A stretch of DNA of 64,000 bases, from NCBI GenBank assembly GCA_963770895.1, contig CAVYRF010000002.1, positions 2,944,001 through 3,008,000 of the forward strand, written 5' to 3'. This DNA is from an uncultured Acidobacteriota bacterium. Lineage in GTDB: Bacteria; Acidobacteriota; Thermoanaerobaculia; Multivoradales; UBA5704. A program made the translations under genes and the position numbers. The notes beneath the pieces are model-generated. The model had not been told where the DNA came from. It was given only the letters and a program-made list of their open reading frames with translations, and did not search any database. Positions 1-64,000 of the stretch are shown one piece after another (position 1 is the stretch's first letter; each line of letters starts with the position of its first letter).

Positions 1-722
1 ACGACGGGGTTGATCAGCACCAGCACCTGCAGGATGGGGATGGTGTGGAGCGCGACCCAGGGGTAGTAGACGCAACCCAGGAGGGTGAGCGGCACCAGCA
101 GGAGGGCGAACAGGAAGTTGATGCGGCGGGGCGACACGATCGTGCCCAGGACCAGGCCCAGCGCGGCGCCGACCAGGGCGCCCAGGGGCAGGACGGTCGC
201 GAACAGCAGGGGGTGGGACCAGTCGACGCTCGCCGCGAAGCCCGAGGCGACCCACACCGCCGGCAGCACCAGCAGGCCGGCAAACAGGGCCTGAATGGCG
301 CCGCTGATCACCTTGCACAGGCCGACCACCCGCACCGGGACGGGGGCCATCACCCGGTCTTCGATCTCCTTGGTGCCGTAGAACTCGGTCACCAGCGGCA
401 GCGCCACCGCGGTGAACCCCTGGAACATGAGGGTGTTCGCCATCAGGCCCGGCAGCAGCATGCTGGCAAAGGCGGCGGCGCCGTGGCCGCCGATGTCCTG
501 GCCGACGCGCGGAAAGACATAGGCAAAGACGAAGGCGAACAGCGCGGGCTGGACGGAGGTGCGCAGCACGAAGGCGGCGCCGTCCTGAAACAGGACCCGC
601 AGATCGCGCTCGATCAAGGCCAGCGCCGTGGCCAGGCCGGCGGTGAACGGCACCCCGGCGCGGGCGCTCGCCGGGTTGGATGGCGTGGCCGCGGGCGTGG
701 CGGAGGCCAGGGAGGTGCTCAA
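1..722 (-). CDS. ABC-2 type transporter permease (3' end outside window)
   Basis: Manual translation from a TTG at 722 overlapping the ATPase stop (TTGA): ...ALIERDLRVLFQDGAAFVLRTSVQPALFAFVFAYVFPR...FQGFTAVALPLVTEFYGTKEIEDRVMAP. Multi-TM and directly downstream of an ABC ATPase. Confidence 0.85.
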   Translation of the reverse strand, partial: MSTSLASATPAATPSNPASARAGVPFTAGLATALALIERDLRVLFQDGAAFVLRTSVQPALFAFVFAYVFPRVGQDIGGHGAAAFASMLLPGLMANTLMFQGFTAVALPLVTEFYGTKEIEDRVMAPVPVRVVGLCKVISGAIQALFAGLLVLPAVWVASGFAASVDWSHPLLFATVLPLGALVGAALGLVLGTIVSPRRINFLFALLLVPLTLLGCVYYPWVALHTIPILQVLVLINPV

Positions 723-1798
723 GCGCGGTACTCCTTTCCGGTGAGCTTCAGGAACACGGCTTCCAGGCTGGGTTGGGCGATCGAGAGGTCGCGCAGCTCG
801 CCGCCGGCGCGGCCCACGGCGGCCACGACGCCGCCCACCAGCTGCGGATGCGCATGCGCCTGGACGCGGATGGTCATGCCCGTCGGGTCGGTTTCGGCGG
901 CGATCACCCCCGCCAGCCCGGACAGCTCGCGGGCGACGCCGCCGCCCTGGTCGGCGGCGGCCAGGGTGACCTTGATCAGGCGCTCGGCCTGCACCGCGTC
1001 TTTCAATCCCTGCGCGGTGTCAAGCGCCAGCAGGTGGCCGCGGTCGACGATGGCGATGCGCGCGCAGAGCCGCTCGGCTTCTTCCATGTAGTGGGTGGTC
1101 AGGACGATGGTCTGGCCGCCGCGGTTGAGCGCTTCCAGGTCTTCCCACAGGCGCAGCCGCGTCTGCGGGTCGAGGCCGGCGGTGGGCTCGTCCAGGAAGA
1201 GCACTTCCGGCCGGTGCAGCAGGGCGCGCGCGATCAGCACCCGCTGCGCCAGGCCGCCGGACAGCTGCGCCACCGGCACGCGCGCCTTGTCCGCCAGCAT
1301 GAACCGCTCCAGCAGCTCGCCCGCGCGGCGCCGGCACTCGGCGCGCGGCAGCCGGAAGTAGCGTCCGTGGAAGTACAGGTTGTCGAAGACCGAGAGGCTC
1401 CGGTCGAGCGTGTTGGTTTGCGTCACCGCGGCCAGCTTTTCGCGCGCCAGCGCGGGCTGCGCCACCACGTCGATCCCCGCCACGCTGGCCCGCCCCGAAG
1501 TCGGGATGACGCGCGTCGTGAGCATGCCGATCGTGGTCGTCTTGCCGGCCCCATTGGGACCCAGCAGGCCAAAGAACTCGCCCGCCTGCACGGTGAGGTC
1601 GAGCCGGTCCACCGCCAGCACCCCGCCGCGCGCCGCACCGGGCATCGAGCGGTCGCCGTTGCCAGGACTGCCGGCGCCGGGACTGCTGGTGGCCGGCGCC
1701 GCGGCGGCCTGCGGTGCGCGTTGCGGCGGCGCGCCATTGCCGGCGGGAGCGCCATACCGTTTGGTCAGTTGTGCGCAGACGATAGCTGGGTCCGACAT
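719..1798 (-). CDS. ABC transporter ATP-binding protein (DrrA/NodI-like)
   Basis: Walker A GPNGAGKTT, signature LSGG, Walker B LFLDEP, TTH switch. ATG at 1798 with AGGAGG RBS. Confidence 0.93.
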   Translation of the reverse strand: MSDPAIVCAQLTKRYGAPAGNGAPPQRAPQAAAAPATSSPGAGSPGNGDRSMPGAARGGVLAVDRLDLTVQAGEFFGLLGPNGAGKTTTIGMLTTRVIPTSGRASVAGIDVVAQPALAREKLAAVTQTNTLDRSLSVFDNLYFHGRYFRLPRAECRRRAGELLERFMLADKARVPVAQLSGGLAQRVLIARALLHRPEVLFLDEPTAGLDPQTRLRLWEDLEALNRGGQTIVLTTHYMEEAERLCARIAIVDRGHLLALDTAQGLKDAVQAERLIKVTLAAADQGGGVARELSGLAGVIAAETDPTGMTIRVQAHAHPQLVGGVVAAVGRAGGELRDLSIAQPSLEAVFLKLTGKEYRA

Positions 1799-1952
1799 GG
1801 TCCTCCTGATGACGTCCGGTAGCAGCGGCGCGGCGCGCCGGGGCTGGGCGCGAGCGGCGAGCGGCGAGCGCGGGACGAAGCTTACACGCGCGGGGCGGTC
1901 TGTGGGCGGCGCCCCTGCGTGCTCCTGGACCGCCAGGCTGTATGCTTCAAGC

Positions 1953-2333
1953 ATGGACATGCAACTGTTTCGCACCGACCGTTCGCTGGCGCAGCCGACG
2001 GATACGCCGCAGTACTTCGAAGGGCAGGTCTCGATGCAGGGATTAGTGGTCGGCGAAAGCTCGCAGGAGCTCGACATCCGCGCCGTGTACTTCGAGGACG
2101 GAGCCCGCACCATCCCGCATACGCATTCGACCGACCAGGTGCTGTACGTGGTGTCGGGTACCTGCGTCGTGGCCGACGAATCGGGCCGCCGCCAGGCGGG
2201 GCCGGGCGAATACGTGCTGCTGCCGGCCAACCGGTGGCATTGGCACGGCGCGGCGCCAGGCCAATCCATGTGCCACGTCTCCATCCGCCAGCCCGGCCCG
2301 ACCGACTGGACCGTCGAGCGGCGCGACTGGTAG
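1953..2333 (+). CDS. Cupin domain protein
   Basis: HTHSTDQVLYVVSG and PANRWHWHGA cupin motifs in the C-terminal part of ORF 1380..2333. Start placed at ATG 1953 (or 1959). Confidence 0.85.
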   Translation: MDMQLFRTDRSLAQPTDTPQYFEGQVSMQGLVVGESSQELDIRAVYFEDGARTIPHTHSTDQVLYVVSGTCVVADESGRRQAGPGEYVLLPANRWHWHGAAPGQSMCHVSIRQPGPTDWTVERRDW

Positions 2334-2491
2334 CGGCCGAGCCCGGATCGGCCACTCGCGCGGCGACCGATGGTCGCTTCATGATGGGCTGCTCCCCGGC
2401 GCCGGCGGGACGAGCGCATTGGTCTTATACCGCGACTCGCCTTTGAGTCTGAGCTGGTAGGCGTTGTGGACCAATCGAGAGAATTCTGCCG

Positions 2492-3001
2492 ATGACGACG
2501 ACACCCACTCCTGACACCCGCAGGCTCCTGCTCAGCGACTGGCCGGCCGTCGCCGATCAACCCTGGCAAGCAGGGGCCTCGCGGGACCGCCGGCACGGCT
2601 ACCGTGCCGGCGACGCCGCGCTGGCCGAGGTCAGCCGCCGCCTGCGCGCCGGCGTGCGCGCCCGCGACGCCGGCGGCCGCTACGGCGGCGAAGAGTTCCT
2701 CATCGTCCTCGCCGCCTGCGACGAAGCCCACGCGGCCGCATCGCCGAAGACCTGCGCGCCCGAGTGGCCGCCGAACCGGTGACCGCGGCCCACCTCCAAC
2801 TGGCCGTGACCCTCAGCTTCGGCGTCGCCGCAACCTCGGTTGCCGCGGGGCCCGCCGCACTACCCCACCGCCCCCGCCAGCACCGCCACCTTGATCGCCG
2901 CCGCCGATCAGGCGCACTACCGCGCCAAAGCCGCCGGCCGCGACCGCATCGAGCTGGCCTCCGGCCGCCCCCTCGCAATGCCGGCGCCGCCCCAACGCTG
3001 A
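2492..3001 (+). pseudogene. Frameshifted diguanylate cyclase (GGDEF) remnant
   Basis: HGYRAGDAAL...RYGGEEF in one frame, VTLSFGVA in a second, LIAAADQAHYRAKAAGRDRI in a third. The N-terminal part of the domain is not recognisable. Confidence 0.8.
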
Positions 3002-3094
3002 GACCCAACCGGCCCGCAACCGCCTCCTGCTCAGGACAGTGTCGGAGCGAGGCCGCCTCGGCATACAGCGCGCCGAGGGCGGCCGGGCTGCCGG

Positions 3095-3331
3095 TCACTC
3101 GCAGGCGTCGAGGCACTCTATATAGACTGCGAGGCAGGTCTTACTGCACGCGGCCTGTTGCCCAGCCGGGAGCGTCTTGCAGTTCGCCTGGCACGCCACG
3201 TCGTTGGGCGCGCACTCCTTGGTATTGCAACTTACGGCGGCATGTGCCTTCTGGCCGGTCATCAAAAGGGTGGTGCCCACCGTCAGGAGCACGAAGGCGA
3301 GCTTGAGGGTGGCGGCTGACAGTCGTCTCAT
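3095..3331 (-). CDS. Small secreted cysteine-rich protein (8 Cys)
   Basis: GAAAGGAAG RBS, Sec-like signal ending AHA|A, mature region with CX4C, CX3C, CX3C, CX3C. Confidence 0.7.
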   Translation of the reverse strand: MRRLSAATLKLAFVLLTVGTTLLMTGQKAHAAVSCNTKECAPNDVACQANCKTLPAGQQAACSKTCLAVYIECLDACE

Positions 3332-3367
3332 GGATTCTTCCTTTCAAGAATGAGGCCCAGAAGTTAG

Positions 3368-4306
3368 GTGCCGGGAGTCACCGTACCCGCGACGAGGCAT
3401 GGGCGGACCGGCGGACCGCCTGAAGATTTCGCGGTCCCGGTCGGAGAGGGACCGCGGCGCCGGCTCCGGGCCTGCCTGAGAAGGGTGATGCCTCGGACTG
3501 GATCGCGGCCCGGGAGGGCGAGGGGTGCACCGCCGGCGAGATGCGGCGCGAGCTCGCCGCCGGGAAGTGGGTGCGGCTCACCCCTACATGGCGAACCGGC
3601 TGCTGTCCCTGGCCTCGAAAGTCTGGTCGCTGGCGCAGCGCTGGCAGTGGTTCCCGCACGACCGCAGCAACCTGCTGCTCGCCACGATCGGTATGCGGAA
3701 CCCGCACGGGGGCGCGGTCTCAGCCGCGAAGAGCTGGGCCGCATCGGCGCTGCGCTCGAACAGGAAGACGACGCGGCAGCCGTGGCGGCCTTCAAGTTCT
3801 GCCTGTTGACCGGTGCGCGACCGGCGGAGGTGGTCGCCGCGCGGTGGGAGCAAATCGATGTGGTGGACCGCACCTGGAGGCTCAAGGCCGCGAAGACCGG
3901 CCCGCGCGTGGTGATCCTGGGAGCGGTGGCGGCAGAAGTGCTCGCGGCGCTGCCCGAGCGGCCCGTGGGTGTTCGTGCGCCCGGCGGCCAGCGCCAACCA
4001 CATCCCTAGCCTGCGTCCTCTTTGGGAGGCCGTCACGGCCCGCGCCGAGGTTCCTGCCGGTGTCCGGCTGTAGACGCCACGCGGCATGCCTTCGGCACGG
4101 CGGCGGCCGAGCTGGGCGTAGACCGCGAAGTCCGCAAGCTTCTGATGGGGCACGCGCCCGGGACGGATGCCCACGACCGCTACACCCATCGGAGCCAATC
4201 CCTGGTCGCGGCGGCCGACCTCGTGAGCGGATGGCTACGCGCGGCGCTTGACCGAGCTGCGCTATATCGAAGGCTTCCTGGACTCGGTACGCCGCTCGGC
4301 CGATGA
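3368..4306 (+). pseudogene. Degenerate tyrosine recombinase/integrase
   Basis: Pieces in different frames: HPYMANRLLSLASKVWSLA (core-binding), LLTGARPAEV...KTG (box I, catalytic R/K), RHAFGT...LMGH...DRY (box II, catalytic Y). Confidence 0.85.
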
Positions 4307-4402
4307 CTCGGACCTGCCGCCGGAGGAGGAAGACCTGGCCATCTTCGCCGGCCGCTTGGCCCGCCAGGTCGGCGCCATCGTTGAGGCGATCGAGGTCCGG
4401 CT

Positions 4403-4711
4403 GTGATCGCGCCCGTTCGCCAGCGCGAGGTCGAGAAGGCGCGCATCACCTTGGTTCGCCTTGTCGGGCTCAAGGGAATCACCCGAAAGGAGATCCAGCG
4501 GCGTCTCCAGGAGCAGGGCCACCGCATCGACGCCACCCGTGTCCTGCGCGGCGAGCTGGACCTGAAGCTGTGGCAACTTGTTGCCATCCTGGAGGTGTTG
4601 GAGATGGCGCCCTTGGAGTTCTTCAAGCTCACCTTTCGAGAGCCCAAGGAGCACAGCCCGTTCCGCCTGCAGCTCGAAGCCATGATGGCCCCCTTCCACG
4701 GGCAGCAGTGA
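4403..4711 (+). CDS. XRE-like helix-turn-helix protein
   Basis: GITRKEIQRRL...TRVLRGELDLKLWQLVAILEVLEMAPLEFF, an XRE-type pattern. Confidence 0.6.
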   Translation: MIAPVRQREVEKARITLVRLVGLKGITRKEIQRRLQEQGHRIDATRVLRGELDLKLWQLVAILEVLEMAPLEFFKLTFREPKEHSPFRLQLEAMMAPFHGQQ

Positions 4712-4939
4712 AGCCCCGCCGCCTCAAGGTCACCACGTTCACCGTCCGGGCCAGTCAGGAGCAGGCCCGGCGGTGGGCGCGGGTGGCGCGCCACCTCGGA
4801 TGCCGTTCCGTCTCGGCCTGGTCGGAAGCGATGGCAGAGGAACAGGCGCGGAGAGTGGACAGGATAATGCTAAATAGGCACCGCGGACTCGGCGGCAAGC
4901 CGCCGCGGTGGACTGGCTGCGCCTCGGCTGGCCAGGTCC

Positions 4940-4969
4940 TTGACAACTGGCAGGATGCGACAACATCAT
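4940..4969 (+). promoter_or_regulatory. Putative sigma70 promoter and operator of vapBC (probably leaderless)
   Basis: TTGACA at 4940-4945, CATCAT at 4964-4969, inverted GATG-N6-CATC at 4954-4967, ATG at 4976 with no RBS. Confidence 0.5.
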
Positions 4970-4975
4970 CGGCGT

Positions 4976-5236
4976 ATGTTGAAGACTGTGACGCTTGACC
5001 CGGATGTCGCCGAGCGAATCGAGCAGGAGGTCCGTCGGGCGGGCAAGCCGGCTCAGGCTGTGGTCAACGACGCTTTACGCATCCGCCTCGGACTGAAGGG
5101 GGATAGGAACGTCCAAGAACCGTTCCACGTCGAGCCCCACAACTTCAGGTTCACAGCCGGGCTCGACCTCAACAAGATGAACCATCTGGCAGACGACTTG
5201 GAGGCTGCGGCAGCCGCGCAGAAGGTCAGGGAGTGA
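4976..5236 (+). CDS. vapB: VapB-type antitoxin (ribbon-helix-helix N-terminus)
   Basis: MLKTVTLDPDVAERI...VVNDALR RHH pattern. Its stop overlaps the PIN gene start (GTGA). Confidence 0.8.
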   Translation: MLKTVTLDPDVAERIEQEVRRAGKPAQAVVNDALRIRLGLKGDRNVQEPFHVEPHNFRFTAGLDLNKMNHLADDLEAAAAAQKVRE

Positions 5237-5643
5237 TCCTCCCCGATATCAATCTTCTGCTCCACGCCTACAACTCCGATTCCCCCGTGCATGGCGCTGC
5301 ACGCCGATGGTGGGAAGATCGGCTGACGGAAGGCTCTCCCGTCCATCTGCCCTGGGTGGTCCTTCTAGGGTTTCTGCGCCTGGTAACTCACCGCCAGATT
5401 GCCGCGAACCCTCTTCCAGTCTCCGCGGCATGCGAGATTGTCGAGTCGTGGCTTACCAGATCACAAGTTTCTGTGCTTCACCCCGGCGATCGGCATCCTG
5501 CGATCCTCTTCGGCTTTCTCCGGTCCACTGGAGCGGGGGGCAACATGATGCCGCTCAGGCTGGCAGATATGCCCCGTGGCCCGACCTTGAAGCAGGGCGC
5601 GTGGCAATCCTGCCTCCGATGCCAGTTGGCGGCGCCGCCCTGA
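5233..5643 (+). pseudogene. vapC: VapC PIN-domain toxin, C-terminally disrupted
   Basis: MILPDINLLLHAYN...FLRLVTH...GGN, then similarity is lost at about 5545, where the usual DAHLAA...D..F segment should follow. Confidence 0.75.
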
Positions 5644-6104
5644 CCGTCTCGCACCGCGATGACGGAGCCGCAAAGCGCTTCGTCCCGTGTCTCCACGAGC
5701 AGCAACGTGCGCGGTTGAGCATGTCCCTCTCGTGAAGTTCAGCAGAGTGCACCAGGATGTGCCCGCAGCATCGCTTCAGGGACCCAAAATGTAGTCACAT
5801 TGCCAGCAGTTCTTGCGGCTGCGGAGTCGCTTGGAGTCCGCGCATTTTATGGCTGGCGCGCATCCCCGCCGCATTGACGATTCCGGCGCCAGTTGTGGCT
5901 GCATTTAGGCTCCAGGAATCGGCACGGTTGAAGAGCGTTCCGAGTCCCCATTTTCCCTCGGCTGACATGGTGAGGGTTCGGAGCAAGAGATAGGGATGTT
6001 CGCTTCGCTAACATCCCAGGCATTCTCGCCTCCGGCTCAAATGCACGACCGCGACCCCTCCAACTCACATCCTGTGAAGGCGCGCCTCTCCGGCGCCGGG
6101 CACA

Positions 6105-6605
6105 TCACCGATCGAGGTCAAAGAACACCTTTTGCATTGCCAGGAACTCAGCGAAAACCTGATGCAAGACCCCGATGAGATCGGGTGCCATGATGACGCC
6201 GCTGTTCGCGAGTTTGACGAGCTGATTCAGGTTGTTGCCTACCCGATTGAGGGCCGCGAGCGCCAACCGCGTGGCAGGAATTCGAGCGATCGGTTTGACG
6301 CCAAGCACCAACTTGCGAATGAACGCCGTCGGCGTGAGCCCACAAGCTCTGGAGTGGGCGCGAAGCGCCTCCATTTGCATCTCGGTGAAGCGGGTACCGG
6401 CAGTACGAGTGAGCTTTACCGCAGGGCCTGTGACAGCGGGAGGAGGAGCCCACGCTGCCGGCTCCGGCTGGCTTTCCAGACTGCGGAGCACCTGGTGGCG
6501 CACCCACGCAGTAGGTGTCATTTCGAGAGACTCTGCCGCGGTAGCAATGCGGACGAATTCCCCAACAGAGAATCTGACGCCCAGAAGCTTGATCCTTGCC
6601 GCCAT
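6105..6605 (-). CDS. mobC: MobC-like relaxosome accessory protein with two RHH-like units
   Basis: LNRVGNNLNQLVKLAN MobC signature. Two RF-x(2-3)E...G/M.TPTAW/FIR RHH-like segments. Confidence 0.8.
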   Translation of the reverse strand: MAARIKLLGVRFSVGEFVRIATAAESLEMTPTAWVRHQVLRSLESQPEPAAWAPPPAVTGPAVKLTRTAGTRFTEMQMEALRAHSRACGLTPTAFIRKLVLGVKPIARIPATRLALAALNRVGNNLNQLVKLANSGVIMAPDLIGVLHQVFAEFLAMQKVFFDLDR

Positions 6606-7088
6606 CCCCGTTTTCTCTTACGGGCCGGAGAGGAGCATAGTGGTACTGGCAACCTAAAGAAAGGCTGTAATTCCCTGCATTGATGGTATTGCAAGGCTTG
6701 CCATTCCGGGCCACCAGCGCGAACGAACCGCCGCACCCTACTGCATGCGCAAGGCACTCGACAGGAGCCGGCGACCTTCCAACAACCACTCCAGCCTACG
6801 CCAGTGCCCTCGTGGGCGAATTTCGTTAAGAGCCCGGAGAGGACATAGAAAAGGCAGCTATATGCAGCCAGCGACGGCCAGCGACAAATAGATCACTTGC
6901 CGCCTTTTGCCAATGACTCAAAGCTGATTTGACATTCAATGAGTGGTCGGTAGAGTTGTGGCGTATCGCTGCCGGGTGTGCCAGCGTCGTTGCGCAAGGT
7001 CAGGCGAGCGCGAACGCCGCTGATGCGGTCTTCCTCGAAGGCTCGGGCACCCAGGACCGGCGCGATCGTCTCGACTCCGAGGTGCACA

Positions 7089-7289
7089 ATGTCCGACTTG
7101 CTCAACACCCGACAGGCTGCCGAACGTTGCAACCTTTCCGCACGCACCCTGGAGAAGTACCGCGTCGTGGGCGGTGGGCCGCACTTCATCCGCCTGGGAA
7201 GGGCGGTCCGCTACCAGCTCGCAGACCTCGACCATTGGATTGCAGCGGGCCGTCGGCGGACCACCTCGGATAAGCCAATTGGACATTGA
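7089..7289 (+). CDS. AlpA/excisionase-like HTH protein
   Basis: LLNTRQAAERCNLSARTLEKYR..GGGPHFIRLGRAVRY, GAGGTG RBS. Confidence 0.88.
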   Translation: MSDLLNTRQAAERCNLSARTLEKYRVVGGGPHFIRLGRAVRYQLADLDHWIAAGRRRTTSDKPIGH

Positions 7290-9097
7290 CAGTCGCGCAC
7301 CTTGCCATGGTCCCCGATCGCGCCAGCCTGGCGGCCATCGAGCGCGCTCTTGCCGCCCGGCAGAGCCGGCGAGAGGGCCGCGAGGTGCGGTTCCTCTGCC
7401 CTGCGCACGACGACCGCCACCCCTCGGCTCGCTGGCATGGCGACAAGCACACCTGGTACTGCGACGCTTGCAGGAATGGAGGCGGCTGGCGGGACCTTGC
7501 CGGCCGCCTCGGTATCGAGCCGCAGGACGCCCTTCCGCCGGACGCTGAGATCGAAGCGGTCTACGACTACAGGGACGGTGACGGCCGCCTGTGCTTTCAG
7601 GTCCTGCGCAAGCGGGGCAAGACCTTCGCCTGCCGCCGGCCGCTTCCCGGTGGCAGCTGGGCCTGGAACCTTGCAGGCGTCGAGCGGCTCCTCTATCGCC
7701 TGCCGGAGACGCTCGTCGCCATCCGCGGCGGTGCGACGATTTATCTCGTCGAGGGTGAGAAAGACGCAGACCGCTTGGCGGTGCTGGGTCTTGCCGCCAC
7801 CACCAATCCCGGCGGCGCCGGCAAGTGGAGCCGCTCGATGAGCGACTCGCTGCGCGGCGCCCGCGTCGTGATCCTGCCTGACCACGATGCCGCTGGCCGC
7901 CACCACGCCAGGATCGTCGCGGTCAGCCTCGCAAACGTGGCTGCCGACGTTCGCATCCTGTCCTTGCCGGGTCTTCCTGAGAAGGGCGACGTATCGGATT
8001 GGATTGCCGGCCGCATGGCCGCCGGGCGTGCAGCCGACGAGCTGCGCCGCGAGCTCGAAGATCTGGCTGCCGCGGCGCCGCCCGCCGAGACGGTCGCTAA
8101 GCCTCGTTCCGTTCGTCCGTCCCGCCTACGCCGCTTGTCCGAGATCCCGCCGCAGAAGGTTGCCTTTCTCTGGTATCCCTACATCCCGTTGGGCAAGGTC
8201 ACGATCCTGGAGGGTGACCCGGGGCAGGGCAAGAGCTGGATCACCGCGGCAATCGCAGCTGCCGGCTCGCGCGGCGCTGGGCTCCCAGGGTCGTCGCCGT
8301 TTGCCCCGTTCCAGACGATCATCTTCACCGGCGAGGATGGCGTGGCGGATACGCTGCGGCCTCGCCTCGACGCCCTGGGGGCCGACTGCCAGCGCATCCT
8401 GGTCCATGACCAGGCGCTCGACCTGGCGCGCGAGGACGACCTCGCCGAGGTGGAGGAAGCGCTGTCCAGCCACCGGCCCCGGCTCGTCATCTTCGACCCA
8501 ATCGTCGCCTACCTCGGCGCCAAGACCGATTTCTACCGGGCCAACGAAGTGCGGTCCGTCCTCGCACCGCTCGCTCGTTTGGCGGATCGCTACGGATGTG
8601 CGGTCCTCGCCGTGCGCCACCTCAACAAGGCCAAGGGGACTCGCAGCATCTACGCCGGGCAAGGCAGCATCGACTTCACCGCTGCCGCCCGCTCGGTGCT
8701 CCTCGCCGGCTGTGCCCGCGACGACGCGGCCGAACACGCCATGGTTCATATCAAGCACAACCTCACTGAGCCGGGTGCGGCCCAGGCGTATGTGATCGAT
8801 GAGCACGGATTCCGCTGGGCTGGCGAGAGCGCGCTGCGGGCCAGCGATCTGCTCGCACCAGAGGCGACTGCCGATGAAATCTCGTCACTGGACGAAGCCT
8901 GCGACTTCCTACGCCGCCAGCTTGCCGACAAGTCGGTGCCGACCCAGAGGATCTGGGAGGCGGCCCGCGAAGCGGGTCTAGCCCACAACACCATACGCCG
9001 CGCCAAGCAGCGAGAAGGCATCGTCGCCGTGCGCAGGGGCTATGGGGAAGGCGGCACCTGGCACTGGACCTACGAGAAACCGGCCGAGACGACCTGA
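7286..9097 (+). CDS. Zn-finger/TOPRIM primase fused to AAA (RepA/RecA-like) helicase
   Basis: CPAHDD...YCDAC zinc ribbon, VEGEKD and PDHD TOPRIM motifs, Walker A GDPGQGKS, Walker B VIFDP, RHLNK. Confidence 0.9.
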   Translation: MTVAHLAMVPDRASLAAIERALAARQSRREGREVRFLCPAHDDRHPSARWHGDKHTWYCDACRNGGGWRDLAGRLGIEPQDALPPDAEIEAVYDYRDGDGRLCFQVLRKRGKTFACRRPLPGGSWAWNLAGVERLLYRLPETLVAIRGGATIYLVEGEKDADRLAVLGLAATTNPGGAGKWSRSMSDSLRGARVVILPDHDAAGRHHARIVAVSLANVAADVRILSLPGLPEKGDVSDWIAGRMAAGRAADELRRELEDLAAAAPPAETVAKPRSVRPSRLRRLSEIPPQKVAFLWYPYIPLGKVTILEGDPGQGKSWITAAIAAAGSRGAGLPGSSPFAPFQTIIFTGEDGVADTLRPRLDALGADCQRILVHDQALDLAREDDLAEVEEALSSHRPRLVIFDPIVAYLGAKTDFYRANEVRSVLAPLARLADRYGCAVLAVRHLNKAKGTRSIYAGQGSIDFTAAARSVLLAGCARDDAAEHAMVHIKHNLTEPGAAQAYVIDEHGFRWAGESALRASDLLAPEATADEISSLDEACDFLRRQLADKSVPTQRIWEAAREAGLAHNTIRRAKQREGIVAVRRGYGEGGTWHWTYEKPAETT

Positions 9098-9180
9098 TGC
9101 CACTTCCTTCCCGGCACCAGCTGCAAACATCTGGCCTTCGAAATGCCACATCCAACCGCCGGGCCACGGCCGAAAGCGCT

Positions 9181-9425
9181 CATAGATGCCCAAACTCTGC
9201 ATACATACCCATTGGGCATCTATGGAGGCTTGAACCACGGCGCGGAGGAGATTCCTCGGCCGGAAGCCCGCAGAAATCGCGGCACGGTGGCGCATTGCTT
9301 CGTACGCTGGCGCACACGCGGCAGCTCCGGCGTCGGAGTACTTGTTCCTCTCTGGCGGCCTTGCTTGGGGGGCCGGCATAGATGGGCGCTTGGGCATCTA
9401 TGGAGCCCTTGGGCATCTATGGAGC
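9181..9425. repeat. Iteron-like TTGGGCATCTATG repeats (putative element origin)
   Basis: Inverted copy at 9181-9193, direct copies at 9212-9224, 9390-9402 and 9409-9421, partial inverted copy near 9377. Confidence 0.65.
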
Positions 9426-10305
9426 GGTGCCACCGCTCAACCTGGTCGGGCCTGGCAGGAGATCCGCACGACCTCTCGCCGCGCCGGCCTCGTGATCGCC
9501 CTTGCCGCGATCCTGGTGCAGGCTCCCCGTCTCGTCCTCGCCCTGCTCGCCGGCGACCGCCTGCCCGTGGGGCCGGCCGGCGAGCGCGGAAGGAGAGCTT
9601 TTCCTTTCGACGCGGCCAGGCCGTGCGTCTCAAAGCTGACACCGTTGCGAGCCAGGAGTTGTAAAAAACATGCCGGCTCTGCCAGCCGGCAGTGTCCCGG
9701 CACGTGCCGGCAAGCATGTCGGTCGGAATCAGGGCGCCTCCGCCGCCCAGGCCAGCGAGCGGGTTGGCCTTCTGGTCGGTGCCGCAAAGGGTGCCGGCAC
9801 TCTCTGGTGGCACTACGCTCGCGATCGGCACCACCGTGGCCTGCCAAGGTTTCCGCCCAACCGTCCGGGCTGGTAGGGGGGTCGAAATCCGCTGAACTGC
9901 CGCCGAACGATCCGCGCTCCTTCTCCTCCACGCCCCCGCCCTCGGCCTCGCTGCTTCCATCTGCCCGGTATCTGAGAGTGTTCCCGGCGGGCATGCGAAC
10001 CGTCCGTGTGCTCGTCGTGGCTGGGTCGGGACCGACAACCGGCTCTCCCGTCCCGCGAAGGTAACGCCACCCCCACCCTTACCAGACCCGGCATTCCTCC
10101 CTGGGCCTCACCGACTCGGTACACCACCCCAGGGTGGCCGCGAGGCTTGGCCTCTGCCCGATGCGACAGAATGAAGAGTTGCCGATATTTCGATGTCTTT
10201 GACCTGGGCGATGCAGAGCAGGTAGCCTTCGCGGCGAGCCCTTGTCGTTGCTGATCCAGGCCATTCTGGTCGCTCCGTCCGCCGGGTAAGGGGGATGACA
10301 TCCAG

Positions 10306-13300
10306 GTGCCAGCGAACCCCACAGAAGCACTGGTCGCCGATCTGCGAGCCCAGATCGAGGCCGGCGAGGTGCTGGTCATCGCCGGCGCCGGCGTCTCGGT
10401 GGCGGCGACCGCCGAGGGCACGGCGCCAGGCGGTAGCCCCGTCGCTTCGTGGAAGGGCCTGCTGGTGGATGGCATCGAGCGCTCTACGCAGGTGGGATCG
10501 CCTCCGCCTGCGGCGGGCTGGGCGGAGCGGCTCCGGGCCGACCTCGAATCGAAGGATCTTGACGACCTCCTGTCGGTGCCTGAGCGAGTGGCCAGCCGCC
10601 TGGGAGCGCCGAAGGGGGGCGAGTACCGCCGCTGGCTGCGCGAGACGGTCGGCTCCTTGCGAGCCATCGACCGATCGGTGCCGGAGGCGCTGGCCGGGCT
10701 GGGGATGACGATCGCCACCACCAACTACGACGGGCTGCTGGAGGAAGTCACGGGCCGGCCGCCGGTGACCTGGCGGGACGGTACGCGGATGGAACGGGTG
10801 GTGCGCGGCGATGAGGTGGGCATCCTGCATCTCCACGGTCATTGGCAGGACCCAGAGTCGGTGGTGCTGGGCATCCGCAGCTACGAGAAGATCCTTGGCG
10901 ATGCGCCCACCCAGGCGATGCTGAAGGCGGTGCGGTCGCTGCAGACGCTGCTTTTCATCGGCTGCGGCGCCACCCTGGAGGACCCGAACTTCGCGGCGCT
11001 GCTGGCCTGGAGCCGCGGCGTCTTCGCCGGCTCCGAATACCGCCACTTCCGGCTGTGCCGGGACAGCGAGGTGGCGGCCCTCCGTGCCCTCCATGGTCCG
11101 GAGGAGCGTCTGTTCCCGGTTCCCTACGGCCGAGAGCACAGCGATCTGGCGCCGTTCTTGCGGAGCCTGCGGGCTCCGCGGTCGCCGGTGGCGGCACCGT
11201 CCCGGCCGGCGACTGCGGCCTCCTCCGCGGGCGCCGATCCGGTGGTGCCGCGGCTGCCGCCGCCGCGCTACTGCTTCGGTCGCGAGGACGCGGTTGCGCA
11301 GGCCGTGGCCGCGGTCCTCGCCAAGCCGGCGGCGCCGCTAGCGATCCTGGGACCTCCGGGGGTAGGCAAGACGACCGTCGCGGTCACCGCACTGCACGGT
11401 CCACGGGTGGTCAAGCGCTACCGCTCGCGGCGGTTCTTCGTGCGTGCCGATGGGGTCAGCGGGCGCGACGCCCTGGTGGCGGCGGTCGCCTCGGCGATGG
11501 GGCTCGAACCCGGGGCGGGCCTTGAGCAGCGGACCTGGAGCGCGCTGGACCGCGGCGCGGCGCTGCTGGTGATCGACAACGCCGAGACCCCCTGGGATGC
11601 CGATCCGCAGGCGGTCGAAGAGCTGCTCGCACAGCTCGCGGCGGTGCCTGGCCTCGCCCTGGTCGCCACCGTCCGCGGCGACGAGCGCCCCGCGGGACCG
11701 CGATGGACCGAGCCGATCCGGCTACGCCCGCTCGACCCTGCGCCGGCGCGCAGCGCGTTTCTCGCGGTCGCGGGCGAGCGACACCGCTCCGACCCCCATC
11801 TCGACCCGCTGCTCGAAGCCGTCGAGAGGCTGCCGATCGCCATCGACCTGCTCGCCCATCAAGCCGAACCGCTGCCGGGTCTCGCCGAGCTATGGCAGCG
11901 CTGGCAGAGTGAGCGTAGCGCCGTGCTGCGCCGCGCCGGCGGCCGCACCCGCGAGGTCAGCCTTGATGCCTCGGTCGAGCTTTCGCTCCAGAGCCCACGG
12001 ATGACCCAGTGCGGCGAGCGGCTGGCAAGCCTGCTCGCCCAGCTGCCCGGCGGCATTGCCCCTGAGGATCTGGGCGCGTTGTTGGGCGGGGAGGGTGCCA
12101 CCGCAGCAGCCGAGCTACGCAGGACCGGCCTCGCGGCCCCGGACGTAGCCCGGTTGCGCCTGCTGGCTCCCATCCGCGAGGTGCTTCGCCGCCTGCGCCC
12201 GCCACAGCCCGAGGATCATCTGCGGCTGGTCGCCCACTTCCTCGAGCTCGCCCGGCTCGGAAAGCGAGTGGGGGCCGAGGGGGGCGCAGGGGTTGCGCGG
12301 AGGCTGGAGACCGAGCTGGGCAACCTGGAGGCAATCCTTGCGAGCGCCCTGGAGGCCCCCGATCCCGAGCCCGCCATAGCCGCCGCGCTGGATCTCGGCA
12401 GGTTCCAGCGCTTCACCGGACTGGGAGGCTCGGCTCTGCTGGATCAGGCCGCATCGGCAGCCGGATCGGTCCTTCTCCAGGCTCAGTGCCTCCGTGCACG
12501 GGCAGATCTAGCCCTTGCCCGCTCCGACCACGACGGCGCGCGGTCGCGCTACGAGGAGGCCCTGCCGCTCTTCCGCCGGGTGGGCGACGTGCTCGGCGAG
12601 GCCAACTGCATCCAGAGCCTCGGCGACATCGCCCAGCGGCGCTCCGACCACGACGGCGCGCGGTCGCGCTACGAGGAGGCCCTGCCGCTCTACCGCCGGG
12701 TGGGCTCCGTGCTCGGCGAGGCCAACTGCATCCAGAGCCTCGGCGACATCGCCCTGCGGCGCTCCGACCACGATGGCGCGCAGTCGCGCTACGAGGAGGC
12801 CCTGCCGCTCTACCGCCGGGTGGGCGACGTGCTCGGCGAGGCCAACTGCATCCAGAGACTCGGCGACATCGCCCTGCGGCGCTCCGACCACGATGGCGCG
12901 CAGTCGCGCTACGAGGAGGCCCTGCCGCTCTACCGCCGGGTGGGCGACGTGCTCGGCGAGGCCAACTGCATCAAGAGCCTCGGCGACATCGCCCAGCGGC
13001 GCTCCGACCACGACGGCGCGCGGTCGCGCTACGAGGAGGCCCTGCCGCTCTTCCGCCGGGTGGGCGACGTGCTCGGCGAGGCCAACTGCATCCAGAGCCT
13101 CGGCGACATCGCCCTGCGGCGCTCCGACCACGACGGCGCGCGGTCGCGCTACGAGGAGGCCCTGCCGCTCTACCGCCGGGTGGGCTCCGTGCTCGGCGAG
13201 GCCAACTGCATCCAGAGCCTCGGCGACATCGCCCTCGAGCGCTCCGACCACGACGGCGCGCGGTCGCGCTACGAGGAGGCCCTGCCGCTCTTCCGCCGGG

Positions 13301-13614
13301 TGGGCGACGTGCTCGGCGAGGCCAACTGCGTTTTCGGTCTCGGCGATGTCGCGGCTGCCATCGGAGAAGCAGGGATAGGACGTCAGCTGATCGGCCAAGC
13401 GCTTTCGCTCTACCTTGGGATCGCCGAGCCCTATTCGGTCGGTCGGGCACATCGAAGGTTGGCCGAGCTCGCCGCGGACTCGGCATCACGGCAGGAGCAC
13501 CTGGAGGCTGCCCGCCAAGCGTTGGCAGGCATCGGGCGCTTCGATCTCGTAGCGGACCTCGACAGCGATCTCGACGCCGTCGGCGCCAAACCCGAGGGGA
13601 ACGGGGGCGGCTGA
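10306..13614 (+). CDS. SIR2-like domain + NB-ARC/STAND NTPase + TPR repeats (NLR/Avs-like defence protein)
   Basis: SIR2: GAGVS, TTNYD, HLHG, LLFIGCG. STAND: GPPGVGKT, LLVIDNAE, RLPIAI. C-terminal 40-aa TPR-like repeats. Confidence 0.9.
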   Translation: MPANPTEALVADLRAQIEAGEVLVIAGAGVSVAATAEGTAPGGSPVASWKGLLVDGIERSTQVGSPPPAAGWAERLRADLESKDLDDLLSVPERVASRLGAPKGGEYRRWLRETVGSLRAIDRSVPEALAGLGMTIATTNYDGLLEEVTGRPPVTWRDGTRMERVVRGDEVGILHLHGHWQDPESVVLGIRSYEKILGDAPTQAMLKAVRSLQTLLFIGCGATLEDPNFAALLAWSRGVFAGSEYRHFRLCRDSEVAALRALHGPEERLFPVPYGREHSDLAPFLRSLRAPRSPVAAPSRPATAASSAGADPVVPRLPPPRYCFGREDAVAQAVAAVLAKPAAPLAILGPPGVGKTTVAVTALHGPRVVKRYRSRRFFVRADGVSGRDALVAAVASAMGLEPGAGLEQRTWSALDRGAALLVIDNAETPWDADPQAVEELLAQLAAVPGLALVATVRGDERPAGPRWTEPIRLRPLDPAPARSAFLAVAGERHRSDPHLDPLLEAVERLPIAIDLLAHQAEPLPGLAELWQRWQSERSAVLRRAGGRTREVSLDASVELSLQSPRMTQCGERLASLLAQLPGGIAPEDLGALLGGEGATAAAELRRTGLAAPDVARLRLLAPIREVLRRLRPPQPEDHLRLVAHFLELARLGKRVGAEGGAGVARRLETELGNLEAILASALEAPDPEPAIAAALDLGRFQRFTGLGGSALLDQAASAAGSVLLQAQCLRARADLALARSDHDGARSRYEEALPLFRRVGDVLGEANCIQSLGDIAQRRSDHDGARSRYEEALPLYRRVGSVLGEANCIQSLGDIALRRSDHDGAQSRYEEALPLYRRVGDVLGEANCIQRLGDIALRRSDHDGAQSRYEEALPLYRRVGDVLGEANCIKSLGDIAQRRSDHDGARSRYEEALPLFRRVGDVLGEANCIQSLGDIALRRSDHDGARSRYEEALPLYRRVGSVLGEANCIQSLGDIALERSDHDGARSRYEEALPLFRRVGDVLGEANCVFGLGDVAAAIGEAGIGRQLIGQALSLYLGIAEPYSVGRAHRRLAELAADSASRQEHLEAARQALAGIGRFDLVADLDSDLDAVGAKPEGNGGG
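12520..13329 (+). repeat. About 6.75 near-identical 120-bp tandem repeats encoding TPR units
   Basis: Units start at 12520, 12640, 12760, 12880, 13000, 13120 and 13240 and differ at only a handful of codons. Confidence 0.97.
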
Positions 13615-13858
13615 GACCGCGCGCCACATGGCTAGCCGGTCACATTTCGGCGACCACCCCTCCCCAGCCCCACGCCAGCCTGACACGACGGATGACGCCT
13701 GCCCCGGCAACGATCCCGGGGAGGCACTCGCGCCATGGCTATGTTCCGCCTCCTCATTGCACACTAGCGCCCGCCCATCCTCTCCGCGGCTTGCTTCCCC
13801 TGCGCTTCCCCTCGCGGATTGGGCGGGACGCCCTTATCTCTCAAACCACTGATTCTAT

Positions 13859-13908
13859 TGGAGCCGACGATCGGGATTGAACCGATGACCTGCTGATTAC
13901 GAATCAGC
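13859..13908 (-). tRNA. 3' remnant of tRNA-Thr(CGT), att-like site (not a canonical full tRNA)
   Basis: Minus strand reads GCTGA TT CGT AA TCAGC AGGTC ATCGG TTCAATC CCGAT CGTCGGC T CCA: anticodon arm, T arm, acceptor 3' strand and CCA. No D arm. Confidence 0.85.
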
Positions 13909-14069
13909 CGGACGGAACGAAGTCGGCCAACGGCACGGAGGAGAGGTTGTCAGCGGTCGAGCTCACACGGACAGGACGCTATCATGCGCCCGATGCGGTT
14001 CTCCGGCTGGGCGCAGCGGTATGGTCGAAGCGTATGCCAAGCCGGCGGCCGGATCTGGGGTAGTAGCCG

Positions 14070-15779
14070 ATGAACCTCTACGACTTGTTTGCCATCGCAG
14101 GCCAGCGCTCGCCGGAACGCGTGGCGTTGAGCATGCCGGTGGCCAGCGCCGTTCCGCAACCGCAGGAGTTCGCGTCAGATGAGGTGTTGCCTCGGCAGGT
14201 GACCGCTATCGAATGGAGCTATTTCGAGCTGCTGATGCGCGCCGGTGCGCTGGCGGAGGGGTTGTGGGGCTGGGGCTTGCGGCCGGGGGATCGGGTCGCT
14301 TGCTGGCTTGGCAACCGGCCGGAGCTGGTCGTGCTGCACCTGGCCCTGCTGCGGCTGGGTGCGGTGTTGGTGCCGCTCAACCTGGCATACCGCCGGCGGG
14401 AGATCGGTCACATCCTGGCGGATGCGGCGCCACGCTTGCTGGTGGCGGAAACGGCCCAGCGCGAGCTGCTGGCCGAGGTGGATGCTGCCGACCGGGCAAC
14501 CCTGGAGGCGGTGCTGTCGGTCGAGGACCTGGCCGGCGGCCTGCTGGCGGGCGGCATCGCGGCTGCAGATGAGACGGCGGCCGGCGGGACGGGGCGGGCG
14601 GTGGCGCTGGGCGGCGACCAGCTGGCGATGTTGCTGTATACATCGGGCACGACGGGGCCCAGCAAGGGGGCGATGCTGAGCCATAACAATCTGCTGGCGA
14701 CGGTGACCGGCTTGCTGGCGGCCTGGGCTTGGCGGGCCGATGACCGGTTGTTGCTGACGCTGCCGCTGTTTCATGTGCATGGCCTGGTGGTGGGGCTGGA
14801 TTGCGCCTTGGCGGCGGGCGCCACGGTCGAGCTGCGGCGGCGGTTCGATGCCGCGGCGGTGGTGGATGAGCTGGAGGGCGGTGTGGCGACGCTGTTCTTT
14901 GGCGTGCCGACGCTCTATGTGCGCTTGGTCGGGGAGCTGGCGCGGCGGGGTGCGGCGCGGCGGGCGGGCTCGGTCGCGGGCGCGGCGCCCGAGAACGCTG
15001 GGCACGCGGATGCGGCGCACGGGGGCGGCGCGGAAACGGGCTCAGCGCACCTGGACGGCGGGGGTGCGGCCCGGGGCAGCGGCATCGCGGGGATGCGGCT
15101 GTTCTGCTCGGGCAGCGCGCCCTTGGCCCCCGATACGTTTGCGGGGTTTTTGCGGCTGACGGGGCATGCGATCCTGGAACGATATGGGATGACGGAAACG
15201 GGGATGTTGCTGGGCAATCCCTACCTGGGGCCGCGGGTGGCGGGGGAGGTGGGTGGGCCGTTTCCCGGCGTGTCGGTGCGGGTGGTGGACGAAGCGGGCG
15301 GCGACGTGGTGGCTGGGGAGACGGGGGAGCTGCTGGTGCGCGGGGGGAACGTGTTTGCGGGGTATTGGCGGGCGCCGGACAAGACGGCCGCGAGCTTTGT
15401 TGCCGACGCGGTGGGGCGGCGATGGTTCCGCACCGGCGACCTGGCGCGCCAGGACGCGGCGGCGGGGACGTTCACCCTGCTGGGCCGGCGTCACGAACTG
15501 ATCCTGTCCGGCGGGTTCAACGTCTATCCGCGCGAGATCGAGGAGACGTTGCTGGGGTTCCCCGGAGTTCTGGAGGCGGCGGTGGTGGGGCGCCCGCATG
15601 CGGAGTGGGGCGAGGTGCCGGTGGCCTACCTGGTCGCCGCGGCGCCGATGGACGAAGCGGCTCTGCTTGCCCATTGCCGGAGCCAGCTGGCGGGTTTCAA
15701 GGTGCCGCGCGAGGTGCGCTACGTGGAGACGCTGCCGCGCAACGCCCTCGGCAAGCTGCAAAAACACCTGTTGCGCTGA
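14070..15779 (+). CDS. AMP-dependent acyl-CoA synthetase (MatB/malonyl-CoA synthetase-like)
   Basis: YTSGTTGPSKG, LPLFHVHGL, ERYGMTETG, FRTGD, LPRNALGK. Confidence 0.9.
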   Translation: MNLYDLFAIAGQRSPERVALSMPVASAVPQPQEFASDEVLPRQVTAIEWSYFELLMRAGALAEGLWGWGLRPGDRVACWLGNRPELVVLHLALLRLGAVLVPLNLAYRRREIGHILADAAPRLLVAETAQRELLAEVDAADRATLEAVLSVEDLAGGLLAGGIAAADETAAGGTGRAVALGGDQLAMLLYTSGTTGPSKGAMLSHNNLLATVTGLLAAWAWRADDRLLLTLPLFHVHGLVVGLDCALAAGATVELRRRFDAAAVVDELEGGVATLFFGVPTLYVRLVGELARRGAARRAGSVAGAAPENAGHADAAHGGGAETGSAHLDGGGAARGSGIAGMRLFCSGSAPLAPDTFAGFLRLTGHAILERYGMTETGMLLGNPYLGPRVAGEVGGPFPGVSVRVVDEAGGDVVAGETGELLVRGGNVFAGYWRAPDKTAASFVADAVGRRWFRTGDLARQDAAAGTFTLLGRRHELILSGGFNVYPREIEETLLGFPGVLEAAVVGRPHAEWGEVPVAYLVAAAPMDEAALLAHCRSQLAGFKVPREVRYVETLPRNALGKLQKHLLR

Positions 15780-15856
15780 GCGTGCCGGGGCGCGGAAAGC
15801 GTGGCGCTGAGCGCTGCGCCGGGTGCTATTCTGCGACCCAGCTTACGAGGTGACCC

Positions 15857-18282
<2,426 letters not shown>

Positions 18283-18286
<4 letters not shown>

Positions 18287-18830
18287 CGTGATGAGCGTGA
18301 TGAGCCCGGAGCCGGGCCGGGCACCGGGCGCTCGGTCCCGCACTGTCCGGTGGACAGGTAGGTGCCGCCCAACATCGTGCCGCAGACCTTGATGGCGGCC
18401 AGGCCGGCGGCCCCCTTCTCATAGGGATCGGCGTCGAGCACGGCGAAGTCGGCGAACTTGCCGGGCTCGATGCTGCCCACCTTGGCGTCCAGGCGCAGCA
18501 CGAAGGCCGCGTCGATGGTGATGGCACGCAGGGCCTGGTCCAGGGTCAGGCGTTCGTCGGGGCCGAAGACCTTGGCGCCGGTAGCGTAGCCTTGCCGGTT
18601 GGCGGCGATCCAGGCGGCGAGCAGGGGCTGCGGCACGGCGATGGGAAAATCCGAATGGAGGGCCGTCGGCACCCCGGCGCTCACCAGGGAGCGCAAGCGC
18701 GCCGTCGTGTCGGAGCGGTCCGCGCCGATCAGGCTCTCGTTGATCTGGGCGCGCAGGTAGACATAGTAGATGTTGACGCTGGCGAGGTCGCCCAAGGCCC
18801 GCAGGCGGCGGGCCTGGTCCGGCCGCGAGG
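18283..18830 (-). pseudogene. C-terminal fragment of amidohydrolase-3 family protein
   Basis: LHSDFP, ALRAITIDAA, GSIEPGKFADFAVLD present. N-terminal barrel with HxH absent. Confidence 0.7.
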
Positions 18831-19005
18831 GAGACGAAGGATGCGCTGCACAGCCAAGAGTCGACAAGGCGCCGCCGCGACAAGGCCCATACCACCCCTC
18901 CCTCATGCTCAAACCTGTGTTCGCATCCGCAGCGCGACTACGCTAAGTCATGCAGGTACCTCGGTCAAGAAGTCGGGCCGGCACCGCCGGCACCGCGCCA
19001 CCTCA

Positions 19006-20046
19006 TCAGCGGGGTTTGGTGGCGGCGAAGAGGATGGCTCCAGAGTTCTTGAGCTGACGCCGCGTCTCGTCGGCGGCGGGATCGAGCAGGCGTCCGGCGC
19101 TCCACCACAGGCGGTGCAGGGCCAGGAGCGGCGCGGCCAGGGCGCGCGCCAGCCAGCGCGGGCTTTGCGGGAAGAGGCCCATGTGCGCCAGCGCCACCAG
19201 GCCGGGCCAGCCGCCGCTGGGGCCGATCCGTTCGACGTGGAAACCGGCAAAGCGCAGCGCGTTGAGGGTGCCCAGGTGGGTGTGGTGGTGAAAGCTGTCC
19301 TGGTGGAACGGCTCCAGGAAGGCGACGGTGCCGAGCAGCCTGCCGCCGGGCCGCAGCACGCGAAACGCTTCCTGCATCATGAGGAGCGGATAGGGCACGT
19401 GCTCGAGCACCGCGACGGTGAGCACGAAGCCGAAAGCGCCGTCGCGGAAAGGCAGGGCCTGCGCGTCTCCCAGGATGGTCGCTTCAGGCGTCGAATAGTC
19501 GAGCCCCACGTATTCGTATCCCGCCAGCTGGCACACTTCGCGGTGCACCTCGGCGCCGCAACCCAGATCCAGCGCCAGCTCGCGCTCGCCGCCTGCCGCG
19601 TCCGCCCCGGCGCCGGCCGGCTGGGCGCGCGGAAACCAGCTGCGCAGATCGTTCGGCAGGTGGCATGGGCCCTGGACCCGCGACACGTCGACCTGGGGGG
19701 CGGGGTTGGCGGGGAACCGCCCCCACGCCACCTCGGCATCGTCGAGCGGCTGTTCCAACGTGACGTCGATCTGCCGCCGCGTCGGCCGCCGCAAGCGCAG
19801 GTCGGGTTGGCCGCTGGGGGCGTCGGCGAACCCCGTGCCGCAGGCGACGCAGCGCACTCCGGCGGCAGTGCTCGACGCCGGGGACGGAGCCAGCGGCGCC
19901 ACGCCAGCCGTGGGCATGGCCGTCGCCGGCGGCACGGTCGGAGTCATGGGAACCATGGGCGCCAGGGCGCCGCCGCAGTGCGGGCAGGCCAGGACGTCCC
20001 GGATGCGCTGGGACAGCGCCGGTCGCGGAGAAGGAGTCAGTTCCAG
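19006..20046 (-). CDS. Class I SAM-dependent methyltransferase with N-terminal Zn-ribbon (start uncertain)
   Basis: LACPHC...VRCVAC, ALDLGCG, GDAQALPF, VLEHV, VLRPGG. Confidence 0.85.
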   Translation of the reverse strand: MELTPSPRPALSQRIRDVLACPHCGGALAPMVPMTPTVPPATAMPTAGVAPLAPSPASSTAAGVRCVACGTGFADAPSGQPDLRLRRPTRRQIDVTLEQPLDDAEVAWGRFPANPAPQVDVSRVQGPCHLPNDLRSWFPRAQPAGAGADAAGGERELALDLGCGAEVHREVCQLAGYEYVGLDYSTPEATILGDAQALPFRDGAFGFVLTVAVLEHVPYPLLMMQEAFRVLRPGGRLLGTVAFLEPFHQDSFHHHTHLGTLNALRFAGFHVERIGPSGGWPGLVALAHMGLFPQSPRWLARALAAPLLALHRLWWSAGRLLDPAADETRRQLKNSGAILFAATKPR

Positions 20047-20573
20047 CCTTCGCGGGCGCGCAGGGCGGTGATGTGGGCCGTGTGATGGCGGCCGTGCCAG
20101 GCGTACAGGGCGATGAGCTGTTCCAGGGTGAAGGTGCCGGTTTCCGGGTTGGTCATCTTGCGCGGCCACTGGGAGTCATCGACGTCGGCCAGGACCAGGG
20201 CCCAACGGGCATGCAGCGCCGCCAGCAGATCGAGCGACACCGCCACCGGCGCCGACCTGGCTTCCGGCTGCTCCGCCCATCGCTTTTCGACGTAGGGGCG
20301 GACGATCGGCTCCTCTTCGGTCAGGGCCAGCTTGCAGCGCACGTAGGCGTTCAGATGGCTGTCCGGCACGTGATGGACGACCTGGCGCACCGTCCAGCCG
20401 CCCGGCCGGTAGGGGGTGTCGAGCTGCGTCTCGTTCAGGCCGGCGACCGCCGCCCGCAGCTTGGCGGGGGTGTCGCCGATCGCCGCGACGGCAGCCGCCC
20501 GCTCCTGGGGACTGAGGCTTGCCGGGCGGGTGAACCGCCCGATGGGATAGCGCAAATCGGTCTCTTCGCTCAT
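20037..20573 (-). CDS. bstA: YfiT/BstA family thiol S-transferase (DinB superfamily)
   Basis: DLRYPIGRF, LDTPYRPGGWTVRQVVHHVPDSH, LYAWHGRHHTAHI. Confidence 0.9.
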   Translation of the reverse strand: MSEETDLRYPIGRFTRPASLSPQERAAAVAAIGDTPAKLRAAVAGLNETQLDTPYRPGGWTVRQVVHHVPDSHLNAYVRCKLALTEEEPIVRPYVEKRWAEQPEARSAPVAVSLDLLAALHARWALVLADVDDSQWPRKMTNPETGTFTLEQLIALYAWHGRHHTAHITALRAREGWN

Positions 20574-20621
20574 GTCGCGAGTATATCTGCCCGCCTGGCC
20601 GGAGCACGCCGCCCGCGGTGG

Positions 20622-22301
20622 TCAGCGGCCGCCGCCGCCGCCAGGCGGGCTGGGGCCGTGCTGTTGCAGCAGCGCGGCCAGGCCGCGGCGGGCGTCGATG
20701 GAGTCCGGGTGGTAGGCGAGAGTGCGGCGCAGCTCGGCGATGGCGAGATCGGGGCGGCCGACGTCGTCGAGGGCCATCGCCAGGACGATGCGGCCGCGCT
20801 CGTCCGCCGGTTCGAGCGCCAGGGCATCGGTCAGCGGCGCCAGGGCGGCGCCCGGCTGTCCCCAGGCGCGCAGGGCGTTGCCCAGCGCGATGCGGGGGTA
20901 GGCAAGGCGCGGCGCCTGCGCGATGGCGGCGCGGTAGCGGGCGAGCGCCCCGGCGCGATCGCCCAGCGCCCGCAGCTCCTCGGCGACGTTGGCGTCGGCA
21001 AGGAAGCTCTCCTCGACCGTGAGCGAGTGCTGGAAGAGGGTGAGATTGTCGTGCCAGTAGCGCACCTGCTGCCGGGTCATTGCCGCCAGGGTGAGCAGCA
21101 CGGCCGCGGCGCCGGCGGCCGGCAGCGCCTGGCGCCAGGGCGGCTGCAGCAGCCGGCGAGCGAGCGCCGCCGCCGACCAGCTCACGGCGACCGCCAGTCC
21201 GATCGACGGCAGGTAGGTGTAGCGGTCGGCCATCGACTGCCAGCCGACCTGCAGGATGCCGCAGACCGGCAGCAGCGTGATGCCATACCAGAGCCAGCCG
21301 ACCGCCAGGTAGGGGGCGCGCCGCGCGACCGGCGGCGCCAATACCACCGCGGTGATCGCCGCCAGCAGCGCCGCCGCCGCCGCCGCCCGCCCCGCCGGCA
21401 CCTCCTGGAACGGATAGAACACCGCCAGGTGCGCCGGGTAGAAGGTCTTCCCCAGGTAGGCCACATAGGAGGTCGCGGCGTTCGCCAGGCGCAGCGGCAG
21501 ACTGGCGGTGGCGCCCGACGCCAGGGGGCCCGATTGGGTCACCAGCGCGATCACCCCGGCGGCAAGGGCGAGCGCCGCGAGCGGCGCCTTTTCGGCCAGC
21601 AGGAAGCGCGCCGATCGACCGTCCTCCGCCCCTGCCCGCCGCCAGCGCCGCAACGGCCAGACGTCGAGCAGCAGCAGCACCAGCGGCAGGGTGACGGCCA
21701 TCGGTTTGGCCATCAGGCTGGCGGCGAACAGCGCCGCGACCGGCAGGTAGCGGCCGGCGGACGGCCGGCGGGTGTAGCGCAGCCAGACCGCCAGGGTGAG
21801 CATCCAGCAGAGGCCGCAGAGCACGTCCTTGCGCTCGGCGATCCAGGCCACCGATTCGACGCGCAGGGGGTGCACCGCATAGAGGGCGGCGGCGGCGGCG
21901 CTGCGCCAGGGGGCGCTGGTCATGCGGCGCCAGACCTCGTACACCAGCAGCACGGTGAGCAGGTGGAGCAGCAGGCTGGTCAGGTGGTGCCAGCGCGGGT
22001 CCAGCCCGAACAGCTGGACGTCGAGCATGTGGGAGGCCAGGGTGAGCGGGTGCCAGTTGTCGGCCACCTTGGCGGTGAGCGCCCAGCGCAGCCCGGCGGC
22101 GCTCAATCCGCCGCGGACGTACGGGTTGGCCAGGACGTATTGCGGGTCGTCGAAGTTGACGAAGCCGTCGCGCAGGACCGGCAGGAAGGCGATGACCGTC
22201 AGCAGCGCCAGGCCCAGCGGCAGGTAGACGGCCGGGCGCGGCGCGTCCGCTGCCGGCGATCGGCTTGGCTGCGGGCTGGAGGCGGGCTGCATGGGCTCCA
22301 T
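20622..22301 (-). CDS. Multi-TM GT-C-like (TMTC-like) protein with C-terminal TPRs
   Basis: FVNFDD, NWHPLT, HPLRVESVAWIAERKD, MADRYTYLP, C-terminal TPR helices. Confidence 0.85.
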   Translation of the reverse strand: MEPMQPASSPQPSRSPAADAPRPAVYLPLGLALLTVIAFLPVLRDGFVNFDDPQYVLANPYVRGGLSAAGLRWALTAKVADNWHPLTLASHMLDVQLFGLDPRWHHLTSLLLHLLTVLLVYEVWRRMTSAPWRSAAAAALYAVHPLRVESVAWIAERKDVLCGLCWMLTLAVWLRYTRRPSAGRYLPVAALFAASLMAKPMAVTLPLVLLLLDVWPLRRWRRAGAEDGRSARFLLAEKAPLAALALAAGVIALVTQSGPLASGATASLPLRLANAATSYVAYLGKTFYPAHLAVFYPFQEVPAGRAAAAAALLAAITAVVLAPPVARRAPYLAVGWLWYGITLLPVCGILQVGWQSMADRYTYLPSIGLAVAVSWSAAALARRLLQPPWRQALPAAGAAAVLLTLAAMTRQQVRYWHDNLTLFQHSLTVEESFLADANVAEELRALGDRAGALARYRAAIAQAPRLAYPRIALGNALRAWGQPGAALAPLTDALALEPADERGRIVLAMALDDVGRPDLAIAELRRTLAYHPDSIDARRGLAALLQQHGPSPPGGGGGR

Positions 22302-22329
22302 CGGGCGTGCGAACGGCGCCTGGGCGGCG

Positions 22330-23235
22330 CTACTTGGCGGCCGCCCGGTTGCAGGTCTCCTCGCGCAGCTTCACCCAGTTGCCGTTGACGTTGACCTGAA
22401 AGACATGCAGGAAGCGGGAGGCGCTGCGCCGTGTGTAGGTGTCGCGCGCCTCGAACTGGACGCCGAAGCGGTGCCCCGACCCCTCGAAGCTCAGCTTTTC
22501 CGCGATCCAACCGGGCGTGGCCTCGGCGATGCTGCCCTCCTGGTTGTCCACCAGCACCGAGGCGATCGCCTGCGCCACCGGGTCCCAGCCCCACTGGCTG
22601 ATCGAGCTGTAGGGCACGGGGTTGGTGGCCGACTTGGGCTCCGTATAGGCGGATTGCACCCAGAAGCCGTCCAGCTGCCAGGCAAAGGCGACGGTCGCCG
22701 CGGTGGGGTGCTCGGGGCCCGGACCGTAGCTGTGGCCGGTGCAGTTCCATTCGCCGTCGAACCACTTGACGTCCGCCAGGATCTTATTGGGCACCGCCGG
22801 CTTGGGCGGCGGCGGCGGCGGCTTGGCCGGCGCCGTGGCGGTCTTGCCCTTGCCCGCATCCTTCGACTTCTTGTCCTTGCCGGACGCCGGAGGGGTGGCC
22901 GGCGCCGCCGGCGTCTCGGCCGCGGGCGTGGTCGTCGCGGTCGCGGGCGGCGTCTCGGCGGAGCCGCTGCCTGCCGCCGGCGACGCCCGATCGCTGCCGG
23001 CGCCGGCTGCCGGCGCTGCTGGCGCCGAACCGCTGCCGGCTGCCGCGCCCTGATCCTGGCCGCCCGCCGCCGGCGAGGCGCTGGCTCCCGTCGCTCCCGT
23101 CGTTGCGCCGCTGGCTGGCGCCACCGGCGCCGCCTGGGCCGCCGAGCCGTTACCGGCCTGGCCGGCCCTGGCGGCTGGCAGGGCGAGGACGGCGGCGGCG
23201 ACGACCCCGGCCGCGACGGCGAGGCGGCGGCGCAT
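22330..23235 (-). CDS. Secreted protein, Ala/Pro-rich linker plus beta-barrel domain (DUF1579-like)
   Basis: MRRRLAVAAG signal, TGATG overlap with lanC stop, C-terminal WFDGEWNC...GWDP domain. Confidence 0.6.
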   Translation of the reverse strand: MRRRLAVAAGVVAAAVLALPAARAGQAGNGSAAQAAPVAPASGATTGATGASASPAAGGQDQGAAAGSGSAPAAPAAGAGSDRASPAAGSGSAETPPATATTTPAAETPAAPATPPASGKDKKSKDAGKGKTATAPAKPPPPPPKPAVPNKILADVKWFDGEWNCTGHSYGPGPEHPTAATVAFAWQLDGFWVQSAYTEPKSATNPVPYSSISQWGWDPVAQAIASVLVDNQEGSIAEATPGWIAEKLSFEGSGHRFGVQFEARDTYTRRSASRFLHVFQVNVNGNWVKLREETCNRAAAK

Positions 23236-24680
23236 CAACCGGTCACCAGGGGATCGGTGACGGCCGACAGCAGCATCACCCGGTCCCACGCGGGCTCGAA
23301 CGAGCAGAGGCCGCCGAGCAACGCCAGACCGATGCCGGTGGCGCCTTCGAGAAAGCCCGGCTCGTCGCGCCAGTTCGGTTCCGAGGTGGTGTCCGGCATC
23401 TCGAACGACTGGTAGCCGGCGACCCCCTTGCCGGGACGGCGATGCGCCAGCGTCCGCTCGAACCAGAAACGGCTGACTTCGCGCAGGCGGGGATTGCCGG
23501 TTTCCTGGTAGAAGCGATTGAACAGGTGGGCGAGCCCGGCCGCGCCGTGGCAGAGGCCGGCGTCGCGGACTCCCGCCTGGTCGGTCGGGCGCGCTGCGGC
23601 GTCCAGCACCATGTCGGTCGCAAACTTCTCCCAGGCTGGTTCACCGCAGGCGCGGGCGGCTACCAGCAGCGCGGCGGCGATGCCGGGATCGCCGTAGCAC
23701 CAGGCCACGCGCGAGCGCCGACTTTCCACCCCGTCCGCCAGGGCGGTGCCGAACCAGGACTCCTCGCCGGCCGGCAGGCGCTGCTGTAGCAGCCAGCTGA
23801 CGGCGCCGGCGGTCAGGTCGCGAGCCCGGCGCGCGACCACCGCGGCGCGCTCCGCCAGCCGTGCCTGCTCTTGCGGCGCCCCCGCCGCGGCCCCGGCGGC
23901 CGCCATCCGGCCGGTCGCCGCCGCGACCGCCGACAGGGTGGCGATGGCGCCCGGCACCCCGTGCGCCATACCCAGGTTGTAATAGCCGTCCTTGTAGATC
24001 TCCCGCTGCCAGTCGGGCAGCAGCTCGGGAGAGGTGTGCCAGGTCACGCCCTCGGGCTTGCGGCGGGCGGTTTCGTCCAGGCGGTCGACCAGCCGCTCGA
24101 CGCACGCCAGGGCGCTGGCGCGCGGCAAGCGCTCCAGGACGTAGACGCCAAAGCCGCTCAGCCCGCGGATCAGGTCGTAGTCACCGGTCCAGGGCGTGTG
24201 CTCAAGGAAGCTGGTCAACGCGCCGTCGATTTCGCCCAGCGGGTCGTCGCCGTCGCCGGCCTCACCGTCCGCCGCGGCATTCTGCGCCGCCGCCGCCGCC
24301 GCCGGCTCCGGGGCGGCGTCCGCCGCCTCGTCGTCGACATCGGCAAAGCGATCGCTGTACAGGTGTTGGGCGGTCCACGCCACGCCGGTGAAGCCGCCGT
24401 ACAGGTCGGGCGGCAGGGGCGTCGCGGCCAGCGCGTCGGTGGCGGAGTCCAGGAGGTTGCCGGCGCGCTCCTGGTCGGAGGCCGTCGCGCGGCCGCCGCG
24501 CGTCCGGTAGGCGTAGAACAGCGCCTGCCCCGACCTGCCGGAGGCCAGGGAGGGGTGGTCGCCTGTATCGCCCTCGTAGCGGGGCGGCACCGGCTTGACG
24601 AGCGCTTCGGCGATCTCGGCAACCGACTGCCAGCACTCTTCGGCCAACGGTCCATCCAGAATGGGTTCCCAGGTCTTCAT
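23235..24680 (-). CDS. lanC: Lanthionine synthetase C-like protein
   Basis: YDLIRG, GMAHG (catalytic His), WCYG and CHG zinc ligands, GFLEG repeat. Confidence 0.93.
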   Translation of the reverse strand: MKTWEPILDGPLAEECWQSVAEIAEALVKPVPPRYEGDTGDHPSLASGRSGQALFYAYRTRGGRATASDQERAGNLLDSATDALAATPLPPDLYGGFTGVAWTAQHLYSDRFADVDDEAADAAPEPAAAAAAQNAAADGEAGDGDDPLGEIDGALTSFLEHTPWTGDYDLIRGLSGFGVYVLERLPRASALACVERLVDRLDETARRKPEGVTWHTSPELLPDWQREIYKDGYYNLGMAHGVPGAIATLSAVAAATGRMAAAGAAAGAPQEQARLAERAAVVARRARDLTAGAVSWLLQQRLPAGEESWFGTALADGVESRRSRVAWCYGDPGIAAALLVAARACGEPAWEKFATDMVLDAAARPTDQAGVRDAGLCHGAAGLAHLFNRFYQETGNPRLREVSRFWFERTLAHRRPGKGVAGYQSFEMPDTTSEPNWRDEPGFLEGATGIGLALLGGLCSFEPAWDRVMLLSAVTDPLVTG

Positions 24681-24739
24681 GGCGTATTTGTATCAGCTTC
24701 TCCGCGGCGCCAGGCAAGAACCGGCTACAGTAGACGGCT

Positions 24740-26263
24740 ATGAAGGCGCCCTCTTATTACGTGCCGGTCATCGCCCTCGGCGCCCTGTCGCTGCTCGCCG
24801 CGAGCGCCGCGCCTTCCACCCCCGCCGCGGCGCCGGATCTGCCGCCGCTCGCGCCGCTGCCGGCGCCGCTCGCCAGGCGGATGCCCGACCTGGTGCAGAC
24901 GGCGGAGCGCTATCGCGGCCTGTCGCTGGTGCGGCGCGTGCCGTGGGGGGTGATGTCCGAAGGCGACCTGGCCCGCGAGGTGGCCGACGACTTCCGCCAG
25001 GATCTGCCGCCGGAGCGGCTGGCCGCGGTCGAGCTGAGCCTGAAGACGTTCGGCCTGATCCCCGAGGTGATGGATCTGAAGACCTACTATCCGCGGCTGC
25101 TGACCAGCGAGATCGCGGGCTTCTACGATTCGCACCGCAAGGTGCTGGCGCTGGTCGATCACCAGGGGGGCCTGTTCGGCCAGGACGCGGTGCGTCAGTT
25201 CGGCGCCGACACGGTGCACCAGATGGAGGACGGACTGCTGGCGCACGAGCTGACCCATGCCCTGCAGGACCAGCACTTCGATCTCGACCGCCTGGACGAC
25301 CCCGACCCGATGTCGGACAGCGGCGTCGCCCACCTGGCGCTGATCGAAGGCGACGCGTCGATCGTCATGCTCGACGCCCTGGTGCAGGTGCCGATCGAAA
25401 ACGTCCCTGAAGCGCCCGCCGTGCTGGCGAAGTTCTTCGGCGCCGCGAGCGGCGACACGCCGGGGGCAGGCGGCGCCGGTCTCCCCGGCGAGGCGGAGAT
25501 GGCGGACGCGCCGCCCTGGCTGCGCGACATGCTGCTGTTCAGCTACACCCAGGGCGCCGCCTTCTGCCTCGACGTGCGGCGGCGGGGCGGCCAGAGGCTG
25601 CTCGACTACGCCTTCGGCAACGATCCGCCGCGCTCGTCGGAGCAGATCCTGCATCCCGAGAAGTGGTACGGGCACCGCGACGACCCGGTGGTGATCGTGT
25701 GGCCCGAGTTGAGCGCCGCGCTGCCCGGCTACGCCAAGGCGGCCGAAGGGCAGCTGGGCGAGGAAGGCATCCGGGTGCTGCTCAAGACCGCTCTGCACGA
25801 TGCGGCGGCGGCCGATACGGCGGCCGCCGGCTGGGGCGGCGACCGCTTTGCCGTCTACCTTGCCGCCACCGGCGGCAGCGGCGCCAGCGGCGCGGCCGGC
25901 TCTCCCGGCGCATCATCGGACGCCAAGGCAGGCGCCGCCGCCGCGGATGCCGGCACGGCGGGCGTCACCGGGCGGCTGCTGGCATGGATCACCGATTGGG
26001 ACACCGCCCAGGACGCGACGGAGTTCCAGGCCGCCGCCGGGCGGCTGGGCAGCGACTGGACCGTCGTCCGCAGCGGCGACCGGCGGGTGGCCGTGCTGCG
26101 CGGCCAGGTCCCGGCGGCGGCGCGTGCCGGCGTCCTGGCCGCCCTGGCCGGCGCCCGCGCCGAGCGGCCGCAGAACCGCGATCTGGACCTGGCCCACCTG
26201 CCGCCCGTGCCACCGCTGCCACACGTGCCACCGGCGCCGCCGCTGCCGCCGGTCAGGCGGTGA
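24740..26263 (+). CDS. Secreted gluzincin-like metallopeptidase
   Basis: Signal peptide, GFYD, AHELTHALQDQHF, ALIEGDA third ligand, PP.SSEQILHPEK, AAAGWGGD. Confidence 0.75.
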   Translation: MKAPSYYVPVIALGALSLLAASAAPSTPAAAPDLPPLAPLPAPLARRMPDLVQTAERYRGLSLVRRVPWGVMSEGDLAREVADDFRQDLPPERLAAVELSLKTFGLIPEVMDLKTYYPRLLTSEIAGFYDSHRKVLALVDHQGGLFGQDAVRQFGADTVHQMEDGLLAHELTHALQDQHFDLDRLDDPDPMSDSGVAHLALIEGDASIVMLDALVQVPIENVPEAPAVLAKFFGAASGDTPGAGGAGLPGEAEMADAPPWLRDMLLFSYTQGAAFCLDVRRRGGQRLLDYAFGNDPPRSSEQILHPEKWYGHRDDPVVIVWPELSAALPGYAKAAEGQLGEEGIRVLLKTALHDAAAADTAAAGWGGDRFAVYLAATGGSGASGAAGSPGASSDAKAGAAAADAGTAGVTGRLLAWITDWDTAQDATEFQAAAGRLGSDWTVVRSGDRRVAVLRGQVPAAARAGVLAALAGARAERPQNRDLDLAHLPPVPPLPHVPPAPPLPPVRR

Positions 26264-28568
26264 GCTCGGCGGTGGCGGGGACCGCCGGCTCGATCTGGGC
26301 GTCCACCAGGGCGCGATAGACGCCGCCCTGCGCCATCAGGGCGCCATGGTCGCCGCGCTCGACGATGCGCCCATGCTCCATGACCAGGATGAGATCGGCG
26401 TGGCGCACCGTGCTCAGGCGGTGGGCGATGACGATGCGCGTCGAGCGCAGCGTCGCCAGGCTCTGCTGCACCGCCGCTTCGGTCACGGCGTCGAGCGCGC
26501 TGGTCGCTTCGTCCAGGATCAGCACCTTGGGCCGGTGCACCAGGGCGCGCGCCAGGGCGAGGCGCTGGCGCTGGCCGCCGGAGAGGGAGGCGCCGCCGTC
26601 CGCCAGGACGCTTTCGTAGCCCATCGGCATGGCCTGGATGTCGTCGTGGATATGCGCCATGCGCGCCGCTTCGATGACGCGCGACAGCGGCAGCGTGGGG
26701 TCGTTGAGCGCGATGTTGCTGCGGATGCTGAGGCCGAACAGGAAGGAGCTCTGGGCGACGAAGCCCAGCTGGCTGCGCAGCCAGCGCAGGTCCAGGTCGG
26801 CCAGGTCGAGCCCGTCGTACAGGATGCGTCCGCTTTCGGGGGTGTAGAGGCCGGCGAGCAGGCCGGCGAGCGTCGACTTGCCCGAACCCGAGGAGCCGAC
26901 CACCGCCACCAGCTGGCCGGGCAGCAGGTCGACCGAGGCTTCCGACACCACCGGCGGCGTCAACGGCGAGTAGTGGAACGACACCCCGTCGAGGGTGACG
27001 CGGCCGCGCAGCGCCGACGGCCGCTGGCGCGCCAGCTGCTCCTGCTCGCGCGGTGTTTCCAGCACGTCGTTCAGGCGGTCCAGGTAGCTGCCCAGCAGCT
27101 GCATCTGCGTGCCGGTCTGCACCAGGGTGGTCAGCGGCGTGAGGAAGCCGGAAGCCAGGGCGGAGAGCGCCAGCATGGTGCCCAGCGTCAGGTCGCCGCG
27201 CATCACCAGCACGGCGCCATAGATCAGCACCAGCAGCGGCGACAGCGTCCCCATCGCGTCGAGCAGCGAGCTGATGCTCGCGTCCAGGCGGCCGCGGTCG
27301 AGCGACACGTTCAGCTCCTTGACGAAGAGGTGGGCGCAGCGGTCCACCGCGCGGTCTTCGGCGCCGCTCGCCTTGAGAGTTTCGATCCCCTGCAGCACCT
27401 GCACCTGGTAGCCGCGCGAATCGGCCTGCGTCTGCAGCGACTCCGACATGAGGTCGCGCTGGCGGCGCCGGGTCACCAGGAAGGCGATCACGCGCAGGGC
27501 GCCCAACCCCGCGACCAGCAGTCCCATGCGCAGGTCGGCGACCACCAGGAATACCAGGTAGAGGACCACCATGACGCCGTCGAAGATGCCCGAGATGGCG
27601 TTCGAGGTGAGGATCTCGCGGATGGTCGAGTTGCTGTTGAGCCGCATCAGCAGGTCGCCGGCCGAGCGCTGCTGAAAAAACAGGTAGGGCAGGTGCACCA
27701 GGTGGTCCAGGAACTGCAGCGTCATGCGGGCGTCCAGCCGGGTGCGCAGGTGGAGCAGCAGGAACGAGCGCACCAGTGTCGCCAGCAGCTTGAACCCCAC
27801 CAGGCCGGCGCAGCCGACGCTGAGCACCAGCAGCAGGTGCTGGTCGCTGCGCGGCACCACGCGGTCGACCAGCAGGCCGGTCAGGATCGGCACCGCCAGC
27901 GAGAACACCTGGATGATCACCGAGGTGGTCAGGATCTGCGCCATCAGCCCCGATTCGCCGAGCACGTCGCGCACCTGCCGCCATACGGCATGCCGCTTGT
28001 CGGCCGACGGTGCAAAATCCTCGGTGGTTTCGAAGCTGACCGCCACGCCGGTGAAGGCGCGGTCCAGCTCCTGGCGCGACACCAGGCGCCGGCCGCCGCC
28101 CGGATCGACCACCCAGGCGCCGCGATGGTCCATGCGCTCGAACACCACGAAGTGATTGAACCGCCAGTGCAGGATCGAGGCGGGGTCGAGGAAGCGCAGG
28201 GCGTCGATGTCGCGGATCTTGATGCCGCGCCCGCGCAGCCCGTATTGCTGCGCGGTTTCCACCAGCGTCAGCGCGTCGGTGCCGAGGCGGCTGAACCCCA
28301 TGGCCGTACGCAGCTCGTCGAGCGGCACCGACTTGCCGAAATAGCCCAGCACCATGCCCAGGCAGGCGGGGCCGCAGTCGGTCGCCGCGGTCTGCTGGAT
28401 CTGCGGGATGCGGCGCCCGCGCCTGCCCAGGCGCAGCCCGCGCAGGGCGGGAAACCGCTGCGACAGGGAGGGGCCGGACGGTGGCGGACCTGCCGCGGGC
28501 TTGGCCGCGGCGGGGGTCGGGGTCGAGCCGGGGGTCGGGGTCGGCGGATCGAGTGGCGGTGTGGGCAT
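26253..28568 (-). CDS. Peptidase C39-containing ABC transporter (PCAT, LanT/SunT-like)
   Basis: QQTAATDCGPAC, HWRFNHFVV, VVDP, ABC membrane domain, GSSGSGKS, LSGGQ, ILDE. TGATG-coupled to the upstream gene. Confidence 0.93.
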   Translation of the reverse strand: MPTPPLDPPTPTPGSTPTPAAAKPAAGPPPSGPSLSQRFPALRGLRLGRRGRRIPQIQQTAATDCGPACLGMVLGYFGKSVPLDELRTAMGFSRLGTDALTLVETAQQYGLRGRGIKIRDIDALRFLDPASILHWRFNHFVVFERMDHRGAWVVDPGGGRRLVSRQELDRAFTGVAVSFETTEDFAPSADKRHAVWRQVRDVLGESGLMAQILTTSVIIQVFSLAVPILTGLLVDRVVPRSDQHLLLVLSVGCAGLVGFKLLATLVRSFLLLHLRTRLDARMTLQFLDHLVHLPYLFFQQRSAGDLLMRLNSNSTIREILTSNAISGIFDGVMVVLYLVFLVVADLRMGLLVAGLGALRVIAFLVTRRRQRDLMSESLQTQADSRGYQVQVLQGIETLKASGAEDRAVDRCAHLFVKELNVSLDRGRLDASISSLLDAMGTLSPLLVLIYGAVLVMRGDLTLGTMLALSALASGFLTPLTTLVQTGTQMQLLGSYLDRLNDVLETPREQEQLARQRPSALRGRVTLDGVSFHYSPLTPPVVSEASVDLLPGQLVAVVGSSGSGKSTLAGLLAGLYTPESGRILYDGLDLADLDLRWLRSQLGFVAQSSFLFGLSIRSNIALNDPTLPLSRVIEAARMAHIHDDIQAMPMGYESVLADGGASLSGGQRQRLALARALVHRPKVLILDEATSALDAVTEAAVQQSLATLRSTRIVIAHRLSTVRHADLILVMEHGRIVERGDHGALMAQGGVYRALVDAQIEPAVPATAELTA

Positions 28569-30562
28569 CAGCGGGAGCCGTTCTTGAAAATTGCCTTGAG
28601 GCCGGGCACCAGGGTGACCAGGATCTTTTCGGAGCGGACTTCGACCTCGGCATTGCCGTGCATGCCGTTGTGGAAGCGGTAGGTGCGCCCCTCGGCGGTG
28701 AAGGTGGGCCGCGGCAGGGCGGCCTTCAGGATGACCACCGGTCCGGTGAGCTGCACCGTGTCGCTGATCTCGGCGCCCAGGTAGCGCTTTGCTTCGCTGG
28801 GTCCGACCACCTCTTCGCCGACCGATTCGACGGTGAGCTTCTGGTAGGCATAGCGGTAGCCGGCGATCTCGAAGCGGATGGGCATGCCGCGCCGGACCTG
28901 GGGGCGAAATTCGCCGGGCAGCAGGACGACGACCGTCGGCCGGTCCTGATCCCGCACGATCGACAGCACCAGCTCGCCGGCGTTGAGGTATTGGCCGGGG
29001 CGCACGCGCACGTCGCTCGCCACGCCGGCGGAGGGCGCCCGCAAGATGCGCTCGCCCAGCCGCGTCGAGGCCAGCTGGCGCTGGGTGCGCAAGCCGATCA
29101 GCGCCTGCTCGGCGCCGGTGTCGGAAGGATCGCGCAGGCGGTTGAGCAGCTGCAGGTCGAACTCCTGGTCGAGGCGCGCCAGCTCGGCGGCCTCCTGGGC
29201 CTGGTGCAGCCGGATGAGCGGCTGGCCGGCGCGCACCCGTTCCCCCGGAGTCACGTCGACCGCGGTCACGGTGCCTCCCGATTCCGCGGTCACGTCGTCG
29301 CGGGTGCCCAGCCACACGACGCCGATCCCGGAGGCGTATTCCTTGATGTGCGCCACCGTGGCGAACGCCAGCGACGCGGCCAGGACGGCGAGCAGGGTCC
29401 AGTAGGTCCAGCGCGTCCACGCCGGCGAGATGCGCAGCGGGTCGTTGGGCTCGTCGAGCGTCTGGTAGCGCTCCAGCGCTTCGCGGCGGAACAGGGCGTC
29501 GTCGCCCAGCACCTCTTCGGGGCGCGGCGGTGGCAGGAAGGGCGCCGCCGGCGCCGCCAGGCGCTCCAGCAGGTCGAGCTGCGCGACGCCGAACTCTGCT
29601 TCGCGCGCCGACCGCACGACCACCAGCACGGCGAGCACGCGGCCTTCGTCGTCGCGCACCGGCGCGGCCATCAGCCGCTCGGAGCCGTCGCCTTCCGGGT
29701 CGTCGGCTTCGCGGTCGTAGCGGGCGTCGCGGCCCGACCGCGCCACGATCAGGCCGATGCCGCTGCGCAGCACGAAGCTGGCGATGCCGACGGCGGCGCT
29801 GTCGCGGCGCTCGCTGCCGGTGGCGCGGTCGCGCGTCCATAGGGTGTCGTCGCGCGGGTCGTACAGCAGGCAGTAGGCGCGCTGCGCGTCCACCGCTTCC
29901 CGCGCCGCCTCGGCGAGCACTTCCGAGCGTTCGCCCAGCCCTGCCACCACGGCCAGCTGGCGCAGGACCTCGGCGATTTCGAAGCGCGGTTGCAGGCGGG
30001 GGGCCGCGTGGGCCTGTCCGTCGCCGCCGGCGTTGCCGTCGGCGCCGTCGGCGGCGGCGACCGCGGCGGCGTGGCGCGCCTGGTACAGGCGCACGGCGTT
30101 GCCGATCAGCGCCGCCAGCTCGTCGGGCGACGGCGAGCGCTGGCTGAGGTAGTAGATGCGATCTTCGGCGATCAGGTCCTGGAACAGCAGCGGGTCGGGC
30201 CCCGCCGCGGCGACGATATGGAGCGGCGCGAGGTTGGTGGCGGCGGGGACCGTGGACGGGCCGGCGGCGTGCGCCGGGGCGCCCCCTGGCGACTCCTCCG
30301 CGGGATACTGATCGGCGATGAGCTGCCGCGCTTCCTCGCCGGAGTAGCGCTCTCCCAGGCAGACCACGGCGACCTGGCGGTCGCCGGCCAGCCGGTACGC
30401 CGCCGGCGGATCGGCCGCGGCAACCACCTCGATGCCGCGCGCCAGGCGCCCCAGGCGCGCCCGCAGCGCTTCGGCGGCGTCGCGCTCGAACCCCACCAGG
30501 AGCACCACGGGAGGTTCACCGGTGGGGGAGAAGTGATGGATGGAGGCGAGGGCGTCAGACAT
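28568..30562 (-). CDS. Receiver-like + GAF + HlyD membrane-fusion protein
   Basis: N-terminal receiver-like alpha/beta segment, GAF (RAYCLLYD...GIASFV...LMAAPV), LFRREAL plus TM, lipoyl halves (GGTVTAVDVTPGERV; LRAPSAGV). Confidence 0.85.
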   Translation of the reverse strand: MSDALASIHHFSPTGEPPVVLLVGFERDAAEALRARLGRLARGIEVVAAADPPAAYRLAGDRQVAVVCLGERYSGEEARQLIADQYPAEESPGGAPAHAAGPSTVPAATNLAPLHIVAAAGPDPLLFQDLIAEDRIYYLSQRSPSPDELAALIGNAVRLYQARHAAAVAAADGADGNAGGDGQAHAAPRLQPRFEIAEVLRQLAVVAGLGERSEVLAEAAREAVDAQRAYCLLYDPRDDTLWTRDRATGSERRDSAAVGIASFVLRSGIGLIVARSGRDARYDREADDPEGDGSERLMAAPVRDDEGRVLAVLVVVRSAREAEFGVAQLDLLERLAAPAAPFLPPPRPEEVLGDDALFRREALERYQTLDEPNDPLRISPAWTRWTYWTLLAVLAASLAFATVAHIKEYASGIGVVWLGTRDDVTAESGGTVTAVDVTPGERVRAGQPLIRLHQAQEAAELARLDQEFDLQLLNRLRDPSDTGAEQALIGLRTQRQLASTRLGERILRAPSAGVASDVRVRPGQYLNAGELVLSIVRDQDRPTVVVLLPGEFRPQVRRGMPIRFEIAGYRYAYQKLTVESVGEEVVGPSEAKRYLGAEISDTVQLTGPVVILKAALPRPTFTAEGRTYRFHNGMHGNAEVEVRSEKILVTLVPGLKAIFKNGSR

Positions 30563-30690
30563 GGTGGAGCGCCGGGCAGGGGCTGGCGGCAGCCGTCGCC
30601 GCAGTGGCGGCGACGGCATCGGCCGTGCGGCGGCGGCGCGGCACGCGGTGCTGCCGTGCCGCTTTGCGCACCCTGGTAGAGTAAAGTCGA

Positions 30691-31737
30691 ATGGCCATGC
30701 TTCCCGTTGAACGCCCCAGGTTTGCCAGATCGGTCGCCCCAGCGCTGTTGCGGCTGGTGACGGCGGGCGGTGGCGCGCTGCTGCTCAGTGTGGCCGGCTG
30801 TTCACGCCCGGTTGGGCTCGCCGCCGGGCCCGCTGGCCAACCCCATGATTCTGCCACGTTTTCGCCCTCCGCTGCCAGGCCGCGGCCGGCGGCGGCAGCG
30901 GCTTCGCCCATGTCTTTGAGTGCGTCCGGGGCCGCGGCGGGAGCCGCCGCGCCGGCCGGCGGCGGCGGTGCGCTCCAGGCGTCGGCGGGCCGGCAGGCGG
31001 GTTTCGTCGGTGTCGTGCTGGCGCGCCAGGCCATCACCGTGGCGGCGGAGGCGGACGGCCGGCTGGCCACGATCGCGGTGCGCGCCGGCGACACGGTCCA
31101 TCGCGGGCAGGAGCTGGCGACGGTTTCGACCGAGGAGATGAGCAACGAGCTGGTGGTCGTTCAGGCGACGGTGAGCGCGGCGCGCAGCGACGAGCGCCGC
31201 GCCGAGCTGGAGGTCGAGCGCGCCAAGGACCACATGGCGCGCCGCCAGCTGCACCCCGAGCTCTACTCGGACGAGGACCTGGCGTCGTCGCGCAACGCCT
31301 ACCAGGAAGCGGGGGTGGCGCTCGACAGCGCCAAGGCGCGCGTCGACGAGGAGGTGGGCCACCTGCGCCAGCTGCAGACGCGGCTGCAGCACGCGGTGCT
31401 GCGGGCGCCGATCGACGGCCGGGTGGCGCTGCGCTACCTGGATGCAGGCGCGCTGGTGCGGGCGGGCGGGCCGGTGGTGCGGCTGATCAGCGCCAACGAT
31501 TTCATGTTGCGCTTCGCCGTGCCGCCCGAGCAGGCGGCCGCGATCCACAAGGGGCAGGGCATCGAAGTGCGCCTGGATTCGCTCCCCCTGACGCTGCCCG
31601 GCCGCGTGTCGCAGGTGACGCCGCGCATCGATCCCGCGTCGCAGATGGTGTTCATCGAAGCCGATCTGACGGTGCCCGGCGATTGGGCGGGCCGGCTCGA
31701 AGACGGCCTGTCCGGCCGCGTCACCGTGCACGGCTGA
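30691..31737 (+). CDS. Periplasmic adaptor (HlyD/RND membrane fusion protein)
   Basis: DGRLATIAVRAGDTV, helical hairpin, LRAPIDGRV, possible lipobox VAGC. Confidence 0.87.
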   Translation: MAMLPVERPRFARSVAPALLRLVTAGGGALLLSVAGCSRPVGLAAGPAGQPHDSATFSPSAARPRPAAAAASPMSLSASGAAAGAAAPAGGGGALQASAGRQAGFVGVVLARQAITVAAEADGRLATIAVRAGDTVHRGQELATVSTEEMSNELVVVQATVSAARSDERRAELEVERAKDHMARRQLHPELYSDEDLASSRNAYQEAGVALDSAKARVDEEVGHLRQLQTRLQHAVLRAPIDGRVALRYLDAGALVRAGGPVVRLISANDFMLRFAVPPEQAAAIHKGQGIEVRLDSLPLTLPGRVSQVTPRIDPASQMVFIEADLTVPGDWAGRLEDGLSGRVTVHG

Positions 31738-31770
31738 AGCCCCGGCGCGGCGTGCACCCGGGGCTCGGCA

Positions 31771-33090
31771 CTAGCCGGCCGCGGGCGGCGCCTGCCCAGG
31801 CTCGCGGACGGTCACCCGCAGCGATGCCACGCGGGTGCGCTGCATCTCCAGCACTTCCAGGGTGATCGGTCCCAGCTCCACGCGGTCGCCCACCTCGGGG
31901 TTGCGGCCCAGCTCCGAAAAGACGACGCCGCCGATGGTGTCCTCGTCGCGGTCGCTCAGCTCCAGCCCCAGAGCCTCTTCCAGCTCTTCGATCAGCATGC
32001 CGCCCGCCACCCGGTAGGAGCCGTCGGGCTCCTGTTGCAGGTCGGGATTCTCGGTATCGAATTCGTCCTGGATCTGGCCGACGATCACTTCGATCACGTC
32101 TTCGAGCGTCACCACCCCCGAAACGCCGCCGTACTCGTCGAGCACGGCCGCCAGGTGGAAGCGCTCGGTGCGCATGCGCTTGAGCAGGCGGTCGAGGGTC
32201 AGCGATTCGGGGACGAAGGCGATTTCGCGCGCCACCTCCTGGAGCTTGGCGGGCGGGCGCTCGCGGCGAAACAGGTCCTTGATGTGGATCACTCCCACCA
32301 CGTGGTCGAGGTCGCCGTCGCAGAGGGGGAACCGGGTGTGGCCGCTGCGGCGCGCCAGGCGCAGGTTGTCCGCCACCGGCTGATCGGTCGTCAGATACAC
32401 CACGTCCTGGCGGGGCAGCATGATCTGGCGCGCCACCCGGTGTGACAGCTCGAACACGTTGTCCAGCAGCTCGCGTTTCTGCTGCGACACGTCGGATTCG
32501 TGCGCCGAGGCCAGCAGCAGGCGCAGCTCCGCTTCGTCGCGCACCCCTTCGCCCGAGCCAGGCGGCGCCAACCCGAACAGAGCCATCAGGCCGCGCGACG
32601 AGCGGTTGAGCAGCCAGATCGCCGGATAGGTCACGCGGTAGAACGCGTACAGCGGCAGCGCCACCAGCAACGCCGCCGGCACCACCCGGCGCAGCGCCAG
32701 CCACTTCGGAGTCAGCTCTCCCAGCACGATGTGCAGGATGGTGATGGCGAGAAACGAGATGGTGAGACCGATCGAATGCACGATCCGCGGGTTGGGGGCG
32801 CCGAACCAACGCACCGCGGGCTCGATCAGCCACGAAAACGCCGGCTCGCCGATCCACCCCAGGGCCAGGGACGCCAGGGTGATCCCCAGCTGCGTCGCCG
32901 ACAGGTAGGCGTCCAGGTGCTGCGTCATCCGTCGCGCCACCATCGCCCGCCGCTGCCCGCGCTCGGCGGCCGGCTGCAGCTGCGTCGGCCGCACCCGAAC
33001 CAGCGCGAACTCGGCGGCGACGAAGAAGCCGTTGATCAGCACCAAAAGGAAGCCAAATACCAGCGCCCAGCCTGGTTCCAGCGTGCTCAT
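31771..33090 (-). CDS. Hemolysin/CNNM family (DUF21-CBS-CorC) protein
   Basis: NGFFVAAEFA, QLGIT, GELTPK, GHTRFP, DEYGG, TIGG. Confidence 0.93.
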   Translation of the reverse strand: MSTLEPGWALVFGFLLVLINGFFVAAEFALVRVRPTQLQPAAERGQRRAMVARRMTQHLDAYLSATQLGITLASLALGWIGEPAFSWLIEPAVRWFGAPNPRIVHSIGLTISFLAITILHIVLGELTPKWLALRRVVPAALLVALPLYAFYRVTYPAIWLLNRSSRGLMALFGLAPPGSGEGVRDEAELRLLLASAHESDVSQQKRELLDNVFELSHRVARQIMLPRQDVVYLTTDQPVADNLRLARRSGHTRFPLCDGDLDHVVGVIHIKDLFRRERPPAKLQEVAREIAFVPESLTLDRLLKRMRTERFHLAAVLDEYGGVSGVVTLEDVIEVIVGQIQDEFDTENPDLQQEPDGSYRVAGGMLIEELEEALGLELSDRDEDTIGGVVFSELGRNPEVGDRVELGPITLEVLEMQRTRVASLRVTVREPGQAPPAAG

Positions 33091-33213
33091 CGCCGGCGCT
33101 CCCGCCGGTACGGCGCCGCGGTCGGACGATCAGGCTTTGAGAAAAGGGGTCGCGGAGGGTCTGTGCTCAAGCTCTGTGACTCTAGCACAGGTCTTTGGGC
33201 TGCTGCCGGCGGC

Positions 33214-33242
33214 TTGACAGCGTGCGCGCGGGGGCTTAGACT
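33214..33242 (+). promoter_or_regulatory. sigma70 promoter of groESL
   Basis: TTGACA (33214-33219), 17 nt spacer, TAGACT (33237-33242). Confidence 0.85.
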
Positions 33243-33247
33243 GCCTG

Positions 33248-33274
33248 TTAGCAGTCACCGTCGTTGAGTGCTAA
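33248..33274 (+). promoter_or_regulatory. CIRCE element (HrcA operator)
   Basis: TTAGCAGTC-N9-GAGTGCTAA, one mismatch from the consensus TTAGCACTC-N9-GAGTGCTAA. Confidence 0.93.
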
Positions 33275-33346
33275 CAAGCCACGGTGGGCTGGACCTGAGG
33301 CTGAAGGCTTTTTCCAACCCCCCAGTATTGAAGGAGGCAAGCCGTC

Positions 33347-33643
33347 ATGAACATCCGTCCGTTACACGACCGTGTCGTGGTGAAGCGTATCGAGCAGGAG
33401 GAGCAGGTTCGCGGGGGCATCATCATTCCTGACACCGCCAAAGAGAAGCCGCAAGAGGCCGAAGTGATCGCCGTCGGACCCGGCAAGCTGAACGATGAGG
33501 GCAAGCGTTCGCCGATGGACGTCAAGGCGGGCGACCGCGTGCTGATGGGCAAGTATTCCGGCAGCGAGATCAAGATCGACAACGAGGATTACGTCATCCT
33601 GCGCGAAGACGAAATCCTGGCGGTGGTGAACGGCAAGAAGTAA
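33347..33643 (+). CDS. groES: Co-chaperonin GroES
   Basis: [14 protein letters not shown]...[23 protein letters not shown]. Confidence 0.99.
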
Positions 33644-35377
<1,734 letters not shown>

Positions 35378-35491
35378 ACCCAAGCCTCAAGGCCCAGGCG
35401 CAAGCCGAAGCCAAGCCCCACTCAGCCCGGTGGCCCGCCCGCATCAAGGCGCGCCGCCGGTGCTGTATCCCTTCGCAAATTCGCTCCTTCG

Positions 35492-35523
35492 CGGCCGACC
35501 CGGCTTTCCGGGCCGGCCGTTTT
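35492..35523 (+). terminator. Probable intrinsic terminator after groEL
   Basis: CGGCCGACCCGG-CTTT-CCGGGCCGGCCG hairpin followed by TTTT. Confidence 0.7.
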
Positions 35524-35769
35524 CACGTCCGGCGCCCGGCGCGCCCCGGCGCTTGGCAGCGTCCGTCTGCCGCTCGCCGGTCGTGTTACAGCTTTGCCAA
35601 GCGAACAGCGTGCAACGGAATGTGCTTGTCACCCGTATATACGGAGGTACGGTACTGATTCTGAGTCGCCTTTGGGTGATGACGCGTAGTCGCGGCTAGG
35701 TGGCCGGGTCCCCCCGCCGGTCGGCCTCGCCAGGTGCGACGGGTGTCCTGCGGAAGAAGGGAGCCAGGG

Positions 35770-38700
35770 ATGCGACTGTGCCTCGGCGTAGTGGCGGTGG
35801 TCGTTGGTTTGGCGTTTCCGGCGTCAGGGTCGGCGCAGGCTGCCGGGGGTTCGGCCGGCGGCGCCGGGGTGACCATGGCGGTTGGTGGTAGCGGCCAGAC
35901 CGCCGCGGCGCCCCTGGTGGAGTGGCCGGAGGTGGGGCGGACGTTTGCCGAGCCGCTGGTCCCCGTCGGGGCGCCGGAGGCGCTGGAAACCCGCGAGCTG
36001 GCGGCGGCGATCCGCGCCTACCGCGCGGCGGCGGACGTTGAGGCGGTGGAGCCGATCCTCGCGTTCCTGACGCGGCACCCGGATTCGGCCTGGAAGCCGT
36101 CGTTGCTCGCCAACCTGGCGGTGCTCTATCGCCACACCGGCTACCTGGATCGCGCTCTTGCCGCGGCCGAAGATGCCTGGCGGTTGACCGCGACGTCTGG
36201 GGAGCCCGAGGCGATGAAGGTTGCCGACGCGGCGCTGGCGACCCGCATCGAGATCACCTCCGCCCTGGGCCGCACGGAGGAACTGGCGGCGCTGCTCGAC
36301 GCGGTGCGGAGCCGCCCCCTGCGCGGTCACGCCGCGGAGATCGTTTCCGGCGCGCGGTCGAGCCTGTGGCAGATGCGCCACGACCCGGGCAGCTCCTTCC
36401 GCTGCGGCCCCCTGGCCATCGAGCGGGTCGCCGCGGTGCTGCATCCGGGCGCCGCCCCCGATCCGCGGGTGCTGCGCTACCGCTCGACGGGCCAGGGCAC
36501 CTCGCTGGAGGAGATGGCGCAGCTTGCCCAGGCGACCGGCCTGGAGCTGCAGGCGTTCCAACGCCAGGCCGGCTCTCCAATCCCGGTGCCGGCGGTGGTG
36601 CATTGGAAGGCCGGCCACTTCGCGGCGCTCGTCGCGCAGCAGGGGAGCCGCTACCTGGTCAAGGACATGACCTTCGGCGACAACCGCTGGCTGAGCCGCG
36701 CCGCCGTGGAGGAGGAGTCCTCCGGCTATCTGCTTGCCCGGTCTGGAAAGCCGCTGCCGGAGGGGTGGCGTGCGGTGGCGCCCGCGGAGGCTGCGGCGGT
36801 GCGCGGGCGAGGCGCCAGCGCCAACCCCAACCCGGGAGCGACCACGCCGGCCGACCCCAAGAAGCCGGCGCTGTGCGGTGGCAACGGCGTCGGCATGCCG
36901 GTCTACAACTTTCACACCGCGGTGGTGAGCTTGAACGTCACCGACTCTCCGGTCGGCTATCAGCCGCCGCGCGGACCGGCGATGCGGTTCGGCATCACCT
37001 ACAACAGCCGCGAAGACTTTCAGCCGGCCACGTTCACCTACACCAACCTGGGCTCGCGCTGGAACTTCGACTGGCTCTCCTACGTCGAAGACGACGACCC
37101 CAACGGCAACGGCAACACCATCCGCGTCGCCGAGAGGGGCGGCGGCTCGTACATCCTGTCGCAGGTTTCGGCCATCTATTGGTGGGCGTACGGCCCCAAC
37201 GTGAGCGGTTCGCACGACACGGTGACGCGGCTGTTCCAGGCGGGTGCGAACAGCACCGTCGGCTTTGTGCGGCAGTATCCCGACGGTTCGCAGGACACCT
37301 ATCAGCTTTCGGACAACGCCGCCATGATGCGCAAGTACTACCTGACCGCGGTGACGGATGCGGTAGGCAATACGGTCACGCTCAACTACGACGCCGCGAC
37401 CACGCGCCTGCTGTCGATCACCGATCCGCTGGGCCAGACGACGACGCTCACCTATGGGTTGGCGGGAGACATGTACAAAGTCACCGCGGTCACCGACCCG
37501 TTTGGGCGCCAGGCGCTCTTTCAGTATTCCGGCGGCGAGCTGCAGAGCGTCACCGACGCCGCCGGGATGACATCGTCGTTCGCCTACGGTCCGACCGTGC
37601 CGGCGCCGGCAGCGCCCTATTGCCTCAACAGCAGCTACGACACGGTGTACGCCGTGCCGGCGGATTTCATGAACGCGATGACCACTCCCTACGGCACGAC
37701 GAGCTTCGTCATGGGGGAGGCGCCGCCGTGCGTCGGAACCGACCTTGGCAACATCCGCTGGCTGCAGGCGACCGATCCGCTCGGCCACCAGGAGCGGATC
37801 GAGTTCACGCACGAAGCGCAGAACGTTCCAGAGACCACGACCGAGCCGATCCCCGCCGGCTTTGGCAACGAAAACCTGGCGTATCGCAATACCTACTATT
37901 GGAACCCGACGGCGATGGAGCAGTACAGCGCCGCCGATCCCAATCGGTATCTCAACGCCACCTTCACCATCCACTGGCTGCGCGACTTTTCGGAAGGCGG
38001 GACGGCGGCGTCTTCGATCCCGGGTTTTGTTCAGCCGCAGGGGGAGCGCCGCATCTGGATGAACTATCCCAACATGCCCGGCGACAGCGACCAGGGCAGC
38101 CTTTCGGCGCCGACCGTCACGGCGACGGTGCTCGACACCGGCCAGACCCAGGCAACTGCCTCCAGCTACGATGCCTCGGGCAGGCTGCTGACCTATGCCG
38201 ACCCGGCGGGCCGCACCTATAACTACCTGTATGCGGCCAACCAGATCGATCTGATCAAGGTGCTGGCCGGGCAGCTGGATGGCGGCGGCACTGGCCTTAC
38301 GTCTGCCGGCGAACAGCTGGCCGGCTTGACCTACAACTCGGTGCATGAACCGCTCACCTACGTCGACTACGCGGGCCAGCGGTCGACATTCACCTACAAC
38401 AGCTTTGGCGAGATGACCTCGGCGCAGCGGCCGGATGGGGTGACCACCAACTACACCTACGACAGCCGGGGTTTTCTGATCCAAAAAGCGATCGCCGGGA
38501 CCACCTACCAGGAAACCTACACGTACGACTCCGCCAATCGGCTGCTGACCTGGACGTCGACGGACGGCTACACCTTGACGTTCAGCTACGACTCGCTGGA
38601 TCGCCTCACGCAGATCACCTATCCGGACGGCACGATGGACCAGGTGGTGTTCAACAAGTTGGACGTCGTGGCCTATCAGGACCGCATGGGACGGGTCACC

Positions 38701-39858
38701 ACGTACGCCTACGACGCCGCCGATCGCCTGGCTTCCGTCACCGACCCGGCAGGAAGAACCACGACCTATTCCTGGTGCGGCTGTGGCGCGCTGTCGCAGG
38801 TGGCCGACCCGCGCGGCTACCTGACCACCTGGATGCTCGACGGCCTCAACCGCGTGGTCGGCAAGCAGGTCAACGGCGCCACGGTGGCGCTCTTTGCCTA
38901 CGACGACGCCGGCAGGTTGATCCGGCGCACCGACGGGTTGGGCCAGGTCACCAACTACAGCTATACCGTCGACAACCGGCTGGCGGCGATCACCTATCAG
39001 AACAGCGTCCACGCGACGCCCGGCGTGCAATATTTCTACGATCAGTACTACCCGCGCTTGACGATGATGACCGATGCGTTCGGTTCGACGCTCTACAGCT
39101 ACAACCCCGCGGGCAGCGTCGGAGCGGGACAGATCGCCAGCATCACCGCGCCGGCGCCCAATCACACGATCATCTTTCAATACGACGTCAACGGCCGGCG
39201 CATCGGCCAGACGGTTGACGGCGTGGCGCAGACGCGGACCTACGACAGCGAGGATCGTCTGACGACCCTGGCCAGCCCGCTCGGCACGTTCACCGCGACC
39301 TACGTCGGATCGTCCAGCCGGATGGCCACGCTGTCCTATCCGAACGGTCAGGGAGCGGCGTATTCCTATCTTGGCCCGACGCAAGACTTTCGTTTATCGC
39401 AGGTGGTCTGGGGTTCCACGGCGAACGGCCCCAACCTGTCGCAGTTCGGCTACTCCTATGATCCTGCTCACCAGCAGATCGTCGGCCTCTCCTGGTTCGA
39501 TATCGACAACCCGACGGGGCGATTCTTCAACTTCACCTACGACGGCGCCCAGCAGCTGATCGCGCGGCAGCAGACAACCAACCCGGCGCAGTCGCCGGTG
39601 ACGACGCTGCACACCTACGCGGCCGGCTACGACCCGTCGGGCAACCGCACCAGCGAAACCATCGATACGGCTCTATCGACCGCAACCTACGACGGCGCCA
39701 ATCAGCTGATCACGCTCGATTCCGGGCTCAGCCTGCAGGCGCAGGCGGCAATCCAGCAGCTGCGCGCCCGCCGGCCGGCGGCGACGGTGCCGCCGCGAAG
39801 TCCAGCCGGAGCGCCGGGAACTCCAGGCAACGTCAACGGGGGCGGCCATGAGAACTGA
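35770..39858 (+). CDS. Secreted RHS/YD-repeat protein A with N-terminal C39-like peptidase; no RHS core or toxin tail
   Basis: Signal peptide, RCGPLA...VVHWKAGHFAAL...VKD papain-like triad, many YD repeats. Ends at YDGANQL plus a Pro-rich tail with no DPxG. Confidence 0.9.
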   Translation: MRLCLGVVAVVVGLAFPASGSAQAAGGSAGGAGVTMAVGGSGQTAAAPLVEWPEVGRTFAEPLVPVGAPEALETRELAAAIRAYRAAADVEAVEPILAFLTRHPDSAWKPSLLANLAVLYRHTGYLDRALAAAEDAWRLTATSGEPEAMKVADAALATRIEITSALGRTEELAALLDAVRSRPLRGHAAEIVSGARSSLWQMRHDPGSSFRCGPLAIERVAAVLHPGAAPDPRVLRYRSTGQGTSLEEMAQLAQATGLELQAFQRQAGSPIPVPAVVHWKAGHFAALVAQQGSRYLVKDMTFGDNRWLSRAAVEEESSGYLLARSGKPLPEGWRAVAPAEAAAVRGRGASANPNPGATTPADPKKPALCGGNGVGMPVYNFHTAVVSLNVTDSPVGYQPPRGPAMRFGITYNSREDFQPATFTYTNLGSRWNFDWLSYVEDDDPNGNGNTIRVAERGGGSYILSQVSAIYWWAYGPNVSGSHDTVTRLFQAGANSTVGFVRQYPDGSQDTYQLSDNAAMMRKYYLTAVTDAVGNTVTLNYDAATTRLLSITDPLGQTTTLTYGLAGDMYKVTAVTDPFGRQALFQYSGGELQSVTDAAGMTSSFAYGPTVPAPAAPYCLNSSYDTVYAVPADFMNAMTTPYGTTSFVMGEAPPCVGTDLGNIRWLQATDPLGHQERIEFTHEAQNVPETTTEPIPAGFGNENLAYRNTYYWNPTAMEQYSAADPNRYLNATFTIHWLRDFSEGGTAASSIPGFVQPQGERRIWMNYPNMPGDSDQGSLSAPTVTATVLDTGQTQATASSYDASGRLLTYADPAGRTYNYLYAANQIDLIKVLAGQLDGGGTGLTSAGEQLAGLTYNSVHEPLTYVDYAGQRSTFTYNSFGEMTSAQRPDGVTTNYTYDSRGFLIQKAIAGTTYQETYTYDSANRLLTWTSTDGYTLTFSYDSLDRLTQITYPDGTMDQVVFNKLDVVAYQDRMGRVTTYAYDAADRLASVTDPAGRTTTYSWCGCGALSQVADPRGYLTTWMLDGLNRVVGKQVNGATVALFAYDDAGRLIRRTDGLGQVTNYSYTVDNRLAAITYQNSVHATPGVQYFYDQYYPRLTMMTDAFGSTLYSYNPAGSVGAGQIASITAPAPNHTIIFQYDVNGRRIGQTVDGVAQTRTYDSEDRLTTLASPLGTFTATYVGSSSRMATLSYPNGQGAAYSYLGPTQDFRLSQVVWGSTANGPNLSQFGYSYDPAHQQIVGLSWFDIDNPTGRFFNFTYDGAQQLIARQQTTNPAQSPVTTLHTYAAGYDPSGNRTSETIDTALSTATYDGANQLITLDSGLSLQAQAAIQQLRARRPAATVPPRSPAGAPGTPGNVNGGGHEN

Positions 39859-42800
39859 GCGGTGGCTGGAAGCCGTCCGCGGCCGGCTGCTGCCGCTCGC
39901 GTTTGCGGGTGTTGTCCTGGTTACCGGCGGGCTACGCCAGGTCCGTGCGCAGACCAGTGTCACGGTGAGCGGACCGACCACCTTGTATCAAGGCGAAGCC
40001 GCGATCTACAACGCGTCCGTCTATCCCTATCCCACCGGGACCGTGGTCACCTGGTCGGTGTATCCGCCGGCGGGTGTCACCTTGAACGAACCTGGAACGA
40101 CATCCATCAACGTCACGGCAGGCACGACGCCCGGCGTGTACACCCTGACCGCCATTGCCAATAACGTGGCCTCAGGATATTTGAACATCACCGTCCCGGG
40201 GCCTCCGGTCACTTCGGTGACCCCGCTGACCGCCGTGATCGCCGCCGGCCAGGCGGCCTTGTTTTCCGCCAGCGTGATCAACTCGGACTCGCCATACTTC
40301 TTTTGGAGCACGGACGACCCCAGCGGTATTGTTGCGGGAGGCGGGGGCGCGGGCACCGGCCCCGTCGGTCAATTCAGCCACATCGTGGGCCGCTCGGGAG
40401 GGCTGTTTCATGTCTACGTCGTCAACAACGGAGACGGCAATTATGGCGTCCAGGGCACCGCGACCGTGCAGGTGGTCGACGTCGCCGTCGCGCCGGCGGC
40501 CATTACGGTCCTGCCTGGCACCGCGCGGCAATTCTTTGCCGACGTGACCGGCAGCCAGCAGAGCGTGCAATGGTCCTCGACGTTGCCGGGAGCTACCTTT
40601 TCGAGCACCGGCCTCCTTCAGGTGCCGGCCAACGCGGCCGCGGGCTCCTACACCGTCACGGTGCAGACCGTCGGCAACCCGCTGGCGACCAGCACCGCGG
40701 CGCTCACGGTCGTGTCCACCATGCCGGTGAGCGGGGTCGCCGTGTCGCCGTCGCGCTCGGTGATCGATTCGGGGCAGCAGGAGCCCTTCACGGCGGTGGT
40801 GGAAGACCCCAACGGTGAGCCGCATCCCAACCAGGCAGTCACCTGGTCGGTTGCCGGTCCGGGCGCCGCGTCGATTGCCGCCAACGGTCTGTTCACCGCG
40901 CCTGCCGTGCCCGGCGTCTTTACCGTCACGGCGACGGCGGTGGCGAATCCGACCCAATCAGGCACCGCCACGGTGACGGTGGGCGAAGACCTGGAGATCC
41001 TGCCGTCGTCGCCCAGCCTTGCGCCGGGCGCCAGCCAGGCCTTCACCGCGCAGGTCAGCGGCGTCGCCAATCCGGCCGTGACCTGGAGCGTAGAGGAAGG
41101 CTCGGCAGGTGGCAGCATCACCACGGCGGGGCTCTACACCGCCCCCGTCGGCGCCGGCGTCTACCACGTCCTGGCGCTGTCCACCGCGGCGGGAGGCGGC
41201 CCCGTACAGGGCTTGGCGACGGTCACCGTGAGCGCCGGCCCGCTGATCGGGATCGCCGTCGCCCCGGCGGAAACCGCGGTGGCCGCGGGCGGCCTGCAGC
41301 AGTTCACCGCCACTGTGGCAGGCGCCGCCGACACCGGCGTCCTGTGGTCCGTGTCGGCAGGTTCGATCGACGCGACCGGCCTCTTCACCGCCCCCACGAC
41401 CGACGGCACCGTCACCATCACCGCCGCGAGCCACGCCGACCCGCAGGTGCAGGCCTCGGCAACCGCGGTCGTCACGGTTCCCGGCCAGGGGCAGGCGTTC
41501 CAATACGACGCCAACGGCAACCTGCTGTCCGACGGCACCCGCACCTACGAATGGGATGCGGAAAACCGCCTGACCGCGATCAACATCGGCAGTCAGCGCA
41601 GCCAGTTCGCCTACGACGGCCTGGGGCGGCGCGCGCTCATCACCGAGCTGAACAACGGCGCCGTGGTGAGCAGCCGGCACTACATCTGGGTGGAAGACCA
41701 GATCGTCGAAGAGACGGACGCCACCGTCGATCCGACCGGAGCGGTCACCGCGCCTGGCAACTTCGACAGCCTCAACTGCAACCAGGTCGCCGGCTGGGCG
41801 TGGAATCCCGCCCAACCGAACACGCCTGTCAGCGTCAGCATCGAGTCCGGCACGACCAGCGAGGCAACCGTGCTGGCCAACAACTACCGCAGCGACCTCA
41901 AGCTCGCCGGCGCCGGCAACGGCAACCACGGCTTCACCTATCCATTGCCCGCGCAGTTCAAGACCGGCACGGCGCAGGCCGCGACGCTGTTGCTAACCGG
42001 CACCACGACATCGCTCGGCACCCGCACCGTGACCTGTACCGCGCCCAGCTTTTCAGGCTCGTTCGCCAGCCCCAGCTGCACCCAGCTCGCCGGTTGGGCC
42101 TGGGACGCCACCGAACCCAACGACCCGATCAACGTCGACATCTACGACGGCACCACCCTGATCGTCACCGTCCTTGCCAACACCTTCCGCCAGGACCTGG
42201 AAAACGCCGGCATCGGCAACGGTGTCCACGGCTTCTTCCTCCCCACCCCCGCCGCGCTCAAGACCGGCACCGCCCACACCATCACCCTCAAAGCCGGAGG
42301 CACGCCGACGGTCATCGGCGCCCCGCAAACGCTCACCTGCTCCAGCGCCAACTTCGCCGGTTTCTTCGACTATGCTGACTGCACCCAGCTCGCCGGCTGG
42401 GCCTGGGATGCCAACCAACCCAACGCCGCCCTCAACGTGGACCTCTACGACAACGGCGCCCTGCTCGCCACCATCCCCGCCGCCACCTTCCGCCAGGACC
42501 TGCAAACCGCCGGCAAGGGCAACGGCGATCACGGCTTCACCTACACCTCGCCAGCCCTCTACTCCGGCACCACCCACAGCCTGTCCGTCACCTATTCCGG
42601 CACCACCATCCCCTTGGGAGGCACCCCAAAGACCATCACCTGCCCAACCGAGCCCATCCTCACCCGCTTCTTCCCCGGAGGCATGCAGTCCAGCGGCACC
42701 AACTACTACTTCACCTACGACCGCCTGGGCAGCGTCCGCGAAGTCACCGACCCCAACGGCAAGGTCGTCAGCCGCTACGATTACGACCCCTACGGACGCC

Positions 42801-50760: not shown

Positions 50761-51990
50761 TCACCGCGGCGGCGCGCCGGCGGCGGGCTTGGCCCCGCTC
50801 GCCGCCGGTGTTGTCGCGGTGGTGGCCGCCGCGGGCGCCGTTGCGGGCGGTGCCGAGGCGCTGGCCGCGGCGCGGTCGGCCAGCGCTTCGAGCGCCGCGG
50901 CCAGCGCCTGGGCGTCGCCCGTCTCGACCTGGAAGTATCCGCCGCCGGCGGCGTCCGCCAGCAGGTGGATGTCGGAGCGGCGGCTGCCGACGTAGAGGAT
51001 GTCGCGGCGCGAGGCCAGGCAGCCGTAGATCTTCGACGGCAGCACGTAGCCGACGAAGGGGTTGCGCAGGGTGATCAGGTGCGCATCGGGCGTGACCAGC
51101 AGGCGCGCCAGCAGCGCCAGCGGCAGCGGCCGGCCGCGCACCAGCGGCAGGCCCTCGTCGCGCAGGGCCTTTTCCACCAGGTCGGCGCGCGCCCCGGTGG
51201 CGTTCAGCCACAGCCCGACCCGGCCGGAGCCCTGGCGGTGGTGCAGCCGGTAGCCGGCCACGAAGGTCTGGTGATCGTGGGCGACGCCGAAGTTGCCCGA
51301 GTAGAGCAGCACGCAACGCCCTGCCAGCTCGGCCGGGCGTTCCAGCGGCGCGGTGCCCGGCGGGATCTCGACCGGCGAGGGGTCGCGCTTGAGGACGATG
51401 CGGTCGCCTGCGATGCCCTGTGCCAGCAGTCGCTGGCGCTGGTCCTGCCCCAGCACCTCGAAGCGGTCCACCAGCCGCCGCCGCAGCGCCACGGTCAGCC
51501 GATGGAAGGCGATGAGCAGCGCGCCCCCAGGCCGCCACCGCACCTGGCCGGCGTCGTCGAGCAGCCCGCGCTCCGCCATCAGGCATTCAGGGTGAAAGTC
51601 GGTGATGCGGTAGACCAGGGTCTTGCGCAGCAGCGCCGCCAGCGGCGCCGCCAGGTGGAGCAGGAACGGCGGGCTGCCGGTGATCAGGATCTCGTCGGCT
51701 CGCCGCACCGCTCCGCGCACCCCCCACAGCAGGCCCAGGTTGGTGCGGGCGGTCCACCAGGCGCGCGCCCCCAGGCGGGACCGGTCGTAGAGCGGCGCGC
51801 GCCGCCGCACCACCCGCAGCCGCCCGGCCCCCACCAGCTCGTCGGTGGTGCCCGGTTGTCCCGACGTCAGACCGGCCAGCACGACGTCCTGGCCGGCCGC
51901 GGCGCGCTCGCCGGCGAACAGCAGGCTGTACTGGCCCACGGCGCCGAAGTCCGGGGGCAGCCAGTCGCAGAAGTAGACCAGACGGTGCAT
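50761..51990 (-). CDS. GT-B glycosyltransferase (GT4/WcaI-like)
   Basis: PPDFGAVGQY, TGSPPF, ITDFHPE, YSGNFG.AH, PSKIY. Confidence 0.85.
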   Translation of the reverse strand: MHRLVYFCDWLPPDFGAVGQYSLLFAGERAAAGQDVVLAGLTSGQPGTTDELVGAGRLRVVRRRAPLYDRSRLGARAWWTARTNLGLLWGVRGAVRRADEILITGSPPFLLHLAAPLAALLRKTLVYRITDFHPECLMAERGLLDDAGQVRWRPGGALLIAFHRLTVALRRRLVDRFEVLGQDQRQRLLAQGIAGDRIVLKRDPSPVEIPPGTAPLERPAELAGRCVLLYSGNFGVAHDHQTFVAGYRLHHRQGSGRVGLWLNATGARADLVEKALRDEGLPLVRGRPLPLALLARLLVTPDAHLITLRNPFVGYVLPSKIYGCLASRRDILYVGSRRSDIHLLADAAGGGYFQVETGDAQALAAALEALADRAAASASAPPATAPAAATTATTPAASGAKPAAGAPPR

Positions 51991-52004
51991 CGCCACGCGC
52001 CGCC

Positions 52005-53276
52005 TCAACCCGTCCGCGCGGCAGGGATGGCCGGCGGCGGGGCCGCCGGGGGGATCGGCGTGCTGTCGTCGCCGGCTCCGGTTCCGGCGCCGGCGTCGGC
52101 CGGCTGGGTCGGCACGACGGTGAAGCGCCGGTCCTTGAGCCGCAGGAAGGGCCGTTCGAAATACCGGTACGACAGGAACGCCAGCAGGAACGTCAGGCCG
52201 AACACCACGCCGTAGTAGCCGGCGCAGTAGAGCGCCAGCGGGCGGCCGCGCCACCACGTGGTGTGCTTGAACAGCTGCGAGGCGGCGTACACGGCGGGCA
52301 TGTGCAGCATGTAGATGCCGTAGGAGATCGTCCCCAGGTGGTCCAGGCCGCGGTTGGCGAGCGGCGCCGCCAGGCTGCGCGGATTGGCGGCCACCTCCAG
52401 GATCAGCCAGCAGTACAGGACCACCTGCGCCGCCTCGTAGCCCAGCCAGTTCCAGGGCACGAAGCTGGTCAGGTAGAGGTCGAGCAGCAGGGCGGCCATC
52501 AGCAGCTGCGCCGCCCGGTTGGCGAAGACCGGCAGCCGCATCAGTGCGGCGGGACGCCGGTGCAGCCACCAGGCGCACAGGCCGCCGGCCGCCATGTAGT
52601 GGAACTTGAGCTGTTCGAAAAAGCGCTTGCTCCAGTGCGTCCCCAGGAGGTCGTAGTGGACCAGGCAGAAGCTGGCCAGCGAGACGGCGAAGACCCCGCA
52701 GCAGATGGCGGGCAGCCGCCGGTGCCAGCGTTGCACCACCGGCGCCCACAGCAGGTAAAACTGCTCTTCGACGCCGATCGACCAGCTGGGATTGAGGATG
52801 CCGCCGACCGTGTACAGGCTGTTCATCAGGTTGGGCAGCAGCGCGCCATAGAGGGCCAGGGCGAGCGGCAGGCTGTAGTCGACGCGATAGCGGATGCCCA
52901 GGTGCGGCAGCAGGCCGCTGTAGAAGAAAAGGCCGAAGCCGACGACGGCAAAATAGAGCGGCCAGATGCGGCAGACCCGCCGCAGGTAAAAGCTGCCGAC
53001 CCGGATGGTGCCGCCGGCGCGCAGCTCGTCGAGCAGCAGGTAGGTGATCAGGAAGCCGGACAGCGCGAAGAAAAAGCAGACCGCGAAAGAGCCGCGGTAA
53101 AAGAACGTGCCGCTGTTGGGGTGCGGCAGCCCGACGCTCTCCTGGTTGAGCGGCACGTGGTCCAGGACGACGAAGAACGCCGCCAGGAACCGCAGGCTGT
53201 TCAGGCCCCGGAAGTGGACTTTGTGCGGCGCGGCCGGCTGCTCAGCGCTCGGTGAGCATCTCGGCGAGGTAGCCAC
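52005..53276 (-). CDS. Acyltransferase-3 (OafA-like O-acetyltransferase); start approximate
   Basis: GLNSLRF, FFALSGFLI, RRVCRIWP, WSIGVEEQFY, ISYGIYMLH, ERP. Confidence 0.92.
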   Translation of the reverse strand: MATSPRCSPSAEQPAAPHKVHFRGLNSLRFLAAFFVVLDHVPLNQESVGLPHPNSGTFFYRGSFAVCFFFALSGFLITYLLLDELRAGGTIRVGSFYLRRVCRIWPLYFAVVGFGLFFYSGLLPHLGIRYRVDYSLPLALALYGALLPNLMNSLYTVGGILNPSWSIGVEEQFYLLWAPVVQRWHRRLPAICCGVFAVSLASFCLVHYDLLGTHWSKRFFEQLKFHYMAAGGLCAWWLHRRPAALMRLPVFANRAAQLLMAALLLDLYLTSFVPWNWLGYEAAQVVLYCWLILEVAANPRSLAAPLANRGLDHLGTISYGIYMLHMPAVYAASQLFKHTTWWRGRPLALYCAGYYGVVFGLTFLLAFLSYRYFERPFLRLKDRRFTVVPTQPADAGAGTGAGDDSTPIPPAAPPPAIPAARTG

Positions 53277-54261
53277 CGACCTTTTGCCGCTCGTGGTGCG
53301 CAAAATACCAGTCGATCGTCCGGTGCAGGCCGTCCATGAACTTGACCTGCGGCTGCCAGCCGAGCAGCTGCGCCGCCAGGCGGTTGCTGGCCACCCGATT
53401 GAGCGGCCCGGTCGGCATGTGGGGCAGCAGGCGAATCTCAGCCTGGTGGCCGGTGTAGCGCAGCACTTCCCGCACCGCTTCGATCACCCGCGTGCGCTCC
53501 TCGGTGCCGAGGTTGACCGCCGTGGCGTCGTCGATCTTTTCGGCGGCCAGGATCATGCCGCTCACGATGTCGCCGACGTAGGTCCAGTTGCGGATCTGGG
53601 TGCCGTCGCCCCATACCTCGAAGGGGTCCTGGCGCACGAAGGCGCGGGCGATCATGGCGATGACGGCGTGGTTTTCCACCCCGCGCTCGCCGTAGACGGT
53701 GAAGAAGCGGCACGACGCCGAGCGGAAGCCGAAGTCGCGGTGGTAGGCCGCCAGCGTCATTTCGGTCATCAGCTTGGCCCAGCCGTACATGTTGTCGGCT
53801 TCGTAGGGCGGGCCGGCCATCTCTTCTTTCAGGTACAGCTCCTGCGCCACGTCGGCCTGCAGGTAGTTGGGGTAGATGCAGCCCGACGAGGCGAAGACGA
53901 ACTTTTCCACCCCCGCGTCGTACGCCGCCTTGATCAGCATGCCGTCGAGCGCCAGGTTTTGCGCGCAGGCCGCCTGGTGCAGGTCGACGAAGCCGCGGCC
54001 GCCGTGGATCGCCGCCAGGTGGAAGACCACCTGCATGCCGGCGACCGCCTGCTGGGCGACCCCCGGCTGCAGCAGGTCCGCCTGCATCATCTCGACGTGC
54101 CCGGCGTCGATGTGCTGCCGGATATTGTCCAGGCGCCCGCTCGACAGGTCGTCCACCACCCGAATGCGCCGCGCGCCTTTTGCCAGCAGATGATCGATCA
54201 GGTGCGAGCTGATGAACGAGGCGCCCCCCGTCACCAGGATCGTCTTTGTGCTCCAATCCAT
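53242..54261 (-). CDS. NAD-dependent nucleotide-sugar epimerase/dehydratase
   Basis: VTGGASFISSH, ASSGCIY, YGWAK, WGDGTQIR. Confidence 0.92.
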   Translation of the reverse strand: MDWSTKTILVTGGASFISSHLIDHLLAKGARRIRVVDDLSSGRLDNIRQHIDAGHVEMMQADLLQPGVAQQAVAGMQVVFHLAAIHGGRGFVDLHQAACAQNLALDGMLIKAAYDAGVEKFVFASSGCIYPNYLQADVAQELYLKEEMAGPPYEADNMYGWAKLMTEMTLAAYHRDFGFRSASCRFFTVYGERGVENHAVIAMIARAFVRQDPFEVWGDGTQIRNWTYVGDIVSGMILAAEKIDDATAVNLGTEERTRVIEAVREVLRYTGHQAEIRLLPHMPTGPLNRVASNRLAAQLLGWQPQVKFMDGLHRTIDWYFAHHERQKVGGYLAEMLTER

Positions 54262-54345
54262 CCCCAGGACTCTCCCCGACAGTGTCGCTCCGCAGCCCGT
54301 CCGGTAGCGGTCCGGCGAGCTTAACACGCGGGTAGAATCGCCGGC

Positions 54346-55272
54346 GTGTCCCCCGAGCCCGGCGCGTCGCAGGCCCCGCTGACCGTCAGTACGCTGCTCG
54401 GCCACGCCCAGGTCGACATGGGGCTGCTCTGCCTCGGGAGCCTGCTGGCCTGCTCCCGCCGCCGGATCGCCCTGCGCATTCACGACGACGGGTCGCTCGA
54501 CGCGGCGGACCTGGACCGCCTGGCGGCCGGCCTGGGGAGCCCCGCGGTGGTGCCTCGGCGCCAGGCGGACCAGCGGGCGGAGCAGGCGCTGGCGGCGCGG
54601 CCGGCGACGCGCGCCTTCCGCGCCGCCAATGCGCTGGCCTTGAAGCTGATCGACGCGCCGCTGTGGGCGGACGGCGAGGAGCTGCGGTACTGCGACGCCG
54701 ACGTGCTGTTCCTGCGCCCCTTCGCGCGCCTGTTCGAGCTGCCGCCGGCGGCCGGCGCTCTGTTCATGCGCGATCCGCAGAACGCCTATTCGGTGCGCTC
54801 CTGGCATCTGCTGCGCGAACCCCGGCTGCGCCTGGCCGCGCACGTCAACTCGGGGCTCATCGTCTGCGGCGTTCGCCACCTGGACCTGGACCTGCTGGAG
54901 TGGTACCTGGCGCGCCCCGAGTACCGCTTTGCCCCGGTCTGGATCGAGCAGACCTGCTGGGCCCTGCTCGGCCAGGCGGCCGGTTGCCACCTGCTCGACC
55001 CGCGCGCGATCGCCATCCCCACCGCCGACCGCCAGCCCTGCCGCCGGCACGTGGCGCTCCACTTCGTAAGCCCGGTGCGGGGTCTGTTGCCGGCCTACGC
55101 GCGGCGCCTGGCCGCGGCGCAGGCGGCCGGCGCTGCCGCCGCGGGCGGCACAACGCCCGCCGTCGAGGCCGCCGCTGCCGTCGACGTCGGCACGCGGCCG
55201 GCGCGCCGCCTCACCGCCCGGGCGCTGGCCGCCAGCGAGCTGGTCCGCCGGCTGCGCCGCCTGGGGCGCTGA
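54346..55272 (+). CDS. Putative GT-A glycosyltransferase
   Basis: IHDDGS, YCDADVLF (DxD), NSG, EQT, LHF. Confidence 0.65.
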   Translation: MSPEPGASQAPLTVSTLLGHAQVDMGLLCLGSLLACSRRRIALRIHDDGSLDAADLDRLAAGLGSPAVVPRRQADQRAEQALAARPATRAFRAANALALKLIDAPLWADGEELRYCDADVLFLRPFARLFELPPAAGALFMRDPQNAYSVRSWHLLREPRLRLAAHVNSGLIVCGVRHLDLDLLEWYLARPEYRFAPVWIEQTCWALLGQAAGCHLLDPRAIAIPTADRQPCRRHVALHFVSPVRGLLPAYARRLAAAQAAGAAAAGGTTPAVEAAAAVDVGTRPARRLTARALAASELVRRLRRLGR

Positions 55273-55410
55273 GGTCGGCGGCCCGCGCCGGCGCTGATGC
55301 CGGGTGCCTGGGGCTTGAGACGCTGGCGCCGGCGCCGCCTTGCAGCGCCGCCCAGGGTGTCGAGCGTCCAGCGGATCGCGAGATGTCGAGCGTTTGGCGG
55401 AGCGCCGGCG

Positions 55411-55938
55411 TCAGCCGCGGGCGGCGTCGTGCTGCAGGCGGGCGATGGTGCGGGAGGCTTCTTTGCGCACCGAGTCGGTGTGGCGGCCGATGCGGTTGCC
55501 GATCTCGCGGTAGTTGAGACCGAGCCAGCGCAGGGCCAGGACGCGGTTCTGGTGCACCGACAGGTCCTGGGCGAGGCTTGCCAGGTCCAGGCGACCTGCC
55601 AAATCGGCTTCGCGCGCCGGCGTCGAACCCGCCAGGGCGGTCAGCACCCCCGGATCGACCTGTGCCACATGGCGCTGCTGGTAACGGCCCGCGATATAGG
55701 TGGCGCACCTGCGGCGGACGATGCCGAGAAAATAGAGTTCGGGGCAGCGGATGTCGTGCCACTTGAGCAGCAGGGCCAGGAAAGCATCCTGTAGCAGGTC
55801 CTCCGCATCCTCTGGCGGCACTCCATACGACCGCAGGACGCCGCTCACCCGCCGGCCCGCCTGCGCCACGAACACTTCGAACTCCGCGGCTGGGAAGGAG
55901 GGGGGTGCCGGCGTTGCCTCGTTTGGCAGTGCTGTCAC
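55411..55938 (-). CDS. ECF-type sigma-70 factor
   Basis: Region 2 DAEDLLQDAFL, region 4 LS..Q..VLALR..GLNYREIG.RIG....SV. Confidence 0.82.
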   Translation of the reverse strand: MTALPNEATPAPPSFPAAEFEVFVAQAGRRVSGVLRSYGVPPEDAEDLLQDAFLALLLKWHDIRCPELYFLGIVRRRCATYIAGRYQQRHVAQVDPGVLTALAGSTPAREADLAGRLDLASLAQDLSVHQNRVLALRWLGLNYREIGNRIGRHTDSVRKEASRTIARLQHDAARG

Positions 55939-56094
55939 TAACGGTGGTCTCGTACCGGCTGCAAGATTACCTGAATCGATAATAACTTACCCGATTCGTC
56001 TCCCGAATGTCGACAGCCTTAACTTCCTCTGTTGGGGGCTCCGTGTCGCGGGCCTCGATGGCCAGCGCCTTCCTGCTCCCAGAAAGAGGCTTGT

Positions 56095-56385
56095 ATGACC
56101 GTTCGCCGCCTTGTCGTCGTAATCCTCCTCGCTTTGCTGGCCGTCGTTCCCGCCCAGGCCAAGGGTCAGGGCGCCGCGCCCCATGCCGCTTGGCCGTTGT
56201 GGACCGAGCTGCTCGATCGCGGCAGAGCGTTTTTCGCCCTGCTCGGCAACCCCGTCGATGGCGTCCGCCGCGAGGTGACGCGGCCGGCGCCGGCGGCAAC
56301 GACCACCGCCGCCGGATCTTCCGGCGGCGGCTCGGGCGCACAGGGCGACAGCTCAGGCGCCATGGACCCGGACGGCGCACTGTAG
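56095..56385 (+). CDS. Small secreted peptide precursor ending GDSSGAMDPDGAL
   Basis: AGAAAGAGG RBS, signal peptide ending AQA, amphipathic Trp-rich helix, Gly/Ser/Thr linker, DPDG tail. Confidence 0.75.
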   Translation: MTVRRLVVVILLALLAVVPAQAKGQGAAPHAAWPLWTELLDRGRAFFALLGNPVDGVRREVTRPAPAATTTAAGSSGGGSGAQGDSSGAMDPDGAL

Positions 56386-56409
56386 GTCTGCTGGTTGCAA
56401 TACCGCGGA

Positions 56410-56429
56410 GCGCCGGCGTAAGCCGGCGC
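56410..56429 (+). terminator. GC hairpin after the peptide gene (terminator or stabiliser)
   Basis: GCGCCGGC-GTAA-GCCGGCGC. No strong U tract. Confidence 0.45.
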
Positions 56430-56692
56430 GCTGCCTTGAACCTGGAGTTGCGTTTTGCGCGTCTCCGGCGTCGGCGAGATCCACCGCGGAGCCAGCGCGT
56501 TTCCAATCCCTTCTCGATGGCGGCGGAGGTCGCGGCATCGCGCGCTCGAGCTCTTGCGTACCGTGCCGGTGAGCGTTTTTTAGCCTCATTGGGCGCATTT
56601 TATTTCCTGTCCGGAAAATCGCTGAAAAGCAGACTCTTCTGGTGATGCTGTCGCGCAACGGCGCGATGCTGAAACCGTGGGAGGAGTTCTGC

Positions 56693-58048
56693 ATGGTGGA
56701 TGACGGGCACTTTTCGCCGGAGCTGTTCCGTCGCTTTCTGGCCGGCGACGTCAGCCGCAAGACCGCCGCCCGGATCGTTGGGCACCTGATCCGCGGCTGC
56801 GAGGACTGCGGCGTGCTGGCGCAACGTCTGGCGGCGGAGACCGGAACCTGGCATGGCACGACCGGGGATGCGGCGCCGAGCGAAGACACCGATTACGCAG
56901 CCGCCTTTCGGCGCGCCGTGGAATTCGCCAGCCCCGAGCGCCGGCACGCCGCGCTGGAACGGCTCCGCGGCTGGGGGCAGTGGGCGTCTGTCGAGCCTTT
57001 CTCGCCGGAGCAGCGGATCTCCATCCTGCTGTCGGACGCATCGATGTACACCCGCGGGTTTCATGAGCGCCTGTTGGAAGCAGGCCGCATCTGCCAGCGC
57101 AGCGATCCGGCGAGCGCCGTGGCCGTGTTGGAGCTGGCGGTGATCGTCGCCGAGAAGATTTCTCACGTCGACAACGGTAAGGCGCGTTCCGATCTGCTTG
57201 CCGTGACTTTCGGCCATCTCGCCAACGCCAAGCGCCTGGCCAGCGATTTTGGCGGCGCCCGCGCGGCCTTCAAGGTCGCCTGGGAGCACGCAGGCGACGG
57301 GCACCGTGAAGTCTCCTGCGTCGCCCGCCTGATGACGTTCGAGGCAAGCTTGCTGGCCGATCTGGGGGACTTCGAGACCGCCGAAGCTTCACTGTCGGAG
57401 GCGCTGCTGCTCTATCGCAGCTCGCGGGATCATCATCAGGAGGGCCGCACGCTGGTGAAGATGGCGGCGGTGATCGGTCACGTCTCGCCGGAGCTGGCGC
57501 TGGATCACGTGCGCGATGCCTTGCCGCTCATCGATCGCAAGCTGGAGCCGCGTCTGGAGCTGTGCGCCAAACACAACTTTGCGTGGTTCCTGGCTTCGGC
57601 CGGCAAGGCGGAGGAGGCGCTGACGGTGCTCGACGACACGCGGCCCCTGTACCGCCAGTTTCCCGATCCCTGGACGCAGCTGCGGCTGCACTGGCTGGAA
57701 GGGCGCATCGCCCGCGCGCTCGGCCGGCTGGGCGACGCGGTGCCGATCTTTCAGCGCCTGCAGGAGGCGCTGCAGGTTCGCCAGGCACACCACGAAACGG
57801 TCCTGGTTTCGCTCGACCTTGCCGAGGCCCTGGTCGCCCGCGGCGCCTTCGAGGTGGCGGTGCGCGTGGTGCGGGAAGTGCACCCGGTCATGGCCGGTTG
57901 GCGACTCCACCGCCACCTGCTCGCCGCCTGGCTCCTGCTCCAACAAGCCCTGGAGCAGCGCCAGCTCGATGCCCTGTTCAACAACCTGCAGCTGTACTTC
58001 CGCCGCCACTGGCACCAGCCCGCCGAGTTCACCCACGGCGCCTCCTGA
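56693..58048 (+). CDS. Zinc-anti-sigma-like N-terminus + TPR domain protein
   Basis: GGGAGGAG RBS, H...HLIRGCEDC zinc motif, then TPR-like helical repeats. No signal peptide or TM segment. Confidence 0.8.
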   Translation: MVDDGHFSPELFRRFLAGDVSRKTAARIVGHLIRGCEDCGVLAQRLAAETGTWHGTTGDAAPSEDTDYAAAFRRAVEFASPERRHAALERLRGWGQWASVEPFSPEQRISILLSDASMYTRGFHERLLEAGRICQRSDPASAVAVLELAVIVAEKISHVDNGKARSDLLAVTFGHLANAKRLASDFGGARAAFKVAWEHAGDGHREVSCVARLMTFEASLLADLGDFETAEASLSEALLLYRSSRDHHQEGRTLVKMAAVIGHVSPELALDHVRDALPLIDRKLEPRLELCAKHNFAWFLASAGKAEEALTVLDDTRPLYRQFPDPWTQLRLHWLEGRIARALGRLGDAVPIFQRLQEALQVRQAHHETVLVSLDLAEALVARGAFEVAVRVVREVHPVMAGWRLHRHLLAAWLLLQQALEQRQLDALFNNLQLYFRRHWHQPAEFTHGAS

Positions 58049-58170
58049 TGCTGCCGCCGGCGGTGCCGGCGGGGGGCCGCCGAGGCGAGCAGCGCGGCTG
58101 GCCGCGCGGCCCCCTTCTGGTCTTTTTCACCGTCCCTGCCGAGCCCGAGGCGGTGTTCGTTTCCTGAGCC

Positions 58171-58228
58171 GCAACCATGCGGTTGCGTTTCTGGGGGCCG
58201 CGAGGTAGAGTGGCAACCGGGAGGTTGC
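58171..58228 (+). promoter_or_regulatory. Promoter with two ArsR-type operators
   Basis: GCAACC-N4-GGTTGC at 58171-58186 and 58213-58228, TTGCGT-17-TAGAGT promoter. Confidence 0.75.
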
Positions 58229-58230
58229 TT

Positions 58231-58698
58231 ATGATCGAGTCGACTTCGACGGATGTGATCGAGAGAGAGATCGTGGTGCGGGCGCCGCGGGCGCGGGTGT
58301 GGCGGGCGCTCACGGACGCGGGGGAGTTTGGCAAGTGGTTTCGGGCGGAGATGCGCGAGCCGTTCGTGCCCGGCCAGCGGTCGCAGGGGCGGGTGACGAT
58401 TCCGGGGTGGGACCACCTGACGTTCGAGGTGGTGATCGAACGGATGGAGCCGGAGCGGCTGTTTTCGTGGCGGTGGCATCCCTATCCCTGCGATCCGCAG
58501 CGGGACTACTCGGTGGAGCCGATGACGCTGGTGGTGTTCGAGCTGGATGAGACCGCGGCGGGGACCCGCATCAAGGTGCGCGAATCCGGCTTCGATCAGA
58601 TCCCGGCGGATCGGCGCGACGAGGCGTTCCGCATGAACACGTCAGGCTGGAAGGGGCAGATGGAGAACATCGAACGCTATGTGGACGCCGCCGGTTAG
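58231..58698 (+). CDS. SRPBCC/AHSA1 domain protein
   Basis: IEREIVVRAPRARVWRALTD, FSWRWHP, ESGF, GW. Confidence 0.9.
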   Translation: MIESTSTDVIEREIVVRAPRARVWRALTDAGEFGKWFRAEMREPFVPGQRSQGRVTIPGWDHLTFEVVIERMEPERLFSWRWHPYPCDPQRDYSVEPMTLVVFELDETAAGTRIKVRESGFDQIPADRRDEAFRMNTSGWKGQMENIERYVDAAG

Positions 58699-59038
58699 CC
58701 GCGCCGAGATCGCGGCCCTGCAGCAGGCGGCGCCGGTGTTCGCGGCGCTGGGGGACCAGACGCGGTTGCGCCTGGTGGCGCGGCTGAGCGGCGAAGGGCC
58801 GCTTTCCATTTCGCGGCTGAGCGACAGCGCCGGCGTCACCCGCCAGGCGGTCGCCAAGCACCTGCGCGTGCTGGCCGACGCCGGCCTGGCGCGCGGGCAA
58901 CGCCGCGGCCGTGAGCAGCTGTGGCAGCTGCAGGCCGCGCCGCTCGACGAGGCGCGCCGCTCGCTCGAACGGATCTCGCTACGCTGGGACCAGGCGCTGG
59001 CGCGGCTCAAAGCCGCGCTGGAGCTGGAAGCGGAATGA
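58679..59038 (+). CDS. ArsR/SmtB family regulator
   Basis: FAALGDQTR, VTRQAVAKHLRVL.DAGL, RGRE. Confidence 0.9.
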   Translation: MWTPPVSRAEIAALQQAAPVFAALGDQTRLRLVARLSGEGPLSISRLSDSAGVTRQAVAKHLRVLADAGLARGQRRGREQLWQLQAAPLDEARRSLERISLRWDQALARLKAALELEAE

Positions 59039-59059
59039 GCCGCGCTGCCGCGCGGCGGT

Positions 59060-60211
59060 TCACCAGGGACCGGACCCGGACCCGAAGCCGGCGCTGCGCA
59101 GATCGGCCAGCCAACCGCGATAGGCGTTTTCCAGGCGGTTGACGGCGGGTGCCCAGCGCAGCGACTGGACGCGGCGGTGGCCGGCGCGGGCGATCTTTTC
59201 GCGCAGGGCGGGATTTTCGATCAGGGGTGTCACCGCGTCGTACAGGGCGGAGGTGTGGTGGCCGGCGGCGAGCATCGCCTCTTCGCCGCCCAGCAGGCTG
59301 GCGGCAAAACCGGTGCGGGTGGCGGCCAGGGCGCAGCCGCAGGCCATGGCCTCGGCGGCGGCCAGGCCGAAGCTCTCGTAGCGCGAGGGCAGCAGGGCGA
59401 TGGCAAAGCTCTGGTACAGGTTGCGCAGCGGGCCGTCGCGCTGGACGTGCGGCACGACGGTGATGCGCGGCAGCAGGTCGGCGGCAAAATGGTCGGCGGC
59501 GCGGAAGCTGTCGCCGACGCCGACCAGGGTCAGCCGCCAGGCGGGGTGCTCGCGCAGCAGCGGCGGCAGGTCGCTCGCAAGCAGCGCCGCTCCCTTGCGC
59601 GGCAGCCACGAGCCGCAATAGCCGATGACCGGCGGCCGCGCGAAGTCGACGGCCAGCCCCAGATAGCTGTCGGGCAGCGGGTTGTCGAGCGCCAGCACCC
59701 GCTCCTGCGTCGCATAGCCGCGGTCCAGGACGTAGTTGCGATCGAAGTCGCCGACGGTGACCAGGGCGTCGGCGTCGCGGAAGGCCCGCTCGGCGAGCGG
59801 CATGCGCGGGCCGCCGCGCGGCCGGCGGCGGGGCGCGGCGGCCTTGCGCGCGTCCGCCTCCGCCATGGCTTCGGCGCAGTGGGTTTCGATGCCGTTGGAG
59901 TGGGCGACCAGCAGGAAGCGGCGCCCCGGCAGCCGCGCCAGGGCGGCGATCGCGAGCCACGCTTCGGCGCCATAGAACTCCAGCACGTCGTAGTCGGCGG
60001 CGGCCAGGCGGCGCACGCTCTCGGCCAGCATGCCGAGCGCCTGGCGGTAGCGGATGGCGCGGCGCAGCGGGTACAGCGGTTCGTAGTCGGCGGGGCCGCG
60101 CACGTCCACCTGGTGACCGCGGGCGCGCAGCCCGGCGGCGTAGCCCAGGACCACGTAGCCCGACCCCAGCGACGCGTCCAGCGGCGTGTTGCTGAGGGTC
60201 AGGATGCGCAT
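59060..60211 (-). CDS. GT4 glycosyltransferase
   Basis: MRILTL, RKG, PSRYESFGLAAAEAMACG. Confidence 0.92.
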   Translation of the reverse strand: MRILTLSNTPLDASLGSGYVVLGYAAGLRARGHQVDVRGPADYEPLYPLRRAIRYRQALGMLAESVRRLAAADYDVLEFYGAEAWLAIAALARLPGRRFLLVAHSNGIETHCAEAMAEADARKAAAPRRRPRGGPRMPLAERAFRDADALVTVGDFDRNYVLDRGYATQERVLALDNPLPDSYLGLAVDFARPPVIGYCGSWLPRKGAALLASDLPPLLREHPAWRLTLVGVGDSFRAADHFAADLLPRITVVPHVQRDGPLRNLYQSFAIALLPSRYESFGLAAAEAMACGCALAATRTGFAASLLGGEEAMLAAGHHTSALYDAVTPLIENPALREKIARAGHRRVQSLRWAPAVNRLENAYRGWLADLRSAGFGSGSGPW

Positions 60212-60251
60212 GGCGGCTTGGGTGGGGCGACCGCGGCGGGGGCGGCGGAGC

Positions 60252-61400
60252 TCAACGCCCCGCCCCGCCCGCGAGCGCGAGCACCTGCTGCTCCCAGCTG
60301 GCGGCGATCGCCGCCCACGAGAAGCGGGCGCGATAGCCGTTGGCGTCCAGGTCTTCGAGCGGGCCGGTGGGGACGGCAGACAGACCATCTGACGCCGGCG
60401 ATGGCGCGGTTGGTGGCGACAGGGGCGGCGGCGGAAAGGGTCGCAGGGAGCGCGGAAAGAAGGGCCGCAGGTCCGCGACGCCGCCGGCTTCGGTGGCAAA
60501 GACGGGCATCCCCGACTCCAGCATCTCGTTGAGGTTGAGGCCCCACCCTTCGACGTCGCTGGTGAAGAGGCCGGCATCGTGGCCGGCAAGCAGCGCCGGC
60601 AGCTGGGAGCGGGTGAACGACGGCACCAGCGCCACCCGACCGGAGCGCAGCCAGGCCGCCGGCAGCTCGCGCTCGGGAGCCGTGCCGCAGCCGGCCAGGG
60701 TGAAGCTGTCGCCGCCCGGTCCGGTCAGGCGCTCCGCCATGAAGCGCAGCAGCGGCCGCAGGCCTTTATGGGCGGTCCAGCGGCCCATCCAAAGGTAGCG
60801 CCGGCCGGCGCCCGCCGCCGCGCCGGCCCCGGTCGCGCCGGCACGTCCGCGGCGCACCGCGGCGAGCGCATCCTGCTCGGCCTCTGGCAGGGTGTTCAGG
60901 TAGAGCCCCAGCTTGCCGCGCCAGGCGGGGAAGCGCCGCCGCATCCAGGCCAGCTCCAGGCTCCCCAGGCAGAGGATGGCCCGCGCCCGCCGCCAGCCGC
61001 CGACGATCGCCGCCGCCATCGGCACGCCGAAGGCAGCGTGCACGGCGCCGCGCAGCGGCAGCGGGCGGGCCAGGTCGGCACGCAGGCCGCGCCACAGGTA
61101 GCGCAGCTCCGGCTGGACGCTGCGCACCACCAGGATGCCGTGGCGCGCCAGCTGCCGGCTGGCGGTGAGCGCCGGCGACTCGATGACGTCGAACGGCCCG
61201 TTGGCGGCGGCGTAGGTTTCGATCGCCCGCCGCTGGCGGCGGCGCAGGTTGAACCAGCGCGTATCCGCCGGCAGCGGCTCGGGCGACCAGGCGCGGGCGT
61301 CGTGGCCGCGCGCCGCGAGCGCCGCGGCCAGGCTCATCGCCACCTGGGACGCTCCCAGCTCGGCGGTGAGCGGCGGGTGGCTCACGATCAGGATTCTCAC
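60252..61400 (-). CDS. GT4 glycosyltransferase
   Basis: GTG start MRILIVSH, GRWTAHKG, TSDVEGWGLNLNEMLESG. Confidence 0.9.
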   Translation of the reverse strand: MRILIVSHPPLTAELGASQVAMSLAAALAARGHDARAWSPEPLPADTRWFNLRRRQRRAIETYAAANGPFDVIESPALTASRQLARHGILVVRSVQPELRYLWRGLRADLARPLPLRGAVHAAFGVPMAAAIVGGWRRARAILCLGSLELAWMRRRFPAWRGKLGLYLNTLPEAEQDALAAVRRGRAGATGAGAAAGAGRRYLWMGRWTAHKGLRPLLRFMAERLTGPGGDSFTLAGCGTAPERELPAAWLRSGRVALVPSFTRSQLPALLAGHDAGLFTSDVEGWGLNLNEMLESGMPVFATEAGGVADLRPFFPRSLRPFPPPPLSPPTAPSPASDGLSAVPTGPLEDLDANGYRARFSWAAIAASWEQQVLALAGGAGR

Positions 61401-62188
61401 CGCGCTCCCGCGGCCGGCGCGCCGGGCGGCAGGGCCAGGGTGTTCCAGGCCGGGCTGGTCACCGGCTGGCGCGCGCCGGGCGGCAGCTCTGCGTCGTACA
61501 GGGTGTAGCCGTGCGACGCCAGGAGCTGCGCCACCTGGGCAGCGGTGCCGGAACCGACTTCGCACAGCAGCGTCGGACGCACCTGGGCCAGCAGGCGGGC
61601 GGCGCCGCGCAGGCAGGCCAGCTCGGCACCCTCGACGTCCACCTTGAGCAGGGCCGGGGCGGGGAACGCCTCGAGCAGCCCGTCCAGGGTCACGGTCACC
61701 ACCTTTTGGACGCTGCGGGTGCCGCCCGCCTGACTGCTGCCGGCGACGCTCGCCAGGTGGTTGGCCGCCCTGCCGCGCGCCGCGACGTGGAAGTCCGCGA
61801 CGCCCTGGCGCTCGGCGACGGCGGCGCTCAGCACGTCGATCGGCGCGTGACCCGCGGGGAGCGTCGCGGCCGAACGCCGCAGCAGGGTGGCGAGCCAGCC
61901 ATCGGCTTCGACCGCCAGCACCTCGCCGCCGGCGCCCGCGGCGTGGGAGGCGACGACGGCGAAGAGGCCGACGTTGGCCCCCACGTCCCACACCACGGCC
62001 CCCGGCTGCACCAGCTCGCGCGCCAGGCGCACCAGCAGCGGGTCGACGGCCGCCAGGTCGCGCCGCCAGAACCGCGCCGCCGCGTCGGGCGAAACCCACA
62101 GGGTATGGCCGCCGAGCGCCGCCGGCAGGCGCCGCTTGAGCACGCGGTCGCGGCTCAGCCTTTCGACCAGGTTCCTGATCATGCTCAT
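61397..62188 (-). CDS. FkbM family methyltransferase
   Basis: WDVGANVG, VTLD, LKVDVEGAE. Confidence 0.92.
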   Translation of the reverse strand: MSMIRNLVERLSRDRVLKRRLPAALGGHTLWVSPDAAARFWRRDLAAVDPLLVRLARELVQPGAVVWDVGANVGLFAVVASHAAGAGGEVLAVEADGWLATLLRRSAATLPAGHAPIDVLSAAVAERQGVADFHVAARGRAANHLASVAGSSQAGGTRSVQKVVTVTLDGLLEAFPAPALLKVDVEGAELACLRGAARLLAQVRPTLLCEVGSGTAAQVAQLLASHGYTLYDAELPPGARQPVTSPAWNTLALPPGAPAAGAR

Positions 62189-62208
62189 GGGTCGGTCCGG
62201 CACCAACG

Positions 62209-63240
62209 TCAGCGTGCCGCCCGCGCCGGCGTTGCCCGCGCCGCGCGCGGTGCGCGCAGCACCTGCCAGCCCGGCGCGCGCAGACGTGCAAGCGTCGGAC
62301 CGGGGTCGCGCATGGCCAGAAAGTTAGGCGCTTCGTAGGGCGGCAGCCGCGGCGGCTCGCACGGCGACGACAGCACCAGGCCGCGCAGGTTCCAGCCCAG
62401 GGCGACGACGTGGTAGCCGTGCGCGCACAGCAGGTCGCACAGCGTCTGGCGCAGCGGCCCGTAGGCTTCGTAGATGACGTTGGCGATCGCCCCTGCCGCC
62501 AGGGCTCGCGCGGCGCCGGCCAGCACCTGCGGCTCGCCGCCTTCGACGTCGATCTTCACCATCTTCACCGCCGGCGTGTCCGCGGCCGCCGCGGCCAGCG
62601 GCTCGGCCGCGGTTGGAGTCGCGGTCGCCGGCACACCCGCCGGCGCCGCCATGGCCGCCATGGCCGCCATGGCCGCCGACGGCGCCAACGCCGCCAGCGT
62701 CGCGTCGAGCGTCGTCACCGGGATGCGCAGCGCGCCCTCCTGATCGGTGAGGCGGGCGGTGCCCTGGTTGGCGGCGAAATAGGTGCCGCAATCCAGGAAT
62801 CCATCGCCCGCGCGTTCGCCCAGGGCGCTGGCCACGACTTCGATCGGCGCCAGGCTGGGGCAGCGCTCCTGGAACGCCGCCACGTTGTCGCGCAGGCGCC
62901 GGCAGACGTCCGGATGCGGCTCGAAGGCCAGCACCCTGCCGGCGGCGCCCGCCCGCAGCGCCATGATGCTGGTCATGTAGCCCAGGTTGGCGCCGGCGTC
63001 GATCGCCACGTCGCCGGGCTCGATCAGCCGCCACAGGGTTTCGCTCACCGCCAGGTCGTACAGACCCAGCCGCCAGATGGCGCCGCCGACGTCTTCGCCG
63101 GCGTCGACCGCCAGCGGCAGCCCCCAGGGCAGCTCGACCACCACCTTCCGGGGTGGCGCGCCGGTCAGCACCTGGCGCAGCCGCCGCGCCGCCTGGCCGG
63201 GGCGCCACAGGTAGTGCGGCTTGAGGATGCCGGCGATCAC
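62209..63240 (-). CDS. FkbM family methyltransferase
   Basis: IDAGANLG, AFEP, TTLD, KIDVEGGE. GTG start overlaps the upstream stop. Confidence 0.92.
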   Translation of the reverse strand: MIAGILKPHYLWRPGQAARRLRQVLTGAPPRKVVVELPWGLPLAVDAGEDVGGAIWRLGLYDLAVSETLWRLIEPGDVAIDAGANLGYMTSIMALRAGAAGRVLAFEPHPDVCRRLRDNVAAFQERCPSLAPIEVVASALGERAGDGFLDCGTYFAANQGTARLTDQEGALRIPVTTLDATLAALAPSAAMAAMAAMAAPAGVPATATPTAAEPLAAAAADTPAVKMVKIDVEGGEPQVLAGAARALAAGAIANVIYEAYGPLRQTLCDLLCAHGYHVVALGWNLRGLVLSSPCEPPRLPPYEAPNFLAMRDPGPTLARLRAPGWQVLRAPRAARATPARAAR

Positions 63241-64000
63241 GAGCGCACGTCTTCCAGGCGCCACAGGCTCAGGGTGCGGTGGAGGTGCCGGCCGTCCTCG
63301 TCGTACTCCTTTTCCAGGATGGCCTGGCGCGGCGGCGGCAGGCGGAAGGGCGGCAGCTCCAGGTCGAGCGGCCGCCATTGGCCGCTCAGGATGTCCTGGT
63401 TGGCGGCGAGCCCCGGATAGTGGGTGGTGAGCAGCCAGGTCGCGCCGCTGGCGCGAAAGTTGGTCAGCGCGCGGCGGATGTAGAAAAAGGACAGGTGGAT
63501 CAGGGCGTCGCGGCAGAGGATCAGGTCGGCTTCGGGCAGGCCGTCGGCGGTGAAGTCGGCCACCGCGAAATGGACGCCGCGGCCGGTCACGCGCCGGCGG
63601 TTGCGCTCGACGAGCGCCGGCACGATGTCGACGCCGGTGTAGCGATCCAGCCCCATCTCGGCGGGAACCAGCCAGTTGCAGTCGCCGCAAGGCGCGTCGA
63701 GCAGCGAGCGGACGCCCAGCTGGCGCAGCAGCGGCGGCAGCTGGGCGCGCACCGCGCGCGTTTCTTCCAGGGTCGAGCCCAGCCCCGAAACCGTTTCCGC
63801 CTGGCCCCACATGTTGCCGTCGTGGATGGCGCCGAAGATGCCGCCCAGGTGATCGCCGCGGCCGCCCAGGCGCCGCGCCAGCTCCTTGAGCTGAAGATAG
63901 CCCGCCGCCGCCCGCGGCAGTGCCGCCCGCGGCAGCGCCGCCTTGAGGCACGCCTTCAGGCGCGCTCTCCAGCGGGCCCGTTCGGCGCTGGGCGGGTGGG
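63237..64000 (-). CDS. Class I SAM-dependent methyltransferase (start may lie outside window)
   Basis: WG..ETVSGLGS, LLDAPCGD.NW, GVDIV, CRD.LIH. Confidence 0.85.
   Translation of the reverse strand, partial: HPPSAERARWRARLKACLKAALPRAALPRAAAGYLQLKELARRLGGRGDHLGGIFGAIHDGNMWGQAETVSGLGSTLEETRAVRAQLPPLLRQLGVRSLLDAPCGDCNWLVPAEMGLDRYTGVDIVPALVERNRRRVTGRGVHFAVADFTADGLPEADLILCRDALIHLSFFYIRRALTNFRASGATWLLTTHYPGLAANQDILSGQWRPLDLELPPFRLPPPRQAILEKEYDEDGRHLHRTLSLWRLEDVRS

Follow-up and report, generated by a model that had tools for sequence, protein, structure and literature searches.

A putative peptide-receptor cassette with a predicted sigma-factor output in an uncultured acidobacterium

The window analysed here, a 64,000-nucleotide stretch of acidobacterial DNA, carries side by side the genes of an ECF sigma factor, a secreted-peptide-like product and a soluble TPR protein with an anti-sigma-like N-terminal domain. 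We consider it probable that this cassette is a peptide-receptor signalling unit with a sigma-factor output. Its core module consists of the peptide and the receptor, and the sigma factor is missing next to most close homologs of the window's receptor. A preliminary description of this DNA had read the locus as an RRNPP-like circuit, and this reading is supported in silico by gene linkage, a multi-copy peptide motif, a model of the peptide in the receptor groove, covariation, homology to zinc anti-sigma (ZAS) domains, and the clade and gene order of the linked sigma factors.

In the mechanism that we infer, the precursor would begin with a Sec-type signal peptide, continue with an amphipathic helix and a flexible linker, and carry one to three ten-residue units ending in M-D-P-[D/N]-G; it would be exported, cut at presumed cleavage sites to a short peptide, and possibly shared between cells. 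After re-entering the cytoplasm, the peptide would bind in the concave groove of the receptor TPR superhelix. The receptor's three-to-four-helix zinc-type N-domain, a variant anti-sigma domain with presumed zinc binding, would hold an ECF sigma from a single dedicated clade. Binding of the peptide would then, in analogy to Rap proteins, rearrange the N-domain against the TPR part and set the sigma free; this direction of the effect, and the regulon that the sigma would serve, are likewise presumed. A peptide gene placed at the head of the sigma operon would give autoinduction.

Results

All three genes announced in the preliminary description are present, and the features of the locus, with the observations on which each assignment rests, are as follows.

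55411..55938, minus strand: ECF (group IV) sigma factor, 175 aa (Sigma70_r2 and TIGR02937 above cut-off)
55939..56094, no strand: divergent intergenic region between sigma and peptide genes, with presumed promoters (read directly)
56095..56385, plus strand: propeptide gene, 96 aa and stop (ORF; homologs beside receptors; codon-position pattern)
56095..56160, plus strand: signal-peptide-like N-terminus, residues 1-22, ending A-Q-A (hydropathy 2.26, heuristic)
56191..56244, plus strand: Trp-bearing amphipathic helix region, residues 33-50 (Trp/Leu-rich stretch in aligned precursors)
56347..56376, plus strand: conserved C-terminal unit DSSGAMDPDG, residues 85-94, predicted ligand (motif table; complex model)
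56693..58048, plus strand: soluble receptor, 451 aa, with ZAS-like N-domain and TPR superhelix (84 homologs; AF2 model; hydropathy)
56693..56992, plus strand: N-terminal anti-sigma-like domain, residues 1-100 (invariant His and Cys residues; hhalign; ChrR matches)
56708-56809, plus strand: candidate Zn ligands H6, H31, C36 and C39 (invariance)
56993..58045, plus strand: TPR superhelix with predicted peptide groove (Foldseek; complex-model interface; K256 covariation)

The longest frame of the small ORF extends over 56032-56385, and its ATG at 56095 gives the 96-aa product described earlier, in which a signal sequence is followed by an amphipathic stretch, a linker and the terminal DSSGAMDPDGAL. 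Signal peptides were called throughout by an ad hoc hydropathy and charge rule; that of the window has a hydrophobic core with a 19-residue Kyte-Doolittle mean of 2.26 from residue 1, preceded by a basic n-region and followed by the A-Q-A site. Past this site come the Trp-bearing amphipathic stretch, to which a comparable Trp/Leu-rich stretch corresponds after the signal peptide of the aligned precursors, and a linker of Pro, Ala, Thr, Gly and Ser. Neither Pfam nor NCBIfam profiles matched the propeptide, and codon differences were commonest at position 3 and rarest at position 2 in all 11 ortholog pairs of peptide ORFs.

The linkage of such ORFs to receptor genes goes beyond chance. When the six-frame translation of the 8.16-Mb genome was scanned for stop-to-stop segments of at least 40 aa with DP[ND]G at, or at most four residues before, their end, 12 were obtained; eight had a signal-peptide-like start, and all eight of these adjoin a receptor paralog, a positive outcome of the genome-wide scan that the preliminary description had proposed. 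Among the receptors from Thermoanaerobaculia genomes and metagenomes that had at least 350 nt of upstream sequence, 90 of 109 have, no more than 1 kb away, a small ORF with a hydrophobic start and a D-P-x-G ending. The motif ORF was placed upstream on the same strand in 80 cases, upstream and divergent in 8 and downstream in 4, these 92 including two loci with less than 350 nt of upstream sequence. An adjacent gene for an exported propeptide, characteristic of RRNPP systems, is thus present, with export judged by the heuristic.

The conserved unit, [D/K][S/G][R/G/S/H]G[T/G/S]M-D-P-[D/N]-G, occurs 139 times in 85 distinct precursors, from one to three times in each (two or three copies in 48 of the 85), and its last Gly is the C-terminal residue of 43 of them. 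The expected conservation of the C-terminal motif is borne out, flanking residues included. Of the 139 instances, 136 keep the first Asp, all keep the Pro and 137 keep the Gly; since the search pattern fixed the Pro and allowed only D/N at position 1 and G/D at position 4, it is the co-occurrence at 90 of 109 receptors and the conserved flanking residues that are informative. Within one genome the core motif hardly differs from paralog to paralog, an observation that speaks against private channels such as RRNPP systems typically have.

The longest frame of the receptor gene spans 56642-58048, and homologs, of which 84 were found, begin with the Met at 56693, from which the protein is 451 aa long. 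Its TPR part was matched by Pfam TPR_12 with 45.3 bits (cut-off 30.1), and its repeats are of TPR_12, KLC and LGN type. No signal peptide was seen, and the highest 19-residue hydropathy of 1.53 speaks against a membrane helix. The AF2 model (pLDDT 87.8) is all-helical, and in Foldseek searches it matched the TPR of LGN/Pins (E 5e-6) and RapF (3ulq; E 8e-5, TM 0.51, 395 columns), with further matches to RapJ with peptide (4gyo), RapI, pLS20 Rap and phi105 Rap. The model is consistent with a cytoplasmic receptor possessing a TPR-type peptide-binding superhelix, as RRNPP receptors do. At a TM of about 0.5 the structural likeness to Rap, as modelled, is that of TPR superhelices in general, and Rap, NprR, PlcR, PrgX, Rgg and AimR were all absent among the 36 PDB sequences matched by the family profile at E<=1. 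Of the earlier term RRNPP-like, the superhelix fold and the adjacent propeptide therefore stand, and membership at the sequence level does not.

In the same genome, 19 ORFs carry the ZAS-like N-domain and 69 the TPR part. Among seven TPR paralogs scanned, five bear a tandem XRE HTH where the window receptor has its ZAS-like domain; E values for HTH_3 are 7e-13 to 2e-17 in four of them and 5e-5 in the fifth, and one such HTH-TPR paralog, C2:495518-497521, adjoins a motif-bearing signal-peptide ORF. In the window receptor, an N-terminal HTH or Rap-type effector domain is absent and the ZAS-like domain stands instead.

Modelling of the receptor with the peptide, which the preliminary description had proposed to do with AlphaFold, passed the mark of the tool: the median complex score was 0.68 (runs 0.74, 0.68 and 0.67) against 0.00 for the best of three controls. 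Of 80 solved complexes used for calibration, 58 reached this mark, as did 2 of 110 mismatched pairs. Between runs at least 31% of contacts are shared, and the peptide partner has a pLDDT of 40-46. The model was built on our own alignments with an uncertain partner fold, and solved TPR-peptide complexes may have contributed to the result. The motif was modelled within a 73-residue chain, of which residues 85-95 of the precursor are the only confident interface; the amphipathic helix region made no confident contact with the receptor. Predicted contact residues include N178, R252, K256, E285, R287, H294, R331 and W334, and the interface contains the family-invariant H294, W334, G262 and L290. 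On this in silico evidence, the mature peptide is predicted to bind in the TPR groove.

Receptor position 256 touches Asp93 of the peptide in the model, and it appears that this single residue reads Asp versus Asn. Among 75 distinct receptor-peptide pairs the combinations were K-D 29, K-E 1, K-N 4, Q-N 30 and Q-D 3, together with 8 pairs in which N, R or T at 256 meets N. In 12 independent pairs (starred branches of a FastTree tree), the motif changed the same way in 7.7 on average, the opposite way in none, and was unchanged in 4.3. The receptor-peptide co-evolution suggested earlier is accordingly detected (sign test, median p 0.008, range 0.008-0.03); a smaller, careful set held only 5 independent pairs, with p 0.06-0.25.

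A separate problem is the compartment in which the peptide meets its receptor. A cytoplasmic receptor for an exported peptide needs an import route in a diderm, which makes the proposed topology awkward; the genome has two OppA-type binding proteins, which indicate no specific tie to the cassette. The receptor could instead bind the motif on unexported or unprocessed precursor in the cytoplasm and report the export state or the precursor level in place of a peptide concentration outside the cell, much as type III secretion TPR chaperones couple secretion to transcription. No passage across two membranes would then be required, the receptor has neither signal peptide nor membrane helix, the motif is bound within the 73-residue chain in the model, and the 27-aa precursors of loci L011 and L014 and the 36-aa form of L012 have no signal peptide, so that Sec export is not universal. 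Most precursors, however, have a signal-peptide-like start, including 29 of 29 rows of the precursor alignment (A3); the two Cys residues that flank the motif in several paralog precursors fit an oxidising compartment; and precursors that are processed into several released peptides typically carry multi-copy motifs. We therefore regard such cytoplasmic sensing as unlikely and retain the exported peptide as the probable ligand.

The motif of the anti-sigma-like domain was first written as H...HxxxxCxxC, ahead of TPR-like repeats, and both the layout and the H-x4-C-x2-C spacing proved correct; with the first His included, the motif is H-x24-H-x4-C-x2-C. Across 22 of 22 aligned homologs and 26 of 26 N-terminal pieces, H6, H31, C36 and C39 do not vary. 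The spacing departs from the canonical ZAS H-x3-C-x2-C in the window protein and in all 26 relatives. A candidate fourth ligand, as in ZAS domains, is offered by the invariant H6, which lies 25 residues before H31 and aligns with the first-ligand region of ChrR. By eye, some more distant paralogs show H-x3-C-x2-C.

Comparison of the N-domain alignment (A2) with 16 canonical zf-HC2 domains of the same genome by hhalign gave a match of 44 columns (Prob 85.8, P 5.4e-6) in which one residue is inserted between His and Cys. The window N-domain had no match to Pfam zf-HC2 (PF13490), which scored below threshold in 9 of 26 relatives (best E 0.005). The ChrR anti-sigma domain gave weak matches (E 1.1 and 0.086) and was the sole non-TPR match in PDB sequence searches. 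The model of the N-domain (pLDDT 62) matched RslA (Z 5.1), MucA (4.9) and RsiW (4.3), with many unrelated helical matches scoring equally.

The sigma factor was matched by Pfam Sigma70_r2 (32.7 bits, cut-off 24) and NCBIfam sigma70-ECF TIGR02937 (45.3 bits, cut-off 42.9), while Sigma70_r4_2 reached only 16.6 bits, under its cut-off, in the Pfam scan. With 175 aa it has the size (~170-200 aa) and the restriction to regions 2 and 4 that define ECF sigmas. It belongs to a clade of 10 of the 41 sigmas (support 98/95) that holds all five receptor-linked sigmas tested. In a sigma-centred set, made of the loci of the best sigma homolog from 30 genomes of the order, the receptor is present in 19 of 30 loci, and 11 of 30 contain a signal-peptide ORF bearing the motif or a near variant of it. 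Directly upstream of the receptor, and on its strand, lies the sigma in 16 of the 19 receptor-bearing loci; in the own-genome paralog C2:5716538-5719086 and in L055 the two frames overlap by 4-8 nt. Sigma followed by receptor is also the arrangement of the canonical sigma/anti-sigma pairs of the genome, and none of its 16 canonical zf-HC2 proteins adjoins, by coordinates, a sigma of the receptor-linked clade.

At other loci the three genes usually follow one another on a single strand as peptide, sigma and receptor. The divergent sigma of the preliminary description is real in the window, where it leaves the sigma outside the transcript of the receptor, and is the exception among receptor-bearing sigma-centred loci (1 of 19). 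No sigma-70-type consensus was matched in the region between the sigma and peptide genes, nor was a common ECF-type promoter motif seen by eye at the sigma-linked loci.

The proposed co-occurrence of three genes holds for peptide and receptor, and not for the sigma as a constant third member: in the receptor-centred set a sigma adjoins 10 of 118 receptors, one of them being a convergent sigma of a different clade, and in the genome itself 3 of about 50 strong paralogs. An anti-sigma role of most copies would thus need a sigma in trans. These numbers, like the missing zf-HC2 match, the H-x4-C spacing and fold-search matches within the noise range for helical models, would suit a receptor whose TPR part binds the peptide and whose N-domain has another role, the sigma only transcribing the cassette with no physical link. 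This seems to us quite unlikely in view of the profile-profile match to 16 ZAS domains, the ChrR matches, and the position of the receptor straight after sigmas of one clade in the order of canonical sigma/anti-sigma pairs, with overlapping frames in two cases. From the same ZAS profile homology, gene order and common clade we infer that the N-domain is a variant anti-sigma domain predicted to hold an ECF sigma.

That the peptide is rather a product in its own right (a secreted effector, or a RiPP-like or bacteriocin-like precursor), with the TPR protein as chaperone, scaffold or immunity/regulatory factor, is highly improbable: binding of the core motif by a TPR protein in the model would agree with it, and multi-copy core motifs occur too in ribosomal natural product precursors, but by eye, uncounted, no conserved modifying enzyme, protease or exporter lies beside the two-gene module, flanking genes vary between loci, both alternative receptor N-domains (ZAS-like or XRE HTH) are transcription-related, and a contact pair covaries as in receptor-ligand pairs.

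Discussion

If the proposed signalling unit is real, a soil acidobacterium possesses a type of peptide circuit for which only Gram-positive examples have been described to date, and a conserved, much-duplicated Thermoanaerobaculia cassette would extend TPR-peptide logic to a diderm soil phylum. Acidobacteriota have hardly been studied by experiment. The output would be new as well, namely an ECF sigma controlled directly by a soluble anti-sigma with a peptide-binding sensor domain; were the receptor itself the anti-sigma, the peptide would switch the sigma directly. Our literature search found no description of a ZAS-TPR peptide-receptor cassette, in agreement with the preliminary description, to which no account of this architecture was known.

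A bolder reading, which we hold possible though somewhat short of probable, is that of a first family of gene-encoded peptide pheromones in a diderm phylum, with an anti-sigma as receptor, forming a communication network of soil Acidobacteriota. Such a network would comprise dozens of receptors per genome with interchangeable ZAS or HTH outputs, and precursors with one to four motif copies. From sequence one can predict the ligand, a unit of 7-10 residues with MDP[D/N]G at its end; combined with residue 256, this makes specificity testable and could supply synthetic biology with a small orthogonal sigma/anti-sigma/peptide switch.

Comparison with known systems

The closest working analogue is Rap-Phr of Bacillus, although the window receptor is not a sequence-level member of RRNPP. 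Both have a cytoplasmic receptor with an N-terminal helical bundle and a TPR superhelix, a small gene for an exported precursor nearby, and, in the proposal for the window, action by protein-protein contact and not DNA binding. Multi-copy propeptides have been reported in Rap, NprR, PlcR and AimR systems (PMC9765709; PMC11343458). Unlike in Rap-Phr, the N-domain of the window receptor has a ZAS-like zinc motif and is neither a Rap bundle nor an HTH, the receptor is proposed to act on an ECF sigma and not on a response regulator, the core motif is common to paralogs in one genome, and the host is a diderm acidobacterium. Peptide systems of the Rap-Phr/RRNPP kind have been placed in Bacillota (PMC10075063), and cytoplasmic TPR receptors for re-imported, gene-encoded peptides are likewise treated as a hallmark of that phylum with its phages and plasmids (PMC9765709).

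The HTH-TPR and propeptide layout of PlcR-PapR, NprR-NprX, Rgg-SHP, ComR-ComS and AimR-AimP is matched by paralog C2:495518-497521. In contrast to those receptors, own-genome paralogs have two tandem HTH and no detectable RRNPP sequence relation, and the window receptor has no HTH at all.

TPRs also serve as regulatory modules of ECF sigmas, in the C-terminal extension of ECF42 and in ECF267 (PMC7826278). The ECF42 TPR, unlike that of the window, is fused to the sigma itself, and the putative anti-sigma of ECF267 is FecR-like; passages of that review on such TPR modules make no mention of a peptide ligand or of a ZAS-TPR fusion (PMC7826278). Soluble anti-sigma variants are, according to the same review, probably under-detected (PMC7826278), and the ZAS-TPR family would be a concrete case of them.

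ChrR-sigmaE of Rhodobacter sphaeroides shares with the window a soluble protein in which an N-terminal zinc anti-sigma domain precedes a sensor domain. In alignments that span residues 1-72 of both, the first ligand and the H...C-x2-C block coincide and the His-to-His spacing is equal, whereas the window has one extra residue between His31 and the first Cys, and the matches are weak. The sensor domain of ChrR is cupin-like; in the window receptor a TPR superhelix takes this place, with a peptide as its predicted ligand.

Control of ECF sigma release by a C-terminal peptide motif of exported proteins is known in a diderm from DegS/RseA-sigmaE of E. coli. In that system a periplasmic PDZ protease acts as sensor, and proteolysis frees the sigma from a membrane-bound anti-sigma; in the window, by contrast, the predicted sensor is a cytoplasmic TPR superhelix fused to an anti-sigma-like domain.

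The three genes and their surroundings

The preliminary description of an ECF sigma gene standing beside a secreted-peptide gene and a soluble TPR receptor proved accurate on every point.

Genes of the cassette in the window
55411-55938, minus strand: ECF-type sigma factor, 175 aa; Pfam Sigma70_r2 32.7 bits (cut-off 24), NCBIfam sigma70-ECF 45.3 bits (cut-off 42.9)
ATG at 56095, divergent from the sigma gene, 156 nt between: peptide gene, 96 codons
Met at 56693 (start as in homologs), 307 nt after the peptide gene: receptor, 451 aa

Region 4 of the sigma factor was found by Pfam only with a score under the cut-off. The peptide precursor starts with basic residues, which lead into a hydrophobic core (hydropathy of 2.26 over residues 1-19) and an A-Q-A site; then come a Trp-bearing amphipathic stretch, a long Pro/Ala/Thr/Gly/Ser linker and the C-terminal end DSSGAMDPDGAL. 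In the receptor, TPR_12 repeats were recognized (45.3 bits), and no hydrophobic segment exceeded 1.53. All 22 homologs compared, and all 26 N-terminal pieces, share residues H6, H31, C36 and C39 at the N-terminus; these form the motif H-x24-H-x4-C-x2-C, which is one residue longer in spacing than that of canonical zinc anti-sigma (ZAS) domains.

On the 3' side of the receptor gene there is an AHSA1/SRPBCC-family gene (58177-58698) and then a gene of an ArsR/SmtB-type regulator (58679-59038), the two frames overlapping by 20 nt. The cassette is flanked by polysaccharide-type genes (52005-55062 and 59060-62291), with Acyl_transf_3, an NAD-dependent epimerase/dehydratase, two GT4 glycosyltransferases and an FkbM methyltransferase. 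Rfam gave no match between 55300 and 58300 at E up to 1, and a consensus promoter scan returned 0 sigma-70-type sites and 3 terminator-like sites vs 2.0 expected. When the regions upstream of the peptide and sigma genes of sigma-linked loci were compared by eye, no common -35/-10 pair was found.

Linkage of the peptide gene to the receptor

The genome containing the window (8.16 Mb in three contigs, about 70% G+C) is rich in receptor paralogs: 68 matches to the family profile were counted, and a local search found the TPR part in 69 ORFs and the N-terminal domain in 19. The paralog at C1:659307-660662 (contig 1 of this genome), whose frame is broken by a single TAG and which has no motif ORF close by, is probably a pseudogene. 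Relatives outside this genome come from Thermoanaerobaculia and other Acidobacteriota MAGs, and their source names, where given, are TPR or hypothetical protein; those in the ESM Atlas fall into acidobacterial clusters only, either unnamed or TPR-named. Among 401 sampled Acidobacteriota genomes, with only four candidates scored per genome, a receptor match at E 1e-30 or better was present in 7, all belonging to the order of the window.

In a six-frame scan of the genome, 12 stop-to-stop segments of 40 aa or more ended in DP[ND]G plus 0-4 residues. A signal-peptide-like start was present in 8 of them, and all 8 adjoin a receptor paralog. A set of 160 loci was also drawn from metagenome contigs and from genomes, both unnamed ones and named MAGs; 12 of these loci are zf-HC2, not receptor, loci of the same genome. 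The set contains 118 receptor frames that begin with the N-terminal domain, 109 of them with at least 350 nt of upstream sequence. Of these 109, 79 are preceded on their own strand, at a distance of up to 450 nt, by a motif-ending frame, and a wider search found one within 1 kb of 90. Together with two loci with shorter upstream sequence, 92 placements were recorded, the peptide frame preceding the receptor in the same orientation in 80, diverging from it in 8 and following it in 4. The co-occurrence of peptide and receptor genes that was proposed earlier is thus borne out. Some of the 19 loci without a motif ORF hold variants that lie outside the filter: a 36-aa precursor with no hydrophobic start (L012), a 31-aa form, encoded divergently, whose end is D-P-S-G plus 3 residues (L041 and L042) and a signal-peptide ORF with a different C-terminus (L057).

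A small ORF in GC-rich DNA could be a chance frame. This explanation is ruled out by the conservation of the ORF and by its codon-position pattern: in 11 of 11 ortholog pairs, codon position 3 differed most often and position 2 least often, so that the ORF is a coding frame.

Motif and precursor types

The motif consensus, drawn from 139 instances in 85 distinct precursors, is [D/K][S/G][R/G/S/H]G[T/G/S]M-D-P-[D/N]-G, with Asp at the variable position in 71 instances and Asn in 66. A precursor carries one copy (37 cases), two (42) or three (6), four copies occur at one locus of the sigma-centred set (L198), and the last Gly of the motif is the C-terminal residue in 43 of the 85. Some paralogs have the motif flanked by two Cys residues. 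Multi-copy propeptides are known in the Rap, NprR, PlcR and AimR systems (PMC9765709; PMC11343458). Identity of the D-P-N-G string with the NDPNG motif of beta-fructosidases was rejected, as the latter belongs to unrelated enzymes.

Two further kinds of precursor were seen. Short ones of 27-36 aa (L011:1588-1692, L014:3188-3268 and L012:3728-3865) have no signal peptide and retain the amphipathic stretch and the D-P-D-G end. Those of a third type, about 31 aa long and divergent from the receptor, were found at L004:3600-3692 in the genome of the window and at L119, L123, L129, L137 and L041; they begin with a hydrophobic segment, continue with a short stretch of Thr, Pro and Asp and end in G-G-G-x-D-P-N-G, or in D-P-S-G at L041.

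Predicted binding of the peptide by the TPR domain

The AF2 model of the receptor is all-helical (pLDDT 87.8), with three short helices (residues 9-50), a disordered stretch (52-65) and a superhelix reaching residue 439. Foldseek matched it to LGN/Pins TPR domains from structures with peptide bound (E 5e-6, TM 0.49) and to RapF (E 8e-5, TM 0.51), as well as to RapJ with peptide, RapI, pLS20 Rap and phi105 Rap.

Prediction of a complex between the receptor and precursor residues 24-96, with a separate alignment for each, gave scores of 0.74, 0.68 and 0.67 vs 0.00 in all three controls; 58 of 80 solved complexes attained the calibration mark of the tool, as did 2 of 110 mismatched pairs. The runs had at least 31% of contacts in common, and the pLDDT of the partner was 40-46. 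Confident contacts of the peptide are confined to residues 85-95, which is the conserved unit. On the receptor side the contacts include four residues invariant in the family (H294, W334, G262 and L290) and six that are nearly so (R252, E285, R287, F299, R331 and L335). Binding of the peptide by the TPR domain, as suggested in the preliminary description, is therefore what the modelling predicts, with the motif in the interface. These models support binding of the conserved peptide unit in the TPR groove, the score being one of model confidence that may lean on solved TPR-peptide complexes.

Receptor residue 256 contacts Asp91 and Asp93 of the peptide in the model, and it varies together with the motif. 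In 34 of 36 pairs the final motif copy is D-P-D-G where residue 256 is Lys and D-P-N-G where it is Gln, Asn or Thr; the two exceptions each have one matching copy elsewhere in the precursor. For 75 distinct pairs the combinations of residue 256 and motif residue were K/D 29, K/E 1, K/N 4, Q/N 30, Q/D 3, and N, R or T with N 8. Both traits change at least 15 times each on the tree. In 12 independent pairs on starred branches of a FastTree tree, whose stars are less reliable, the motif followed in 7.7 on average, opposed in 0 and stayed unchanged in 4.3 (median p 0.008); a smaller IQ-TREE set held 5 independent pairs only, with p of 0.06-0.25. The covariation at residue 256 supports the predicted binding independently, and the test of receptor-peptide co-evolution suggested in the preliminary description came out positive.

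The N-terminal domain and its putative sigma partner

When a profile of 26 N-terminal domains was compared with one built from the 16 canonical zf-HC2 domains that the genome of the window encodes, hhalign gave a match (Prob 85.8, P 5.4e-6), with one extra residue between His and Cys. Sequence searches of the PDB returned the ChrR anti-sigma domain as the sole non-TPR, non-designed match (E 1.1 and 0.086), aligned over residues 1-72 of either protein. With Pfam zf-HC2 the window protein had no match, and 9 of 26 relatives had matches below threshold. When the domain model alone was used in a fold search, anti-sigma domains appeared only within the noise range.

Sigma genes are scarce beside receptors. 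One adjoins 10 of the 118 receptors in the receptor-centred set, one of the ten (L030) being a convergent sigma of another clade, and 3 of roughly 50 strong paralogs in the genome of the window. With the window's sigma as tblastn query, sigma was found in only 5 of 52 receptor loci; a local sigma HMM found no further adjacent sigma at the same loci, which makes the scarcity genuine rather than an effect of low sensitivity.

The gene context was also examined from the side of the sigma factor. All 5 receptor-linked sigmas tested fall in one clade, comprising 10 of 41 sigmas (support 98/95). A match to the window sigma at E 1e-12 or better occurs in 40 of 61 genomes of the order, and 19 of the 30 sigma loci listed (one per genome, window included) have a receptor within 1.5 kb. 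Of these 19, the sigma gene immediately precedes the receptor in the same orientation in 16, lies downstream within arrays in 2 and is divergent in 1, the locus of the window. The frames of sigma and receptor overlap by 4 nt in a paralog of the same genome (C2:5716538-5719086) and by 8 nt in L055. Among the 30 loci a motif ORF was identified by pattern in 7, and signal-peptide ORFs with close-variant ends in 4 more; as these ORFs lie upstream of sigma in the cases inspected, the usual order is peptide, sigma, receptor. None of the 16 canonical zf-HC2 proteins of the genome stands beside a sigma of the linked clade.

In some places three or four sigmas of this clade form a tandem array with receptor genes between them.

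Sigma-receptor arrays (G, genome; C, contig)
G266:C103:11856-16793
G401:C2:393016-397546
G408:C30:33675-38220
C2:5718550-5721342, genome of the window

At C1:797943-798548 a linked-clade sigma is followed by a 567-aa protein (C1:798573-800276) of another kind than the ZAS-TPR receptor.

Paralogs with a DNA-binding domain

In 5 of the 7 longer TPR-part paralogs scanned, an XRE-type HTH (HTH_3) replaces the ZAS-like domain, with E of 7e-13 to 2e-17 in two stretches in four of them and of 5e-5 in one stretch in the fifth.

HTH-bearing paralogs in the genome of the window (L161-L164, L167)
C2:495518-497521
C2:500317-502347
C2:502963-504867
C2:5556812-5559316
C2:3839736-3842021

One of them adjoins a precursor with two Cys-bracketed motifs, and an XRE HTH regulator annotation is also attached to the distant database matches P0080 and P0082. 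Such paralogs stand in clusters of several. One sensor module is thus combined with either a DNA-binding or an anti-sigma-like domain, and a transcription-related role for the anti-sigma-like domain would suit this arrangement.

A predicted leader hairpin in related peptide genes

The 5' leaders of the main ortholog group (L015:3495-3602, L016:3497-3604 and 17 further loci of the leader alignment) share a conserved box resembling GCACTGTA, which sits some 85 nt before the start of the peptide gene. A long imperfect hairpin of -21 to -33 kcal/mol lies 3' of the box in each of the 19 leaders, its sequence varying between loci with the pairing kept. Paired cells amounted to 78% vs 44-59% in slid controls, the covariation score was 0.41 vs 0.12-0.23 and both sides changed in 10 of 15 pairs, counts which lean towards this structure, as it emerged only from folding the same sequences singly; RNAalifold on the alignment gave 4 pairs only. 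The peptide leaders of six related loci gave nothing in Rfam, and the window's own leader does not show this arrangement. On a related MAG contig, a group II intron match (RF00029, 43 bits vs a gathering score of 40) was noted about 2 kb downstream of the receptor (L015:7517-7591, minus strand).

Proposed mechanism and its relation to known systems

The interpretation offered in the preliminary description, a peptide-sensing anti-sigma circuit, was supported by the computational tests, apart from the Pfam and fold searches with the N-terminal domain described above. The helical N-terminal domain would hold a target, the TPR groove would take the peptide, and its binding would lead to release of the target. 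We infer the direction of this effect, as well as export and re-import of the peptide. Since sigma binding, export and re-import are predicted steps, we consider the mechanism in its entirety to be moderately probable. Precursors without a signal peptide (L011, L014, L012), the almost identical core motif among paralogs of one genome, and the many receptors without a nearby sigma fit it poorly.

A search of the full-text literature, in which most subscription journals and supplements lie outside coverage, found no description of such a system. The available part of the ECF reclassification mentions TPR in two settings only, as an extension at the C-terminus of ECF42 and in the FecR-like protein that goes with ECF267, and it considers soluble anti-sigmas to be probably under-detected (PMC7826278). 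The nearest working model is Rap-Phr, in which an N-terminal domain holds the target, a TPR groove accepts the peptide and binding causes release. The putative system would work in the same way as those of the RRNPP family, but differs from them in sequence membership and in its effector domain.
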